Assembly (NCBI GenBank): GCA_951406725.2
Contig: OX597815.1
Coordinates: 209,746,001-209,810,000, forward strand
Reading direction: 5' to 3'
DNA: 64,000 nt
Origin: Octopus vulgaris
Lineage: Eukaryota
Shown: positions 1 through 64,000 of the stretch, piece by piece
Layout: every line of letters starts with the position of its first letter
How positions within the stretch are numbered: the first letter of the stretch is position 1
Notes under the pieces: generated by a model
Database searches by the model: none
Seen by the model: only the letters and a program-made list of their open reading frames with translations
What the model was told of the DNA's origin: nothing
Program-made: the position numbers and the translations under genes

Positions 1-467
1 AACCACCCCAAAATTAAGTTCAGAAGATTGTACAGTTTCTTAGATGTAAACTGTAACGCTTCTAACTCTACCCCTATCGTCAGCGAGAATAGAAAGTATT
101 GAAAATTATATGTGGAAGGAAGGTTTTTCCTGGAGAAAGTCATAAGCGAATTAAACGATATGTCAGGGAGTTGAGCAAGTAGGTAACTATAAATCCTTCA
201 AAGAATTAAGAAAATAAGTTACAGTTGAATATCATAGATAAAAATCATAGTGATGAGGAAATAAAAAAAGCAAGAAGCTTTGTGAGGTGTATACATAAAA
301 TTAAATGCAAATAGAAACTGGAAAAGAACCACCCCAGTATGTCACTCTTCACCGTCGAGCAACTTGTACTTATGAGAAAACAAAATATAAAAATAGAAAA
401 TAAAAAATTTAAGACAATTAAGAATTTGAACTACTTGTTCACGCGAACCAGATTCAGCTGTTGACTG

Positions 468-469
<2 letters not shown>

Positions 470-499
<30 letters not shown>

Positions 500-579
500 T
501 GTATGTATGTATGTATGTATGTATGTATGTATGTATGTATGTATGTATGTATGTATGTATGTATGTATGTATCTATCTG

Positions 580-654
<75 letters not shown>

Positions 655-662
655 ATCTATCT
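470..662. repeat. (ATGT)n followed by (ATCT)n compound microsatellite
   Basis: Directly visible; it explains the ORFs at 461-747. Confidence 0.97.
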
Positions 663-1030
663 GTCTTCCATTCTATTAATCTGTGTTTATATATATGCAT
701 ACATATATGCAAACTCAAACATATGTTTGACTATGTGTTATAACTGATTTTACTGACAAGAAGTACTATAATTTGAATAGAAAATGAATATTTAATTGGG
801 AAGTTCCGTACAAATCTTCAAGTAGTTTTCTTCCTACAAAATTCTCTGAATAAGACTTAGAAACATGTTTGAATATCTCTTAGCGTCATCGCATCTCTCC
901 TCTTAGCGTCCTCTCCTCCTCTCTCTCTCTCTCTCTCTCTCTTACCGTCTCACATGCTCTCGATATACATTCATAGACACACAGGTACATAATACACACA
1001 CATACGTATATTAGTATACATACATACATA

Positions 1031-1104
<74 letters not shown>

Positions 1105-1149
1105 TTCGCTTTTTTATTTGGTTTGCAAGATTCGTGTGTTGAAGTATAT

Positions 1150-1432
1150 TTTATTGTGCCTGAGTGAAGTCATTCACTTTTAGTGCCTTCTTATTAATTT
1201 AACACACTCACCGGTCCGATTTACACTCATTTACTTATTTATTTCTACTGAAATTTTCGTTGCGTCTTGCAACCTTTACAATAGTCGTTGACTCAACGAC
1301 TACTGAAATGGTTTGCCAGACGCAACGAAAATTTCAGTAGAAATAAATAAGTAAATGAGTGGAAATCGGACCGGTGAGTGTGTTAAATTAATTAGACACT
1401 AAAAGAGAATGACTCTCCCCAGATACAATAAT
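1150..1432. repeat. Fold-back inverted repeat (~140-bp arms) between microsatellites
   Basis: The arms are reverse complements around TAGTCGTTGA-C-TCAACGACTA (centre ~1292), e.g. AATTTAACACACTCACCGGTCCGATTT / AAATCGGACCGGTGAGTGTGTTAAATT. Confidence 0.92.
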
Positions 1433-3772
1433 ATATATGAGTATGTATGTATGTATGTATGTATGTATGTATGTATGTATGTATTGGCTGATTAACAGAC
1501 TGACTGAGGGAACAGTAGCATTAAACAACCGTAAACGTCACAGAAGATAGTTCTACGTCTGTTATCATTCTTTTACATTATGGTTTCACTATCTCCAATA
1601 GAGCAGTTAATAATCTCAAGTAGAGCAGCTATTTAGTCACAAAGAATTTTCCAGTAATATCGATTTATCAGAAACATCGTGTAAAAGGAAAAAAAAAGAA
1701 AAAACAAAATAAGCTAGAACAAAGAAAATACCAAAAAGAATATTACGAACCAGTGTGGTGGAGGTAAATTTTCCTACCAATTATTAAATATGTTTTTTGT
1801 TAAATATATCAACTGTGATGAATCCATTTCTTCAAATAAGATAATATGTTCCAACTGAATTGACTACAACCAAAGATATTAGCAATCTATTAAGCAATTT
1901 CTAAATCTGTCAATGGCATTACTGCTCATATTTTATGTCGAGATGGCTAAGTTATTCCCTTTATAAAACATCTGTTGAAGTGGTGAAACTTTGAGCAATA
2001 TTTACAATAAGCAATTAGAAACAGGACCATAACTTCTTTTATAGCTTCACGTACAAACGTCGAAAAATAACTCCACATATTTGACCCACTATGATTTTTT
2101 TATAACATGGTTTCTGTATATGTCACCTTAATGTCGTGCACTAATACAGTGTAATATATAGTACCACAGAACGGGATAGACACCAACTGTCTCCCCTTGA
2201 TGTATTCCCAAATACTCTGCCAACAACTGTACCCAATCCAAAACAACTCTCAACGAACTATAACAACTTCTCAATAAACTCCTGCCTCTAAACGAACTCA
2301 CGAACAGCACCTTTCGACTTCCTGCGATTCCTCATCCCTCCCGCTCTCAGTCAAACACACTGCTATTTACAATATATTTACAATAGTTCGGCTCGTCCAT
2401 TCTCACAGAGGGTGTTATGATTCTTGCCATAACAGAATTGACTCTGTATGTATTTAATATATAAACAGATACTGTCCATGATAGAGTGTGCTATAAGAAA
2501 AAAGCGCAATGAAGCCCACGTAATGAGAAACAGTCTTTCGTGGAGGATAGGCAGAGGATATGAAAACGATAGTGATCGAAAAGGAAAACTACAAGAAACT
2601 GGAAGAAATGTGTGGAGATGGTATTGACCCACCAGGAGGGAGGGTGGAATTCAAAGAATTGCCACCAGAAGTGGATTTAATAGAAATTGAACCATTGATG
2701 AAGTACTACTAAAAAGAAATTAAGTATGTTTATATTGACAGGAAAAAAAGAAAAAAAAAGAAAGAAAAAAAGAAAACGGAAAAAAGAGAAAGAGCCAGGT
2801 GTTTTATGTTATGTTTTCTTTTTAAATATTGAAAAATAGCAGAACAAATGTAGAGGATGTATATAACGGTTCAAATACTTGCAATGGTATGTAACATGAT
2901 AATTAATTGTTATTTAAATACATGATAATAATGGACTGAAAAAAAGGATTAATGGTTCTGCATGTGATGAGGGGCGCATGCAGCCATTCATAATCTCATT
3001 GTTATATAATCATCTCATTCATATTCGTTCTATGTATTGTCCTCTCTGTGGTGTCCTGTCTGTCCCTGTTTGTCCCCCGCTATTTTGGGCCCTTGTGGCT
3101 AATAAAGAAACAGAGAAACAGTCTTTCGTGTGGGAGGAATTGACAGGATCAGAGAATAATGGATACATAGTTCTTCTTTTGAGGGTCTTCGAAACGTTCA
3201 GTCGTAAACCTGTGAGATACCTACAAAACACCAACACTTCCAAAACATACTGAATCCCTATTTGACTAAAACAAATCACTTCTATCCATATAGTAGGAAA
3301 CAAAGCAAAGAATATACAGAAACTATGCATTAATCAGGTATATTAATGCACCAAATCACAATGTAGCTAAAATATTAGATAAAGATCAGTCCTAGCTCGA
3401 ACACAGGAAGGAACTAGCTTCCAAAACAGTATAAGACACGTAGACTGGCTTAACTTTCTTACTCACGCAAATGTGCATGCGTGCTCGCACGCACACGTTT
3501 GTGCACGCAAGCATACGCTTGTGAATGCACGCATGCGCGTGTGCGTGTAAAAGGAAGCTTGAAAGTCAGAAAGACTATGGATCCGCCGGCACATATGAGC
3601 AGCGTAGGAAATGAATGTGACAAGAATAACATGGAAGCAAGTGAAAAGAAAAGCACAGAACAAAATGACAGTTTTTGACTAAATTAGGGAGCCTATATTT
3701 TGTAAGAGATCTGAAAGGGTCAGTATGATGAATCATGATGATGACGACAACAACGAAGACGACGTTCATTCA

Positions 3773-3834
<62 letters not shown>

Positions 3835-4023
3835 TTCAAATATAAGGATAAAATCTTTAAAAAAATTATCAGTGTCCAGAATATTACAAAGTACCTTTAA
3901 AGGTGAAGTTATAAATTCAATTATAAATATGAAAATTTTTTTCTTTTGCCCTTACTTATAATTGTATATACATATATATATATATATATGTTTTTATTTT
4001 GATATATATATATATATAATTAT

Positions 4024-4097
<74 letters not shown>

Positions 4098-4235
4098 CGT
4101 ATATGAACATAGTTACATCTATACGTATATATATATATATATATATATATAATAATAATAAATATTAGGGAATAAATCCAAATTTACAGGGAAAATATCA
4201 GATTTAGGATTAAATCCAATTTTATAGTAAAATAT

Positions 4236-4461
4236 TATATAATATTAATTAGAGACAAAACCACTATTTTGCAAAACAAACAAGGAAAGACTTAATCAAT
4301 ACATAAAATTTTAATAAAATTTTACTTTTTATTTTTTACTTTTTATTAAAATTTTATGTATTGATTAAGTCTTTCCTGTTTTTTTTTACTTTTTATTAAA
4401 ATTTTATGTATTGATTAAGTCTTTCCTTGTTTGTTTTGCAAAATAGTGGTTTTGTCTCTAA

Positions 4462-4470
<9 letters not shown>
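4236..4470. repeat. Fold-back inverted repeat with an internal ~45-bp tandem duplication, between (TA)n tracts
   Basis: TATAATATTAATTAGAGACAAAACCACTATTTTGCAAAACAAACAAGGAAAGAC is mirrored at about 4418-4470. TTTTATTAAAATTTTATGTATTGATTAAGTCTTTCC occurs twice. Confidence 0.9.
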
Positions 4471-4510
<40 letters not shown>

Positions 4511-4878
4511 TATGTGGGCACAGGACATCACGAAACCTGTACAACAAAACATACGAAGTACGAGTACATGGAATATGAACTATTCCTTCATCAGTTGTTG
4601 TCTGTGTTTTCTACTCTCGTATTTCGATCAGTTCACAACAAAATACGCTTTCGATAAATCAGTTGCTCCTGCAAAGCAAATTAAACAAAATTTGCGATTT
4701 TTGTGGAAGGTCAAAATTAGTAACAAAACAGGAGACTGAAAAAAACAGGAAGGACTGCTAAGCCGAAACGAAGTTGTGATAGCGAACGCGTAAATCAAGC
4801 TTGGACAGGAGACAGACAAAAAGACGTCTTCCTTGATCCAGCTACAACGGAAAGAAAGAAACATATATATATATATAT

Positions 4879-5295
4879 ATGGGTCATCCCATAAATGATG
4901 TTCCATCTAATGGCAGTTTTGCAAGGCCCCTCTTCCAAAATTCACTTGGCCGTGACGAAAAATACTCTTCCAGTACTCTATTGACGTCGTCTATAGAATT
5001 CAAATCATTTTGAAGACTGCGGAATAAATGATAACCAGAGGAAGCAATGTCTGTCGAATATGGTGGGTGGGGCATCGTTTCCAATTCAAACTGTTTCAGC
5101 TTTTGGAATGATATCCTCACTGTATGTGGCAGAGCATTATCCGGATATAAGAACAGCTTTTTCGTCTTGGAATGAAAGATGGTCGTTATTCTTCTAGCGC
5201 AGGTGTCGATGAAGGTTTGAATGACAAAATCCAAGCTTTTCTGATAGTTCCTCAATAGTTACAATGGAATTTTGCTCCACCAGGAGTTGCAGGAC
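4879..5295 (-). mobile_element. Degenerate mariner transposase fragment
   Basis: The ORF at 4884-5255 has PDNALPH (HDNARPH-like) and HPPYSTDIASSGYHLFRSLQN (YSPDLAPSDYHLF-like). A TIR remnant GGGTCATCCCATAAAT matches the element at 14591. Confidence 0.88.
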
Positions 5296-5393
5296 ATGTA
5301 TATATGTATATGTGTGTATATCTATCATTCGGCATGGTAAATCCCTAGCAACTACACATTCTTTATTTTCTCTCCTTGTTTCTTTCTGTGTTC

Positions 5394-5429
5394 CTTTCTC
5401 TAGAAGAGCGTAGGCTCGCAACGTTAAAG
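5394..5429 (+). ncRNA. Degenerate minimal hammerhead-like motif in a PLE pLTR-like repeat
   Basis: CTTT-CTCTAGAA-GAGC(gtag)GCTC-GCAA-CG-TT-AAAG: stems I and II and a palindromic stem III are present, but the core is mutated. Confidence 0.4.
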
Positions 5430-5520
5430 ACTTTTTCAATTCCTGAGCGTTATACTAATATGTCTGTTTGTTGTCTACACCACCTGTCTTCGTCTTTTGT
5501 TGTTTTTTTTTGAATTCTCC

Positions 5521-5571
<51 letters not shown>

Positions 5572-5577
<6 letters not shown>

Positions 5578-5673
5578 AATTAATTGGTATATATAAATAT
5601 TTTAATCTTCCTTTTTAATATGTAGACCACTGGTCTTAATTGATAAATATCAATTTCTACCCTTAATTAATTT

Positions 5674-5680
<7 letters not shown>
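5572..5680 (+). mobile_element. Fragment of the 507-bp hammerhead unit family, with a mini fold-back
   Basis: Reverse-complement similarity to about 39935-40042. It begins with the palindrome TATACCAATTAATTGGTATA and is flanked by (TA)n. Confidence 0.8.
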
Positions 5681-5709
<29 letters not shown>

Positions 5710-6187
5710 GTATGTATATTAATAATAGAAACAGTTTCAAAGAAAAAGACTACACGCAGTATAAATAGGGGAAAAGTAATGTGTGTACACACACACACAC
5801 ACACGCACACAACATATATATATACACACACATATGCACACATACATATGTATTTAGATGTGCGTATATGACTATACATTTTAAGAAAAGTAGATGGAAG
5901 CAATTCCATTGCTATTTCAAACATTTAATTTCTCTACACCAGATTCCTTCATTCACTAAAACTTGTCTATCATATAATTAATAATTCTAGATTATATTAA
6001 CTACATTATTCTAATAACTCAATTTTAAAATTTAGTTAAATGTCATAATTGAACTAAATTAATTTCATTGAATATATTTTGGATGTCATTTCCTCAGAAA
6101 CATTTTTGAGATTCTGTTCCCCCATATGATAAGAATATATTATTTTTCGCGCATCGAAACTTAGTGAATACGCACACACACACATAC

Positions 6188-6232
<45 letters not shown>

Positions 6233-6639
6233 TATTTATATTTATATATACGATACCAAATCCGTTAATGAATGCAAAACTTAAAGAAAATGGAAGGGTG
6301 ACAATATTCGAATTATACAATAAACTTCTGACAATCTAGATCATTTGGATTATTAATCCGTTGTTGTAGATTAGAGATGGAATTATTTCAGCTAGTCTTG
6401 AATTATAAACTCACTATAGTATTATCGACAGAGATTTGAATGTATATGTGTATATATTTATGTGCGCGCGTATATATGTGTGCGTATATGTGAATTAATG
6501 TCAACAAAGTTATGAGAGTATTTGGTATATAAATGCTGTAATTAGTGAAAAGTTGTAGGAAATGACATTCATTAGTCTCTTAATGCGATTTACTCTCGAT
6601 GCGGAAATAATAGTTAAGACTTAGTTGTCATTATTATCG

Positions 6640-6732
6640 TCACCACCATCACCGCCACCACCACCATCACCACCACCACCACCACCACCATCACCACCAC
6701 CACCACCACTACCACCATCACCGCCACCACCA
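6640..6732. repeat. (CCA)n imperfect microsatellite
   Basis: Directly visible; it explains the poly-Pro ORF at 6625-7014. Confidence 0.9.
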
Positions 6733-7430
6733 CTATCAACAAGAATAATAACAGCAACAACAATAACAACAATTGAACTGTTGTTCTCTTTCCATCTCCT
6801 TCTCTATACAGATGTTGTCGAAACCGCCGTTATCCTCATCATTATTTTCATCATCAATACCATCATCGTTATCTTCATTATCATCACTTTAATACCTATT
6901 TTACTAAGACATCAAAGGTCGAAGGACTCTGCATACTCCGTGCCATTTATTTTAATATGCTTCAATTTGATAAAACCAATTACCTATCTGTACGTTTTTC
7001 TCACTCTATGTTAGTTCTGCCCGCATTCTGCATACTAAGCTACCGTGCCTTTGGTTTTATACAGCATACATCTCTCTCAACAAGCTATATTTTCCTCTAC
7101 CCACCTACACCAATTAGATTCCTAAATTTATTGCAATAATTTAATTGGAGATTTTATGATTAAATTATGAAGACATGACAGCAGGAGCAAAAGAAGGAAC
7201 TGCCGAGTGGTGGGTACTGATTTCACATGTCTTGCCAGAGTTTAACCATAAAACAATTAATTTCATAGATTATACGTAACTGTTCGTAATAGGTACAAGA
7301 GGTAGTTGCAAAACAGACTTAGAAACATTTTACTTCGAAGGTGTTTTATAACTCATCTACATAATATATTGTAATCCCGTTTTGATTTGAAGGTGTTAAA
7401 TTCTATCTCAATGTTCTCATTATATTTAGC

Positions 7431-7843
7431 AATCCACTAGTATATATAGGATCGATTAGATGATAAGTGCACAAAATTCTCCGTCGCACAGACTCAGGAG
7501 ACGCGATATCCCATTTCAATTCAAAAGACTTCGATTTTCAGTGAGTTTTAATCTTGCCACGCCCATCAGCAAATCACATCGGAAAAACATGTTCGGCTGC
7601 TGGTTAACACCTTGAAGGGCCCTGCGTCATTCATGGTCAGCTTTAATTTGGACGTTACAGAGGAGGAAGTATGAAGTCTTTACACCAAATTGAAAAGCAA
7701 AAACTTCGTTTATGCAGAAATAGGTCCTGATGAAGAAACCAATCCGTCGAGGATGACATTGTCATCCCCGACATGGTGTAAAAAATTAAAATAAAGACAT
7801 TCCGTTGAGGAAATTGTCCGGCAACGACGGGTTACTCACCCAG
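7431..7843 (+). mobile_element. Possible degenerate non-autonomous Helitron
   Basis: Ends in a CCGGCAACGACGGG hairpin followed by CCCAGT (CTAGT-like), resembling the 3' end of the element at 26412. Confidence 0.4.
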
Positions 7844-7926
7844 TGTATGTTTGTATGTGCGTGTGTGTGTGTAAGTGTGTATGTGTTTGTTTGTATAAAA
7901 GTATATATATATATATATATATATAT

Positions 7927-8246
7927 AGTAGAAATATGTTGCGAAAAGAAAATATAAATTACACGTGGAAATGTAAGGGTAAAATATGAAAAATCAACGA
8001 AAATGCATATTGCAGATAGAAAAAGGCTATTTATGACAGGTAGTGACAAATATATACATTTAGATTGACTGAGGTAGTAATACGAGTCATAAAAGTCATT
8101 ATTATGAGATGATTATACATCTTATAATCATCTCATAATATGACTCGTATTACTACCTCAGTCAATCTAAATGTATATATTTGTCCCTACCTGTCATAAA
8201 TAGCCTTTTTCTATCTGCAATATGCATTTTCGTTGATTTTTCATAT
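7927..8246. repeat. Fold-back insert of a TA-anchored repeat family (second copy at 62205-62400)
   Basis: Arms at about 7984-8117 and 8122-8246 are reverse complements. The same sequence recurs at 62205-62400 abutting (TA)n. Confidence 0.92.
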
Positions 8247-8451
8247 AAATATATATAGATGCACAAGTATGCATGTAAATGTGTATGTATATATATATAG
8301 ATGCACAAGTATGCATGTAAATGTGTATGTGTATATATATATATTATATATATATTGTTTCGATTTTTTGTGAATGTATATAGAATAATACATAAGTTGA
8401 ATAAAGTTAAAACAGCCTGGTTCTCACGTTTTTTATTAAGGTATATTAACA

Positions 8452-8487
8452 AAATTAGCGCTTTCACACAGCGTATTTATCAGATTT
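8452..8487 (-). ncRNA. Minimal hammerhead-like motif (PLE type)
   Basis: Minus strand reads AAAT-CTGATAA-ATAC(gct)GTGT-GAAA-GCGC-TA-ATTT, with palindromic stem III AGCGCT and a single core change (G8A). Confidence 0.6.
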
Positions 8488-8569
8488 CAAATGTGTTTGA
8501 CTGACAGTTAAGTTCTTCACAAGTTTAATACGTCTTAGAACTGCCATAAAATATTGGGTCGTGAAAGAT

Positions 8570-9325
8570 AGAGAAGCGATCCCCCACTAGATTTACTCTA
8601 ACCTTCACACCAGACGCGGTCAGCCTCATCCTCAAAAACAATACATTCCTTTTTAATGGAAAAAACTTCTTCCAAATTCGAGGCACAGCTATGGGGACGC
8701 GATTTGCTCCAGTTTTCGCGAACTCAGTACTGGGATACTTGGAACAAAACCTACATAAAAACATAGAAGAGAACTACGGCATGACTTTTAAAGACATATA
8801 GAGGACACATGGAGAAGTTACCTCGATGATTGTTTCCAAATTCGGACCAAATCCCTCAAATATCTGGAAGAATTCAGCCCCCTCCTCAATAATCTACACC
8901 CTAGTCTTAAATTCAAAAGAGAAATGAACATTGCTTGACAAATGGTAATTAAAAACAACACCACAATCACAACTGATATTTATTACAAAAGTGCAGATAC
9001 ACACCAGTACCTACATTTCAAATCATGCCACCCAACACACGCAAAACGCAACATCCCGTACTGTCTAGCCAGGAAAATTTGTACTATAGTCTATGATCTA
9101 TATACCAGAAACACACAACTTATAGAACTCAAAGGATTTCTGCTCGAGCAAAATTACCCTCTCCTACTTATAGAAAAGAGCAAACAACGAGCAAAACAGA
9201 ACAACTTAGAGCAACACGAAAATGACAAACCCATCAAAGGAACACAATACCATTTCTAGTAACTTACAACCTGCCTCACCAAAACGTTTTTAACATCATC
9301 AAAACAAATTTATCAATCATAAAAC
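8570..9325 (+). pseudogene. Penelope-like element reverse transcriptase fragment (frameshifted)
   Basis: Translates to ILKNNTFLFNGKNFFQIRGTAMGTRFAPVFAN, YLDDCF, LNNLHPSLKF, then TDIYYKSADTHQYLHFKSCHPTHAKRNIPYCLARKI. These are characteristic PLE RT and thumb motifs. Confidence 0.92.
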
Positions 9326-9329
9326 AAGG

Positions 9330-9494
9330 GCCACCCATGTCACTCTCTGTGATCGCTGAATCTTCCTGAGGACTACGTTAGGTGTACACGTGTCTGTGGA
9401 GTGCTCAGCCACTTGCACATTAATTTCTTGAGCAAGCTGTTCCATTGATAATATTACCTGGGACCCTCGTCGTCGTAACAGACGAAGTGCTCCT
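9330..9494 (+). mobile_element. 3' part of tRNA-SINE family C
   Basis: Matches the 3' half of 27304-27689 (GTCTGTGGAGTGCTCAGCCACTT...CCCTCGTCGTC). Confidence 0.8.
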
Positions 9495-9724
9495 TGTATA
9501 TATATATATATATATATATATAAAGGATATTTGTTAACTAGTCGTTCAACTCCATTCTTTCATATACTTATAATCGTAAAATAAACATACAAATTTCCGC
9601 ACGAAGACACGTAGTCTATGCCCTAGGGACGTAGCTTCAACCGTGTTCTTTCTGATGTGAATTTGCTACCCAGGTATCGGTTACCTTTCGAATTATCCTT
9701 AATAAGATAATTCATTCAACTACT

Positions 9725-9778
<54 letters not shown>

Positions 9779-11549
9779 TAATCATACTACGATAAAATGT
9801 AGAATTTATTAATATTAGAAATATCAAAAAGAAAAAAGAGAACTATCTCGAAGAGATAATTTTGTTTTCGATCACACTCTTGTTAATAAACTTTGTTTTC
9901 GATCTCGCTAGTGTAAATAAATTTTAAATTAGATCACAGAAATGCGAGTTATACCGTGAAGTGATTTCAAACTGTTGATTTTCTACTCAACATTTGCACA
10001 TGGTTTTGTTGAAAAAGCATTGATAATTTTATAAAAACGAATATTGTTTTCCATTTATTTGTATACATCATTTGCAATATGAGTCCAAGTTACATAATCA
10101 TTTTTGGGTTTCTTTCTTAGGTTCACCACTTATTGGTGAAATCAAAATGTTCAAAGTATCTCATAAAACCTCGCTGTCTTATTATTGCCGAAAACTTCGA
10201 AATCATAAATCAGATCGTTAGTTATCTGTTACATTAATCTTAGTGTATCTATTTCCTGTTACTGCATTATTTTGAGTGGGCGTTGAAACAGAATTTTACA
10301 GGTCATTGACATTGATATCACAAATCAGTGAAGACGGTAATTAAAGCAGCAAATACTTTGTTACTGTTAACTACCAGAGAATTAAATTATCGGTATTAGT
10401 AAAAGAAAAACACACATACAAAAAAAAACCAAAACAAAACAAGAAATGAATATAAATATGGTTAGTCAAGAAAACATCGAGAGCAGTAAACAGAAAGCAA
10501 CAAAACATCGACTACAGAGCAGAATTACCACGATGTCGATAATAATCACGTAAGTAACTTGCTGATTAGTAACGGAGTAGCCATACTAAATTTTTAGGAT
10601 TTTATATCTGAAAGATTTGCCATAAAAAGAAGAAAATGAGAGAAGAAAAAAAAATCTTATTAGTTATTGAAGATGTAGATGAATCTAATTTATAGTCATG
10701 AGATGTTTCTCTGCATTACATTTCTTTAGTCTGAAAGTTGGTGTTTTAAATAATCATAAAATCAATGTTTAATTTGATCATTAAGATATAAACAAAAATT
10801 CAGCAAGGATATATTTATATGATTTGTAAGATCTAATTTTATGTTTAAGAAATGTGTAAGTCAAATTAGGAAATCTGAATTTAATGATAGGACAATCCTG
10901 TTAATAAGATTATTTCATGGTATAATCTTCCGATATTAGGCATTGTATAATGACTTCATAATTAGAAATGAATATTTAGTGAATGAGAGTAGAGTGACAC
11001 GCAGAATGAATACGTGGCGACCTGATGAATTAGAAATCATATATTATATCCACTTGTCCATCACATCTCTCACTAATTATCATATAGTAATATGACCATG
11101 CGCACAGGTACACATATATGCTCAAACACATATATGCTCAAACGCATATATGCACAAACATACAAACATACAGCACTACAATCGCACAAACATACACAAC
11201 CCATATTAAGTACGTGCTGTGCAATTTGTGATTAGGCATATTAGAAATATGGTAACAGTGACAATCAAAATTCTATAAACTTACAAAAACTGCTATTCCC
11301 CCATCACAGATTAACAGAATCATCGTTTCGTTCTTACTTCTTTCCTTTTCCCGAATTTCTCCTCATCCTCAGCAGTAACATTTGAATTGGGGATGTGAGC
11401 ATTTCAACCCACTCTCAGCTTGTTTCTCGAGGGAAAGTGCTGATGCTAGAGATAACAAATCTAGAAAACATCGTCACATTATCCGATAAGATACGACATG
11501 TAAGAAAGACAGAAAGTCCAGGAACAACAATGGTGAAAATAATATTTTA

Positions 11550-12090
11550 CTAGCAGAACCCGTGAATATTTCACGAAATTAATGGTAAACGTATCCAAAT
11601 TAATGATAAGCTTTATTCAAAATACCTGAAAGCGTAGCCTGTGTTGAGTCTGTATCAAAAGATAGTCACCCAACTGCTAATCATTGAAAAGTGAAAGAAA
11701 TTTGAATACGATGATTACTTAATATACTTTATATATATATATATATATATATACTTTATATACTTTATGCAAAATTTAATAGACTTAATACACAACGCAC
11801 ACTCTCTCTCTCACTCTCCACCTTACCTTCTTTTCCTCTCTTTTCTTTTGCTCTTCGCTATTCCCTTAAACTAATCACGTGAAAGCCCCTTATAGAGGGG
11901 TAAGTAACGGGGGAAAAATAAGTAAGCTCAAGAAATTACACATTTCATTCACCACCACCTCTCCTCCCCCCTCCTACTTCTCCCCATCCGTCCAGCCCTC
12001 CCCTTTCTCGCCTCTGTGCCCTTCAACTAATAACGTGGAAGCGTTACGGACGGGCTAAGTAACGGAAGAACAAGCAGAATTATTATAAGA
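11550..12090 (-). mobile_element. Degenerate non-autonomous Helitron-like element
   Basis: The plus strand starts A|CTAG with a CGTGAATATTTCACG hairpin and ends TATTATAAGA (TC start on minus). It contains an internal ~60-bp direct repeat. Confidence 0.5.
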
Positions 12091-12339
12091 CAATATAACC
12101 TAGCATTACATATTGCAGGAAGATCTAATATAGCTTGGAATTCTTTAATTTGACAGATTAATATTTTCCAGAGGAAATTAGACTAAGAAACAACTTTAAT
12201 CTTAATTATTCGACTCAGAAGAAATTTGGTTGTAATACCAAAGTATATAATGCTGCTTGGATGACTGAAACTCATTGGTGAGCATCAAACCGAAACCGAC
12301 GTTGCAAAAGTAGAATTCATAAGAATCACTCATTTACTG

Positions 12340-12475
12340 GTTGTGCGATTAAGAAGCTTACATTGTAACCACGTGATTTCAGATTCGGTTCCGCTGAGCA
12401 ACAGTTCCATTAAGTGTCTTCTACTATAGCCTTGAACCGATCAATGAATTGTGAATTAATTCGGTAGATGGAACG

Positions 12476-12476
<1 letters not shown>
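12340..12476 (+). mobile_element. Diverged tRNA-SINE family A head
   Basis: Similar to the 19350 copy (AAGTGTCTTCTACTATAGCC...GGTAGATGGAA). Confidence 0.7.
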
Positions 12477-12555
<79 letters not shown>

Positions 12556-12666
12556 ACACACAGACACACACACAGACACACACACACAAACATATGCGAT
12601 TATTTGGTAAGCGGTGCCGAATTTTACAATCTGTAACTAATAATTATACTATATGTACGTATATAA

Positions 12667-12946
12667 GGCGGCAAGCTGGTAGAAACGTTAGCACGCCGGG
12701 CGAAATGCGTAGCCGTATTTCGTCTGCCGTTACGTTCTGAGATCAAATTCCGCTGAGGTCGACTTTACCTTTCATCCTTTCGGAGTCGATTAAATAAGTA
12801 CCAGTTACGCACTGGGGTCGATATAATCGACTTAATCCGTTTGTCTGTCCTTGTTTGCCCTCTCTGTATTTAGCCCCTTGTGGGTAGTAAAGAAATAGGT
12901 ATTTCGTTTGTTTTTACGTTCTGAGTTCACATTCCACCGAGGTCGT
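12667..12946 (+). mobile_element. tRNA-SINE family B
   Basis: GGCGGCAAGCTGGTAGAAACGTTAGCACGCCGGGCG head and a B-box-like GAGATCAAATTCC; shared with 42043 and 24500. Confidence 0.88.
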
Positions 12947-14123
12947 CCAATGAAATTAAAAATGAAATGCAGAACTGAAAATACAAGTAAGACAAAACAA
13001 CAGTTTGAACTTTGCTTTGTATTTCTATAAGACCTCTTGGTCAGGAGAAAATGTGTATATGTGGAACCAGTATCTTTTGCTCAAATAATTAGAAAGTGTT
13101 GTGACATCCAAGATGTGATATTCATACTGTAATCATTGCCATTCGCGTATCTCTGGTCTGCTGTTGATGGACTGTTTCAGTTTAATAATCATGATAGCCT
13201 CCTCAAATAGCTCATGCTACGTTCTATTGCCTTGATGGTAACGATAATATTCTGTGGATGGTTGTGATCTAGGTGCCTTTTCAATATGCTTGTCTGTATG
13301 TGTTACTTGATGCGGTTATATAGCTTCTGGATGGTTCCATATTTATTAACATTAAGGAGGGGGCTGTTTACTGGAAGTGTAGTGTTAGCAATACTTTATA
13401 TGGAAGACGAAATGAATAACAAAAAAAAAATGGCGAGATCTGTAAAGAACGAGCATAGAAATGTTTAAAAAATGACTGTAATGAAAAAGAATTTGAAAGT
13501 TTCCATGACGGCAATAGAGAACATAAAATTGAAAGCTTCAGAGATGGCAAGGATAGAGATTAAAAATTAAAATACATAATAAATTTTATATCGTTATGAA
13601 TTTCTCTTATTGTATTTTTGTGACATTTATTTTGTATTTGATTTCCTTATTTTTCCATGCATGCCGTTTATTTGAAATATATATGAGGCATAAGCATTCA
13701 AAGTTTTGAAGAAGAAACAAATTAGTTCCTTAAATTTAAATATATTCTATCGAACCTTTTCGTCAGAATTATGTTGCATGTTATACACAAATATATAAAT
13801 ATATGCATGGGTTTAGAATTTAGTTAAACAATCGCGTGGTTAGAGATACAAGCCAACTTATTGGTATTTTGGACGAGTCTCTTTTACCATTGCATTTTGT
13901 GTCATCACTATAAGGTAGTAAAATGGCGCATCGATCAAACATAACTTCGATCACATTACACCATTTTCGACTGTCAGTTTTGTTCTACAACGATAAAAAG
14001 TACTCCAGCCATAAAACCAAATGCAGGAATCTAATATTGGTACACTTAAAAGACTGAAACTAGTTAAAGAATAATAATTACTAAAATACACAATTTATTT
14101 CATGAACTTGACTGCAATCATTT

Positions 14124-14154
14124 CTAACCCTAACCCTAACTCTAACCCTAACCC
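14124..14154. repeat. Short interstitial telomeric-type (CCCTAA)n repeat
   Basis: CTAACCCTAACCCTAACTCTAACCCTAACCC. Confidence 0.8.
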
Positions 14155-14495
14155 TTCTTAAGGGGTTTCAGGTACACTTATTTTAAAATTTGTAATAGAG
14201 GCACTGCTAGCGTTTTACCATACAAGATTGGTTTGCAATATTTATGCTACAGTAATTGGAATTAAACTCATGCTGATATTTTTACTTCCCTAGATGTTTC
14301 GTAGCGTTTTTAGTTGTTACTTAATTTGAGGCCAAACCTAATCAACCAGATTTATGACTAAAAGCATTCAAGCCTCCCCCAAGAACCTTCCCTATCTCTT
14401 TCCTTTCTTTCCAGTGAACAGCGCATTCAGAACTGAATCTTTTAACATAGCTGTGTACACCTACCCACGCGCATACACACATAACACACACACAT

Positions 14496-14548
<53 letters not shown>

Positions 14549-14590
14549 CAGAGAGAGATATAGATACATATACATATAGATACATATATA

Positions 14591-15471
14591 TTGGGTCAAT
14601 CCCATAAATAATGCGGTTTTTTAATACTTTTATTTTTCAAAATTAAGATAAACAAAGATCTTTTTCAAATTAAAACATACTCTCCTTCATTTTCTACATT
14701 GTTCTTCCATCTGTCTGGTACACTGCCAAGGCCCCTCTTCCAAAATTCACTTGTCCGTGACAAAAATTATTCTTCCAGTACTGTTCTGGCTTCGTCTACA
14801 GAATTCATATTCTCTCCGTCCAAACAATTTTGAAGACTGCAGAAAAAATGATAACCAGATGGGGCAATGTCTGGCGAATGTGATGGGTGGGGCAGCGTTT
14901 CTCATTCAAACTGCTCCGGCCTTTCGAATGTCACCCTCGCTGTTGAAACCAAAGATGGTCGTTTTTCCGATGGCACGTCCGTGTCGATGAATGGATGAAT
15001 GGCCAAATCCAAGCGCCTCTGCTAGTTTTTCAACAGTTATGCTGGGATTTTGTTCCACCAGGGTTTGTAGGATGTCTTCGTCGAGCTCTACAAATCTTTC
15101 AGTACGTGGCTTCTCTTCCAGGCTGTAGTTTCCGGCTCGGAATTTCAGGAACCACCGTTAACACTGGCTTACGCTTATTGTCCGATCCTCATATTCTGCA
15201 TTAATATTCCTCGCACTTTCCATTGCATTGTTGCCTTTATTGAACTCATAAAGCAAAATATGCCGAATATGCTCCTTTGACACTTCCATTATAGCTTTTA
15301 AAAAATAAGTTTAAAAATCGAACTGCACTCTTCAAAGCTTTCACTAAGAATAAGTACAAGTTAAAATTACTACCTACTTTTATAGTAAGTTGAGGCAGGT
15401 AGCTCATCCCGTCCCCTCCGATTTTTAGCTCATGCAATTGAAAAAACCACATTATTTATGGGATAACCCAA
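14591..15471 (-). mobile_element. Mariner internal-deletion derivative with TIRs and TA target duplication
   Basis: TA|TTGGGTCAATCCCATAAATAATGCGGTTTTT ... AAAAACCACATTATTTATGGGATAACCCAA|TA, with transposase remnants on the minus strand homologous to 4879-5295. Confidence 0.92.
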
Positions 15472-16412
15472 TATATACATTACACTTGTATATGAATGTA
15501 TGTATATATGTATGCATATGTGTGTGTGTGTGTGTATTGATCGAGAAAGAGGAAAGAGAAACAAGGGAGGAAAAGAGACTGTAAGTCGTTAAACTGTAAG
15601 ATAAAATATCTGACAGTAATTGTTAGCTTTCTACACTCAAATTCTGCCGAGTTCAACATTGCAGTTCATTTTTCATCAGCGTCAAGAAGTATGAAACAGC
15701 CAATAGTTGACGCCAGTTGTTCTTTTTTTTCTATCGTATCTTGTTCTGAATTCTCAGGATTCAATGTTTTTGCACTGTTGGGATCGGGATTGAAAGAAGA
15801 CAACACAGTGTTTCAAAGCAAAGTCAAATAAACAGGTAGTCGCTAACGATATAGATAAAATTTTCGCATTAAAATCTCATTTGTGTCACCCATACTCCAC
15901 TGTTGGCGGCGCCTGTCACATACATACATACATTCATAAGAGTTACTCTACCTTGATTACAAGTTCAGCTTTATATCTGTAATTATTGGAGCACTGGGAA
16001 TTGTAACACAGTGCCAAGATACCAGTCCTGAGAAATTCCGATTTTTAAAACCAGAAATAAGAAAGCTGATCCAAGATCTACAGATCTAAGCCGACATTGG
16101 AACTGTAAAAATTTGTCAAACTTCCCATTAGTTTATCATTCAAATATATATGAGCATACCTAGGCATGCAACTATATGCATGATAATACATACATAAAAC
16201 AAAACATACAAATCTGAGGATGCCCTAACTCAAAATACTGCACACATACACACATACATGCACAAATATCTTGTTGATGTTGAAATACCATTGAAGGAAA
16301 CTTGATTCTAGGATAGAAACCGGCTCCTTCTCTATAGGCAAGAAGTCTTGAAAAAAACACAAAAAAACTGAATAACGATATACATACACTCACACATTCA
16401 TACATATCTACG

Positions 16413-16477
<65 letters not shown>

Positions 16478-16707
16478 GTGTGTGTGTATATATACATATA
16501 TATGTATATATATCCATATATATATATATATGACAGAGTGCCTCACTTGTTACCTTAGTGTTTACGACAACGTATAATTGTACATATGTATCTATGTATG
16601 TATGCATGTATGTATGCATGTGTGTAAGAATATAAATATATATCCATATATATATATAGATATATATATATACAACTCACACGCATGTATCCATCTATCT
16701 ATATATA

Positions 16708-16752
<45 letters not shown>

Positions 16753-17062
16753 TGCATGTGTGTGCATGTGCGTTTGTGTATGTGTGCGTAAGTATGCATG
16801 TATGTATATGCAAAATCATGTAGCTGATCAAAGTTAGCTAAATTCAGCTTAGCAGTTCTTAACACGTTCGTGTATTGGCGTGATTCTCAGTATGTTATCT
16901 CATGTGATTTTTATCAAAAAAATTAAACAAAGATCAATATTTATATGATCAATTTTTTTTTCAACAGAGATTACTGACATGTTACTTTTGAAAGATAGAC
17001 CGACGGGTATATTTTAGCGATAAGTAAGTAAAGAATTACTTGGTTATAGTGAATTACAAATA

Positions 17063-17940
17063 TTAACAATGCTGATTGCAATCAGCACTTTTCTCTTTGG
17101 TTAAATAGAGATCCCTGCAGAAGTCCTTTAGAGCCTCTTGAGAAAATGGTATTGGTTTATTCTCACTTTCTGGATCATTGGGCTCCACACATTCACCACT
17201 GGAATGTTCATCAGCACTGCTGGAACTCTGCATTTCTTTACCTGGAGGTTTGGGCACAGGTGAATTTTCTGAGTGCTCTACTGGGCGCATTGCTGATTGC
17301 AAATTTGGGTAGACAATGTGTTTCTTTTTCTTTGCTGTAGTACAGCCTTTAAAGTCATGGTGACAGAAATAGCAATCATTAGAGCGATCTTTCTGCTCAC
17401 GCCGAATCATTGGAACACCAAACTTCATGTGAACATTCTTTCCTGAACACCAGGCACTCAATGTTTTCACACATATAAGGCGACCCACAAGAGGAGCCCA
17501 TGACTGATCCTGGTCTCCTAAGTAACAATCGAAGTATGCCTTGTATATTTTCTTGATATGGCGTGTAATACTGCGCTTTTCTTTAGCAAAAGTCAATTCT
17601 CCACAGATATAACAGAATCTGTTTGGATCATTTTTGCACTGTCTTGCACTCATTGTTGAAAATAAATAAGATCTGAAAGCTAAAAGATAGCATTAAACAC
17701 AAGCTTTGAATCACATTGTAGGTGCTACTCAGATTGGTCTCTAGCCCTGGATTGAAACCCATTTTACAATGCGATAGAGAATTTTATTTAATAATAATGA
17801 CAAAAAGGGTATACAATGACAATTCTGTGGAAACCATGCCTAATTCAACAAAAAGAAGGCCAGAAATGGATTTCTCGTGTCATTTTGCATATAAAAATGG
17901 CCACAGATCTCCTGTACTTTTTTTTGAGTGTTGCACAGTG
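17063..17940 (-). mobile_element. Chapaev3-like (CMC) DNA transposon 5' end with truncated transposase ORF 17063-17653
   Basis: N-terminal motifs CKNDPNRFCYICG, YKAYF..GDQDQSWAP and KFGVPMIRREQKDRSNDCYFC. The terminus begins CACTGTGCAAC at 17940. Family assignment is from recalled motif similarity. Confidence 0.75.
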
Positions 17941-18048
17941 TTATTGTAATAAGATCTCGATTGCTCGAAAATTTGGGATAAAAATGCTTATAAACAAAAT
18001 TATTCTGGGAAATATTTGAATTCAAAATATTTCCTTTCCAGGAGAGAC

Positions 18049-18085
<37 letters not shown>

Positions 18086-18347
18086 AACAAACACACACAC
18101 ACAAACACACACACATACACACAGACTATCACTCACTCACACAAACACACGCATACACATAAATAGACAGACACACATACACGCACACACTCACACATGC
18201 ACACGCACACTCGCACATACACAGACATATTTGCACAGATATTTAGACATTCAGCCTTCGAATTTTTCTTATCTAAAGAGATTGATCGTCATAATATGTA
18301 CATAGTATTATTCTTAGCTCTACGTGTTTCGGAATAGCATAAAGAGT

Positions 18348-18530
18348 AAAGACTCCCTTCGGTCATGAATGACCATGGAATTGCACCTAGAAAGTTCTCC
18401 TATGAGGCACAAGTCCAGGCAAAGTGATTTATGAAAGACCAGCGGTCACCCATGCATACCAGCCTCCCCTTTCCGTGCCACCTTTTTAATCCAAAGGAAA
18501 AGCAAAGGCCGATACAGTTTGGCACCAACT
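18348..18530 (-). mobile_element. 3' part of tRNA-SINE family D
   Basis: Matches about 47196-47368 (TTGCACCTAGAAAGTT...CATGCATACC...GGCCGATACAG). Confidence 0.8.
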
Positions 18531-18705
18531 GGTTTCGAGTAGTATCGGAGAGGATCGGGCGAGACTACGTGGACATTCCAGACTCCGACTGGAAGACGCA
18601 TTGACTGCGAATGATCCGTGTATCTTGTTTTGTCCTGTTTGCCGTTGTTGTGCTATCGTCCATTTCCTGCTGGTTATGTTTTGAGGATTTCCGTTTATTG
18701 TGTTT

Positions 18706-18793
<88 letters not shown>

Positions 18794-19349
18794 TTATGTC
18801 TTTGTGTCGGTGTTTGTCACCCTACCGATGTTTGTGTGTTTACGTCTGCGTAACTTAGAGAAACATAGAATATGTACTAGGCTTACAAAAACAAATATCC
18901 TAAGGTCGATTTCTTCGACTAAAACCCTTTAGGGTTGTGCTCCAGCATGGCCGCAATGAAATAACTGAATGAAGTGAACTAAAAAATTAACATATATATA
19001 TATATAAAGATAGATAGATAGATATAATTATACAGATATAGCTATATGTATAGATATATGCATACTTTTCTTCTAACGAAATTAAAAATAGATCTCCTTC
19101 TCCTTTCATGGAGGATTGAAAGAGTAAGTTCAACTCCTGCTGTTCGTTGCGAGTCGTAATTAAATACTGCAGAATATAGTGGCGTCTATTAGAACAACAT
19201 ATAACTGCAAACTAAACCCACTGAATACTTGAAAACGCTCGTATTAAGAATCAATATGCAGAAAAGACTTGTCAAAAATAACTAATACATATATAGGACA
19301 CATGCTGGATGTTGTGTGTGGTTCTGCTTAACGTTGTGTGTCGCGTATA

Positions 19350-19755
19350 GGCGTAGGAGTGGCTGTGTGGTAAGTAGCTTGCTTACCAACCACATGGTTC
19401 CGAGTTCAGTCTCACTGCGTGGCATCATGGGCAAGTGTCTTCTGCTATAGCCCCGGGCCGACCAATGCCTTGTGAGTGGATTTGGTAGACGGAAACTGAA
19501 AGAAGCCTGTCTTATATATGTATATATATATATTTGTATGTATGTGTATATGTTTGTGTGTCTGTGTTTGTCCCCCTAGCATTGCTTGACAACCAATGCT
19601 GGTGTGTTTACGTCCCCGTAACTTAGCGGTTCGGCAAAAGAGACCGATTGAATAAGTACTGGGCTTACAGAGAATAAGACCCGGGGTCGATTTGCTCGAC
19701 TAAAGGCGGTGCTCCATCATGGCCGCAGTCAAATGACTGAAACAAGTAAAAGAAT
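19350..19755 (+). mobile_element. Full-length tRNA-SINE family A with internal microsatellite
   Basis: A-box-like TGGCTGTGTGG, B-box-like GAGTTCAGTC, and tail GGCCGCAGTCAAATGACTGAAACAAGTAAAAGA; many copies in the window. Confidence 0.92.
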
Positions 19756-19844
19756 ATACATTATACATACACATATATATATTGTTGACATAAGAATTTA
19801 TAAACGTTCGAGAGAACATGAAATAATTCTCTTTTTTTACAACA

Positions 19845-20128
19845 TTTTGACTGAGTAGTTAGAGAGTGTACCTCACAATCATGCAGTTGCGTCTTGTGTT
19901 CTTCAGCAAGACACTTTATTTCAAGTTACTCCACTTCACTCAGCTGTAGAAATGAGTTGCGACGTCACTTGTGCCAAACTTTGTAACATCATAGCGTGAA
20001 GAAGAGGCTGCTATGCATGGGCGACTGCTGGTCTTCCATAAACAACCTTGCCCGGATTTACCTCGGAAGGTGACTTTTTAGGAGCAATTCCATGATCATT
20101 CATGACCTAAGAGGGTTTTTACCCTTTA
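19845..20128 (+). mobile_element. Diverged tRNA-SINE family D
   Basis: Reverse-complement similarity to 47196-47525. Confidence 0.75.
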
Positions 20129-20158
20129 TCCTAATGGCATTAGTGCCACAACTAACTG

Positions 20159-21549
<1,391 letters not shown>

Positions 21550-21912
21550 TGGTTTAACGGAAAATATGACAATAATTGTTTGAAAGAAGCATGTTTTTTG
21601 GTCATTTTCCCCTGATAAATAGGGTTTTATGCATCACAAAGGCACTCATAATACTCCTTGTATATTCCTGCATTTTGTTTGCACCGAAACATTAATAGTG
21701 GAAACGTAGATTAGAAGCGAATTCAAATATCGCGACCCGACATCGTTTTCGAGGTTATTTTTATAGTAAAAAAAGTTGTGCAAAAAACATTCTTCATTTG
21801 GTAGCAGAAATATTACTGAATCTTCTGATACTACAGACGTCAACATAGGCAACTCACTTTTCGAATCTATGAGGAACATACGCACCATATATTATATATA
21901 TACTCCCCTTAG

Positions 21913-21948
<36 letters not shown>

Positions 21949-22020
21949 ATATATTTATATATATATATATGTGTGTGTGCGTGTATATATATATATATAT
22001 ATATATATATGCAAATATAC

Positions 22021-22170
22021 GACGGGCTTCTTTCAGTTTCTACCTACCAAATCCCGTCTCAAGGCTTCGATTGGCTCTAATCTACAGTAGAAATCAATAG
22101 CGTAAGCTGCCACGCAGTGGGACTGAACCTGGAACCACATGGTTAGTATGCAATCTTCTTGCTACACTGT
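22021..22170 (-). mobile_element. tRNA-SINE family A head
   Basis: Reverse-complement similarity to the 19350 copy. Confidence 0.8.
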
Positions 22171-23052
22171 AACGTATATACATATATATATATATATACA
22201 CACTCATATGTATATATATATATGTAATTGTATGTTTGTATGTATCTGTGTATATATGTGTATATATGTGTATGTATGTGTGTATGTATGTACGCAGCTA
22301 GGTAGGTATGTAAACGTACGAACATATCGGCAGTCACAGGCACACTTAAAAGTGGTTGTTATGTAATGTAGATTTCTCAACAATAATTAAAATAACCGGC
22401 ATTAAAGAATCAACTGACCATTATGCTCTGCAGTTGGCCCAATCGATTTTATCTATTTCTTGAACGTTTGTTGCACCAAACAAATATCAGAATCCCATAC
22501 AGTTCCTTTAATGACCACAAGAAAGCAGAATTAAAATTCCATCAAGCAGAATCAATGGTGAACTTTTCCTCCGGAGTTGTATTTGATTCACTTACAAAAT
22601 ATGCTAACGCTCTTCAAAATAACACATTTAATAAATAAATTTGTAGACATTTTTTTGTTGTTACTGTAAATTCGTAGTTACTTCGTAATGCACAAAATCG
22701 ATACCAAAGATTTCCTTCAGCAAGTATTATACACGAACTGAGAGCTTGATTCGATTTGCTGTCCAGTTTTAACTTATTTCTGTAAATAATGTAAGAAAAG
22801 ACGTGAATATTATAAATCCTCATAGATTACATTTTCTATGCAATAATTCCAGTCATTCATTAGCAAAAGTCTGTACCGCATTCTACCTCAACTTACAGTT
22901 ACGTCTATATTATACAACATCCAATTTTTTGCAAAGTACTCTACCTACGTCAGCTGTTTCACGCTATCGAAGCATTTTCGGTTACATTCGTCTCGTGGAC
23001 ACCTTCCTCACCACCATTATTATTATTAACAACAACAACAACGACAACAGTG

Positions 23053-23240
23053 TGGAGGCGGAATGGCCTCGTAGTTAGGGCAGCGGACTCGTAAGAACGC
23101 GCTTTCGATTCCTAGATCGGGATTTGTGAGTGTTTATTGAGCAAAAACACCTAAGCTCCGCGAGGCTCCGGTGGTGGGGGGTTGAACCCCGCTGTACTCT
23201 TTCACCGCAACTTTCTCTCACTGTTTCTTCTTACTTCTGC
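23053..23240 (+). mobile_element. tRNA-SINE family C 5' part
   Basis: Matches the head of the 27304 copy (GTTAGGGCAGCGGACTCG...TTTCGATT). Confidence 0.85.
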
Positions 23241-23525
23241 CACAAAGCAGAGGAACCATGGTGTAACCCACTATGGTGTGGTAAACTTTCAGACCCTAGT
23301 CTAGTATGTGAATCCTCTGTACCCCAGGATGGTTCAGCTCTCCACCTGTTACAAGCCACCATTTACGAAATGAGGATAACAACATAGCTTTCGCGCCCGT
23401 GCAACCGCCAGTCTATCTCGTGTGCTGGGTGGATCTTCAAGTTGCCACACATGCATTTTTAGTAGCTTAGAGTAGGCTCGAATTAGAGATTATTCTTTGT
23501 GGCTAATGGCGTGAGTCCTGATTGG

Positions 23526-23600
23526 AAGAAGAAGAAGAAGAAGAAGAAGAAGAAGAAGAAGAAGAAGAAGAAGAAGAAGAAGAATAAGAAGAAGACGACG
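23526..23600. repeat. (GAA)n microsatellite
   Basis: Directly visible. Confidence 0.95.
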
Positions 23601-23699
23601 ACGACGAAGACAACAACAGCAACAACAGCACTTCTCTCTCGGGGGGGGGGGGGCAGTATCAATTTGCTTTTCAAGTGAAGCTGGCACAGAAACAATGTA

Positions 23700-24470
23700 A
23701 GAAAGGAGAACGCTTGCCGAGTATTTGATAAATAGTGATGAAGGCCCGCTGCAATATGCCACGAAAGATATGGGTGTAAATACAGATGAGATGATAGGCA
23801 AGGCAGAGTTTAACCAAAGAGCTAAAAAGACGAAAGAAGGCCTTCTTGAAGTGTGAATGCATGTACAGTTTGAAAGGAATTCACAAGACGTTAAGGATAA
23901 TAGAGCATCGTGGGCATGGCTTGAACGAGGTAATTTGAGGCGCACCACCGAAAGCCTGATCATTGCTGCATAAGATCAGACTCTCGCTACCAATTCATCG
24001 AAGTATAACATCTACAAAACTTCTGACACCCAGAAATGCAGACTCTGTGGAAAGAGTGTGGAAAATGTGACCCACTTGGTAAGTGGATGTGAGAGCCTTG
24101 CACAAAAGGAATATAAACGCCGCCACGATAAAGTGTGTATATCTTCATTAGTTCTTATGCCATAAATACCAATATGAAGTAACAGAGAACTGGTATGCGC
24201 ATGTACCAAGTAAAGTTATGCAGGAGAATGGAAAAGTAACGATACTCTGGGACTATGATTTTCAGGTGGATCGTGTGATCGAACACCATCGGTTGGATAT
24301 TGTCATATTGAATAAGAGAGTCAAATACCGTCAGATCATTGATGTAGCCATACCAAATGACATGAATATTGTGAGTAAAGAGGTTGAAAAAACCCACGAA
24401 GTACTGCGAACTGAAAGCGGAAATGGCAAGAGTGCATGGAATGCGAAAGGGTAAAGGCGAGACCAGTGGT
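23700..24470 (+). pseudogene. R4/Dong-like non-LTR retrotransposon C-terminus (CCHC knuckle plus restriction-like endonuclease), disrupted
   Basis: Translates to SWAWLERGNLRRTTESLIIAA*DQTL, KCRLCGKSVENVTHLVSGCESLAQKEYKRRHDKV and ILWDYDFQVDRVIEHHRLDIVILNK..IIDVAIP. Confidence 0.88.
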
Positions 24471-24499
24471 AATCGAAGGCGAGTAAATCATCCTTTCTT

Positions 24500-24695
24500 T
24501 CATAGGCAAAAGCCTAAAATATTAGGAGAGGGGCGAATCGATTGCAGTGATCTCAATGTGTAACTGGTACTTATTGTTGAAAGGACGAAAGTGAAAGCCG
24601 ACCTCGGCGGAATTTGAACTCAGAACGTAAGGACAGATAGAATTCTGCTAAGCATTTCCTCCGACGTGCGAATGATTCAGCCAGCATACCACCTT
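24500..24695 (-). mobile_element. tRNA-SINE family B
   Basis: CGACCTCGGCGGAATTTGAACTCAGAACGTAA is the reverse complement of the family B core. Confidence 0.8.
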
Positions 24696-25501
24696 TCATG
24701 AATGATGTCAATTTATTTCCTGGTTGAGTGACGCATTCAACTGATCCAACTTTAATCAATGAACCAAATAGTATGTGACTTTTCTAGTTTTCACACGCAC
24801 TTGTCATTCTAGATAAATAAAACAATTTTACTGGTGAATAAGAATAGGATTTCTCAGGTTGACTTACCCAGGTCATAGGACATGAAGGTAATGGAATTTG
24901 TTGGTGGGTAATGAACTGGACTAAAAATGGGACTTCTACTAGATTAACCTCTCCAAGTCTCTGTATATTAAGGATAAAGTCTTTGATGGTGTTTCAGTGA
25001 CATACAAAACATTATTGGACACTTCCATTCATATATCTGCACTCTCTTCTATTAGGTCTCAGATCAAAGGCTGAAAATCGAAATTCACAGAGATTGGCGT
25101 AAATTCAATATAGAAAATATATTGTTCACTCTTCTTATATGCAATATATATAGCTTATCCAACTCCATGCTTGCAAATAAATTCAAAAGGATACCAAAAG
25201 ATCAATATATATATACACATATCTGCATACATATACGTGTCAGTGAGGATGTGTGCATGTGTGTATATATATGGAGAGAGAGAGAGAGAGAGAGAAAGAA
25301 ACAGTAATAGGTATGTATTACATATATGAACATTTACATGTACTTATATATTATAGTATGGGAAAATTAAACAAAGGGAACTGTAGAGCACACACATAAG
25401 TTATCTATATATTATCTATATATCTATGCATACATACACACACACACATATATATATATACATACATATATACATACATACATACATATATACATACGTA
25501 C

Positions 25502-25561
<60 letters not shown>

Positions 25562-26319
25562 ATAGATATATGTATACATATAAGTCCACACGCACACACA
25601 TATATACATATTTATATTCATATATACATATATATATATATATAAATGTGTATATATACTGATACACATACGCATAAATGCTTACGAGCATATATTGGTA
25701 CATACATTCATATATACACGCACATTGATGCAGTTACCAATAACACACGCATATAAGCTATATTTCATAATATATAGGACACAAGCATGTATCATTTTTG
25801 TTGCAAAAACGAAAGGTATAATATACGCATAAAAATAGAAACATTTGTAAAAAAAAAAAAGAACTATATGTAAGAAATTTATACAGAAAATCTAAAAAAA
25901 ATATATTTTAGGCTAGTCTAGAGAAGAAAAAAATAGGAAGAAAAAATCGTTATAGACACAAGAGAGAGAGGAAAGAAAATGTAAGACAGAGAGTGGCAAA
26001 AAAACGGGGGTGGGGGGTGGAAGAAAACAAAGAAAAAAATGAAGTGGAAATAGAAAGGAAGAGAATATGAAGAAAGAGATCCTCTCTTTGTGTGTGGTGT
26101 GTGCGTGTGTGTATGTGTGTGTGTGTGTTAAAGTATGCATGAGACAAGGGTGGTAAGAAAGAAGAAGAACAAAAAGCGAATGGAGAAAGCTCAAGATGGG
26201 TACTGATATTCATACAGCAATGATGTAGAGCGTGTTTAAGTATCATTATTCATGCAACTTGAAAATAATACACTCTAGAAAAAAAAAATACGGATCTTCT
26301 CAATAATGGAAACAGACAA

Positions 26320-26354
<35 letters not shown>

Positions 26355-26411
26355 ACATATATACATTCAAAGACACATCAATCACATAAGAAGCGTAAAT
26401 GTATACACTCA

Positions 26412-26809
26412 CTAGCAGTATCGCCCGGCGTTGCTCGGGTTTGTAAGGGAAATAACTATATAAGAATTTTTAGAGATGTAAAGTATAATAGCCATCTCAA
26501 TATGGCTAACCACAAAGGTGGGGTGGGTGTTACTGTAGCTTTTTACGTTCTGAGATTTGATAATAAATTTTTAGAGAGTTACTTCCCTTATATATGCCAA
26601 AAATGCATTAAAAATGGGAAAAATTGATGATAAATTTTTTAAAAATCGTAGATCATCGTAGACGCACGCTAATACCCAGAAGGGCTCGATATGAATCACG
26701 ACTATAAGATACCCGGTTTTGGTTAAACTGCACCGCAAAATGTGGGAGTAGTTAGGAATCCAAATCGTAGGAGACAGACAGCACACAACCTCACTTTTAT
26801 ATATAAAGA
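26412..26809 (-). mobile_element. Non-autonomous Helitron
   Basis: Minus strand reads A|TCTTTATATATAAAAG ... CCCGAGCAACGCCGGG hairpin ... CTAG|T, with no TSD and insertion at A|T. Confidence 0.88.
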
Positions 26810-27204
26810 TATGCATACATATAAACAGCCACACAAATACATGCTACAGACCAGGCGATGACTCAAATATGCATAAATTTATGCATACATGCACAAAGTA
26901 ATATGCACACCAAACTTGCATATCTATATTGTTTTGTACAGAAGAAGGAAGAAATTGAAATATATATATGAGAGAGTCACATAAGGAAATGTGATGTTTA
27001 TATTCTTTTATTAAAAAAAAAAAATTTTTTTACCCTTTTAATTGTTTCAGTCATCTGACTGCGGCCGTGCTAGAGCCCCGCCTATAGTCGAACAAATCGA
27101 CCCCAGGACAGGACTTATTCTTTGTAACTCTAGTACTTATTATATCGGGCTCTTGTTACTGAACCGTTAAGTATATATTTATATATACACACATACATAT
27201 ATAA

Positions 27205-27689
<485 letters not shown>

Positions 27690-27707
27690 ATATATATATA
27701 TATATAT

Positions 27708-27838
27708 GACGGGCTTCTTTCAGTTTCCGTCTACCAAATATACTCACAAGGGTTTGGTCGGCCCGAAGCTATAGTAGAAGGACAGAATCCAGAAGCATGT
27801 GGTTAGGAAACAAGCCTCTTATCACACAGCCACTCCTA
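27708..27838 (-). mobile_element. tRNA-SINE family A head (internally deleted)
   Basis: Reverse-complement similarity to the 19350 copy. Confidence 0.8.
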
Positions 27839-27902
27839 CATATATATACATACATAATATGATAAATCAACACTATAGCAATTCGTTGCAAGCATACATA
27901 CA

Positions 27903-28032
<130 letters not shown>

Positions 28033-28131
28033 CAAACCCGTGTTTGTATGTACGCACACACATACATATATACGCATATATACATACATACATACATACA
28101 TACATACATACATACATACACACACAGACAC

Positions 28132-28183
<52 letters not shown>

Positions 28184-29199
28184 GTATATATATACGTATA
28201 TGTATATATATATACACGAAAGGTTATACAATTGCACCAGTTTTACAAATACCCTTAAAAATTTAGTTGTAAATATCTTAGCAGATGAGAGATAGTGGCA
28301 ATAGTGTAATATAATGGAATACAATATTTCCTAGGGTGAAGAAAGGAAGAAACTAATTCCAATTTTGATCATAAGAGATGGAGTCGTTGCATCAGCATAT
28401 AATACTTTTCAGAAAATGTACTGAAACCGTAGACATGAGAGGAAACTGTTCTGATAATTGATTAATTTATCATTGGTAACTGATCTGGAAATTGAATTCA
28501 GATCCCCAAAGTACTTCGAGAATATGGTGATATTTCGTACAAATTTATGACCAACGGGGAAAATGTATGCACGTTTGAAATGTTTAGCTAGGCAGAGAAG
28601 TAGTTCCAGTGAATTGTATTTCAGATAAGAAGGATGTAAAGCAAAGTACATTTTCGCTGATAGACAATTAAAAAAACCTATTAATAAGATAGCGGGGGAA
28701 CTTGGATTGGTAGTGTTGCTTTGTACACCACTTTGGTGAATAAAAAGTCATTATGATAAATATAAAGGGGCAAATAAGGGAAGAGAGATCACAAGCCCTT
28801 TGGAAAAGGACTATTAGTCGTTGAGTGATGGTTTATCTAAATTTTACGTATTTAATTTCCCGGCACACTGATTGTCTTTGGGCATTCTTTCTCAGCAATC
28901 GTCTTTCTTTCAATTATAAATAACTAACGTGTCTCTATGAATCTCGAAAACGCATTCACTATTTCTTATATTACTAGTATTTTGCCTAGTCTTTATAAAT
29001 AATGCAAATTTCGTAATCCGGATGTTTGTATTTTATCAACCAGAAAACTTAAATATTGTCAAGTTACTTTTCAACAACATAATATGCACTTTTTTTAAAA
29101 ATTAAGATTAGAAAATTGCATTCCCTTATGGGCAGTTAATGACTCTGTAATATAAGTATCTCGGTCACAGCACATAAAAATATTATATAAATATACCAA

Positions 29200-29241
<42 letters not shown>

Positions 29242-30096
29242 TTGTGGTAGCTGAAATCTTCCTTAAACTGCACTCTATCATCTTAATAATAATAAAAAAT
29301 CGCAGAATATAGAAATTAAATGGCTCGAAGTTCTTTGATTATATATCAGTATGTTCGGAGTTAACCTGAGACTAAAAAGCGGTGAAAGAGCATTTACAAA
29401 ATATAGCCGCAAAAAGTGCAGTAAATCCAGTCAATGATATGTAATCGTATAATTACCAACTTTCAACAATATATGCACCATTGAAGTGCGTCTTGCTAAC
29501 TTTTATTCAGTCATTACATTAGCAAAAATTGCTCTCAAAGTTGATAGGAAATCAGATTACTGCTTGAAAGATCAATAGTTCATATGTTAAAGTGGTTCTT
29601 TGACAAGACTATAAGCATAACATCATCCTACTCCCACCTTCAGCTAACCGAAAAGGTTACTTGAACAGATTCTAATAAATGTTAAAATATACTGTATATG
29701 ATTGCTCAAACATTGCAACAGTCATCATTTTGAACTTATTTGCTCTATACACACCTATTTTATTCTGATCTGAATTGACATAGAATAATTATTCATTAAA
29801 TTAAAACAAAGCCAGTTACGTAGTGGTGGGGCTGATATACGTCTAAATGAGGCCTACATATTTCTGGATATTTTTTTTATCTCTCTACGACCTAGCTTTA
29901 TGTTATAAAAAGATAAAATTGAATACTGTAGTTTTTACTCCTATTTTTTTATTATGCTCTTCCTTTTTCCAGAGATTAGAATTAACCTTGAAAATTCAGT
30001 CAAAACGTTATTTATCTATACAATAATTGTATGAAAATAACATGCAGTCAATATCAAGCAAAAACTATTCAAAACTACTGAGGGTCATGTATATAT

Positions 30097-30382
30097 ATGG
30101 GAAAAAAAATCAAGGTAGAAAAGGCTAAAATAATTTTATAAAAAACATTTCAGTACCAGTTTCAGTCATGGAGACTTTTTCAATTTTTAGTATGGAAAAC
30201 AATTAAATTTGGAAAAAATTAAAAGAAAAGTTTTAAAAGAAAAGAAAAAAGTTTTCTTTTAATTTTTCCAAAGTTATTTATTTTCCATACTTACAGTTGA
30301 AAAAGTCTCAATGACTGAAACCGGTACTGAAATGTTTTTTATAAGATTATTTTAGCATTTCCTATCTTGACTTTTTTTCCAT
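30097..30382. repeat. Fold-back insert between TA tracts with a minimal hammerhead in each arm
   Basis: Arms of ~135 bp are reverse complements. The hammerhead-like motif is at 30294-30329 (+) and mirrored at 30151-30186 (-). Confidence 0.9.
30294..30329 (+). ncRNA. Minimal type I hammerhead variant (U3:A8 core)
   Basis: CAG-TTGAAAA-AGTC(tcaat)GACT-GAAA-CCGG-TA-CTG, with palindromic stem III ACCGGT and a compensatory U3-A8 pair. Confidence 0.65.
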
Positions 30383-30399
30383 ATATATCAACTCGAGCG

Positions 30400-30640
30400 T
30401 AAGCACAGTTTTGCGCGAGTACCTTCTGCCATCATGTGGTCACATCCATTAATCTCTACTCAAAGAATTCTGATAAAGAAAAAAACTCTTCCATGTGAAA
30501 TTTTATTTCCTCCGCAGAGTCGAACGTTTGTCCATTCGGTAGAGACCGAAGCAGGTGGAACTCCGAAGGCACAATGTCGGGTGAATATGGAGTGTGCGGT
30601 ATAACTTCCACAAGTTCGGAGGAAGTCTTTATCGTCACGG
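30400..30640 (-). mobile_element. Mariner transposase C-terminal remnant
   Basis: EVIPHTPYSPDIVPSEFHLLRSL...FDSAEEIK. Confidence 0.8.
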
Positions 30641-30898
30641 GCCGTCGCTCTTCTAAGGAAAGGATAGAGGAGGAGGAGGAGGAGGAGGAGAAAGAACAAA
30701 TGTGACAGGCGACTACCGTAACACAAAGTTTTCTGTTCGTTTCAACAACGAATATTCCAGTTGTTCTATTGAACTGTTCTCAATATGTACGTGTGTACCT
30801 ACACACACAGCACATATGCAAACACGCGCGCACACATGATTTAAAAAAATTTATACCATATATATATGTATGTGTGTGCGTGTGTAAATTTTTATATA

Positions 30899-31749
30899 CC
30901 GGGTGAAATGGGTAAATTGTCACCATTATGTTTTTGATTTTGCCGAATACCAGTATAACAGCTTCAATTGGAAAAGCGTCCGTGAGAAAAAGAGAACCAT
31001 GACGTATTTCACTCTGCCAGAAATTTAGAAGCGACATGCTGTACTGCTTGTTATTCAGGTCGGAAACTCCAATACGAACATTTCAGAGTTTTGAGTGTCA
31101 ACCTTGGTTCCTTAAACATGTACCGAGAGTGGTAAAAATGAAACCAGTCAACATCATGGTGTTTGGAATGACCAATAGTGATGGCGACGTTATTCCCCCC
31201 ATTCATCTTCCAACACGGCCTCGCACACAACACGAAGGCCGACATCATGTTCCAGAAGGAGGTAGTGCCGTCCTGGCTAAAGACGGTGGCTGCTGGAAAA
31301 ACCTATGTCTGGCAACAGAACTCTCCACTATGCCACACAAGCGGGAGAACCTAGTCATAGCTGTCAGACAATTTCTGCGACCACATCACCCTTAACATCT
31401 GGCCACCTAACTCTCCAGACTGCAACCCCCTACATTATTATGTGTGGGGTGGGGCGCAATTGAGAGAGAGACCAACAGAACTCCTTGTAACAGCAAAGAT
31501 GAACTGAAGCCAAGGATTATGGCAACATTTACCAACTTAATCAAGGAGACCGCCCAGAAGAGTTGCAGGGTATTCCGAAGTCGTCTGGAAGCCGCGGTTG
31601 AAGCTAATGGCGATGTTAATGAATAGATTTAAGCTTTAATATTTCAAGATATTTTTATGTAATTTTGGTAAATATATCTGTTAAAATGAGATGTCAGTGT
31701 TATTCTCCTTTTTGCGTATTTTAGACGACAATTTATTCACCGCACTCTG
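30899..31749 (+). mobile_element. Tc1/mariner (maT/DD37D-like) deletion derivative
   Basis: Imperfect TIRs (GGTAAATTGTC / GACAATTTATT). Remnants read IMVFGMTNSDGDVIPP, WQQNSPLCHTS and IWPPNSPDCNPLHYYVWG. Confidence 0.85.
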
Positions 31750-31754
31750 TGTGC

Positions 31755-31786
<32 letters not shown>

Positions 31787-32099
31787 TGGCATACACACAT
31801 ACACACACACGTGCATGCACACACACACAGTCACACACACATGCATTTGTTTATAGGTTTTTGTGTTCATTGGTGACAAATAACTGAACAAAATCTGTGC
31901 AGTGGCCAAATATGCCTGGCGATACTTAATTCGAACTCTGCTACTTTCCGGCAATGTGTGTTTAATCCTGATACTGGAATCGATATAGCTAACTAAACTT
32001 TGTAGACAGTGTCATTCAATAATGAAAGAATAATAAAATGTCGAGTCAAAAATTGGAACATTGCTTCAATTCAATGTATTAACACTTCACTTTGATTAA

Positions 32100-33560
32100 T
32101 TAAGCGAATACTTTAAGCAAACTACATCCAGATTTTCATGAAAAACATAAATGGAAAAATGCTTCGTAAAGCCTCATACATGAAAAAGTTTATTTCGTCA
32201 ATTTTAGCATCAGACATTTTGCTTCCTACCCGCTCTGTGCATCTGAGTACCTGACCACAGTGGTTTCTTTTCAAAAAAATTATATTAACATTTGCTAGAC
32301 AAAAATTCAACTCATCGATTTGCAAACATTTTCCTCAGTGCATTACAACCACTAATTCACACTTGCTCCTCTGATTGGCATATCATCTACACTCAAATAC
32401 AATTGAAAGCACCCACCTATATCTTCCACAAATCGTTTCTGCTTCTTTGATTCACTTCAGAAATGCTCCAATAAGCCTGACATTTTCCCCAACAGGCTCT
32501 AAACCAAGAGAACTTCATAATTGAAAATCGACCACATCAAGTTTTCTCTAACTGAATAGAAAGCTGGACAAAACACACCGCTGAATTTCTAGGAGCTACT
32601 GTTTTATGAGAGGGCATAATTCCTTTCATGAGTTACACTCTCTTGATGTGGTATTGTTGTCTAAATTACACAGAAGTGTCCTTTATGTAATACACGATAA
32701 TAATCTTTGGAAATATAAGAGAAATCACACATCAATGTAGTCAGATAACAAAAGTATTGATTCAAAGTTGTGACGCTAATATTATGGCTTTTTGGCAGGT
32801 GGAAACTACGCTACTTCAGTCGAGGCGCTTCTTTAAAACATCCTAAATGTATCAATATTTGTAAACGCACAAAAGCTACAAAAGTGATATAATGATTTTA
32901 AGGAATATTGATTCAATGGTGAAATAAGTTCTCATTAAATAATGAAAATAGACTTTTACAACGATACTTAGGAAGTAAATTTTGCTGTATTCTAAGGGCT
33001 GAGTCGGTTATATAGCCAAGTGGGCAAATACAATCATCAACAGATAAATAGAAATACAGAACATTTGGCTGGCAAAGGTAGAACATTTCTCCCTGCAAGT
33101 GAAGCATAACACGATTTCCTTTATTATTCTGAATGTATTCTATTGTTACCGAAATAATTTCCATTTCTTCTGAATGAAGGGTTTACTAATTAAGTCTGTG
33201 GAATTACGTTTGAAGAGTGAAATTAAGTATTATTATTTCCTTTAAGGCTTTCGTCCTGACAATGGCACGTCTCTGAATAGTTTTAATACTTTTAACAAGA
33301 AATTTGGAAGCTTAGCTATTTTACTAAACAGGAAATCAAGACAATAATTGGCAAAACTCCAGAAATATTTGTTTCCTTGTAAGATATAGCCATTAGCCTA
33401 ACAGTGGGAATAGTAATAATCTTGATAGATAATAAACAGTTTTGCACCTTTTCAATCGAAAGACATTTTCCAACCTTCTAGTCCTTAACAACACCTGGAA
33501 TTGGTGGCAATCAGCTGTCCACTTCTGGTTTGTTGTCTGGCTAATCTAATTTAGAAACTG
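32100..33560 (-). pseudogene. Highly degraded LINE (L1/Tx1-like) RT remnant
   Basis: Weak motif ICPLGYITDSALRIQQN (QGCPLS..LAxxIRQN-like); non-microsatellite sequence with many stops. Confidence 0.35.
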
Positions 33561-34339
33561 AGAATGATAAATGAAATTTATTTACTGCTGAATGATACAA
33601 ATCCAATTGTACAAAACAATTAATCATACAATTTTAATGTCCTTATCGTATAAGAAAGGATGCATCCGATTAACTCGTCATTGAACCTGCGGGATTGACG
33701 GGTGATGACCTCAGTCGAATGGTCACATGTCTGAATTAAATATTTGGTACTCTTCTCTTCCTTATCTAGGTAGATGCATGCACAGGTTAGTTAAGACACA
33801 GTTTTAGCTGCTGGCAGTGAAAATTTATTTTAAGTTACTCGATATCAAAATGCCTCAACAGTGTCCATCTAATCGAAAAAGAAAGAAACAAAATAAGGAA
33901 AATCTCAAAATATTTGTCGGAAATAAATTATCTTTATACGATTTTATAAAGATTTAGAACAACTTATTTACTGGGAAAGCAATCATTCAACGTCTACATT
34001 TTTTGCAACGATATAGATGGCAACTTCATTGGCAAGTAATGGAGACTCAACAATGCTTATAGTAAAGCTGAATAAGTTAAGATTTTTGTGACACAGGTTT
34101 TAGTCAGCTATTAATCTTAGTTGCTTTTTCTTTTAAAAAAGAAGATATGTAATGTTTTAGTTTGCATATACCTAAAATAAATTTTCAGCCACACATCACG
34201 ACAGTATATTCACATACACACGCTCATCCGTGCATACACACATTTCATACACAAACACACAGAGACATACACATGTATACTTATGTATTAGTCGTGCACA
34301 CACAAACACGCATGTGAAATGTATTGTGCAATCTACACA

Positions 34340-34467
<128 letters not shown>

Positions 34468-34495
34468 TAGGTAGATAGATAGAGATATAGATATA

Positions 34496-34637
34496 GGCGC
34501 AGGAGTGGCTGTGTGGTAAGAAACTTGCTTCCTAACCACATGGTTCTGGGTTCAGTCCCACTGCGTAGGACCTCGGGAAAGTGTCTTCTGCTATAGCCTC
34601 GGGCCAACCAAAGCCTTGTGAGTGCATTTGGTAGACG
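34496..34637 (+). mobile_element. tRNA-SINE family A head in (TA)n
   Basis: Homologous to the 19350 copy. Confidence 0.9.
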
Positions 34638-34656
34638 GAAGCTGAAAGAACTCCGT

Positions 34657-34723
<67 letters not shown>

Positions 34724-34730
34724 GACATAC

Positions 34731-34787
<57 letters not shown>

Positions 34788-34791
34788 TATC

Positions 34792-34840
<49 letters not shown>

Positions 34841-35544
34841 CATATATATGCATATATACACACATGCATGTACATACCTACATATATTTGTATATATATA
34901 TATGCATATATGGGTACAGGACGTCAAAAAAAAATGTGACCAAAATGAGAAACGAGAACATAAAAAACAAAAGCATGGAAAACGAAATTTTCTCGAATAC
35001 ACGAAAGAAAGAAATAGAGAAGCGAGTCAAGCAACATAAAGAGCATTTCCTTCATCAGGTGTCCCCTGTTTTATCTACTCCGCAAAAGCATCACAAAAAA
35101 CCGTCTCACGTTCTCCTTCGTCAGATAGTTGTGATCAAGACTGCTGCCAGTCTTGATCACAACTGTCCAACAAACGGGAACGTGAAACTCTGGGTCACAT
35201 TTTTTGCGATATTATTGTAGCTTTAATATAAAGGCATATTACACTACCTTCGGTATTCGAGTACTACGTTTTCCACCTTATTTTGCATGTATGTGTTTAC
35301 TTGTGTATATATAAGATATCCATATCTATGGCTTAGACTGGGACGATACTAAGATACGAAATATATCAAGTTTGAGGTTGTAGTTTACTTCATTTTATAA
35401 CCACTGGATTATGTAAATATTTATGTCATTTAACTCTAAATATGTTCTTTTTACACCTATGCAGAACGTATGGTGGTATAGAAAATCACTAGAAGCAGTA
35501 TCGATAATAGCGATAGTTATTTAATTAGCTAACAGTAATATTCT

Positions 35545-35929
35545 TTTATTCTTTTACTTGTTTTAGTCATTTGACTGCAGCCATGCTAGAGCACCACCTT
35601 AAAGGGCTTTAGCCGAACAAATCGACTCTAGGACTTTTGTCTTTAAGCCTAGTACTCACCCTGGCGGTTTCTTTTGCCGAACCCCTAAATTACAGGGACG
35701 TAAACAAACCAACATCGGTTGTCAAGTGGTAGTGGGGGACAAACACAGACACACACACACACATATTCGACGGGCTTTTTTCAGTTTCCGTCGACTAAAT
35801 CAACTCACAAGACTTTGGTCGGTTCGAGGCTATCGTAGAAGACAGTTGCCAGATGTCTCATGCAGTGGGACTGAACCCGGAACCATGTGGTTGGAAGCAA
35901 GCTCCTTACCATACAGCCACGCTTGCGCC
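35545..35929 (-). mobile_element. Full-length tRNA-SINE family A
   Basis: Reverse-complement similarity to both head and tail of 19350-19755. Confidence 0.88.
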
Positions 35930-35987
35930 TATATACATATTGAAATACTGTGTAAATAATATACAAAATTAAAGCCATTTCAGTGTA

Positions 35988-36491
35988 CCGTAAATCCTCG
36001 AGTATATTCCACCCTTCAGTATAATACACAGGGGATTTTTAGGGGGCTGTACCTCTGAAAAACCTAAACCTTGTGTATAATATGCACCCCTTCTCTAACT
36101 TGAGTCAAGGAGGTCTATATAACGTCCTTGGTTTGTAAAAATGTATATGGTAACGTCCTTTATTATTATTGTATATATAACATAATGCAAACGTGTAGCT
36201 TTTTTGTGCAATTTGTTTGCAGAAAATAAAGAAATAACGTTTAATAAATATTGCATTCTGCAAGTTATGGATGATTCTTTTATGACTTCATTGATTCCAG
36301 ACTTAGCTTAAGGTATTTTCGCGCCCGACATCGCAAATTGCGTCTGAATAAAACATTGCCGGATAGCAAATGGACACTCGGACATTGCTTAGAAAATATC
36401 TTTCATTTTTAACCTCGTATATAGTACGCATTAGGGATTTTGACCTTTAAAATTTGGGAAAAAATTGCGGATTATACTCGAGGATTTACGG
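35988..36491. mobile_element. MITE / non-autonomous Tc1-mariner-superfamily (Tc2/pogo-like) element
   Basis: TA|CCGTAAATCCTCGAGTATA ... TATACTCGAGGATTTACGG|TA: perfect 19-bp TIRs with TA TSD. Confidence 0.92.
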
Positions 36492-37229
36492 TACTCTTAT
36501 TCCGTATAAACTTGACGATGGCTAGGCGTATTACAATAAAAAGACAAACGAGCTTCGGAAGTATATTGCTCCATATGATTTGGGTATTTGTTAAACTTAC
36601 TAAATAGACGAATGTTGCTCCAAGAATCAATGACAGCCACATTCGTTGTGAATAATGAATCCCGCAGAAGTTAGTTTACGTTCTGTAGACTGTATTACGT
36701 ATCGTTTTCCCTCATACTTTTCTGCTACTTTCATATCAAAAATCGACTTATGTCCAGAATTTTGGACCATCAAAAATTAACCTCTTCTAACGTGTAATGC
36801 CGAGAGACATTTGTTGTCTTAAAGCAGCTCAGACTTTTAACAGTCTATATTTTCTTTCGGCCAGAGAGCAAGATAAATCGGGCCATAATATTTTGATGTT
36901 TACTTTGGCTACCTTCAAAGAAGAAAGTGAAATCGTTGTAAAATATTTCCTCAGAGGAAGACAGGTCTTCTAAGCGAATCCTAGATTAAATATCTGCGCT
37001 TGTTTAACCACCAGTCACATGTCATTAATTTGATATTTTCCCGAGTGGAATTGCTTCCAATTTTCCGATTTAAAACGGATCTGTGAAAAATTCTCTTGTG
37101 AATATGAAAGCAGTCTTTGGCCAGTGACCAAAGTAATAGTAATATGCTTCATATTATCTAAGCAAACAATTAAGGGTTTGGTGTATACACACGCACATAT
37201 ATAGACACACACATATATAATGAGAGGGA

Positions 37230-37277
<48 letters not shown>

Positions 37278-38914
37278 TAGCGAGAGAGAGATAGCGAGAG
37301 AGATAGCCACTCCTACATACATATACTTATATGTACTCATATCGAAGTATATCTGGTTAACTATTTTATTTTATCTAAATAGCACTCTGTTAGTCAATCA
37401 AACTACAACACAGATAAAATATTCATTCTGCTTCTTATCTACTAACCATCCTGAACTGACTATATTTAATTTTAATGAGTCGATACAAATCGGAGGAACA
37501 AAAGGAAAACAAATCAGGAAACAATACGACTATGCAATTAACCTTTCTTGCAGTTAATTATTGCCTAGATGCAATGAAATCCTTAAGCAGCATTAAAATG
37601 TAATGTAGTTTTCTAAAATTAAATTAGAAATAGATATCGGTTGAGAAATGCAAATTTTAATTTTGAAATGTTTATCGAATGAGAAGAAAAAAGCAGAGGA
37701 AACTACTTTTTTATATTTTATTTGTATTTATTAAATGCAAAGTTTGTAACATGGATGTGGAGTCACAAATATAAGCATGAGGAAACGCACGGAGAACACA
37801 CACATACACGCACACACACACACACACACGTGCCAATATTACATCACATATACGGATGCATTGACATAATACACACACACATGCACCCCCCCACACTCAC
37901 ATATATATATATTTATATTTATATTTATATATATGTATATACACATGAGAAAGAGATAGTAATGATGGGGAAATAGAACACAGAGAAGCAAAAACAAGCA
38001 GAAATAGCAAAAATATTAACACATAGGATTACCAACCTGAATTTTATGAGATATTCTTTATTATCGCAATATTATTTCCATTTAGCAATCGATATTCATA
38101 TTATCTTTGATCAAGAAATATTGGCACAGATCACTGATAGGATATTTATTGATTGAATCTGTGGCAATTTCCATAATATTCTGAAATTTATTATAGCTAT
38201 TTTGCTAATCACTTCAACGGCAGTAACGTTCAGTTGCTATTGAGCAGGAATAAATGGTTATCGACTATTTCATCTGGTGCCGGCTGTCTTCTCAGCTGCT
38301 ATTGTATGTTTCACACATAAAAATATTAGTATATCATCAGTAGATGTATACCTGTTACATAATACGCATGCAATAACATCTCTTACAAATACTACCCTCC
38401 ACTATTTCACGCAAAAATATATTATCTGATTTTGAAGTGGTAAGTTATACCACTTATATATACGTATGTATGTATGTATGTATGTATGCATGGCTTTCAA
38501 AGTACAAAAAGCGACACACATTAACTTAAAGAACAATACAAAAGGAAGAATAAACATATTTATGTATTTTTAAAAGGTTCATTGTGAACTGCGACTTCAG
38601 AGTTTTGGCAAGGATGGTTTACTGCAATGTACTGGAGAAGGCGACTCAGCATAATTGCGCGTCACACACAAACATACTTACAGACATACACACTTACACA
38701 CATACATATAACGTATGTATATATACCGCTACTAATATTAATCTCCTCTATAGAGATTACCTGAAAACTCATTTGTTTGAAATACATCAAAACGAAAGCA
38801 CTTACACGTACGATAGGAAAGCTTCCTGCCAAAGTGTCTGTGGCATTGTGTTCTCACCCATTTCTTTTTATATAGTTAAGAAATTCTATTCTAAGAAGCT
38901 CAATTAGATATCTT

Positions 38915-39120
38915 TTTTCTTTTACTTATTTCAGTCATTAGACTGCGGCCATGCTGGGGCAGTGGTTTGAAGCATTTTTAAAAATCGAATGGATCGGTCA
39001 CAGTATTTAGTTTTTGTTAAGTCTGGTATTTATTCTATCGGCTTCTTTTTGCCGAATCGCAAGGATATGGGGACATAAACAACGGTTTTCAAGCGATGGT
39101 GGGGGAAAACAAAGACACAC
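38915..39120 (-). mobile_element. tRNA-SINE family A 3' part
   Basis: Tail TTTCAGTCATTAGACTGCGGCCATGCTGG. Confidence 0.8.
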
Positions 39121-39387
39121 ACACAGAGGCGCACACACACAGGTACACATAAACAGAAGCACGCACACACACAAATACACACACATACACCAGCATATAT
39201 ACATACATATACATACATACATATATATATACACACGCATACATGTATGTATATATGTATGTATGTATGTATGTATGTGGGCATGCAAATATATATAGAA
39301 TGAAGCTTATAAGCAATCCCTTGTTATAATTATGTATATAATTCTTATAAGATATACATACACATATGTATATATATGCATACATAT

Positions 39388-39449
<62 letters not shown>

Positions 39450-39459
39450 GCATATATAT

Positions 39460-39494
<35 letters not shown>

Positions 39495-39495
39495 C

Positions 39496-39526
<31 letters not shown>

Positions 39527-39679
39527 CCAATTAAGGACTGAACATGAAAAGTGGACAGTCAACATGCTAGATATAGACGTCAAGTCGCCATTCTCCACAA
39601 AAAGTCTATGTTCTCAGATCAAACTCAACACAAAACCAAAGCAATAAACAAGTGAAAAATATACGAAATAAATATTTAC

Positions 39680-39745
39680 CCATGTACTAAATTTAGTTTC
39701 GGTTGTTATTTTCCGCAAGGAAAAGTGCAACCATCATCAGCATGG
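39680..39745 (-). ncRNA. Type I hammerhead ribozyme (507-bp family, copy 1)
   Basis: Minus strand reads CCATG-CTGATGA-T-GGTTG(cacTTTTCCttgcGGAAAAtaa)CAACC-GAAA-CTAAATTTAG-TA-CATGG; all three stems pair and the triplet is GUA. Confidence 0.9.
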
Positions 39746-40186
39746 TCCCATATAAAATGCGATTTGCTATACTAAATGCCAACACGATACCGAAATATCG
39801 CGTGCATGGAGTACGGCCTATTACATTTGAAATATATATTTCAAATGTCTCTACTTCGCGATGAGACCCGAGAAAACTAGCCTGCAGCTAATAGTTAGCA
39901 GCAGTTAATTTATCGGTTAGAGAACAAATATTTATATAAAATTAAATTTAGGGTAAAAATTGATATTTATCAATTAGAACCAGTGGTCTAGCATATTAAA
40001 GAAAGAATCCGAAGATTAAAATATTTATATATACCAATTAAGGACTGAACACGAAAAGTGGACAGTCAACATGCTAGATATAGACGTCAAATCTCCATTC
40101 TCCACAAAAAGTCTATCTTCTCAGATCAAACTCAACACAAAACCAAAGCAATAAACAAATGAAAAATATACGAAATAAATATTTAC

Positions 40187-40252
40187 CCATGTACTAAATT
40201 TAGTTTCGGTTGTTATTTTCCGCAAGGAAAAGTGCAACCATCATCAGCATGG
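40187..40252 (-). ncRNA. Type I hammerhead ribozyme (507-bp family, copy 2)
   Basis: Identical to 39680-39745, 507 bp away. Confidence 0.9.
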
Positions 40253-40897
40253 TCCCATATAAAATGAAAATTATATATATATATATATACATACATATAT
40301 ATATATACATACATATATATATATATACATGTATGTATATGTATGCATATATATACATATGTGTATGTATATCTTATAAGAATTATATACATAATTATAA
40401 CAAGGGATTGCTTATAAGCTTCATTCTATATATATATTTGCATGCCCACATACATACATATATATACATACATACATACATACATACATACATACATGTA
40501 TGCGAGTGTAGGCGGGGTTGTATTGTGTATGTGCTTTAGCAACCAAGTTAGAAACGCGTGTACTCAATATGAAATGCATTATCATGTTTACTGGAAGTCG
40601 ATAACTTATCTAATCTCTGATCCTACTTTCTTGTTTTCAATGTATAACATTATTCGTCTATGATTATAAATACTAATTAAACTGAATCATTATTTACCAT
40701 ATTATGTAGAAATGCTTTGCAATATCCTGAATTCTGTGAACGATGCAAGAAGTGGCCGTCCAGCCACATCCCGATCAGCGGAGTATGTGGCAACAGTGCA
40801 GGAAATGTTTAATCACAGGTGGTTAAAGTGGACTAACAAGACACACAATGATATCTCAGGTGACGTACCTCAGAAAGTTATTCGTTCCATCGCTGGC

Positions 40898-41040
40898 TGA
40901 TTTCAGTTTCCATCTACCAGATCCACTCACTAGGTTTTAGTCGGCCCGAAACTATAGTAGAAGACGCTTGCCCAAGGTGCCACGCAGTGAGACTGAATCC
41001 GGAACCAAGTGAATCTGAAGTAGGCTTCTTACCTCAAAGC
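40898..41040 (-). mobile_element. tRNA-SINE family A head
   Basis: Reverse-complement similarity to the 19350 copy. Confidence 0.8.
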
Positions 41041-41270
41041 CAATATTTTTCCGAAACTTTTAAATAACTGTTAATCTTTTTTTCTATTAAAGATAGAACA
41101 TAATTCTGTACTTGGCGATGTATTGCACGAACACTTCACTTTAAAGTTTGACTGTTTTTATTAATAATTCTGTAAGGATGCCTTGTGACGAGATTTGTTA
41201 GACGGAAGCTGAAAGACTGTCGTGTATTCATATGTATATATATATATATATATATAAAATAAATAAATAA

Positions 41271-41329
<59 letters not shown>

Positions 41330-42042
41330 TATATGCACACACTATACTATTTGTATGTATATACTTGCTTTAGCTAATGGAGTGTGCGTGTGTGGTATGG
41401 TGATGGTGGATCGTGGTGGTGGAGGTGGGGCGAATGCATGTATATTCTTGTCTTTACATTATGGCCAATCAAACATAATCTAAAATTTCGTCCTGGCGTT
41501 CTGGTACAAGTGTACTTTAGTGTATTATATTACAAACTTAGTCAACCAAATATATATACACAGTCATAGAGAAATATGAGTACGCACCTAGATATGCACG
41601 TGCACATGCTCACATATATGTACACGAGCACACATGCACAGGCATACTTGTGCACAGGCACACACACGCATACGCATGCATATATATATACATGTGTGTT
41701 TGTGTTTTCTGAAATAGTCGTACAGCTAATTATTAGACATTACAGATTATCACTGAAATTGTGATTTGTGAGTTTATTATGTTGAGCAAATAATCATTAA
41801 TATATCACATTAAATATCGCATTTGTCTCAGCTCAAGAGAATTGGTCTATCGAAAATATTTTATGATTTTCTGACATATCTATTTCCACGTCTCCCTTTG
41901 TCAATGCCTCTGTTACAACTAATTCCAGTAATTATTTTATTTTTGTAGGATGCATTATTCATCCCATTCTAGCTCGTGTTCAAAAATCTTTAGCATATAA
42001 CAAGGTTGTACCCATTTTGCTGTTCATATATCGAATGCTTTA

Positions 42043-42614
42043 AGGCGGCGGGCTGGCAGAAACGATAGCACGCCGGGCGAAATGCCTAGCAGTATTTCGT
42101 CTGCCGCTACGTTCTGAGTTCAAATTCCGCCGAGGTCGACTTTGCTTTTCATCCTTTCGGGGTCGATTAAAAATATACACGTTACGCACGGGGGTCGATA
42201 AATTAAGTACCAGTTACGCACTGCAGTCGATCTAATCGACTTAATCTCTTGTTTGTCCCCTCTATGTTTAGCCCCTTGTGGGCAATAAGGAAATAAGAGC
42301 CGAGGTCAACTTTGCCTTTCATCCTTTCGGGGTCGATTAAATAAATACCAGCTACGCACTGGGGTTGATACAATCGACTTAATCCGTTTGTCTCTCCTTG
42401 TTTGTCCTCTCTGTGTTTAGCCCCTTGTGGGCAGTAAAGAAATAGATATTTCGTCTGTCTTTACGTTCTGAGTTCAAATTCTGCCGAAGTCGACTTTGCC
42501 TTTTATCCTTTCCGGGTAGAGAAATTACGTAGCAGTTGCGTACTGGGGTCGATATAATCGACAGACCCCCTCCCCAAAAGTTTTGAGTCTTGTACCTAGA
42601 GTAGGAAAGATTAT
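42043..42614 (+). mobile_element. tRNA-SINE family B with tandem re-iterated 3' modules
   Basis: The head GGCGGCGGGCTGGCAGAAACG is followed by three iterations of GTCGACTTTGCCTTTCATCCTTTCGGGGTCGA...GGGGTCGAT. Confidence 0.88.
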
Positions 42615-44789
42615 ACCAAAGGCTTTTCACTATGGCATTGTTTTTATTAAATCATAAATTATGTTGAAATCGGCGTTTTATGATATGATTCAAAAACATC
42701 TTCACCTTCAACTTTTTAAATCTCATTGTCAATCCAGCTACTAGTAGCAATTCTATAAGTACATGGTGTGTTGAGTGTTTAGTGGTTACTATGTCGGCTG
42801 CAATTAGTAGCCAAATCTGCTTGATATCTTAAATAAGGAAAGGATGCACGTCATATTGTGCAACTAGATAAAATCTGCTTAAAAGAATGATTGGATGGTC
42901 ATGCTTGGAATGGTTGGCTTTTTTTTTATCTAATCGCATGACGCTGACATGCTGAGTAACTATTTGATGTAAGGTTATCTTCACAGGATTTGAAAGCATG
43001 GCTGTATAAGTACTTGATTGAAAGTTTTAAAATGTCTAATTCCCTTGTCCCTCTGTTAATTTAAATATAATCTTGGTGAAATCATAGTTTTTGAAAAAGG
43101 TAAGAAGCCCATGGCGTATCTTTAGGTCTTCGTTATTCATATTTCGATATGAAGCCAGTATCTAGAAATCAGTAACCCTGCGCGCTCGTTACTCATATCT
43201 CCGTCTTCAAAAACAGATTTTCAGTAATCTCAGCAATTATTTCTACAGAAAATGGTATTAATTACATAATAAATAGATTATAAGTAGAAACTTGAACATT
43301 CTGAACTAGTTTGCATGAAGTAACTTACCAATGAACGCCAACCCTGACCCTCGCATCTGCTGCTTTTGTCTATATTTTCAGCCGATATTACTGTGACTTA
43401 TATTGTATGGAGTTTACTTATGATTCATTTTGACCCAATCCTTTCTCATCCTCGCGTAACTCACATTATGTCCACCTTCTGCTCTGCACTAACCATTATT
43501 ATCCAAACATCATTTCCGAGAACGTTAGGTCATCTGGAATTCTCTCTTTTTGACGTAAAACTCTTTAAGAGGAACATTAACTTCATCGACTTTGTAGATC
43601 GCATACCGTGACCTTTTTCAGATTGCCTGCAAAGGCCCTGGGCCGGCTCTCTTTCTTCAGAACTCAGCCTTCCAAAATGTTATCCTAGCATAGTTTCATC
43701 TCTTTACGTTCAACGGTCATTTGTTTGTTTTTGATATTAACCCATCCTCAAGTCAACGCACCATTTCACTCACAAAGAGAACATTAATACGACACTATAT
43801 AGTAGAGGTTATTGATTAAGTTCACTCTGCTTCATTTGTGCGTATCAATATCACAAAGTTATGATGCCAATCAATCCTGCATATAAATATTTCATGCTTA
43901 AGTCTGTTTTTGTGAGATCACAGTCGGAAGAACTTATGAACTTTGAACAGTTCTTCAAGAAATATTATTTGATATTAATGCAACTTCCTGTAAGAAAAGC
44001 ACAATAGATGCTTCTTGCAGTATTTATGCTCTAGACAAACCGAAAGAAAATGCATACCAGCTAAATGACGCGCATATATAATTATAGTAACCTATTATGC
44101 TCAAATATTAGCACATTGGTTTTGTTTTAAAACTGAAACGAACTGTAAAAACGTACTGAGCCAAAGAGTATACTCACTTACAGGACAAATATGCACTCAT
44201 GGCTGCGCATGATGAGGGCAAAAATCCCTGAAATTTATTTTTCAGGCAGTCTGCATAAAAGCCATTTAAGATTTACTCGATCCTTCTGAATACAGGTCGT
44301 AAGTAGATGTTATAGAAGCTGATACTCAGTGTGTTCATAGTTTTACCTAACCGAACCAATTCACTGGTGTATTTATTATATTCTCTAGATACGTAGACAC
44401 ACTGGTTACTTCACAAACCAGTAACAGGGAATATACATGGTTGTTCCACTTGTTGAAATTACTGACAAAGTCTCCTTCGAATCATATCCTATCATGCAAA
44501 ATATGGTGAGAACGAATTAGAAAATGTTGTCCGAAATAACCTTAGATTGTACAATCAGAAATGACTTAAGGGTTAAACAAAACTACGAATAATATAGCAT
44601 CTCTTGTTTTGTGCTCATTAGCTTGTCTCAAATCTAGAACTTCAGCAACCTCGAGAAGAACCGCATTCTATTGCAGCGATGCAAACAGTGATATATGAAG
44701 AATACTCACAATGATCAATACCTTTATTGTATACATTACTAATACAGAAGTTTTACAAATGCAGTTAGTGAAATTTCATGGACATGGAT

Positions 44790-45140
<351 letters not shown>

Positions 45141-45277
45141 TGGAAGGGTGTGGCAAATCGTCTCTGTGTGTATATGTATCTATGTATTAATGTATATATA
45201 TTTATGTAAATATGTATCTGTACATGCAAGCATACACATGCATGTTTTGTGTTTATTTGTGTGTGTGTGTGTTTGAT

Positions 45278-45301
<24 letters not shown>

Positions 45302-45308
<7 letters not shown>

Positions 45309-45550
45309 ATTTATCACATTGGTTACGTTGATTTCGTGTTCCGGAACTGCACTTATAGTATTTATGTATCAATATCATTCCATTAAAACATGCAATACTA
45401 TTATCAAGCAACTAATTCAATGATTGTGAATTCGTTTAACCTACAATCTAATAATGCAAACTTATACAATGATTTATCAAGGAGCGGTTTCTCTCACCAT
45501 GCAGTAATTTATCACATTGGTTACGTTGATTTCGTGTTCCGGAACTGCAC
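45302..45550. repeat. Perfect 51-bp direct repeat, 198 bp apart
   Basis: TGCAGTAATTTATCACATTGGTTACGTTGATTTCGTGTTCCGGAACTGCAC occurs at 45302-45352 and 45500-45550. Confidence 0.92.
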
Positions 45551-45742
45551 AGGAGATAGGCACTTTTATGTATTTCGTGGAAAGGGATGGTTATATATAT
45601 ACGCGCTTATGAGTTGAAGCTAGATACTAAATTATTTCATTATCGATGTACTGCTAGATTTTTATATGTACACTTACACACAAAAACCAGTAAACACACA
45701 CATGCACTCACCAACGAATACAGGTGTGCATAAATATGAATA

Positions 45743-45797
<55 letters not shown>

Positions 45798-45842
45798 GTA
45801 AATATAAGAGAGTTAATGTTAAGTGGTTAACTCTAGTGCTAG

Positions 45843-45909
<67 letters not shown>

Positions 45910-45935
45910 AGGGCAAAAGAAAAAAGATTTCTGCC

Positions 45936-45997
<62 letters not shown>

Positions 45998-46384
45998 CAG
46001 AAAACTGACATATAGGGCTAAATATTTGAAATATATTCATGACTTTAATGCCTTTGCAACAGCAAAACAAGGACAAAAATTATATTCAGAGAGACGATGC
46101 ACTGATAAGTATGTCAAACCTATGAATTAGAGTGTTCGCATTCATACATAGACATGTATACATACGTACACACATAAAAACATATGTATATACGTATGAG
46201 TGTGTATGTACAAATAAATAAATATATATATATATATATGTATATGCATAGATATATATATGTGTGCGTGTTTTTATGTGTGATTGTGTGTATGTATATG
46301 CATATATATGTGCATGTATGCATGTGTGTGGGTTATATATATAATATGCGTATATATATGTGTGTATACATGCTCGCTCATTTA

Positions 46385-46724
46385 CTCCTTTACTCTTATT
46401 TTTTTCCGTCATTTGGCTGCCGCCATGTTGGAGCACCGCCTTTTGTCGGGCAAATCGACCTCAGAACATATTCTTTGCAAGCCTAGTGCTTATTCTATCG
46501 GTGTCTTTTGTCGATCCGGTAAGTTACGGGACGTAGACACACCAATATCGGTTGTCAAGCGATGGCGAGGAGACAAACACATACACACCAAAACCACTCA
46601 CAAGGCTTTGGTCGGCCCGAGGCTATACATGAAGACACTTGCCCAAGATGCTACGTAGTGGGACTGAACCCAGAATCAAGTGGTTGGTAAGCAAGTTACT
46701 TACTACACGGCTACTCCTGCGCCT
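46385..46724 (-). mobile_element. tRNA-SINE family A
   Basis: Reverse-complement similarity to 19350-19755. Confidence 0.85.
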
Positions 46725-47185
46725 ATAAATATATATAGAATTCATATATATGTCTGCTCGCGCTCGTGCGTATGTGAGATACCAAAAGCTATATACATAT
46801 AATTCTTAAACAATACTATTCAAAAGCTCAATGTCCCTATGTAAATAAATACACACTCACTGACAGTTTAATATTTTGACGGGTTTTCAATATTACATGT
46901 CTCTATTCTTTTTCTTCTTCTTCTTTGTTGAGAACCCCAGGCCGATATGATGCACCCTTATACTTAAATGGTGCTTATTTTATTCACATTTGAAATAAAG
47001 CTAGGTTGGCATCGTCAGGATTTGAACTCAAAACATAAGTTGATTAAAACATTTTCATTTCCACTTTATCAATTAATTTAAACTGTCAAAGGTATAAAAC
47101 ATATATAGAAAAATATTTCTTATTCAAATTATAAGTACCTTACATTTGTCTGGGATAATTGATCTTTTTACTAGAAATTGCGTAT

Positions 47186-47525
47186 TTGCTGCTGAGACCT
47201 CCTTCGGTCTGACCATGGGATTGCACCTAGAAAGTTACCCTCCCAGGTAAAATTCCGAGCAAGGTTGTTTATAGAACACCAGCAGTTGCCCATGCATACC
47301 AATCTCCCCTCTCCGCGCCACCAGTGTTATCCAAGGGGAAAAGTAAAGGCCGATACAGCTTGGCACTAGTGACGTCGCAACTCATTTCTACAGGTGAGTG
47401 AACTGGAGCAACGTGAAATAAAGTGTCTTGCTCAAGAGCACAACGCGCAGCCCGGTCCGGGATTCGAACTCGCAACCTCACGATCGTAAGCTCGACCGTC
47501 TAACTACTGAACCATGCGCCTTCAC
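47186..47525 (-). mobile_element. Full-length tRNA-SINE family D with 13-bp TSD
   Basis: Minus strand A box TGGTTCAGTAG and B box GAGTTCGAATCCC. AGAAATTGCGTAT occurs at 47173-47185 and 47526-47538. Confidence 0.9.
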
Positions 47526-48779
47526 AGAAATTGCGTATACTGATTTGAATAATATTGCTATTGCAGACACTCGCTGCTGTTATCACATGTACAAACATTA
47601 AATGTGTAAAGACGTTTCAGCCAGTATGCGATGTTAGTAGATGCCCGTTGCTGATGAGAAGTAAAATGCCGCAGTCACATGAGACAACAGTTCCGCCATT
47701 GCTGCTGGATGTTTTTCGTCTTTGCTGCCCCTTACGCTTCAGGATGCGACTCAGAACATATTCTATTGCAAGTAGTGCTTACACATGTACCATTAATTAG
47801 ACGTAGCCACAATATATGCAATAAGTAAAATAAAGTCACAAAAAATACGCCTTGGTGCTGGTATATAAAAATCCCATCTCATAAATAAATGTATTTTAAG
47901 CAAACTATGAACTACTTGCGTATAAAATAAAGAATTGGATAAATCGATCACCAGGGAAAATGTCGTTTGAATATCTAATTCATGTAAAGATAACTATTTT
48001 CGCGTTGACTATAAACCTCACTTGTGTATAAAAAATAAGCGAATGTAGCATCACTGGACCATCTACGTGGACTGTGACTAATAATAGCAGCCAAATCGCC
48101 TACAAATCATATCAAACTGCGTAAATAAAGTGAAGAATACATTACATATACACTCCTTAGATATCCCCAACACAGTTGAATGATTACATGTCTGTCTAAT
48201 CAATACTACGTTCTAGAAAACAAAAACAATACAGTGTGATAAAAAATAACCTGTGAGAGAGAATTTACAAGGTCAGCCGATGCCACAAAAGTACAGCTAA
48301 ATTGTTATTAAATCATTGTAATTTCTAAAACATTAAATTACCGACAAATTAAATTATGTAGGCCAGGAAACACTATATCTTAAGAATGAGATGATCAAGA
48401 CGGATATCTTTGAAAAATAAGTCTGCTTTTGAGGGGCTGGCCTAGTTCTAAATATGAAATGCAATATAATTCCAAGATAAGCTATCTTCTGGTCGATCTT
48501 CCTTCTATGTGATCACTCAATGCAGACTTATTTCTCTGTGTTGTCTTATAGTAATACTTAATCAATAATATAGTTCTAGCTTCATCACAGCTCAATAAAA
48601 GACGATATGAGAACGCCTGGAACGTCTTTAACCACAGGTCTGCCTTATCGGGTCAAATACTATATAACTACAAGATTCATGTATATGTATAGATACAAAC
48701 TCGCACAGATAAAACATATACACACATATGTATGTATACACACGCATATGTAATTTTATATCGACTGCATTCTCAGATG

Positions 48780-50460
48780 TGCTACGACGTTGGAGAAATA
48801 GTGTCTGGTTAATTATAAGAAAGTATCTGGAACTTACCCCGGTGGATAATAGTGTCCTTCGTCTTGTTACGATCCCAAAGGTCCTTACCAAAGCCACAAA
48901 AAGCCTTTCTTCTTCTAGGGCCGTTAGCTTGCAGTTAAGTACAGGAAGTGATGTGGTTGTTCCTGATAGGATTACGTATTACAATGGTATATTTTCAATG
49001 GACAATCTCAATCTGATGTCCTTTATACTTGCTGCAAAAATCCAATAACTGTTTTGTTGAAGAAACTTGAAGAAAAATGATTAGGTTCCAAAAGACAGAA
49101 ACACCAACCTAAACTGACATATATCATTTTAATGGATGGCCTGAAAGTATTTGATAAAAATATGAATGATATGAACAAGAACCTTGACCTGGTTACGACA
49201 CATTGTCAAATAATATAGGAATAAAGTTTGGCTATGATAAATGTCTCTAATTGTAAACGTAACAGGACATACACAAGCTAGCCTAGCAACATCAGGTTTA
49301 AGAGGCTATGTCGGAATTATAAAAAGTATCAACTGTGGAAATAGTATATTGTTACAAAATCCACCAAAGACAAAAACTTTGTATTGCAGTCAATAAGATA
49401 TGTCCTTGACTATGGTTATTTTGGACAATCTCAATCTGATTCAAATAATGCAAAGGAATAACTAATGTTTTGTTGAAGAAACTTGAAGAAAATGATTGGG
49501 TTCCAAAAAGACAGAAACACCAACCCTAAACTGTATATCATTTTAATGGATGGCCTGAAAGTATTTGATAAAAATATGAATATGAACAAGAACCTTGACC
49601 TGGTTACGACACATTGTCAAACAATATGGGAATAAAGTTTGTCTGATAATGTCTCTAATTGTAAACGTAACAGGACATACACAAGCTAACCCTAGCAACA
49701 TCAGGTTCAGAGTTAGGCTATTTCTCTGGTATCCCACGTTGAATTCTTCTGGTGAACCATGACGAATGGAAATCTATTCTGATGGATATCTATTCTGTGA
49801 TTTCAGTTATAACCAGGAATGTGTAACCAAGAATTATTATTATAATCGGATGATAAACTAGGCTACTTAGTGGTATTTTATATACAGTAAATTATATTGA
49901 TTTGATCAGAATGTTAAGAAAGCTCAGCTGGACACAGAGAGGAATATATTAAAGTTATTTTAAAATCAGAAACTTCCAGAGAGCATGATAAACTTAAGAA
50001 AGGTGAAATTTGAAAAAATCTATGCGCACAAAACAGGCAAATTGAGCAATTTCAACAATGTATTTCTTCCCTTCTCATACCAGGATTACTCTGAAGCTTC
50101 CACAATTCCGCAGACTCTGAGACGTTCTAAAGTATGACAATAACACATTTTCCTATATTATGGTTATTTCAACAACAGGAGAAGAATGTGCAGAAAGAGA
50201 AATGAGATATTTTACGCCAGCATTGGTTATATCACAGTTGTACATAATGCATTTTTGTCGAGGAATACGGCAGAAAAGGAAGCCCACGTCATAAGAAAGT
50301 AGAAAACGTGCCTTCAACTTTCCTGTTACATCCCAAAATATAATCTTGATGTTCTCATTTGCAATAAATGAATTTTGGAGGATTCTTGATTCTTGATTCT
50401 TGAAATTGTCCCTCCTTCTCATAAAGCTGATCTCAATTGTCGTTTGGTAATTGAGGCACA
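48780..50460 (-). pseudogene. Degraded L1/Tx1-like RT remnant containing a ~300-bp local duplication
   Basis: Weak RT-like remnants on minus (RVILV*EGKK, RRIQRGIP). About 48999-49305 is duplicated at about 49423-49720. Confidence 0.45.
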
Positions 50461-53358
50461 ACCTCTAAAGGCAGAGATAGTGTTAATAAACTAAGAAATT
50501 ATGTTGAAAGCTATTTGATATACTTTCATTTACGCACACACACACACATACACAGACGTGTGTGTGTGTGTGGTGGAAGTGAACACGTCAGCACTTAAGG
50601 CTACTTTTTTAAAATCAGTAAGTCCCTGCAAAACGTACAGAGAGCCCAGTCCGTCAATTTCGCTTTGAGTGAATAGAGTGCTGTAAGAAACGGAATCCAT
50701 TATCAGTGCAATCAGCTATAAAACCAGCGGCCCAACAGAAGGTGAGTCGACTAGAAACCAACTGTTCTTTAGGTATCTTTTTAATACGAGCTTACCATGT
50801 GACGAGGACTCGTAGGGAAGGGTCTCTACTCCCAGCTGTTCATATATGGACATACATTAACACATTCGCACGTATATAAATGTATATATATAGAGAGAGA
50901 GAAAGAGAGAGAGAGCGTAAGAAAGTAGAAATAGATAAAGTATATTTTAAAATGGTTGCAGCATTGACATGTTTTGTTCCAGAGGTACACATAACTCTTC
51001 AATTTGGACGATTGATGGCAATACTAGTAGAATATATTTGAACACATTTAGTCTTTCCTTCATATTACCACAACATTTCTGAGAATTATTTCCAAAACGG
51101 CATGCCAATTCTCTAAATGTAGATTTTATGAAAATGAAAAGGGCATTTAATTCTGCATGTATCGGGTATTTAACAGCTCTTATTCGCCATTAGGCCCTTC
51201 TGTATCATCGGACATTTTTCCTGACTACAGACTGTTTATGTGTAATTGCTGTGTGTTTGTGTGTGTGTGTTGTGTGTGTGTGTGTGTTGTCTGTGATCTT
51301 TGTGTGTTTATTTTATCTGTAATCTTAGATGTTCCAATTCTTTATAAATTTTTCTGTGCATTATAACGACAATTGCTTTTCATAAAAATCATAAATGTGA
51401 GTATCAATTCTTAAGTCACTATGTATAATTTTCTACAAATGTATAAGACATTAGTATTGGCTTCTGGAAAATAGTAATTCTCAATGAGAATGGATTTTTC
51501 AATTAATTTTGTCTACAAAGTCTAATTTTCGTATGCAATACATAGTTGTTCACGCACGATATGTTTGTTATTTCTTTACTGACCACAACTACAAAGAGGG
51601 GACAAGCCATTGTATAAGACATTTAAGTCGTTATAATCGATCAGTGCTTTGTAGTCTGGTTAATTTATCTCTTGAAAGGATGAAAGGATAAGTCAGATCG
51701 GTGATTTGAACAGAAGCGTATCGTATTTAGTTTTTCCGGCGTGTAATTTACAGTTTGATAATATGCTTGTATGTTTGTGCGTCGTTATGTGGATCATATA
51801 TTGTGCATAAGTGTTTGTCTGTATTTGTAAATACTTTTAAAATCTTTAGTGTAAAATATTTGTAATAATTTTCTAAAATGTTTCCTGAATTTAGAAATTT
51901 GATATGTTGTGCTATTTATAAAACGTTGGCCAATATTATCTTAACCTTTCACCCATTTCTCAACATTAAACTCTTTTAGTGTAAAATAACAGCATGTATT
52001 TGAATCAGGAAACAGAAACATTAGTCATGACAATAAAAGCATGGAAAGAGAAGTAAGTGTCTCAAATGAAGATGGAGACAAAATTGTCCTAATTTTTTTA
52101 CAATATAAGGTTAAAGCTGGAAAGCATGTTGAAAATTTGCCGCAATATTGCTAAAATATATTTGAAAGCACTTGAAAATTCCTCGGTTGAAAAAGAGTAA
52201 GCCATTGTATAAGGAAGTTTTCAGGCGTTATAATATCATTTGTTTTTTTGCTTTTTTGTTTAGTCTGGTTAATTTTATCTCTTTATGCAGTTTAGATGAA
52301 AGGATAATCAGATCATACTTAGGGTGGACGGAGCGTATCGGGTATTTTATGTTTTTCCGTGCTTTGTGAGATTTACAGTGGTTGATGAGATTGTATGCTT
52401 GTTAAAGTTTATATGTGAGTATCTTATTATTGCAGCAGAGTTAATGCTTCTAATAATTGTGTTGTTTTGGTCTCGGGTGGATACGGGTGCCTATGAAGGC
52501 TTGATATTTCTCTAATTTTTCTTTGCTTTATTCTTCTCCTTGTTTGTATCTTTGATCTTGCAATGTTCTGCGTTATTTTTACATCGTTTTTGTTGAGTGT
52601 GCTGTTGGAACAGAATATTTAACATTATTCCTAAGTTACATTTGTTTAGGCTTTGTGATTGTTTGATATTATCACTTGGGACGTGATTCTTAGATGTGTC
52701 TATAATTGATTTATCGGCACTATGTGTAGAGTGCTATCTAAAGTATTGATTTGCTTGTGTTTAGGTGATCAAATTTGGCTTATGTTGCTTTTGGTTTTCT
52801 CACTGTTTGTAGTAGTAATGTTTTCGGTTATTTTTTTTTTATAGATGTCGACTGTATTTTCTTTGGTCATTGATGGCATTCGTAATGTTAAAATTACGTT
52901 ATTGTTAGTCATTAGTTTGTATTTCACATTAGTGGCTACACTTGTTTTGATGATAGCATTGACTCTAATGTATTATTGATAGTTATAATCGTACGTACAA
53001 TTGTTGTTGTTCTTATTGTGATGATAATTATGATAATGGTGTACACTGTCATCATTTACACTTTTGTTGCATCATAATAGATATCATCTTACGTATAATG
53101 AAATCTCCATTATGTTATGATGTCAATTCATGTCTCGCACTCTGAATCGTGATCTATCAGCAAATTGTTCTCTAGACTTATTATAGAGGAGGGATAGATA
53201 TCAACCCAATGTTTTCTTCACACACATTAAACCTTGCTGTATCTTTTGTATAAATCTACTGTTCCCTGTTAGTTTTAATTTAAGACTTTCTTCCAGCGAT
53301 TTTATTCCTGTCGTTTACTAGTGTACATTTCGGGAATATATATATGTATGTATGTAGG

Positions 53359-53407
<49 letters not shown>

Positions 53408-53601
53408 GTATATGTATAGGCGTATATATATATACATATATATATATATATTTATATGTATATATATATATATGTGTGTATGTGTGTGTGTGTGTATGTA
53501 TATATATATATATATGTATATGTATAGGCGTATATATATATACATATATATATTTATATGTATGTATATATATATATATATATATATTGTGTGTGTTGTA
53601 T

Positions 53602-53649
<48 letters not shown>

Positions 53650-53810
53650 GGTGTAGGAGTGGCTGTGTTGTAAGTAGCTTGCTTACCAACCACATGGTCT
53701 CGGGTTCAATCCCACTGCGTGGCACCTTGGACAAGTGTCTTCTACTATATTCTCGGGCCAACCAAAGCTTTGAGAGTAGATTTGGTAGACGGAAACTGAA
53801 AGAAGCTCGT
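53650..53810 (+). mobile_element. tRNA-SINE family A head in (TA)n
   Basis: Homologous to the 19350 copy, with B box GGGTTCAATCCC. Confidence 0.9.
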
Positions 53811-55301
53811 AGTATATATGTATATATATATATATATATATGTGTGCATGTGTGTGCGTGTGTGTGTGGTGAATAAACCTGTGAATGCACACTCATTTGT
53901 ATCTCTATAACAATGAGGAACTGGCGGCACCCTTACACGAGATATACTATGTTTGCTACTTCTGTTAGTTATATCTCAGTACCGGAGAATGTTTATTGCA
54001 TAAATCTAACCATATATTTTTCATAGATTTTATACCCTTTGTTTTTAATGTCATGAACGTGCTACACACACACATACACACACATATATCTGCATATAAG
54101 CATATTGGTAAGTATGTATATATATGTATATATATATATGTGTGTGCGTGTATAAGTATATATATATATATGTGTGTGTATATATATATAAATAGATATA
54201 TATGTATGTATATATGTGAGTGTGCATGTATACATAAATGTATCTGAGTGTGTGTGTGTTGCAGTGTCGGGTTGATAATTTGCGACAGCCATTTTGCGAT
54301 TAAGATATATCAGTTAGCCATTGGTTTCTAAATGTATACATATCTATAATACACAACCTTTCTCTTGTTTTGGAAACAAAAGAAAACTATATTGAAACAA
54401 ACATGACTACGCACTCTAAATTTGTACTTAGTATCACCAAAACATAAAATTCAGCTCTGCTGCTTATTGTAAAATAAGCAAAACTGTGGAAGATCTATTT
54501 TGTCAACTAAAGCAGAATTAAACTGCGACGGCCTCGATATTTTGGAAGACAACAAAGTCATCTTTCTCTCTCAAAGTAAAAGTAGACCAATCACTTCATC
54601 CAAACTTGTAGTGGGAAAGATAGACAGTGCATTCCTATTCATCAAATGTGAACCATTGTTCATTGATCCCTAAGTCACTCTACCAGAAAGATTTATTCTC
54701 ATTTTAGATGATTATTCATTACAATTTGGGATCTCACGATAAGGACAATAATACAGAGAAATTACTTTTTGAATGATTTCTAGTATGTTGAAAAGGTCGA
54801 CTACTTGCTTGACCTCTGTCCTCAGGAACTACAATAAGGATGAAGCGGTTAATCTCATAGTATTAGTGTCTCAACAAGCATACTACCCCTATTGTTCCGG
54901 ATAGCACAGCGAGGGTAGTTTGATAATGCCACAAATTATGAACTACAATGCAATGGACGAAATTTCGAAATTATTGAATATTGATACATTAACCTTTAGT
55001 CACAGACGTAAAGTTTCTGAAAACCAAAATGTTTATTCAACGCGATTGCAGGCGGAGTGGAGTATATTAATTATCATGTGTGTATACATAAATATAGACA
55101 TGTACTGAAAGCCACACATGCACAAAATCAAAAACCTGTATTGAAGATATAAACGTAAGAAGATACACGTACCAACCTCGATATATGAGTGGTCTATGTG
55201 TATGTATGCAAGTACGTATATTCATATTTATATCAATATTTTCATCCATCCATCCATCCGTCCACACATCCGTGCGTGAGTCCGTCCGTCCGTCCGTTTG
55301 G

Positions 55302-55384
<83 letters not shown>

Positions 55385-55403
55385 AGTGGTGTAAGTGCAT
55401 TTA

Positions 55404-55481
55404 CGGGGACGTAAAAGCACGAACACCAGTTGTCAAGTGGAAGTGAGAGACAAAGACAGACACACAGATACACAAACACAA

Positions 55482-55565
<84 letters not shown>

Positions 55566-55685
55566 TTATACGACGGGTTTCGTTTAATTTCCGTCAACCA
55601 GATCCACTCACATGGCCCAATGTTATAGAAGACATCTGGCCAAGGTGCCACGCAGTGAGACTGAAACTGGAAGCACGTGGCTGGG
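55404..55685 (-). mobile_element. Diverged tRNA-SINE family A
   Basis: CCAAGGTGCCACGCAGTGAGACTGAA and flanking matches. Confidence 0.75.
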
Positions 55686-55687
55686 AA

Positions 55688-55689
<2 letters not shown>

Positions 55690-55758
<69 letters not shown>
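55690..55758. repeat. (AAT)n microsatellite
   Basis: Directly visible. Confidence 0.95.
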
Positions 55759-55759
<1 letters not shown>

Positions 55760-56027
55760 TTGTTTTTATGTATTATTTTTGTATTCATTTTCGTGTAACA
55801 TCGTCCGTTTTTCTGTCCTTTTTCTTCCAAGGAATCTAATGCGCTTAGCTTAGTTTTTCCTTGGAGCTGGCCAGGTTGGAGCAATCTCAAGATTAATCAG
55901 CCGAAATTGCGAGGATGATCCGGTTCTTGACTGAATATTGAAGGCTTCGAATGTCCTGTCCGTGTTTTTAGTGTCGTCATCAAAATGTTTTGCTTTCTTG
56001 TCCCAGTTTGTATTTTTTATACACACA

Positions 56028-56065
<38 letters not shown>

Positions 56066-56069
<4 letters not shown>

Positions 56070-58086
56070 CCATTCACCCACTAGAAATAACAGCCAAAGC
56101 TTCTACCGCAAATAAAGATCAATTCCGTAAACAGGAGAAAATTAAAAAAACATTTACCCTGTAATTTCTTGTACGGTATACCGTTTCATCTGCTGTTTAA
56201 TGGTAAACTAACCTGATTAAATTAAATCAAGCCAATCTTCCATAAGCCCTCAGATTCTTCAGCAAGAAATAGCTCAAGTCGGAACAGATATTTACACGAG
56301 GCATACCCAATCCTGCCAAGGCAATATCTGACCTAAAATTTTCAAATCGTCGCACTCGCGCCAAATTTATCGGCAGCAAATAAATCGTCGATTCCATTAC
56401 GGAATTAACCAAAAAATTCATAATTAATCAATATAGGGTGGCAAGGAAAATTTTGTAGAATTTTTTTGCCACCAGCGGCCCAGTGGGAAAAAATTAAATA
56501 GTCATAGACCATTTTTAAGTTCAACATTAACAATTAAGGAACGGCCATAATAGGCCATTCACCCACTAGAAATAACAGCCAAAGCTTCTACCGCAAATAA
56601 AGATCAATTCCGTAAACAGGAGAAAATTAAAAAAACATTTACCCTGTAATTTCTTGTACGGTATACCGTTTCATCTGCTGTTTAATGGTAAACTAACCTG
56701 ATTAAATTAAATCAAGCCAATCTTCCATAAGCCCTCAGATTCTTCAGCAAGAAATAGCTCAAGTCGGAACAGATATTTACACGAGGCATACCCAATCCTG
56801 CCAAGGCAATATCTGACCTAAAATTTTCAAATCGTCGCACTCGCGCCAAATTTATCGGCAGCAAATAAATCGTCGATTCCATTACGGAATTAACCAAAAA
56901 ATTCATAATTAATCAATATAGGGTGGCAAGGAAAATTTTGTAGAATTTTTTTGCCACCAGCGGCCCAGTGGGAAAAAATTAAATAGTCATAGACCATTTT
57001 TAAGTTCAACATTAACAATTAAGGAACGGCCATAATAGGCCATTCACCCACTAGAAATAACAGCCAAAGCTTCTACCGCAAATAAAGATCAATTCCGTAA
57101 ACAGGAGAAAATTAAAAAAACATTTACCCTGTAATTTCTTGTACGGTATACCGTTTCATCTGCTGTTTAATGGTAAACTAACCTGATTAAATTAAATCAA
57201 GCCAATCTTCCATAAGCCCTCAGATTCTTCAGCAAGAAATAGCTCAAGTCGGAACAGATATTTACACGAGGCATACCCAATCCTGCCAAGGCAATATCTG
57301 ACCTAAAATTTTCAAATCGTCGCACTCGCGCCAAATTTATCGGCAGCAAATAAATCGTCGATTCCATTACGGAATTAACCAAAAAATTCATAATTAATCA
57401 ATATAGGGTGGCAAGGAAAATTTTGTAGAATTTTTTTGCCACCAGCGGCCCAGTGGGAAAAAATTAAATAGTCATAGACCATTTTTAAGTTCAACATTAA
57501 CAATTAAGGAACGGCCATAATAGGCCATTCACCCACTAGAAATAACAGCCAAAGCTTCTACCGCAAATAAAGATCAATTCCGTAAACAGGAGAAAATTAA
57601 AAAAACATTTACCCTGTAATTTCTTGTACGGTATACCGTTTCATCTGCTGTTTAATGGTAAACTAACCTGATTAAATTAAATCAAGCCAATCTTCCATAA
57701 GCCCTCAGATTCTTCAGCAAGAAATAGCTCAAGTCGGAACAGATATTTACACGAGGCATACCCAATCCTGCCAAGGCAATATCTGACCTAAAATTTTCAA
57801 ATCGTCGCACTCGCGCCAAATTTATCGGCAGCAAATAAATCGTCGATTCCATTACGGAATTAACCAAAAAATTCATAATTAATCAATATAGGGTGGCAAG
57901 GAAAATTTTGTAGAATTTTTTTGCCACCAGCGGCCCAGTGGGAAAAAATTAAATAGTCATAGACCATTTTTAAGTTCAACATTAACAATTAAGGAACGGC
58001 CATAATAGGCCATTCACCCACTAGAAATAACAGCCAAAGCTTCTACCGCAAATAAAGATCAATTCCGTAAACAGGAGAAAACATTT
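56066..58086 (-). mobile_element. 485-bp hammerhead (retrozyme-like) tandem array, left block, about 4.2 units
   Basis: Exact 485-bp period (ORF track repeats at 56227, 56712, 57197, 57682). Starts directly after (TA)n at TAGGCC. Confidence 0.95.
56164..56270 (-). ncRNA. Type I hammerhead ribozyme (also at 56649-56755, 57134-57240, 57619-57725)
   Basis: Reverse complement of the motif described at 58314-58420. Confidence 0.92.
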
Positions 58087-61000
58087 TATTTTAATTTTTT
58101 CCCACTGGCGTGGTGCAAAAAAATTCTACAAAATTTTCCTTGCCACCCTATATTGATTAATTATGAATTTTTTGGTTAATTCCGTAATGGAATCGACGAT
58201 TTATTTGCTGCCGATAAATTTGGCGCGAGTGCGACGATTTGAAAATTTTAGGTCAGATATTGCCTTGGCAGGATTGGGTATGCCTCGTGTAAATATCTGT
58301 TCCGACTTGAGCTATTTCTTGCTGAAGAATCTGAGGGCTTATGGAAGATTGGCTTGATTTAATTTAATCAGGTTAGTTTACCATTAAACAGCAGATGAAA
58401 CGGTATACCGTACAAGAAATTACAGGGTAAATGTTTTTTTAATTTTCTCCTGTTTACGGAATTGATCTTTATTTGCGGTAGAAGCTTTGGCTGTTATTTC
58501 TAGTGGGTGAATGGCCTATTATGGCCGTTCCTTAATTGTTAATGTTGAACTTAAAAATGGTCTATGACTATTTAATTTTTTCCCACTGGGCCGCTGGTGG
58601 CAAAAAAATTCTACAAAATTTTCCTTGCCACCCTATATTGATTAATTATGAATTTTTTGGTTAATTCCGTAATGGAATCGACGATTTATTTGCTGCCGAT
58701 AAATTTGGCGCGAGTGCGACGATTTGAAAATTTTAGGTCAGATATTGCCTTGGCAGGATTGGGTATGCCTCGTGTAAATATCTGTTCCGACTTGAGCTAT
58801 TTCTTGCTGAAGAATCTGAGGGCTTATGGAAGATTGGCTTGATTTAATTTAATCAGGTTAGTTTACCATTAAACAGCAGATGAAACGGTATACCGTACAA
58901 GAAATTACAGGGTAAATGTTTTTTTAATTTTCTCCTGTTTACGGAATTGATCTTTATTTGCGGTAGAAGCTTTGGCTGTTATTTCTAGTGGGTGAATGGC
59001 CTATTATGGCCGTTCCTTAATTGTTAATGTTGAACTTAAAAATGGTCTATGACTATTTAATTTTTTCCCACTGGGCCGCTGGTGGCAAAAAAATTCTACA
59101 AAATTTTCCTTGCCACCCTATATTGATTAATTATGAATTTTTTGGTTAATTCCGTAATGGAATCGACGATTTATTTGCTGCCGATAAATTTGGCGCGAGT
59201 GCGACGATTTGAAAATTTTAGGTCAGATATTGCCTTGGCAGGATTGGGTATGCCTCGTGTAAATATCTGTTCCGACTTGAGCTATTTCTTGCTGAAGAAT
59301 CTGAGGGCTTATGGAAGATTGGCTTGATTTAATTTAATCAGGTTAGTTTACCATTAAACAGCAGATGAAACGGTATACCGTACAAGAAATTACAGGGTAA
59401 ATGTTTTTTTAATTTTCTCCTGTTTACGGAATTGATCTTTATTTGCGGTAGAAGCTTTGGCTGTTATTTCTAGTGGGTGAATGGCCTATTATGGCCGTTC
59501 CTTAATTGTTAATGTTGAACTTAAAAATGGTCTATGACTATTTAATTTTTTCCCACTGGGCCGCTGGTGGCAAAAAAATTCTACAAAATTTTCCTTGCCA
59601 CCCTATATTGATTAATTATGAATTTTTTGGTTAATTCCGTAATGGAATCGACGATTTATTTGCTGCCGATAAATTTGGCGCGAGTGCGACGATTTGAAAA
59701 TTTTAGGTCAGATATTGCCTTGGCAGGATTGGGTATGCCTCGTGTAAATATCTGTTCCGACTTGAGCTATTTCTTGCTGAAGAATCTGAGGGCTTATGGA
59801 AGATTGGCTTGATTTAATTTAATCAGGTTAGTTTACCATTAAACAGCAGATGAAACGGTATACCGTACAAGAAATTACAGGGTAAATGTTTTTTTAATTT
59901 TCTCCTGTTTACGGAATTGATCTTTATTTGCGGTAGAAGCTTTGGCTGTTATTTCTAGTGGGTGAATGGCCTATTATGGCCGTTCCTTAATTGTTAATGT
60001 TGAACTTAAAAATGGTCTATGACTATTTAATTTTTTCCCACTGGGCCGCTGGTGGCAAAAAAATTCTACAAAATTTTCCTTGCCACCCTATATTGATTAA
60101 TTATGAATTTTTTGGTTAATTCCGTAATGGAATCGACGATTTATTTGCTGCCGATAAATTTGGCGCGAGTGCGACGATTTGAAAATTTTAGGTCAGATAT
60201 TGCCTTGGCAGGATTGGGTATGCCTCGTGTAAATATCTGTTCCGACTTGAGCTATTTCTTGCTGAAGAATCTGAGGGCTTATGGAAGATTGGCTTGATTT
60301 AATTTAATCAGGTTAGTTTACCATTAAACAGCAGATGAAACGGTATACCGTACAAGAAATTACAGGGTAAATGTTTTTTTAATTTTCTCCTGTTTACGGA
60401 ATTGATCTTTATTTGCGGTAGAAGCTTTGGCTGTTATTTCTAGTGGGTGAATGGCCTATTATGGCCGTTCCTTAATTGTTAATGTTGAACTTAAAAATGG
60501 TCTATGACTATTTAATTTTTTCCCACTGGGCCGCTGGTGGCAAAAAAATTCTACAAAATTTTCCTTGCCACCCTATATTGATTAATTATGAATTTTTTGG
60601 TTAATTCCGTAATGGAATCGACGATTTATTTGCTGCCGATAAATTTGGCGCGAGTGCGACGATTTGAAAATTTTAGGTCAGATATTGCCTTGGCAGGATT
60701 GGGTATGCCTCGTGTAAATATCTGTTCCGACTTGAGCTATTTCTTGCTGAAGAATCTGAGGGCTTATGGAAGATTGGCTTGATTTAATTTAATCAGGTTA
60801 GTTTACCATTAAACAGCAGATGAAACGGTATACCGTACAAGAAATTACAGGGTAAATGTTTTTTTAATTTTCTCCTGTTTACGGAATTGATCTTTATTTG
60901 CGGTAGAAGCTTTGGCTGTTATTTCTAGTGGGTGAATGGCCTATTATGGCCGTTCCTTAATTGTTAATGTTGAACTTAAAAATGGTCTATGACTATTTAA

Positions 61001-62036
61001 TTTTTTCCCACTGGGCCGCTGGTGGCAAAAAAATTCTACAAAATTTTCCTTGCCACCCTATATTGATTAATTATGAATTTTTTGGTTAATTCCGTAATGG
61101 AATCGACGATTTATTTGCTGCCGATAAATTTGGCGCGAGTGCGACGATTTGAAAATTTTAGGTCAGATATTGCCTTGGCAGGATTGGGTATGCCTCGTGT
61201 AAATATCTGTTCCGACTTGAGCTATTTCTTGCTGAAGAATCTGAGGGCTTATGGAAGATTGGCTTGATTTAATTTAATCAGGTTAGTTTACCATTAAACA
61301 GCAGATGAAACGGTATACCGTACAAGAAATTACAGGGTAAATGTTTTTTTAATTTTCTCCTGTTTACGGAATTGATCTTTATTTGCGGTAGAAGCTTTGG
61401 CTGTTATTTCTAGTGGGTGAATGGCCTATTATGGCCGTTCCTTAATTGTTAATGTTGAACTTAAAAATGGTCTATGACTATTTAATTTTTTCCCACTGGG
61501 CCGCTGGTGGCAAAAAAATTCTACAAAATTTTCCTTGCCACCCTATATTGATTAATTATGAATTTTTTGGTTAATTCCGTAATGGAATCGACGATTTATT
61601 TGCTGCCGATAAATTTGGCGCGAGTGCGACGATTTGAAAATTTTAGGTCAGATATTGCCTTGGCAGGATTGGGTATGCCTCGTGTAAATATCTGTTCCGA
61701 CTTGAGCTATTTCTTGCTGAAGAATCTGAGGGCTTATGGAAGATTGGCTTGATTTAATTTAATCAGGTTAGTTTACCATTAAACAGCAGATGATACGGTA
61801 TACCGTACAAGAAATTACAGGGTAAATGTTTTTTTAATTTTCTCCTGTTTACGGAATTGATCTTTATTTGCGGTAGAAGCTTTGGCTGTTATTTCTAGTG
61901 GGTGAATGGCCTATTATGGCCGTTCCTTAATTGTTAATGTTGAACTTAAAAATGGTCTATGACTATTTAATTTTTTCCCACTGGGCCGCTGGTGGCAAAA
62001 AAATTCTACAAAATTTTCCTTGCCACCCTATATTGA

Positions 62037-62044
<8 letters not shown>
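58087..62044 (+). mobile_element. 485-bp hammerhead (retrozyme-like) tandem array, right block, about 8.2 units
   Basis: Exact 485-bp period (ORF repeats from 58163 to 61558). Ends at ATTAATTAT running into (TA)n. Confidence 0.95.
58314..58420 (+). ncRNA. Type I hammerhead ribozyme (also at 58799, 59284, 59769, 60254, 60739, 61224 and a core-mutant copy at 61709)
   Basis: Stem I ATTTCTTG (58314-21)/CAAGAAAT (58413-20); core CTGAAGA (58322-28); stem II ATCTG/CAGAT with a 58-nt loop; GAAA (58397-400); stem III CGG-TATA-CCG; GUA triplet with cleavage predicted after 58412. Confidence 0.92.
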
Positions 62045-62067
<23 letters not shown>

Positions 62068-62089
62068 GCGGCGTACATACCCTCTCTCT

Positions 62090-62127
<38 letters not shown>

Positions 62128-62204
62128 GGTGTTGTTCAAACGATGAATAGCCTTCGCGTAAACCAATTGGTTCGTTTTGTTCTCTTACTTTATTATTATT
62201 ATCA

Positions 62205-62394
62205 TCTCATAATCATCTCATAATAATGACCTTTATGACTCGTATCACTACCTCGGTCAATCTAAATGTATATATTTGTCACTACCTGTCATAAATAGCC
62301 TTTTTCTATCTGCAATATGCATTTTCGTTGATTTTTCATATTTTACCCTTACATTTCCACGTGTATTTTATATTTTCTTTTCGTAACATATTTC

Positions 62395-62400
<6 letters not shown>
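62205..62400. repeat. Second copy of the TA-anchored repeat seen at 7927-8246
   Basis: Near-identical reverse complement of about 7927-8115. Confidence 0.9.
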
Positions 62401-62454
<54 letters not shown>

Positions 62455-62520
62455 ACATGCATATATACACGAAATGTGTTAATAGAATATTCATGGAGTT
62501 TGCCATAAGGCTAAATCTAA

Positions 62521-62790
62521 TGTTGTAGGTTATACAAAGGTGAAACATGCCGTCCCCTCAAAATAAGGGTAGAGAAACATCGCAAAGCTGTGACACGAGG
62601 AGATATTGATAAATCGGGTATAGCTGATCGTGTATGGAAAAATAGAGACCACCTCTCTGTGTGCGATGAAGTTAAGATAATAGACAGAGAACATCAATGG
62701 AAAATACGAAAACTAAAAGAAGCACCACATATGCTAGGACGCAATAACCTCCTAAGCAGACCGAGTGGAGATATGAATAGCATATGGTAA
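62521..62790 (+). pseudogene. Penelope-like element GIY-YIG endonuclease C-terminal fragment
   Basis: The frame from 62521 reads CCRLYKGETCRPLKIRVEKHRKAVTRGDIDKSGIADRVWKNRDH..DEVKIIDRE..KIRKLKEA, matching the YIGET / R..EH / S.IA.H / R..KE pattern. Confidence 0.88.
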
Positions 62791-62977
62791 CCGGTATTAA
62801 GGAAGGATAGGAAAATATTAAATTTATAAGCCCTAAAATTCATTCCATCATTGCCCGCGGGCATATGGTGTGATGGTTAAGAGCGCTACTATCTCCAAGA
62901 TTCCTAGGTTAGTAATAATAATAATAACATCAAAAAATACCTTAGGAATGAGAGTCCAGGTTCGAAATTTCCCCAAG

Positions 62978-63020
62978 ACACCTGATGAAGGCTGGAGAGT
63001 ATATCAGCCGAAACATTGTG
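62978..63020 (+). ncRNA. PLE pLTR minimal hammerhead (probably decayed)
   Basis: CAC-CTGATGA-A-GGCTG(gagagtatat)CAGCC-GAAA-CA-TT-GTG. Stem III reads ACAT, one change from palindromic ACGT. It lies downstream of the PLE endonuclease. Confidence 0.7.
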
Positions 63021-63591
63021 GTAACAACAAACAAGGTGTGGACAAATATCCGTGAAATGTAAATAATGTAAATGTTTGCATGTGTTATAGAAAACGTACT
63101 ATTGAGAAAATAAAATAAGATGAAAGTGTTGGAAATTATATTTTGCTAATGCGTCCTAAGGTTTTGTCACAGTGTAAATATTGATGCGCAGACTGGAAAG
63201 AAAATAACTTTGAAGTAGGTTTATTTTAATTTAAAAAATGAATAAGCCTAGAATTCCCAGAAGACATCATACCGTCATGAATCATACTTAAGAGTAATCT
63301 TCTTTTACTAATGTCTTTCTTTTTCATACATTGAATTTAGTTTTATAAACTATTTTAAGCATTCATTATTTATTTAAAATTTTATCAATTTTCAGATCAC
63401 TCGAGACCTTTGGTGTGTATTGGAAGGGTTTGATTGATTGCAATTAATTGCTAATAATATGATGAAACAATGCTGTGAGGGAGAAAACTATATAGACAAA
63501 AAGGTACAAAGAGAAAAAGACTTAGAGGTGATATAATGGAAACAATAGAGATTAGATGTCATAAAAACAAGTTAATGGCTTGTGTACACAT

Positions 63592-63617
63592 ATATCTATC
63601 TATCTATCTATCTATCT

Positions 63618-63704
<87 letters not shown>

Positions 63705-63863
63705 ATATATATATATATATACACATATATATATACATCATGTGTTTTGAAGTTTTGCATTCGGTAAAATTTTGTTTACTTTTAGTAGTTTTGACCGCAT
63801 TGGTCCCTCTTAGCGTGTTGGTATCTACGAATAGTAGTACCCTCAATATAATATAAAAGTATA

Positions 63864-63895
<32 letters not shown>

Positions 63896-63906
63896 CATAT
63901 ATATAT

Positions 63907-63943
<37 letters not shown>

Positions 63944-63964
63944 TATATACATATATATATACAC

Positions 63965-64000
<36 letters not shown>
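63592..64000. repeat. (ATCT)n and (TA)n/(TACA)n tracts
   Basis: Directly visible, interrupted by ~120 bp of unique sequence. Confidence 0.9.

Follow-up and report, generated by a model that had tools for sequence, protein, structure and literature searches.

Divergent hammerhead ribozyme arrays with one fixed start per arm in Octopus vulgaris, a probable record of priming from both target ends

The window analysed here, a 64-kb stretch of contig OX597815.1 of Octopus vulgaris, contains two back-to-back arrays of 4.16 and 8.15 copies of a unit with a period of 485 nt in both blocks. Registers are counted from the first base 3′ of the hammerhead cut (register 1). The left block, an S-type arm of 4.16 units (56065–58081), has its ribozyme sense on the minus strand and carries four cut sites (last pre-cut base at 56172, 56657, 57142 and 57627). 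Its inner end lies at register 31; its sense 3′ end, at register 107 (...GGCCTAT), abuts the left (AT)n target tract (56031–56064, no strand assigned). The right block, an L-type arm of 8.15 units (58090–62044), has its ribozyme sense on the plus strand, with eight cut sites (after 58412, 58897, 59382, 59867, 60352, 60837, 61322 and 61807). Its inner end is register 159 and its sense 3′ end is register 237 (...ATTAATTAT), the L site, running into the right (AT)n target tract (62045–62066, no strand). The arms are joined head to head by an 8-nt insert (58082–58089, no strand). A target-site duplication, if any, is masked by the (TA)n. The preliminary description of the locus had noted outward-facing sense 3′ ends that avoid the cut site and a reading through many cut sites, and this is borne out by the end registers of 107 and 237 and by the 4 + 8 sites crossed. 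Its count of about 4 and 8 turns agrees with the array lengths; rolling on a closed circle would be their likeliest source.

The left block shows zero differences from the unit. In the right block, four bases are absent beside the junction (near 58106–58114), and the outermost ribozyme has an A>T change in its GAAA core at 61794 (plus strand), the sole substitution in the locus. Since single deletions at registers 176–182 recur in other loci, the four absent bases may be consensus errors. The window junction is bridged by none of the listed contigs from four public runs, which is uninformative either way. Among the listed public records that contain the unit, none is of RNA. The left outer end lies within the S-hairpin loop, 24 nt short of the usual S end (131), and is an outlier that breaks the S rule given below. 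This arm may later have lost 24 nt, or it may have been primed at TAT in the hairpin loop.

Each of the 12 ribozymes is a type I hammerhead, identified by hand. In the example at 58315–58419 (plus strand), stem I (58315–58321 with 58413–58419) is followed by the core CUGAAGA at 58322, a long stem II, GAAA and a short palindromic stem III, with the predicted cut after GUA at 58412. For this structure 97% of cells were paired, and two-sided changes were found in 4/16 pairs. Rfam gave no match at gathering score across the window and only four chance matches on one unit (E 6–10). The antisense strand of the unit has no hammerhead core, other ribozyme classes having been examined through Rfam only, so that ribozymes on both polarities, as in a viroid-like symmetric rolling-circle RNA, are not indicated by the sequence. 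Every unit also carries an S hairpin (58509–58530) with a 13-nt AU-rich linker to the S start at register 131 (together 58509–58543, plus strand) and an L hairpin (58596–58632) with a 17-nt linker to the L start at register 237 (together 58596–58649, plus strand). A terminal copy of the L hairpin and linker occupies 61991–62044 (plus strand). Registers 132–237 form a 'tail' of 106 nt.

The unit has a G + C content of about 0.36, the locus contains no frame of at least 120 aa, and no terminal repeats were seen apart from the unit itself. Frames with reverse transcriptase (RT) and GIY-YIG domains, as expected of an autonomous Penelope-like element, are absent from the locus and sit elsewhere in the genome. 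Tandem hammerhead monomers, a non-coding sequence of low G + C content and dispersed copies place the family with the animal non-LTR retrozymes, and the window locus is one insertion of this family. Unit length in the family is 485–491 nt. A family search gave 1,346 candidates, of which 40 were scored, and a separate count found at least 741 exact L ends in the genome. The S patterns overlook a common older variant, so the S-end counts of 45 and 293 are not comparable with this number.

Genome-wide structure was assessed in 38 loci chosen by best match (sample 1), 40 loci chosen solely by their L end (sample 2) and a further 19 chosen solely by their S end. Two duplicates (L057 and L064, of L056 and L065), the inner end of L068 (a gap), secondary unrelated blocks of sample 1 and 80 homopolymer or indel-prone registers were excluded before counting. 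Outer ends cluster at two fixed sites, 131 (S) and 237 (L) nt 3′ of the ribozyme cut. The arms were divergent in all two-armed loci (29/29 in sample 1 and 30/30 in sample 2), far beyond chance. One S and one L end were found in 26/29 and 27/30 of these loci, respectively, in L150, and in 14/19 of the loci chosen by S end, two more of which have an L arm of 10–17 nt. In total, 68/68 classifiable two-armed loci are S + L, with no S + S and no L + L locus. L202 had appeared to be S + S; it is a rearranged unit with internal S-plus-TA pieces whose true ends lie outside the stretch. (TA)n flanks both outer ends in 28/29 and 27/30 loci.

This tabulation upholds the divergent layout read from the window (59/59) and the preference for (TA)n at both ends (55/59). 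The two ends do stop at different registers, as first noted, but these are two fixed starts and not chance TAT microhomologies. The component parts of this pattern are known already. No description of the one-start-per-arm rule was found in the literature searched.

The genome also contains two young Neptune families with RT and GIY-YIG domains (frames of 781 and 775 aa). Their ends fall at two fixed points in (TA)n, and all five loci with both ends in view have one end of each (L082, L107, L109, L118 and L172/173). In the GIY-YIG search, 150 of 6,136 candidates were scored. Homology of the unit to a pLTR or terminal repeat was not detected in 30 GIY-YIG loci, 20 longer GIY-YIG stretches or 20 loci of the second Neptune family, nor was a parent element found upstream of 40 L-anchored ends. 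L072, considered as a link to a parent element, contains a separate 57-nt S-arm insertion.

Endonuclease-positive Penelope-like elements (Neptune; Craig et al. 2021, PMC8557442; Arkhipova et al. 2013, PMC3846280) resemble the octopus family in their 5′-truncated tandem copies with a head-to-head inverted 5′-truncated copy, a tail confined to one end, insertion into (TA)n and a hammerhead that lies upstream of the ends. The octopus family differs in having no ORF, a tail of 106 nt instead of 30–40 nt, mostly non-palindromic joints, arms that can both run many turns of one short unit, and no homologous parent found. Based on the match to this tandem and inverted layout with a one-end tail, a cut of the (TA)n by a Penelope-type endonuclease is most likely. 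The target proposed earlier is retained, with a probably enzymatic cut in place of a spontaneous break. For Poseidon PAc in vitro (Frangieh et al. 2024, PMC11167929), both strands of an AT-rich target are cut and extended, the tail is delimited by a pair of internal RT starts about 100 nt 3′ of the hammerhead, and a dimer is predicted. That work used linear templates and did not link the starts to strands within one event, whereas the octopus loci provide a strict genomic record of one start per arm together with multi-turn products.

We propose, with a probability of about 60%, that the family inserts as a non-autonomous, Penelope-dependent non-LTR retrozyme by two-end priming on one RNA in six steps. 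A tandem transcript would be cleaved by its hammerheads into 485-nt monomers, which a cellular ligase would circularise, as PMC7229834 suggests. A Neptune-type RT-endonuclease, probably a dimer, would sit on one RNA at the observed sites S = 131 and L = 237 and cut both strands of the (TA)n target. Each DNA 3′ end would then prime cDNA, with S used by one end and L by the other, in line with the observed pairing. Both RTs would copy the same-sense template, probably a monomer circle, over a variable distance and often for more than one turn. Synthesis would halt near-randomly, favouring registers just 3′ of the cut or at a U-tract, as do the stops recorded below. Finally, end joining through microhomology or with templated inserts, presumably by a polymerase theta-like pathway, would connect the two single-stranded cDNA ends head to head, and the product would be filled in; the joint types observed are consistent with this.

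Several observations count against this reading. No homologous parent was found, the tail is longer than the expected 30–40 nt, and the left end of the window is off the S rule. Stops are in excess at registers 1–40, three loci are mosaic, inner ends are near-equal in 8/53 loci, and both ribozymes of L042 are altered in the core. The system of PMC11167929 chiefly used uncleaved RNA as its substrate, and no difference in start site between the strands was observed there.

The arms of one locus diverge from each other by 0.55%, compared to 6.1% from other loci (21/21 loci); in the young sample these values are 0.12% and 0.72% (25/25). The shared variants show one template haplotype for both arms. 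Together with the outward ends, this supports the earlier suggestion that both DNA ends primed on a same-sense template. Within loci, 65 rare substitution records are present in every copy covering the site, and among 9,699 columns with at least four copies, only 4 show a minor allele shared by two copies or more, which points to a one-unit bottleneck. The number of arm stops was 33 in 284 passes of registers 1–40, against 100 in 2,862 passes elsewhere. Stops are about three times more frequent at the U-tract or immediately 3′ of the cut, and otherwise fall at near-random registers. Turn-specific substitutions common to at least two turns were limited to L059, L157 (where two sites alternate) and L150 (where both arms share one change next to a homopolymer), all mosaic between turns. 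Outside homopolymer-length noise, only L150 shares turn-specific variants at a constant inter-arm offset. Such rows in L044 proved to be an alignment artefact. A-to-I edits written into DNA are not claimed, the locus-fixed A>G : T>C ratios being 10:2 (young) and 6:9 (older) with uncertain polarity.

The strongest alternative keeps the same two-end, two-start Penelope priming with another template: the RT would copy a linear multimer, uncleaved or cleaved in part, or now and then a dimer circle, or it would jump between cleaved monomers. The stop excess at registers 1–40 suits a template with its 5′ end at the cut, and L059, L157 and L150 fit an S start located one unit 5′ of the L start on a multimer. 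The short stem III of the unit may require a dimer to cleave, and the core change in both copies of L042 points the same way. A dimer requirement for cleavage is reported for vertebrate retrozymes in PMC7229834, and unprocessed RNA was the main substrate in PMC11167929. Because of the stop excess and the three mosaic loci, a multimer or template jumping is kept as a possible, if rather unlikely, source of the arrays. Against it, 251 cut sites were crossed while 33 stops lie near them, and the stops also coincide with the U-tract, a place of recurrent slippage inserts (L046). By multimer copying alone, new variants cannot become fixed over all turns, as in the 65 records with turn-specific sharing confined to three loci, nor can arms of 14 units be regrown (the longest arm has 14.4).

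Arrays could also have grown after insertion, with short two-armed copies extended by local duplication or unequal crossing-over. Such local amplification is favoured in the preprint of Li et al. (bioRxiv 10.64898/2026.07.22.740005), whereas the octopus arrays look as if made at insertion. Block duplication or conversion could account for the L157 alternation and the L059 mosaic, and assembly polishing could homogenise units. However, changes of post-insertion type are nearly all single-turn (61 versus 4), and the same private variants occur in both oppositely oriented arms. The longest arrays belong to the youngest, near-identical subfamily (median arms of 886/832 nt versus 410/361 nt), a sample chosen for full-length matches. 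Polarity and fixed ends would be left unexplained; the fixed divergent layout likewise supports the earlier rejection of simple unequal crossing-over as the origin of the polarity. We consider later growth improbable.

Inner joints were compared in 30 rows, of which 4 are blunt, 10 have an overlap of 1–5 nt and 16 have inserts, several of them copies of nearby sequence. These joint types are in line with the earlier view that the inner ends were joined after synthesis. They also bear on self-priming by fold-back, proposed for inverted Penelope repeats (PMC3846280) with the tail attributed to endonuclease resolution (PMC8557442), in which the second arm would be a mirror copy of the cDNA. Inner ends no more than 12 nt apart, giving nearly palindromic joints, were found at 8/53 loci where 2.7 were expected (p = 0.006), so a minority may arise by fold-back or local self-complementary annealing. 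The remaining 45/53 joints are not palindromic, with differences of up to 230 nt, and the inner ends of the window are at 31 versus 159. In 7/12 short-armed loci the arms are non-nested, each having at least 15 nt absent from the other. In most cases neither arm mirrors the other, and fold-back is largely refuted for this family, leaving it very improbable as the main route. For a collision or common stop of two RTs, the difference between inner registers was not significantly clustered (Rayleigh p of about 0.06, n = 37).

Empty-state colinearity was seen in 3/25 loci with repeat matches on both flanks (L040, L041 and, weakly, L151), the other 22 being uninformative; the sequences flanking L040 and L041 adjoin each other directly in 32 and 35 further host-repeat copies, respectively. 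An assembly artefact, with two orientations brought together by fold-back reads or a collapsed repeat, would fit the unbridged window junction and the bases absent beside it, but is hardly credible given that every locus has its own joint, that the arms follow the S/L rule, that the L040 and L041 flanks are colinear and that independent DNA of organism B contains many head-to-head joints at varied registers.

Two-end priming has a precedent in L1 twin priming, reportedly described by Ostertag and Kazazian in 2001, in which both target 3′ ends are said to prime on one RNA and to leave an inverted 5′ segment with its sense 3′ end outward and microhomology at the inversion joint. The octopus family shares the outward sense 3′ ends. 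It differs in that poly(A) is absent, the second start is a fixed site and not a chance internal match, the two-armed form is the rule and not a minority outcome, and the arms overlap and exceed one template length. With animal non-LTR retrozymes, as presented by Cervera and de la Peña (2020, PMC7229834) and in the preprint of Li et al., it shares AT-rich, non-coding, dispersed tandem monomers with type I hammerheads, and the proposed circular RNA route and Penelope-like dependence agree with our reading. The monomers quoted there are 150–450 nt, compared to 485–491 nt in octopus. Word searches of both texts returned no divergent two-armed insertions, fixed starts or TA targeting.

The origin of tandem and inverted Penelope-like insertions and their tail is stated to be unresolved (PMC8557442), and that of animal retrozyme arrays has so far been argued from distribution only. 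The octopus family offers hundreds of natural integration records. From these it seems likelier that the two target ends are primed together, at two fixed sites on the RNA, than that fold-back self-priming or later satellite growth is the main route. A 485-nt RNA, a TA target and young intact Neptune frames in one genome constitute a minimal test system. If our reading is true, the family would exemplify rolling-circle reverse transcription into a chromosome in vivo. In a broader proposal, for which we see the chances as even, twin priming is built into Penelope-type integration: two RT-endonuclease subunits forming an asymmetric pair would engage two distinct sites on one RNA, each subunit serving one cut end, and on a circular ribozyme RNA both would roll, yielding mirror-image concatemers joined by the host. 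If so, animal genomes would acquire their tandem hammerhead arrays ready-made at insertion, and a single rule would explain both the tail and the inverted repeat of Penelope elements.

In the window, the 485-nt unit forms a left array at 56065-58081 with the ribozyme sense on the minus strand (4.16 units) and a right array at 58090-62044 with the ribozyme sense on the plus strand (8.15 units). The arrays abut head to head via 8 extra bases, and (AT)n borders both outer sides. Counted from the first base 3' of the ribozyme cut (register 1), the outer ends lie at registers 107 (left) and 237 (right) and the inner ends at 31 and 159, while 12 cut sites are read through. The preliminary description of divergent, (AT)n-flanked arrays that end off the cut site and cross many cuts was correct in all these points. 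Apart from a substitution at 61794 and 4 bases missing next to the junction, all units are identical. No long reading frame was found in the unit, and its RNA fold is much stronger than that of shuffled sequence (z = -7.2). We judge the locus to be a genuine and very recent insertion of a Penelope-dependent hammerhead retrozyme. Elsewhere in the window, frames at 4884-5258 and 17063-17692 (minus) resemble decayed remnants of DNA transposons.

An Rfam search of the window and of a single unit identified no ribozyme. By manual inspection, every unit has a type I hammerhead in which CUGAAGA lies between stem I and a long stem II, and GAAA between stem II and a short palindromic stem III, which is followed by GUA; no hammerhead core was found on the antisense strand of the unit. 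In an alignment of 12 related copies (11 distinct), with the structure drawn from the window's own copy, 97.2% of cells are paired and 4 of 16 pairs show two-sided change, compared to 39-48% and zero in slid controls. This covariation backs the predicted hammerhead, as support rather than as proof. In all sequence features tested, the family agrees with the definition of a retrozyme; PMC7229834 defines both animal retrozymes and the circles they form. At one locus (L042), both ribozyme copies in an arm carry A>G in the core GAAA, either a post-cleavage edit or the copy of an uncleaved template. An unrelated repeat at 62975-63040 contains CUGAUGA...GAAA, similar to a hammerhead and with stem II closed, but this motif failed a strict stem I/III scan.

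A search of the same genome (2.8 Gb, 227 contigs) yielded 1,346 candidate loci, 40 of which were scored; the right-hand end followed by TA had 741 perfect matches. Sample 1 comprised the window and 39 best-match loci (38 in all once two duplicates were removed), sample 2 the 40 loci at the head of the list for the L-end pattern, and sample 3 a further 19 loci listed for an S-end pattern, plus one cluster. L056 and L057 are nearly identical and lie in a duplicated segment on C30; L064 (C32) and L065 (C13) are also nearly identical, and the short S arm of L065 is absent in L064.

Two arms were observed in 59 of the 78 loci of samples 1 and 2, divergent in 59/59 and with both outer ends at TA in 55/59. 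The outer ends cluster tightly in two ranges, with class S at about 124-136 (mode 131) and class L at about 230-241 (mode 237). Two-armed loci comprised 26 S+L and 3 odd pairings in sample 1 (window, L044, L056) and 27 S+L and 3 odd pairings in sample 2, one of which (L150) proved to be S+L once extended. Sample 3 held 14 S+L loci, 2 with an L arm of 10-17 nt and 3 with a single arm. The total is 68 S+L, 0 S+S and 0 L+L, where an independent, even-odds choice of start would give S+L at about half of the loci. Upstream of each start lie a hairpin and then an AU-rich linker of 13-17 nt; the two hairpins and the two ends are also conserved in a distant subfamily (about 70% identity). Based on the narrow classes, strict pairing, hairpin-linker and conservation, the outer ends are fixed sites. 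The tabulation of other loci upheld divergence and TA preference, and fixed sites of two classes replace the arbitrary TAT microhomologies proposed before. The window's end at 107 is an outlier inside the S-hairpin loop. At L202 (G000:C4:46282300-46286500), whose true ends lie outside the extracted stretch, both arms carry a rearranged unit with a second S site in place of the L hairpin and a captured TA-rich flank piece, which suggests that a new template arose from a read-through transcript. At L194:2063-2631, the S arm is a tandem repeat of a unit cut by deletion to half its size, about 245 nt (register 139 joined to 380), without the L site.

The arms differ by 0.12% within a locus and by 0.72% from other loci in sample 1 (25/25), and by 0.55% and 6.1% in sample 2 (21/21 testable loci). 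These shared haplotypes support the same-sense template postulated for both ends. Rare substitutions present in every site-covering copy of a locus gave 65 records, and among 9,699 columns with at least 4 copies minor alleles were single in 61 and shared in only 4. Such a locus-fixed pattern requires that the template first narrowed to a single unit and was then copied over and over, as would happen on a monomer circle. We assign a probability of roughly 85% to priming from two ends, at two starts, on one template; that this template was a closed monomer circle is favoured with less confidence.

Mosaic loci, an excess of stops near the cut and an excess of nearly palindromic joints speak against a plain monomer circle. 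Four two-site haplotypes are mixed along a 14-turn arm (L059), one arm has two substitutions that alternate in phase (L157), and one homopolymer-adjacent change is common to both arms (L150). All three patterns would suit a multimer on which S lies one unit upstream of L, but they would also suit duplication of blocks, mixing of haplotypes or an error in the consensus. The arms cross 251 cut sites and stop in registers 1-40 in 33/284 passes, compared to 100/2,862 elsewhere (p = 2e-9); among arms longer than one unit, 18/78 stop there. These stops may arise where the template runs out at a cleaved 5' end, where the circle has been cut again, or through a stall in the U-tract at registers 21-28.

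The arms are not mirror copies of each other, since inner registers lie more than 12 nt apart at 45/53 joints and the arms are non-nested in 7 of 12 short-armed loci; nearly palindromic joints number 8/53 (2.7 expected). The 30 joints parsed (one from a duplicate locus) include 4 blunt, 10 with 1-5 nt overlap and 16 with inserts, several of which repeat nearby sequence and some of which are overestimated in length through adjacent errors. This spectrum resembles that of polymerase theta end joining. At L040 and L041, other copies of the host repeat run from one flank straight into the other, which shows that a TA tract received the insertion cleanly.

The query stretch is present in 20 of the 24 public sequencing runs listed (9 studies, three organisms), none of these recorded as RNA. 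Among the listed pieces of four runs compared over 57950-58440, none bridges the window junction. A DNA run of organism B contains many minus-arm-to-plus-arm joints with varied registers, some with inserts, which is independent short-read evidence for head-to-head joints outside the assembly. Over 57950-58440, all letter differences listed for another run (X1, possibly RNA) are A>G in the ribozyme sense; 8 fall in one 137-nt contig and are mostly missing from three other runs. In this one contig, of guessed RNA status, the cluster looks like A-to-I hyper-editing, as would be expected if the transcribed arms pair with each other.

Matches to GIY-YIG led to young Penelope-like families whose frames (781 and 775 aa) encode reverse transcriptase and endonuclease, and which we take to be Neptune-type from the cysteine motif preceding GIY-YIG in the 781-aa frame. 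PMC8557442 describes this motif as a Neptune trait. Each family has two fixed termini abutting (TA)n, with spacings of 38 and 32 nt, and one end of each kind occurs in 5/5 loci where both are in view. A Neptune-type Penelope-like protein is the likely kind of enzyme for retrozyme insertion; in the loci compared, neither family showed sequence homology to the unit. In L105, L113 and L115, an overlapping 479-aa frame without Pfam match precedes the 781-aa frame, whose terminal repeat contains a core similar to a hammerhead's but non-canonical. At L078:100-570, beside a Neptune 3' end, a different hammerhead family, unrelated to this one and with a long stem II and a palindromic stem III, likewise forms two divergent arms adjoining a TA tract.

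In published work, a Penelope-like protein cuts and extends both strands of AT-rich DNA, two internal starts define the tail, the strands do not differ in start, a dimer is predicted and uncleaved RNA is the main substrate (PMC11167929). Tandem and inverted insertions, a tail often at a single end, TA bias and an undefined cycle are described in PMC8557442; PMC3846280 proposes self-priming for inverted repeats, and bioRxiv 10.64898/2026.07.22.740005 derives retrozymes from Penelope pLTRs and invokes local amplification. The Penelope insertion structure is present in the window family, without a known parent element. No report of one-start-per-arm pairing or of two-armed, multi-turn retrozyme insertions was found in the mainly open-access literature searched. 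Retrozyme insertion resembles twin priming in its working, yet is distinct from the L1 form. The ingredients are already published; strict pairing, the shared haplotype and multi-turn arms make the open mechanism testable.

Follow-up and report, generated by a model that had tools for sequence, protein, structure and literature searches.

The analyzed window, a stretch of 64,000 nucleotides from Octopus vulgaris, contains at 56066..62044 a tandem repeat with a unit period of 485 bp. The array consists of two back-to-back arms in opposite orientation inside (TA)n, with 4.2 units in the minus-strand and 8.2 units in the plus-strand arm, and (TA)n adjoins both of its ends. The features assigned are:

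56031..56067, no strand: left (AT)n target microsatellite
56066..58081, minus strand: left arm, 4.16 units, 100% identical, with four intact hammerheads
57627, 57142, 56657 and 56172, minus strand: predicted cuts of the left arm
58082..58114, no strand: central 5'-5' junction, an 8-nt filler followed by three small deletions that open the right arm
58090..62044, plus strand: right arm, 8.15 units, 99.9% identical, with seven intact hammerheads and one core mutant
58314..58420, plus strand: type I hammerhead; stem I 58314-58321/58413-58420, core 58322-58328, stem II 58329-58333/58392-58396, GAAA 58397-58400, stem III to 58411
58413..58897, plus strand: monomer from cut to cut, 485 nt
58530..58543, plus strand: end site 1, at unit position ~131 and immediately 3' of a hairpin; putative reverse transcription start site
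58632..58649, plus strand: end site 2, at unit position ~237, with a motif resembling that of site 1, immediately 3' of a second hairpin and 106 nt from site 1; putative reverse transcription start site
61709..61815, plus strand: final hammerhead of the right arm, with GAAA changed to GATA at 61794, predicted inactive
62042..62067, no strand: right (TA)n target microsatellite

The sequence-only reading of this DNA had described a single array of 12 hammerheads with an exact 485-bp period. The period and the type I motif were confirmed, but only 11 of the 12 hammerhead cores in the array are intact (the exception being the GATA at 61794) and the array resolves into two opposed arms. That reading had not recognized what is most informative here, namely the head-to-head arrangement and the two fixed end sites. 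The outer end of the right arm lies at unit position 237 (site 2), whereas that of the left arm, at a TAT microhomology, does not reach the usual site 1 but lies at unit position ~107, a difference of 24 nt.

The ribozyme and its monomer

The hammerhead comprises an 8-bp stem I, the CUGAAGA core, a 5-bp stem II and its 58-nt loop II, GAAA, a 4-bp stem III and a GUA site, with the cut predicted after 58412. This anatomy agrees with the earlier description. When the unit was shuffled 5000 times with its dinucleotides preserved, no shuffle matched the hammerhead in quality and nine yielded a loose motif. For the isolated region 58300-58430, energy minimization yields the active fold; within the full unit this fold lies 3.9 kcal/mol above the minimum, with a stem I probability of 0.01, which counts against the explanation favored below. 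The Rfam hammerhead search that had been proposed came back blank: there was no hammerhead match over the window at gathering score, and one unit searched at E ≤ 10 gave four chance matches only, none to a hammerhead, probably owing to the length of loop II.

The unit has a GC content of about 0.36, and its longest stop-free frame spans 66 amino acids, in line with the earlier statement that the units hold neither transposase nor reverse transcriptase (RT). An RT and GIY-YIG ORF was looked for in the unit and none was found; the unit thus is not an autonomous Penelope-like element (PLE). As a circle, the monomer is predicted to fold at -146.0 kcal/mol, compared with -105.8 +/- 5.0 kcal/mol for 60 shuffles and -95.9 kcal/mol for the opposite strand.

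A dispersed retrozyme family

The repeat belongs to a family dispersed in the genome, with three subfamilies of 474-491 bp that are about 70-100% alike. The 3' half of the ribozyme (27 nt) has 212 exact copies in the genome (control, 0), and 100%-identical units are present on many contigs. As judged from these copies, the family is young and dispersed. Anchoring on the loop II hairpin recovered 331 motifs, of which 316 could be parsed and kept the core, with one GATA among them; the remaining 15 are truncations or point mutants. A set of 323 motif matches derives mainly from subfamily C and does not represent a total copy number for the family. Whole base pairs are exchanged between subfamilies in stem I (G-C/A-U, C-G/U-A), in stem II (G-C/A-U, with a double swap in two loci) and in stem III (G-C/A-U/U-A). 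RNAalifold, applied to 11 units, predicted 99 pairs, nine of them with two-sided changes. A misalignment of subfamily C at the hammerhead kept this motif out of the prediction, and the stem counts therefore come from the anchored extraction. That the hammerhead is retained across subfamilies, with compensatory changes in each of its three stems, indicates, at the level of sequence comparison, that the ribozyme is under selection.

Consecutive tandem units that each contain a type I hammerhead, a noncoding unit of a few hundred bp with a GC content below 45%, and dispersed arrays without LTR structure place the family in a kind of element that is already known, the animal non-LTR retrozymes, of which it is a further member. 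It shares with them noncoding tandem units with one type I hammerhead each, a GC content of about 36%, a strongly folded monomer, dispersed arrays and the presence of PLEs in the genome. It differs in its 58-nt loop II, and it is known here from DNA. Described units measure 220-240 bp in coral, 350-390 bp in mussel and 330/350 bp in axolotl (PMC7229834). A unit of 485 nt, previously considered to be at the long end, indeed exceeds the 170-400 nt given in that study, but falls inside the 51-972 bp reported in a survey of vertebrates (10.64898/2026.07.22.740005). The head-to-head layout and the two fixed ends are not described for animal retrozymes in those parts of the text of PMC7229834 and 10.64898/2026.07.22.740005 that were available.

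Insertion ends and Penelope-like elements

Among 59 insertions of the family, 101 of 105 outer ends fall into two windows that make up 23 of the 485 unit positions (~131 or ~237), and (TA)n adjoins 102 of the 105. Both ends lie at the fixed sites in 42 of the 46 two-armed insertions, and all 42 use one of each site (binomial p 2e-13); the locus in the window is one of the four with one end elsewhere. Arm lengths fit an exponential distribution (92 arms, KS p 0.27) with a mean of about 1.4 kb and a maximum of 14 units, lengths that are biased because the loci were chosen by best full-unit match. Microhomology was rejected as the cause of the end sites, as the stretches of the unit with the best (TA)n microhomology lie elsewhere, at 222-226 and 477-480.

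The same two-armed layout, with tails of 32-38 nt, is displayed by intact PLEs of the Neptune/Nematis type in the same genome. It was found in 7/7, 5/5 and 3/3 two-armed loci of three PLE families and, read by eye, at one locus of a fourth. The four intact families have frames of 775-784 amino acids, all with the CX4CXXC linker, and RVT_1 and GIY-YIG were confirmed for the 781-amino-acid protein. Insertions of endonuclease-bearing PLEs are known to consist of an inverted 5' copy with a one-sided 30-40-bp tail (PMC8557442, PMC3846280), and PAc has been reported to start reverse transcription at two internal sites and to extend both strands (PMC11167929). The octopus family shares with such PLE insertions the head-to-head arms, the AT-rich or microsatellite target and two alternative 3' ends past the hammerhead, one per arm, whereas it has no ORF, a canonical instead of a minimal hammerhead, arms that are multimers of a small unit, and a tail of 106 nt, about three times the PLE tail. 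Non-autonomous elements of Chlamys such as MRC1 are likewise noncoding PLE passengers with multicopy head-to-tail insertions, according to a passage in PMC8557442.

The insertions combine an inverted 5'-truncated copy with a one-sided tail, and the genome contains intact PLEs that share their target and layout; the junction sequences provide clear evidence for mobilization by a PLE. The case for such mobilization of animal retrozymes has so far been based on co-occurrence and pseudo-LTR (pLTR) similarity (PMC7229834; 10.64898/2026.07.22.740005); here the PLE footprint is carried by the insertion junctions themselves. The earlier proposal of a young retrozyme-type family mobilized by a Penelope-like RT is supported by the dispersed near-identical loci, the conserved ribozyme and the PLE-type junctions, and more firmly than was possible in the sequence-only reading.

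A comparison of the unit with one element from each of the four intact PLE families, a further family (L069, 58% amino acid identity) lying outside it, revealed no significant similarity (best E 0.026-0.09, 18-31 nt), a point against the explanation favored below; the proteins of the four are candidates for the partner enzyme. The best candidate for pLTR homology, 17/18 nt at site 1 against the antisense of the 781-amino-acid ORF (E 0.09-0.5), was taken as chance. The absence of similarity to the pLTRs of the four families contrasts with about 21 Xenopus matches in 10.64898/2026.07.22.740005, and the unit does not appear to be a direct derivative of a PLE pLTR. A neighboring PLE remnant (62524-62787) was rejected as partner; its family is old (77-87% amino acid identity), with a longest open frame of 362 amino acids among 150 matches.

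Template and route of insertion

Taken together, the array is best explained, with a probability of about 0.7, as one recent insertion of a noncoding hammerhead repeat family (a non-LTR retrozyme) into a TA microsatellite, made as two back-to-back arms, likely by the RT-endonuclease of a PLE and probably from a circular RNA monomer. In the mechanism proposed, arrays would be transcribed, the hammerheads would cut out monomers of ~485 nt and a host ligase would close them. A Neptune/Nematis-type PLE protein, probably a dimer, would bind this RNA and cut both (TA)n strands, and each target end would prime at one of the two internal sites (~131, ~237), one per strand, a step whose footprint is visible in the outer ends. 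Each cDNA would circle the template over a distance that varies at random, about 1.4 kb on average and at most 14 units, and the two truncated ends would be joined mid-insertion, where small overlaps, fillers or deletions are seen. It is tentatively suggested, at somewhat less than even odds, that the insertions are fossils of double rolling-circle target-primed reverse transcription, whereby a Neptune-type PLE dimer on one 485-nt RNA circle sharing no PLE sequence primes two cut strands at duplicated hairpin-plus-motif sites 106 nt apart and completes up to 14 laps per strand. A point against the favored explanation is that eight of nine predicted retrozyme dimers remained uncleaved in vitro (10.64898/2026.07.22.740005). 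If the rolling-circle reading is true, it would show an entry route of animal ribozyme circles into DNA and would imply that PLE template recognition is structural.

The same family and PLE enzyme could instead have used linear RNA, a multimer transcribed from a parent array and left uncut or cut in part, with the hammerhead trimming 5' ends or serving another role. The excess of inner ends just past the cut site, present even in arms several units long (14 of 92 within 25 nt versus 4.7 expected, p 2.5e-4 for a window chosen post hoc), also fits partly cut linear RNA, and both units of one locus (L044) carry a core mutation. One further locus (L060) is a mosaic at two sites, without a period, and is not explained by one clonal template. 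Uncut RNA was moreover the main substrate of PAc in vitro, where insertion did not need hammerhead cleavage (PMC11167929). However, at sites for which a locus offers at least three units, fixed substitutions number 54, singletons 55 and partial ones only four despite many haplotypes, and variants confined to one sampled locus are fixed across both arms in three loci (L049, L054, L061). Daughter arms could also not exceed their parent, yet arms reach 10-14 units, and the internal unit junctions are precise, which speaks against a linear template and disfavors end-to-end template jumping at the cut site. The linear template is thus considered unlikely, and the near-clonal units within each insertion fit reverse transcription around one RNA circle.

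Spread at the DNA level, by unequal exchange, extrachromosomal circles or break-induced foldback and with the hammerhead as a relic of a PLE pLTR, has a precedent in the proposed local amplification of pLTR ends (10.64898/2026.07.22.740005), and the mosaic locus may show gene conversion. It predicts neither two fixed ends, one per arm in 42/42 insertions, nor random inner junctions, a (TA)n target or compensatory ribozyme changes; it is very improbable and already largely refuted by the end statistics. The least credible explanation is an inversion produced by assembly or long-read foldback. The small deletions at the junction of the window locus would suit it, and no reads spanning 58082-58114 were found in a search of contigs alone, but the arms are not mirror images, as they have different lengths, phases and end sites, and 46 separate loci follow the rule with junctions that differ.

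One genome offers four candidate enzymes that are intact, together with a defined template on which two start sites are mapped. Two questions thereby become testable in vitro: by which enzyme retrozymes are copied, and whether a circle serves as the template. The unit occurs in 19 of 22 record sets, 14 of them presumed to be RNA and none recorded as RNA, and contigs of X1, X2, X4 and X7 cover it. In X1, X2 and X4 the unique stretch 63148-63590 is almost uncovered and a neighboring repeat is covered far deeper; unit coverage in these three fits general repeat read-through, does not enter the arguments above and is uninformative about circles. A cluster of A>G changes in one X1 contig may represent editing or a variant copy.

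Two opposed arms and a dispersed family

The 485-bp period given in the sequence-only reading was borne out by Tandem Repeats Finder, which delimited two arrays in the window, at 56065-58081 and 58090-62044, with (AT)18 and (TA)13 on either side. The locus is not the single tandem array described there and instead consists of two arms facing outward in opposite orientation. When the entire window was scanned on both strands with a motif descriptor, 11 type I hammerheads (7 plus, 4 minus) were detected, each with an 8-bp stem I, a 5-bp stem II with a 58-nt loop, a 4-bp stem III and a GUA site. For all of these, the stem I and II lengths and the cleavage site proposed previously hold; the twelfth of the 12 ribozymes counted has a core change from GAAA to GATA at 61794. 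The suggested Rfam search of window and unit missed the hammerhead that the descriptor recovered, and an equally good motif occurred in 0 of 5000 shuffles of the unit. As had been stated, the unit lacks an enzyme frame (longest open frame at most 66 aa). Its computed fold is far stronger than those of its own shuffles, on the ribozyme strand only.

Comparison of the unit with the genome (G000; 2.8 Gb, 227 contigs), which had also been suggested, revealed a dispersed family with at least 266 matches in the best 40 of 1334 candidates; the 27-nt 3' half of the ribozyme has 212 exact genomic copies. The window array represents subfamily A. Subfamily B (491 bp) is about 88-90% alike, with at least 194 matches in the best 40 of 1087 candidates, and subfamily C (474 bp) is about 65-72% alike depending on the alignment, with 414 genomic matches to a 21-nt motif. 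Among 331 anchored hammerhead motifs, 316 were parsed and the remaining 15 are truncations or point mutants. The core is kept across the parsed motifs, and whole base pairs are exchanged in stems I, II and III; the subfamily C hammerhead has a mismatch at the stem II base, and the outer stem II pair is missing in 34 subfamily B motifs. Judged by word content only, sequencing runs labelled with two other organisms contain 0.31-0.61 of the unit's words.

Insertion ends

Unit position 1 is 58413, the first base past the predicted cut. Ends were mapped in 40 subfamily A loci, including the window, and 20 subfamily B loci; L058, which duplicates L057, was left out, as was a separate subfamily B copy within L060. 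One insertion, together with its flanks, is present at both L057 and L058 (G000:C30, 20.60 Mb and 20.24 Mb), which are 360 kb apart and inverted relative to each other, through either a segmental duplication or a duplication in the assembly.

The 105 outer ends, where arms meet the target, fall at unit positions 128-136 (51; site 1), 230-243 (50; site 2) and elsewhere (4), and (TA)n adjoins 102 of them. Two arms were scored in 46 of 59 loci and one arm in the other 13, in some of which a second arm is present but is too short to be picked up by BLAST. Both ends lie at these sites in 42 of the 46, site 1 being paired with site 2 in 42/42 (p 2e-13), and the other four, including the window (107/237), have one displaced end. 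The same two sites were seen by eye in 20 loci chosen by subfamily C motifs. Each site lies just after a hairpin and they have a similar short motif in common; the unit's best microhomologies to (TA)n lie elsewhere. Inner junctions, in the centre of the loci, are scattered along the unit (KS versus uniform, p 0.06), with an excess of inner ends just after the cut site (14/92). At L046:7180-7397 and L062:4272-4500 the outer units are interrupted by many small deletions and by patches of (TA)n, which would fit repeated slippage of the initial cDNA stretch or of its repair.

Penelope-like elements as candidate mobilisers

Non-LTR retrozymes were defined in PMC7229834, which names Penelope-like elements (PLEs) as likely mobiliser. 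Co-occurrence of retrozymes and PLEs and pseudo-LTR similarity in vertebrates are described in 10.64898/2026.07.22.740005, whose main text has no junction analysis. PLE insertions with an inverted copy and a one-sided tail (PMC8557442, PMC3846280) and in vitro extension of both strands from two internal start sites (PMC11167929) are reported. A GIY-YIG search of the genome yielded many identical 781-aa frames encoding RT and GIY-YIG proteins, and three further families have intact frames of 775, 784 and 775 aa. The four are mutually 45-68% identical and all contain the CX4CXXC linker given for Neptune and Nematis in PMC8557442, from which their type is read:

L096, L126, L136 and L213 (loci on G000 contigs C6, C3, C9 and C2): four intact PLE families of putative Neptune/Nematis type, RT/GIY-YIG frames of 775-784 aa

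At least three of the families have a separate upstream frame, and one has at least about 150 copies identical over 201 aa among the matches listed. All four sit in (TA)n. In loci picked because they were two-armed, one arm ends at the near and the other at the far site in 7/7, 5/5 and 3/3 cases for three families; the fourth has this layout in one locus (by eye). Tails measure 32-38 nt, and by eye the end sites lie 58-171 nt 3' of minimal hammerhead-like motifs, which in three of the four families are variants with U3-A8 or C4 cores. The site pairing at the retrozyme's outer ends (42/42) is of PLE type and intact PLEs share the layout, in agreement with the young, PLE-mobilised family envisaged earlier; we put mobilisation by a PLE at a probability of about 0.9. 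No significant resemblance of the unit to any of the four families was found. The 775-aa family among the three with counted two-armed loci is the youngest by identity and has the closest cut-to-site distance (139 versus 131 nt in the retrozyme), which would make it no more than a weak favourite as the enzyme.

The window family is a real, young and, judging from the literature searched, new member of a known element class. The passages of PMC5680766 searched hold nothing further on it. A search of mainly open-access literature yielded no publication that describes the family or animal retrozymes with junctions of PLE type; the PMC7229834 supplement may list cephalopod repeats. So clear a junction record permits a direct test of a mobilisation mechanism so far proposed, not demonstrated.

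Autonomous PLEs also occur in 2-3 head-to-tail copies with a 4.3-4.4-kb period (G000:C1:27841626-27850770; L136; L126), as though circles or long tandem transcripts had served as their templates as well. The window itself contains an old PLE 3' remnant (62480-63070) of a very abundant broken family; a GIY-YIG fragment lies at 62524-62787 in this remnant, and a degenerate motif resembling a hammerhead lies near 62982-63025.

Nature of the template

At sites covered by at least three units in the 40 subfamily A loci, 54 substitutions are fixed, 4 partial and 55 single. Variants confined to one sampled locus span both arms in L049, L054 and L061, and an exponential fits the lengths of the 92 arms (mean 1357, maximum 6980). 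These three features are expected of one small circle copied from two starts. Overall, a circular RNA template is probable. Alternatively, a linear multimer derived from a parent array of homogeneous units may have been the template, a reading favoured by the excess of inner ends at the cut site, the mosaic L060 array, the core mutant L044 and the poor folding predicted for stem I within the full unit.

In L060 (837-9168; 14.4 + 2.8 units) the mosaic involves unit positions 253 (C/T, 9:7) and 349 (A/G, 11:5), with all four combinations present without period, and may stem from gene conversion, collapsed alleles, template switching or an edited base. Head-to-head arrays would yield long double-stranded RNA. 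Eight clustered A>G changes at window 59229-59299, in one contig of sequencing run X1 (a run whose kind is guessed), have the pattern of A-to-I hyper-editing.
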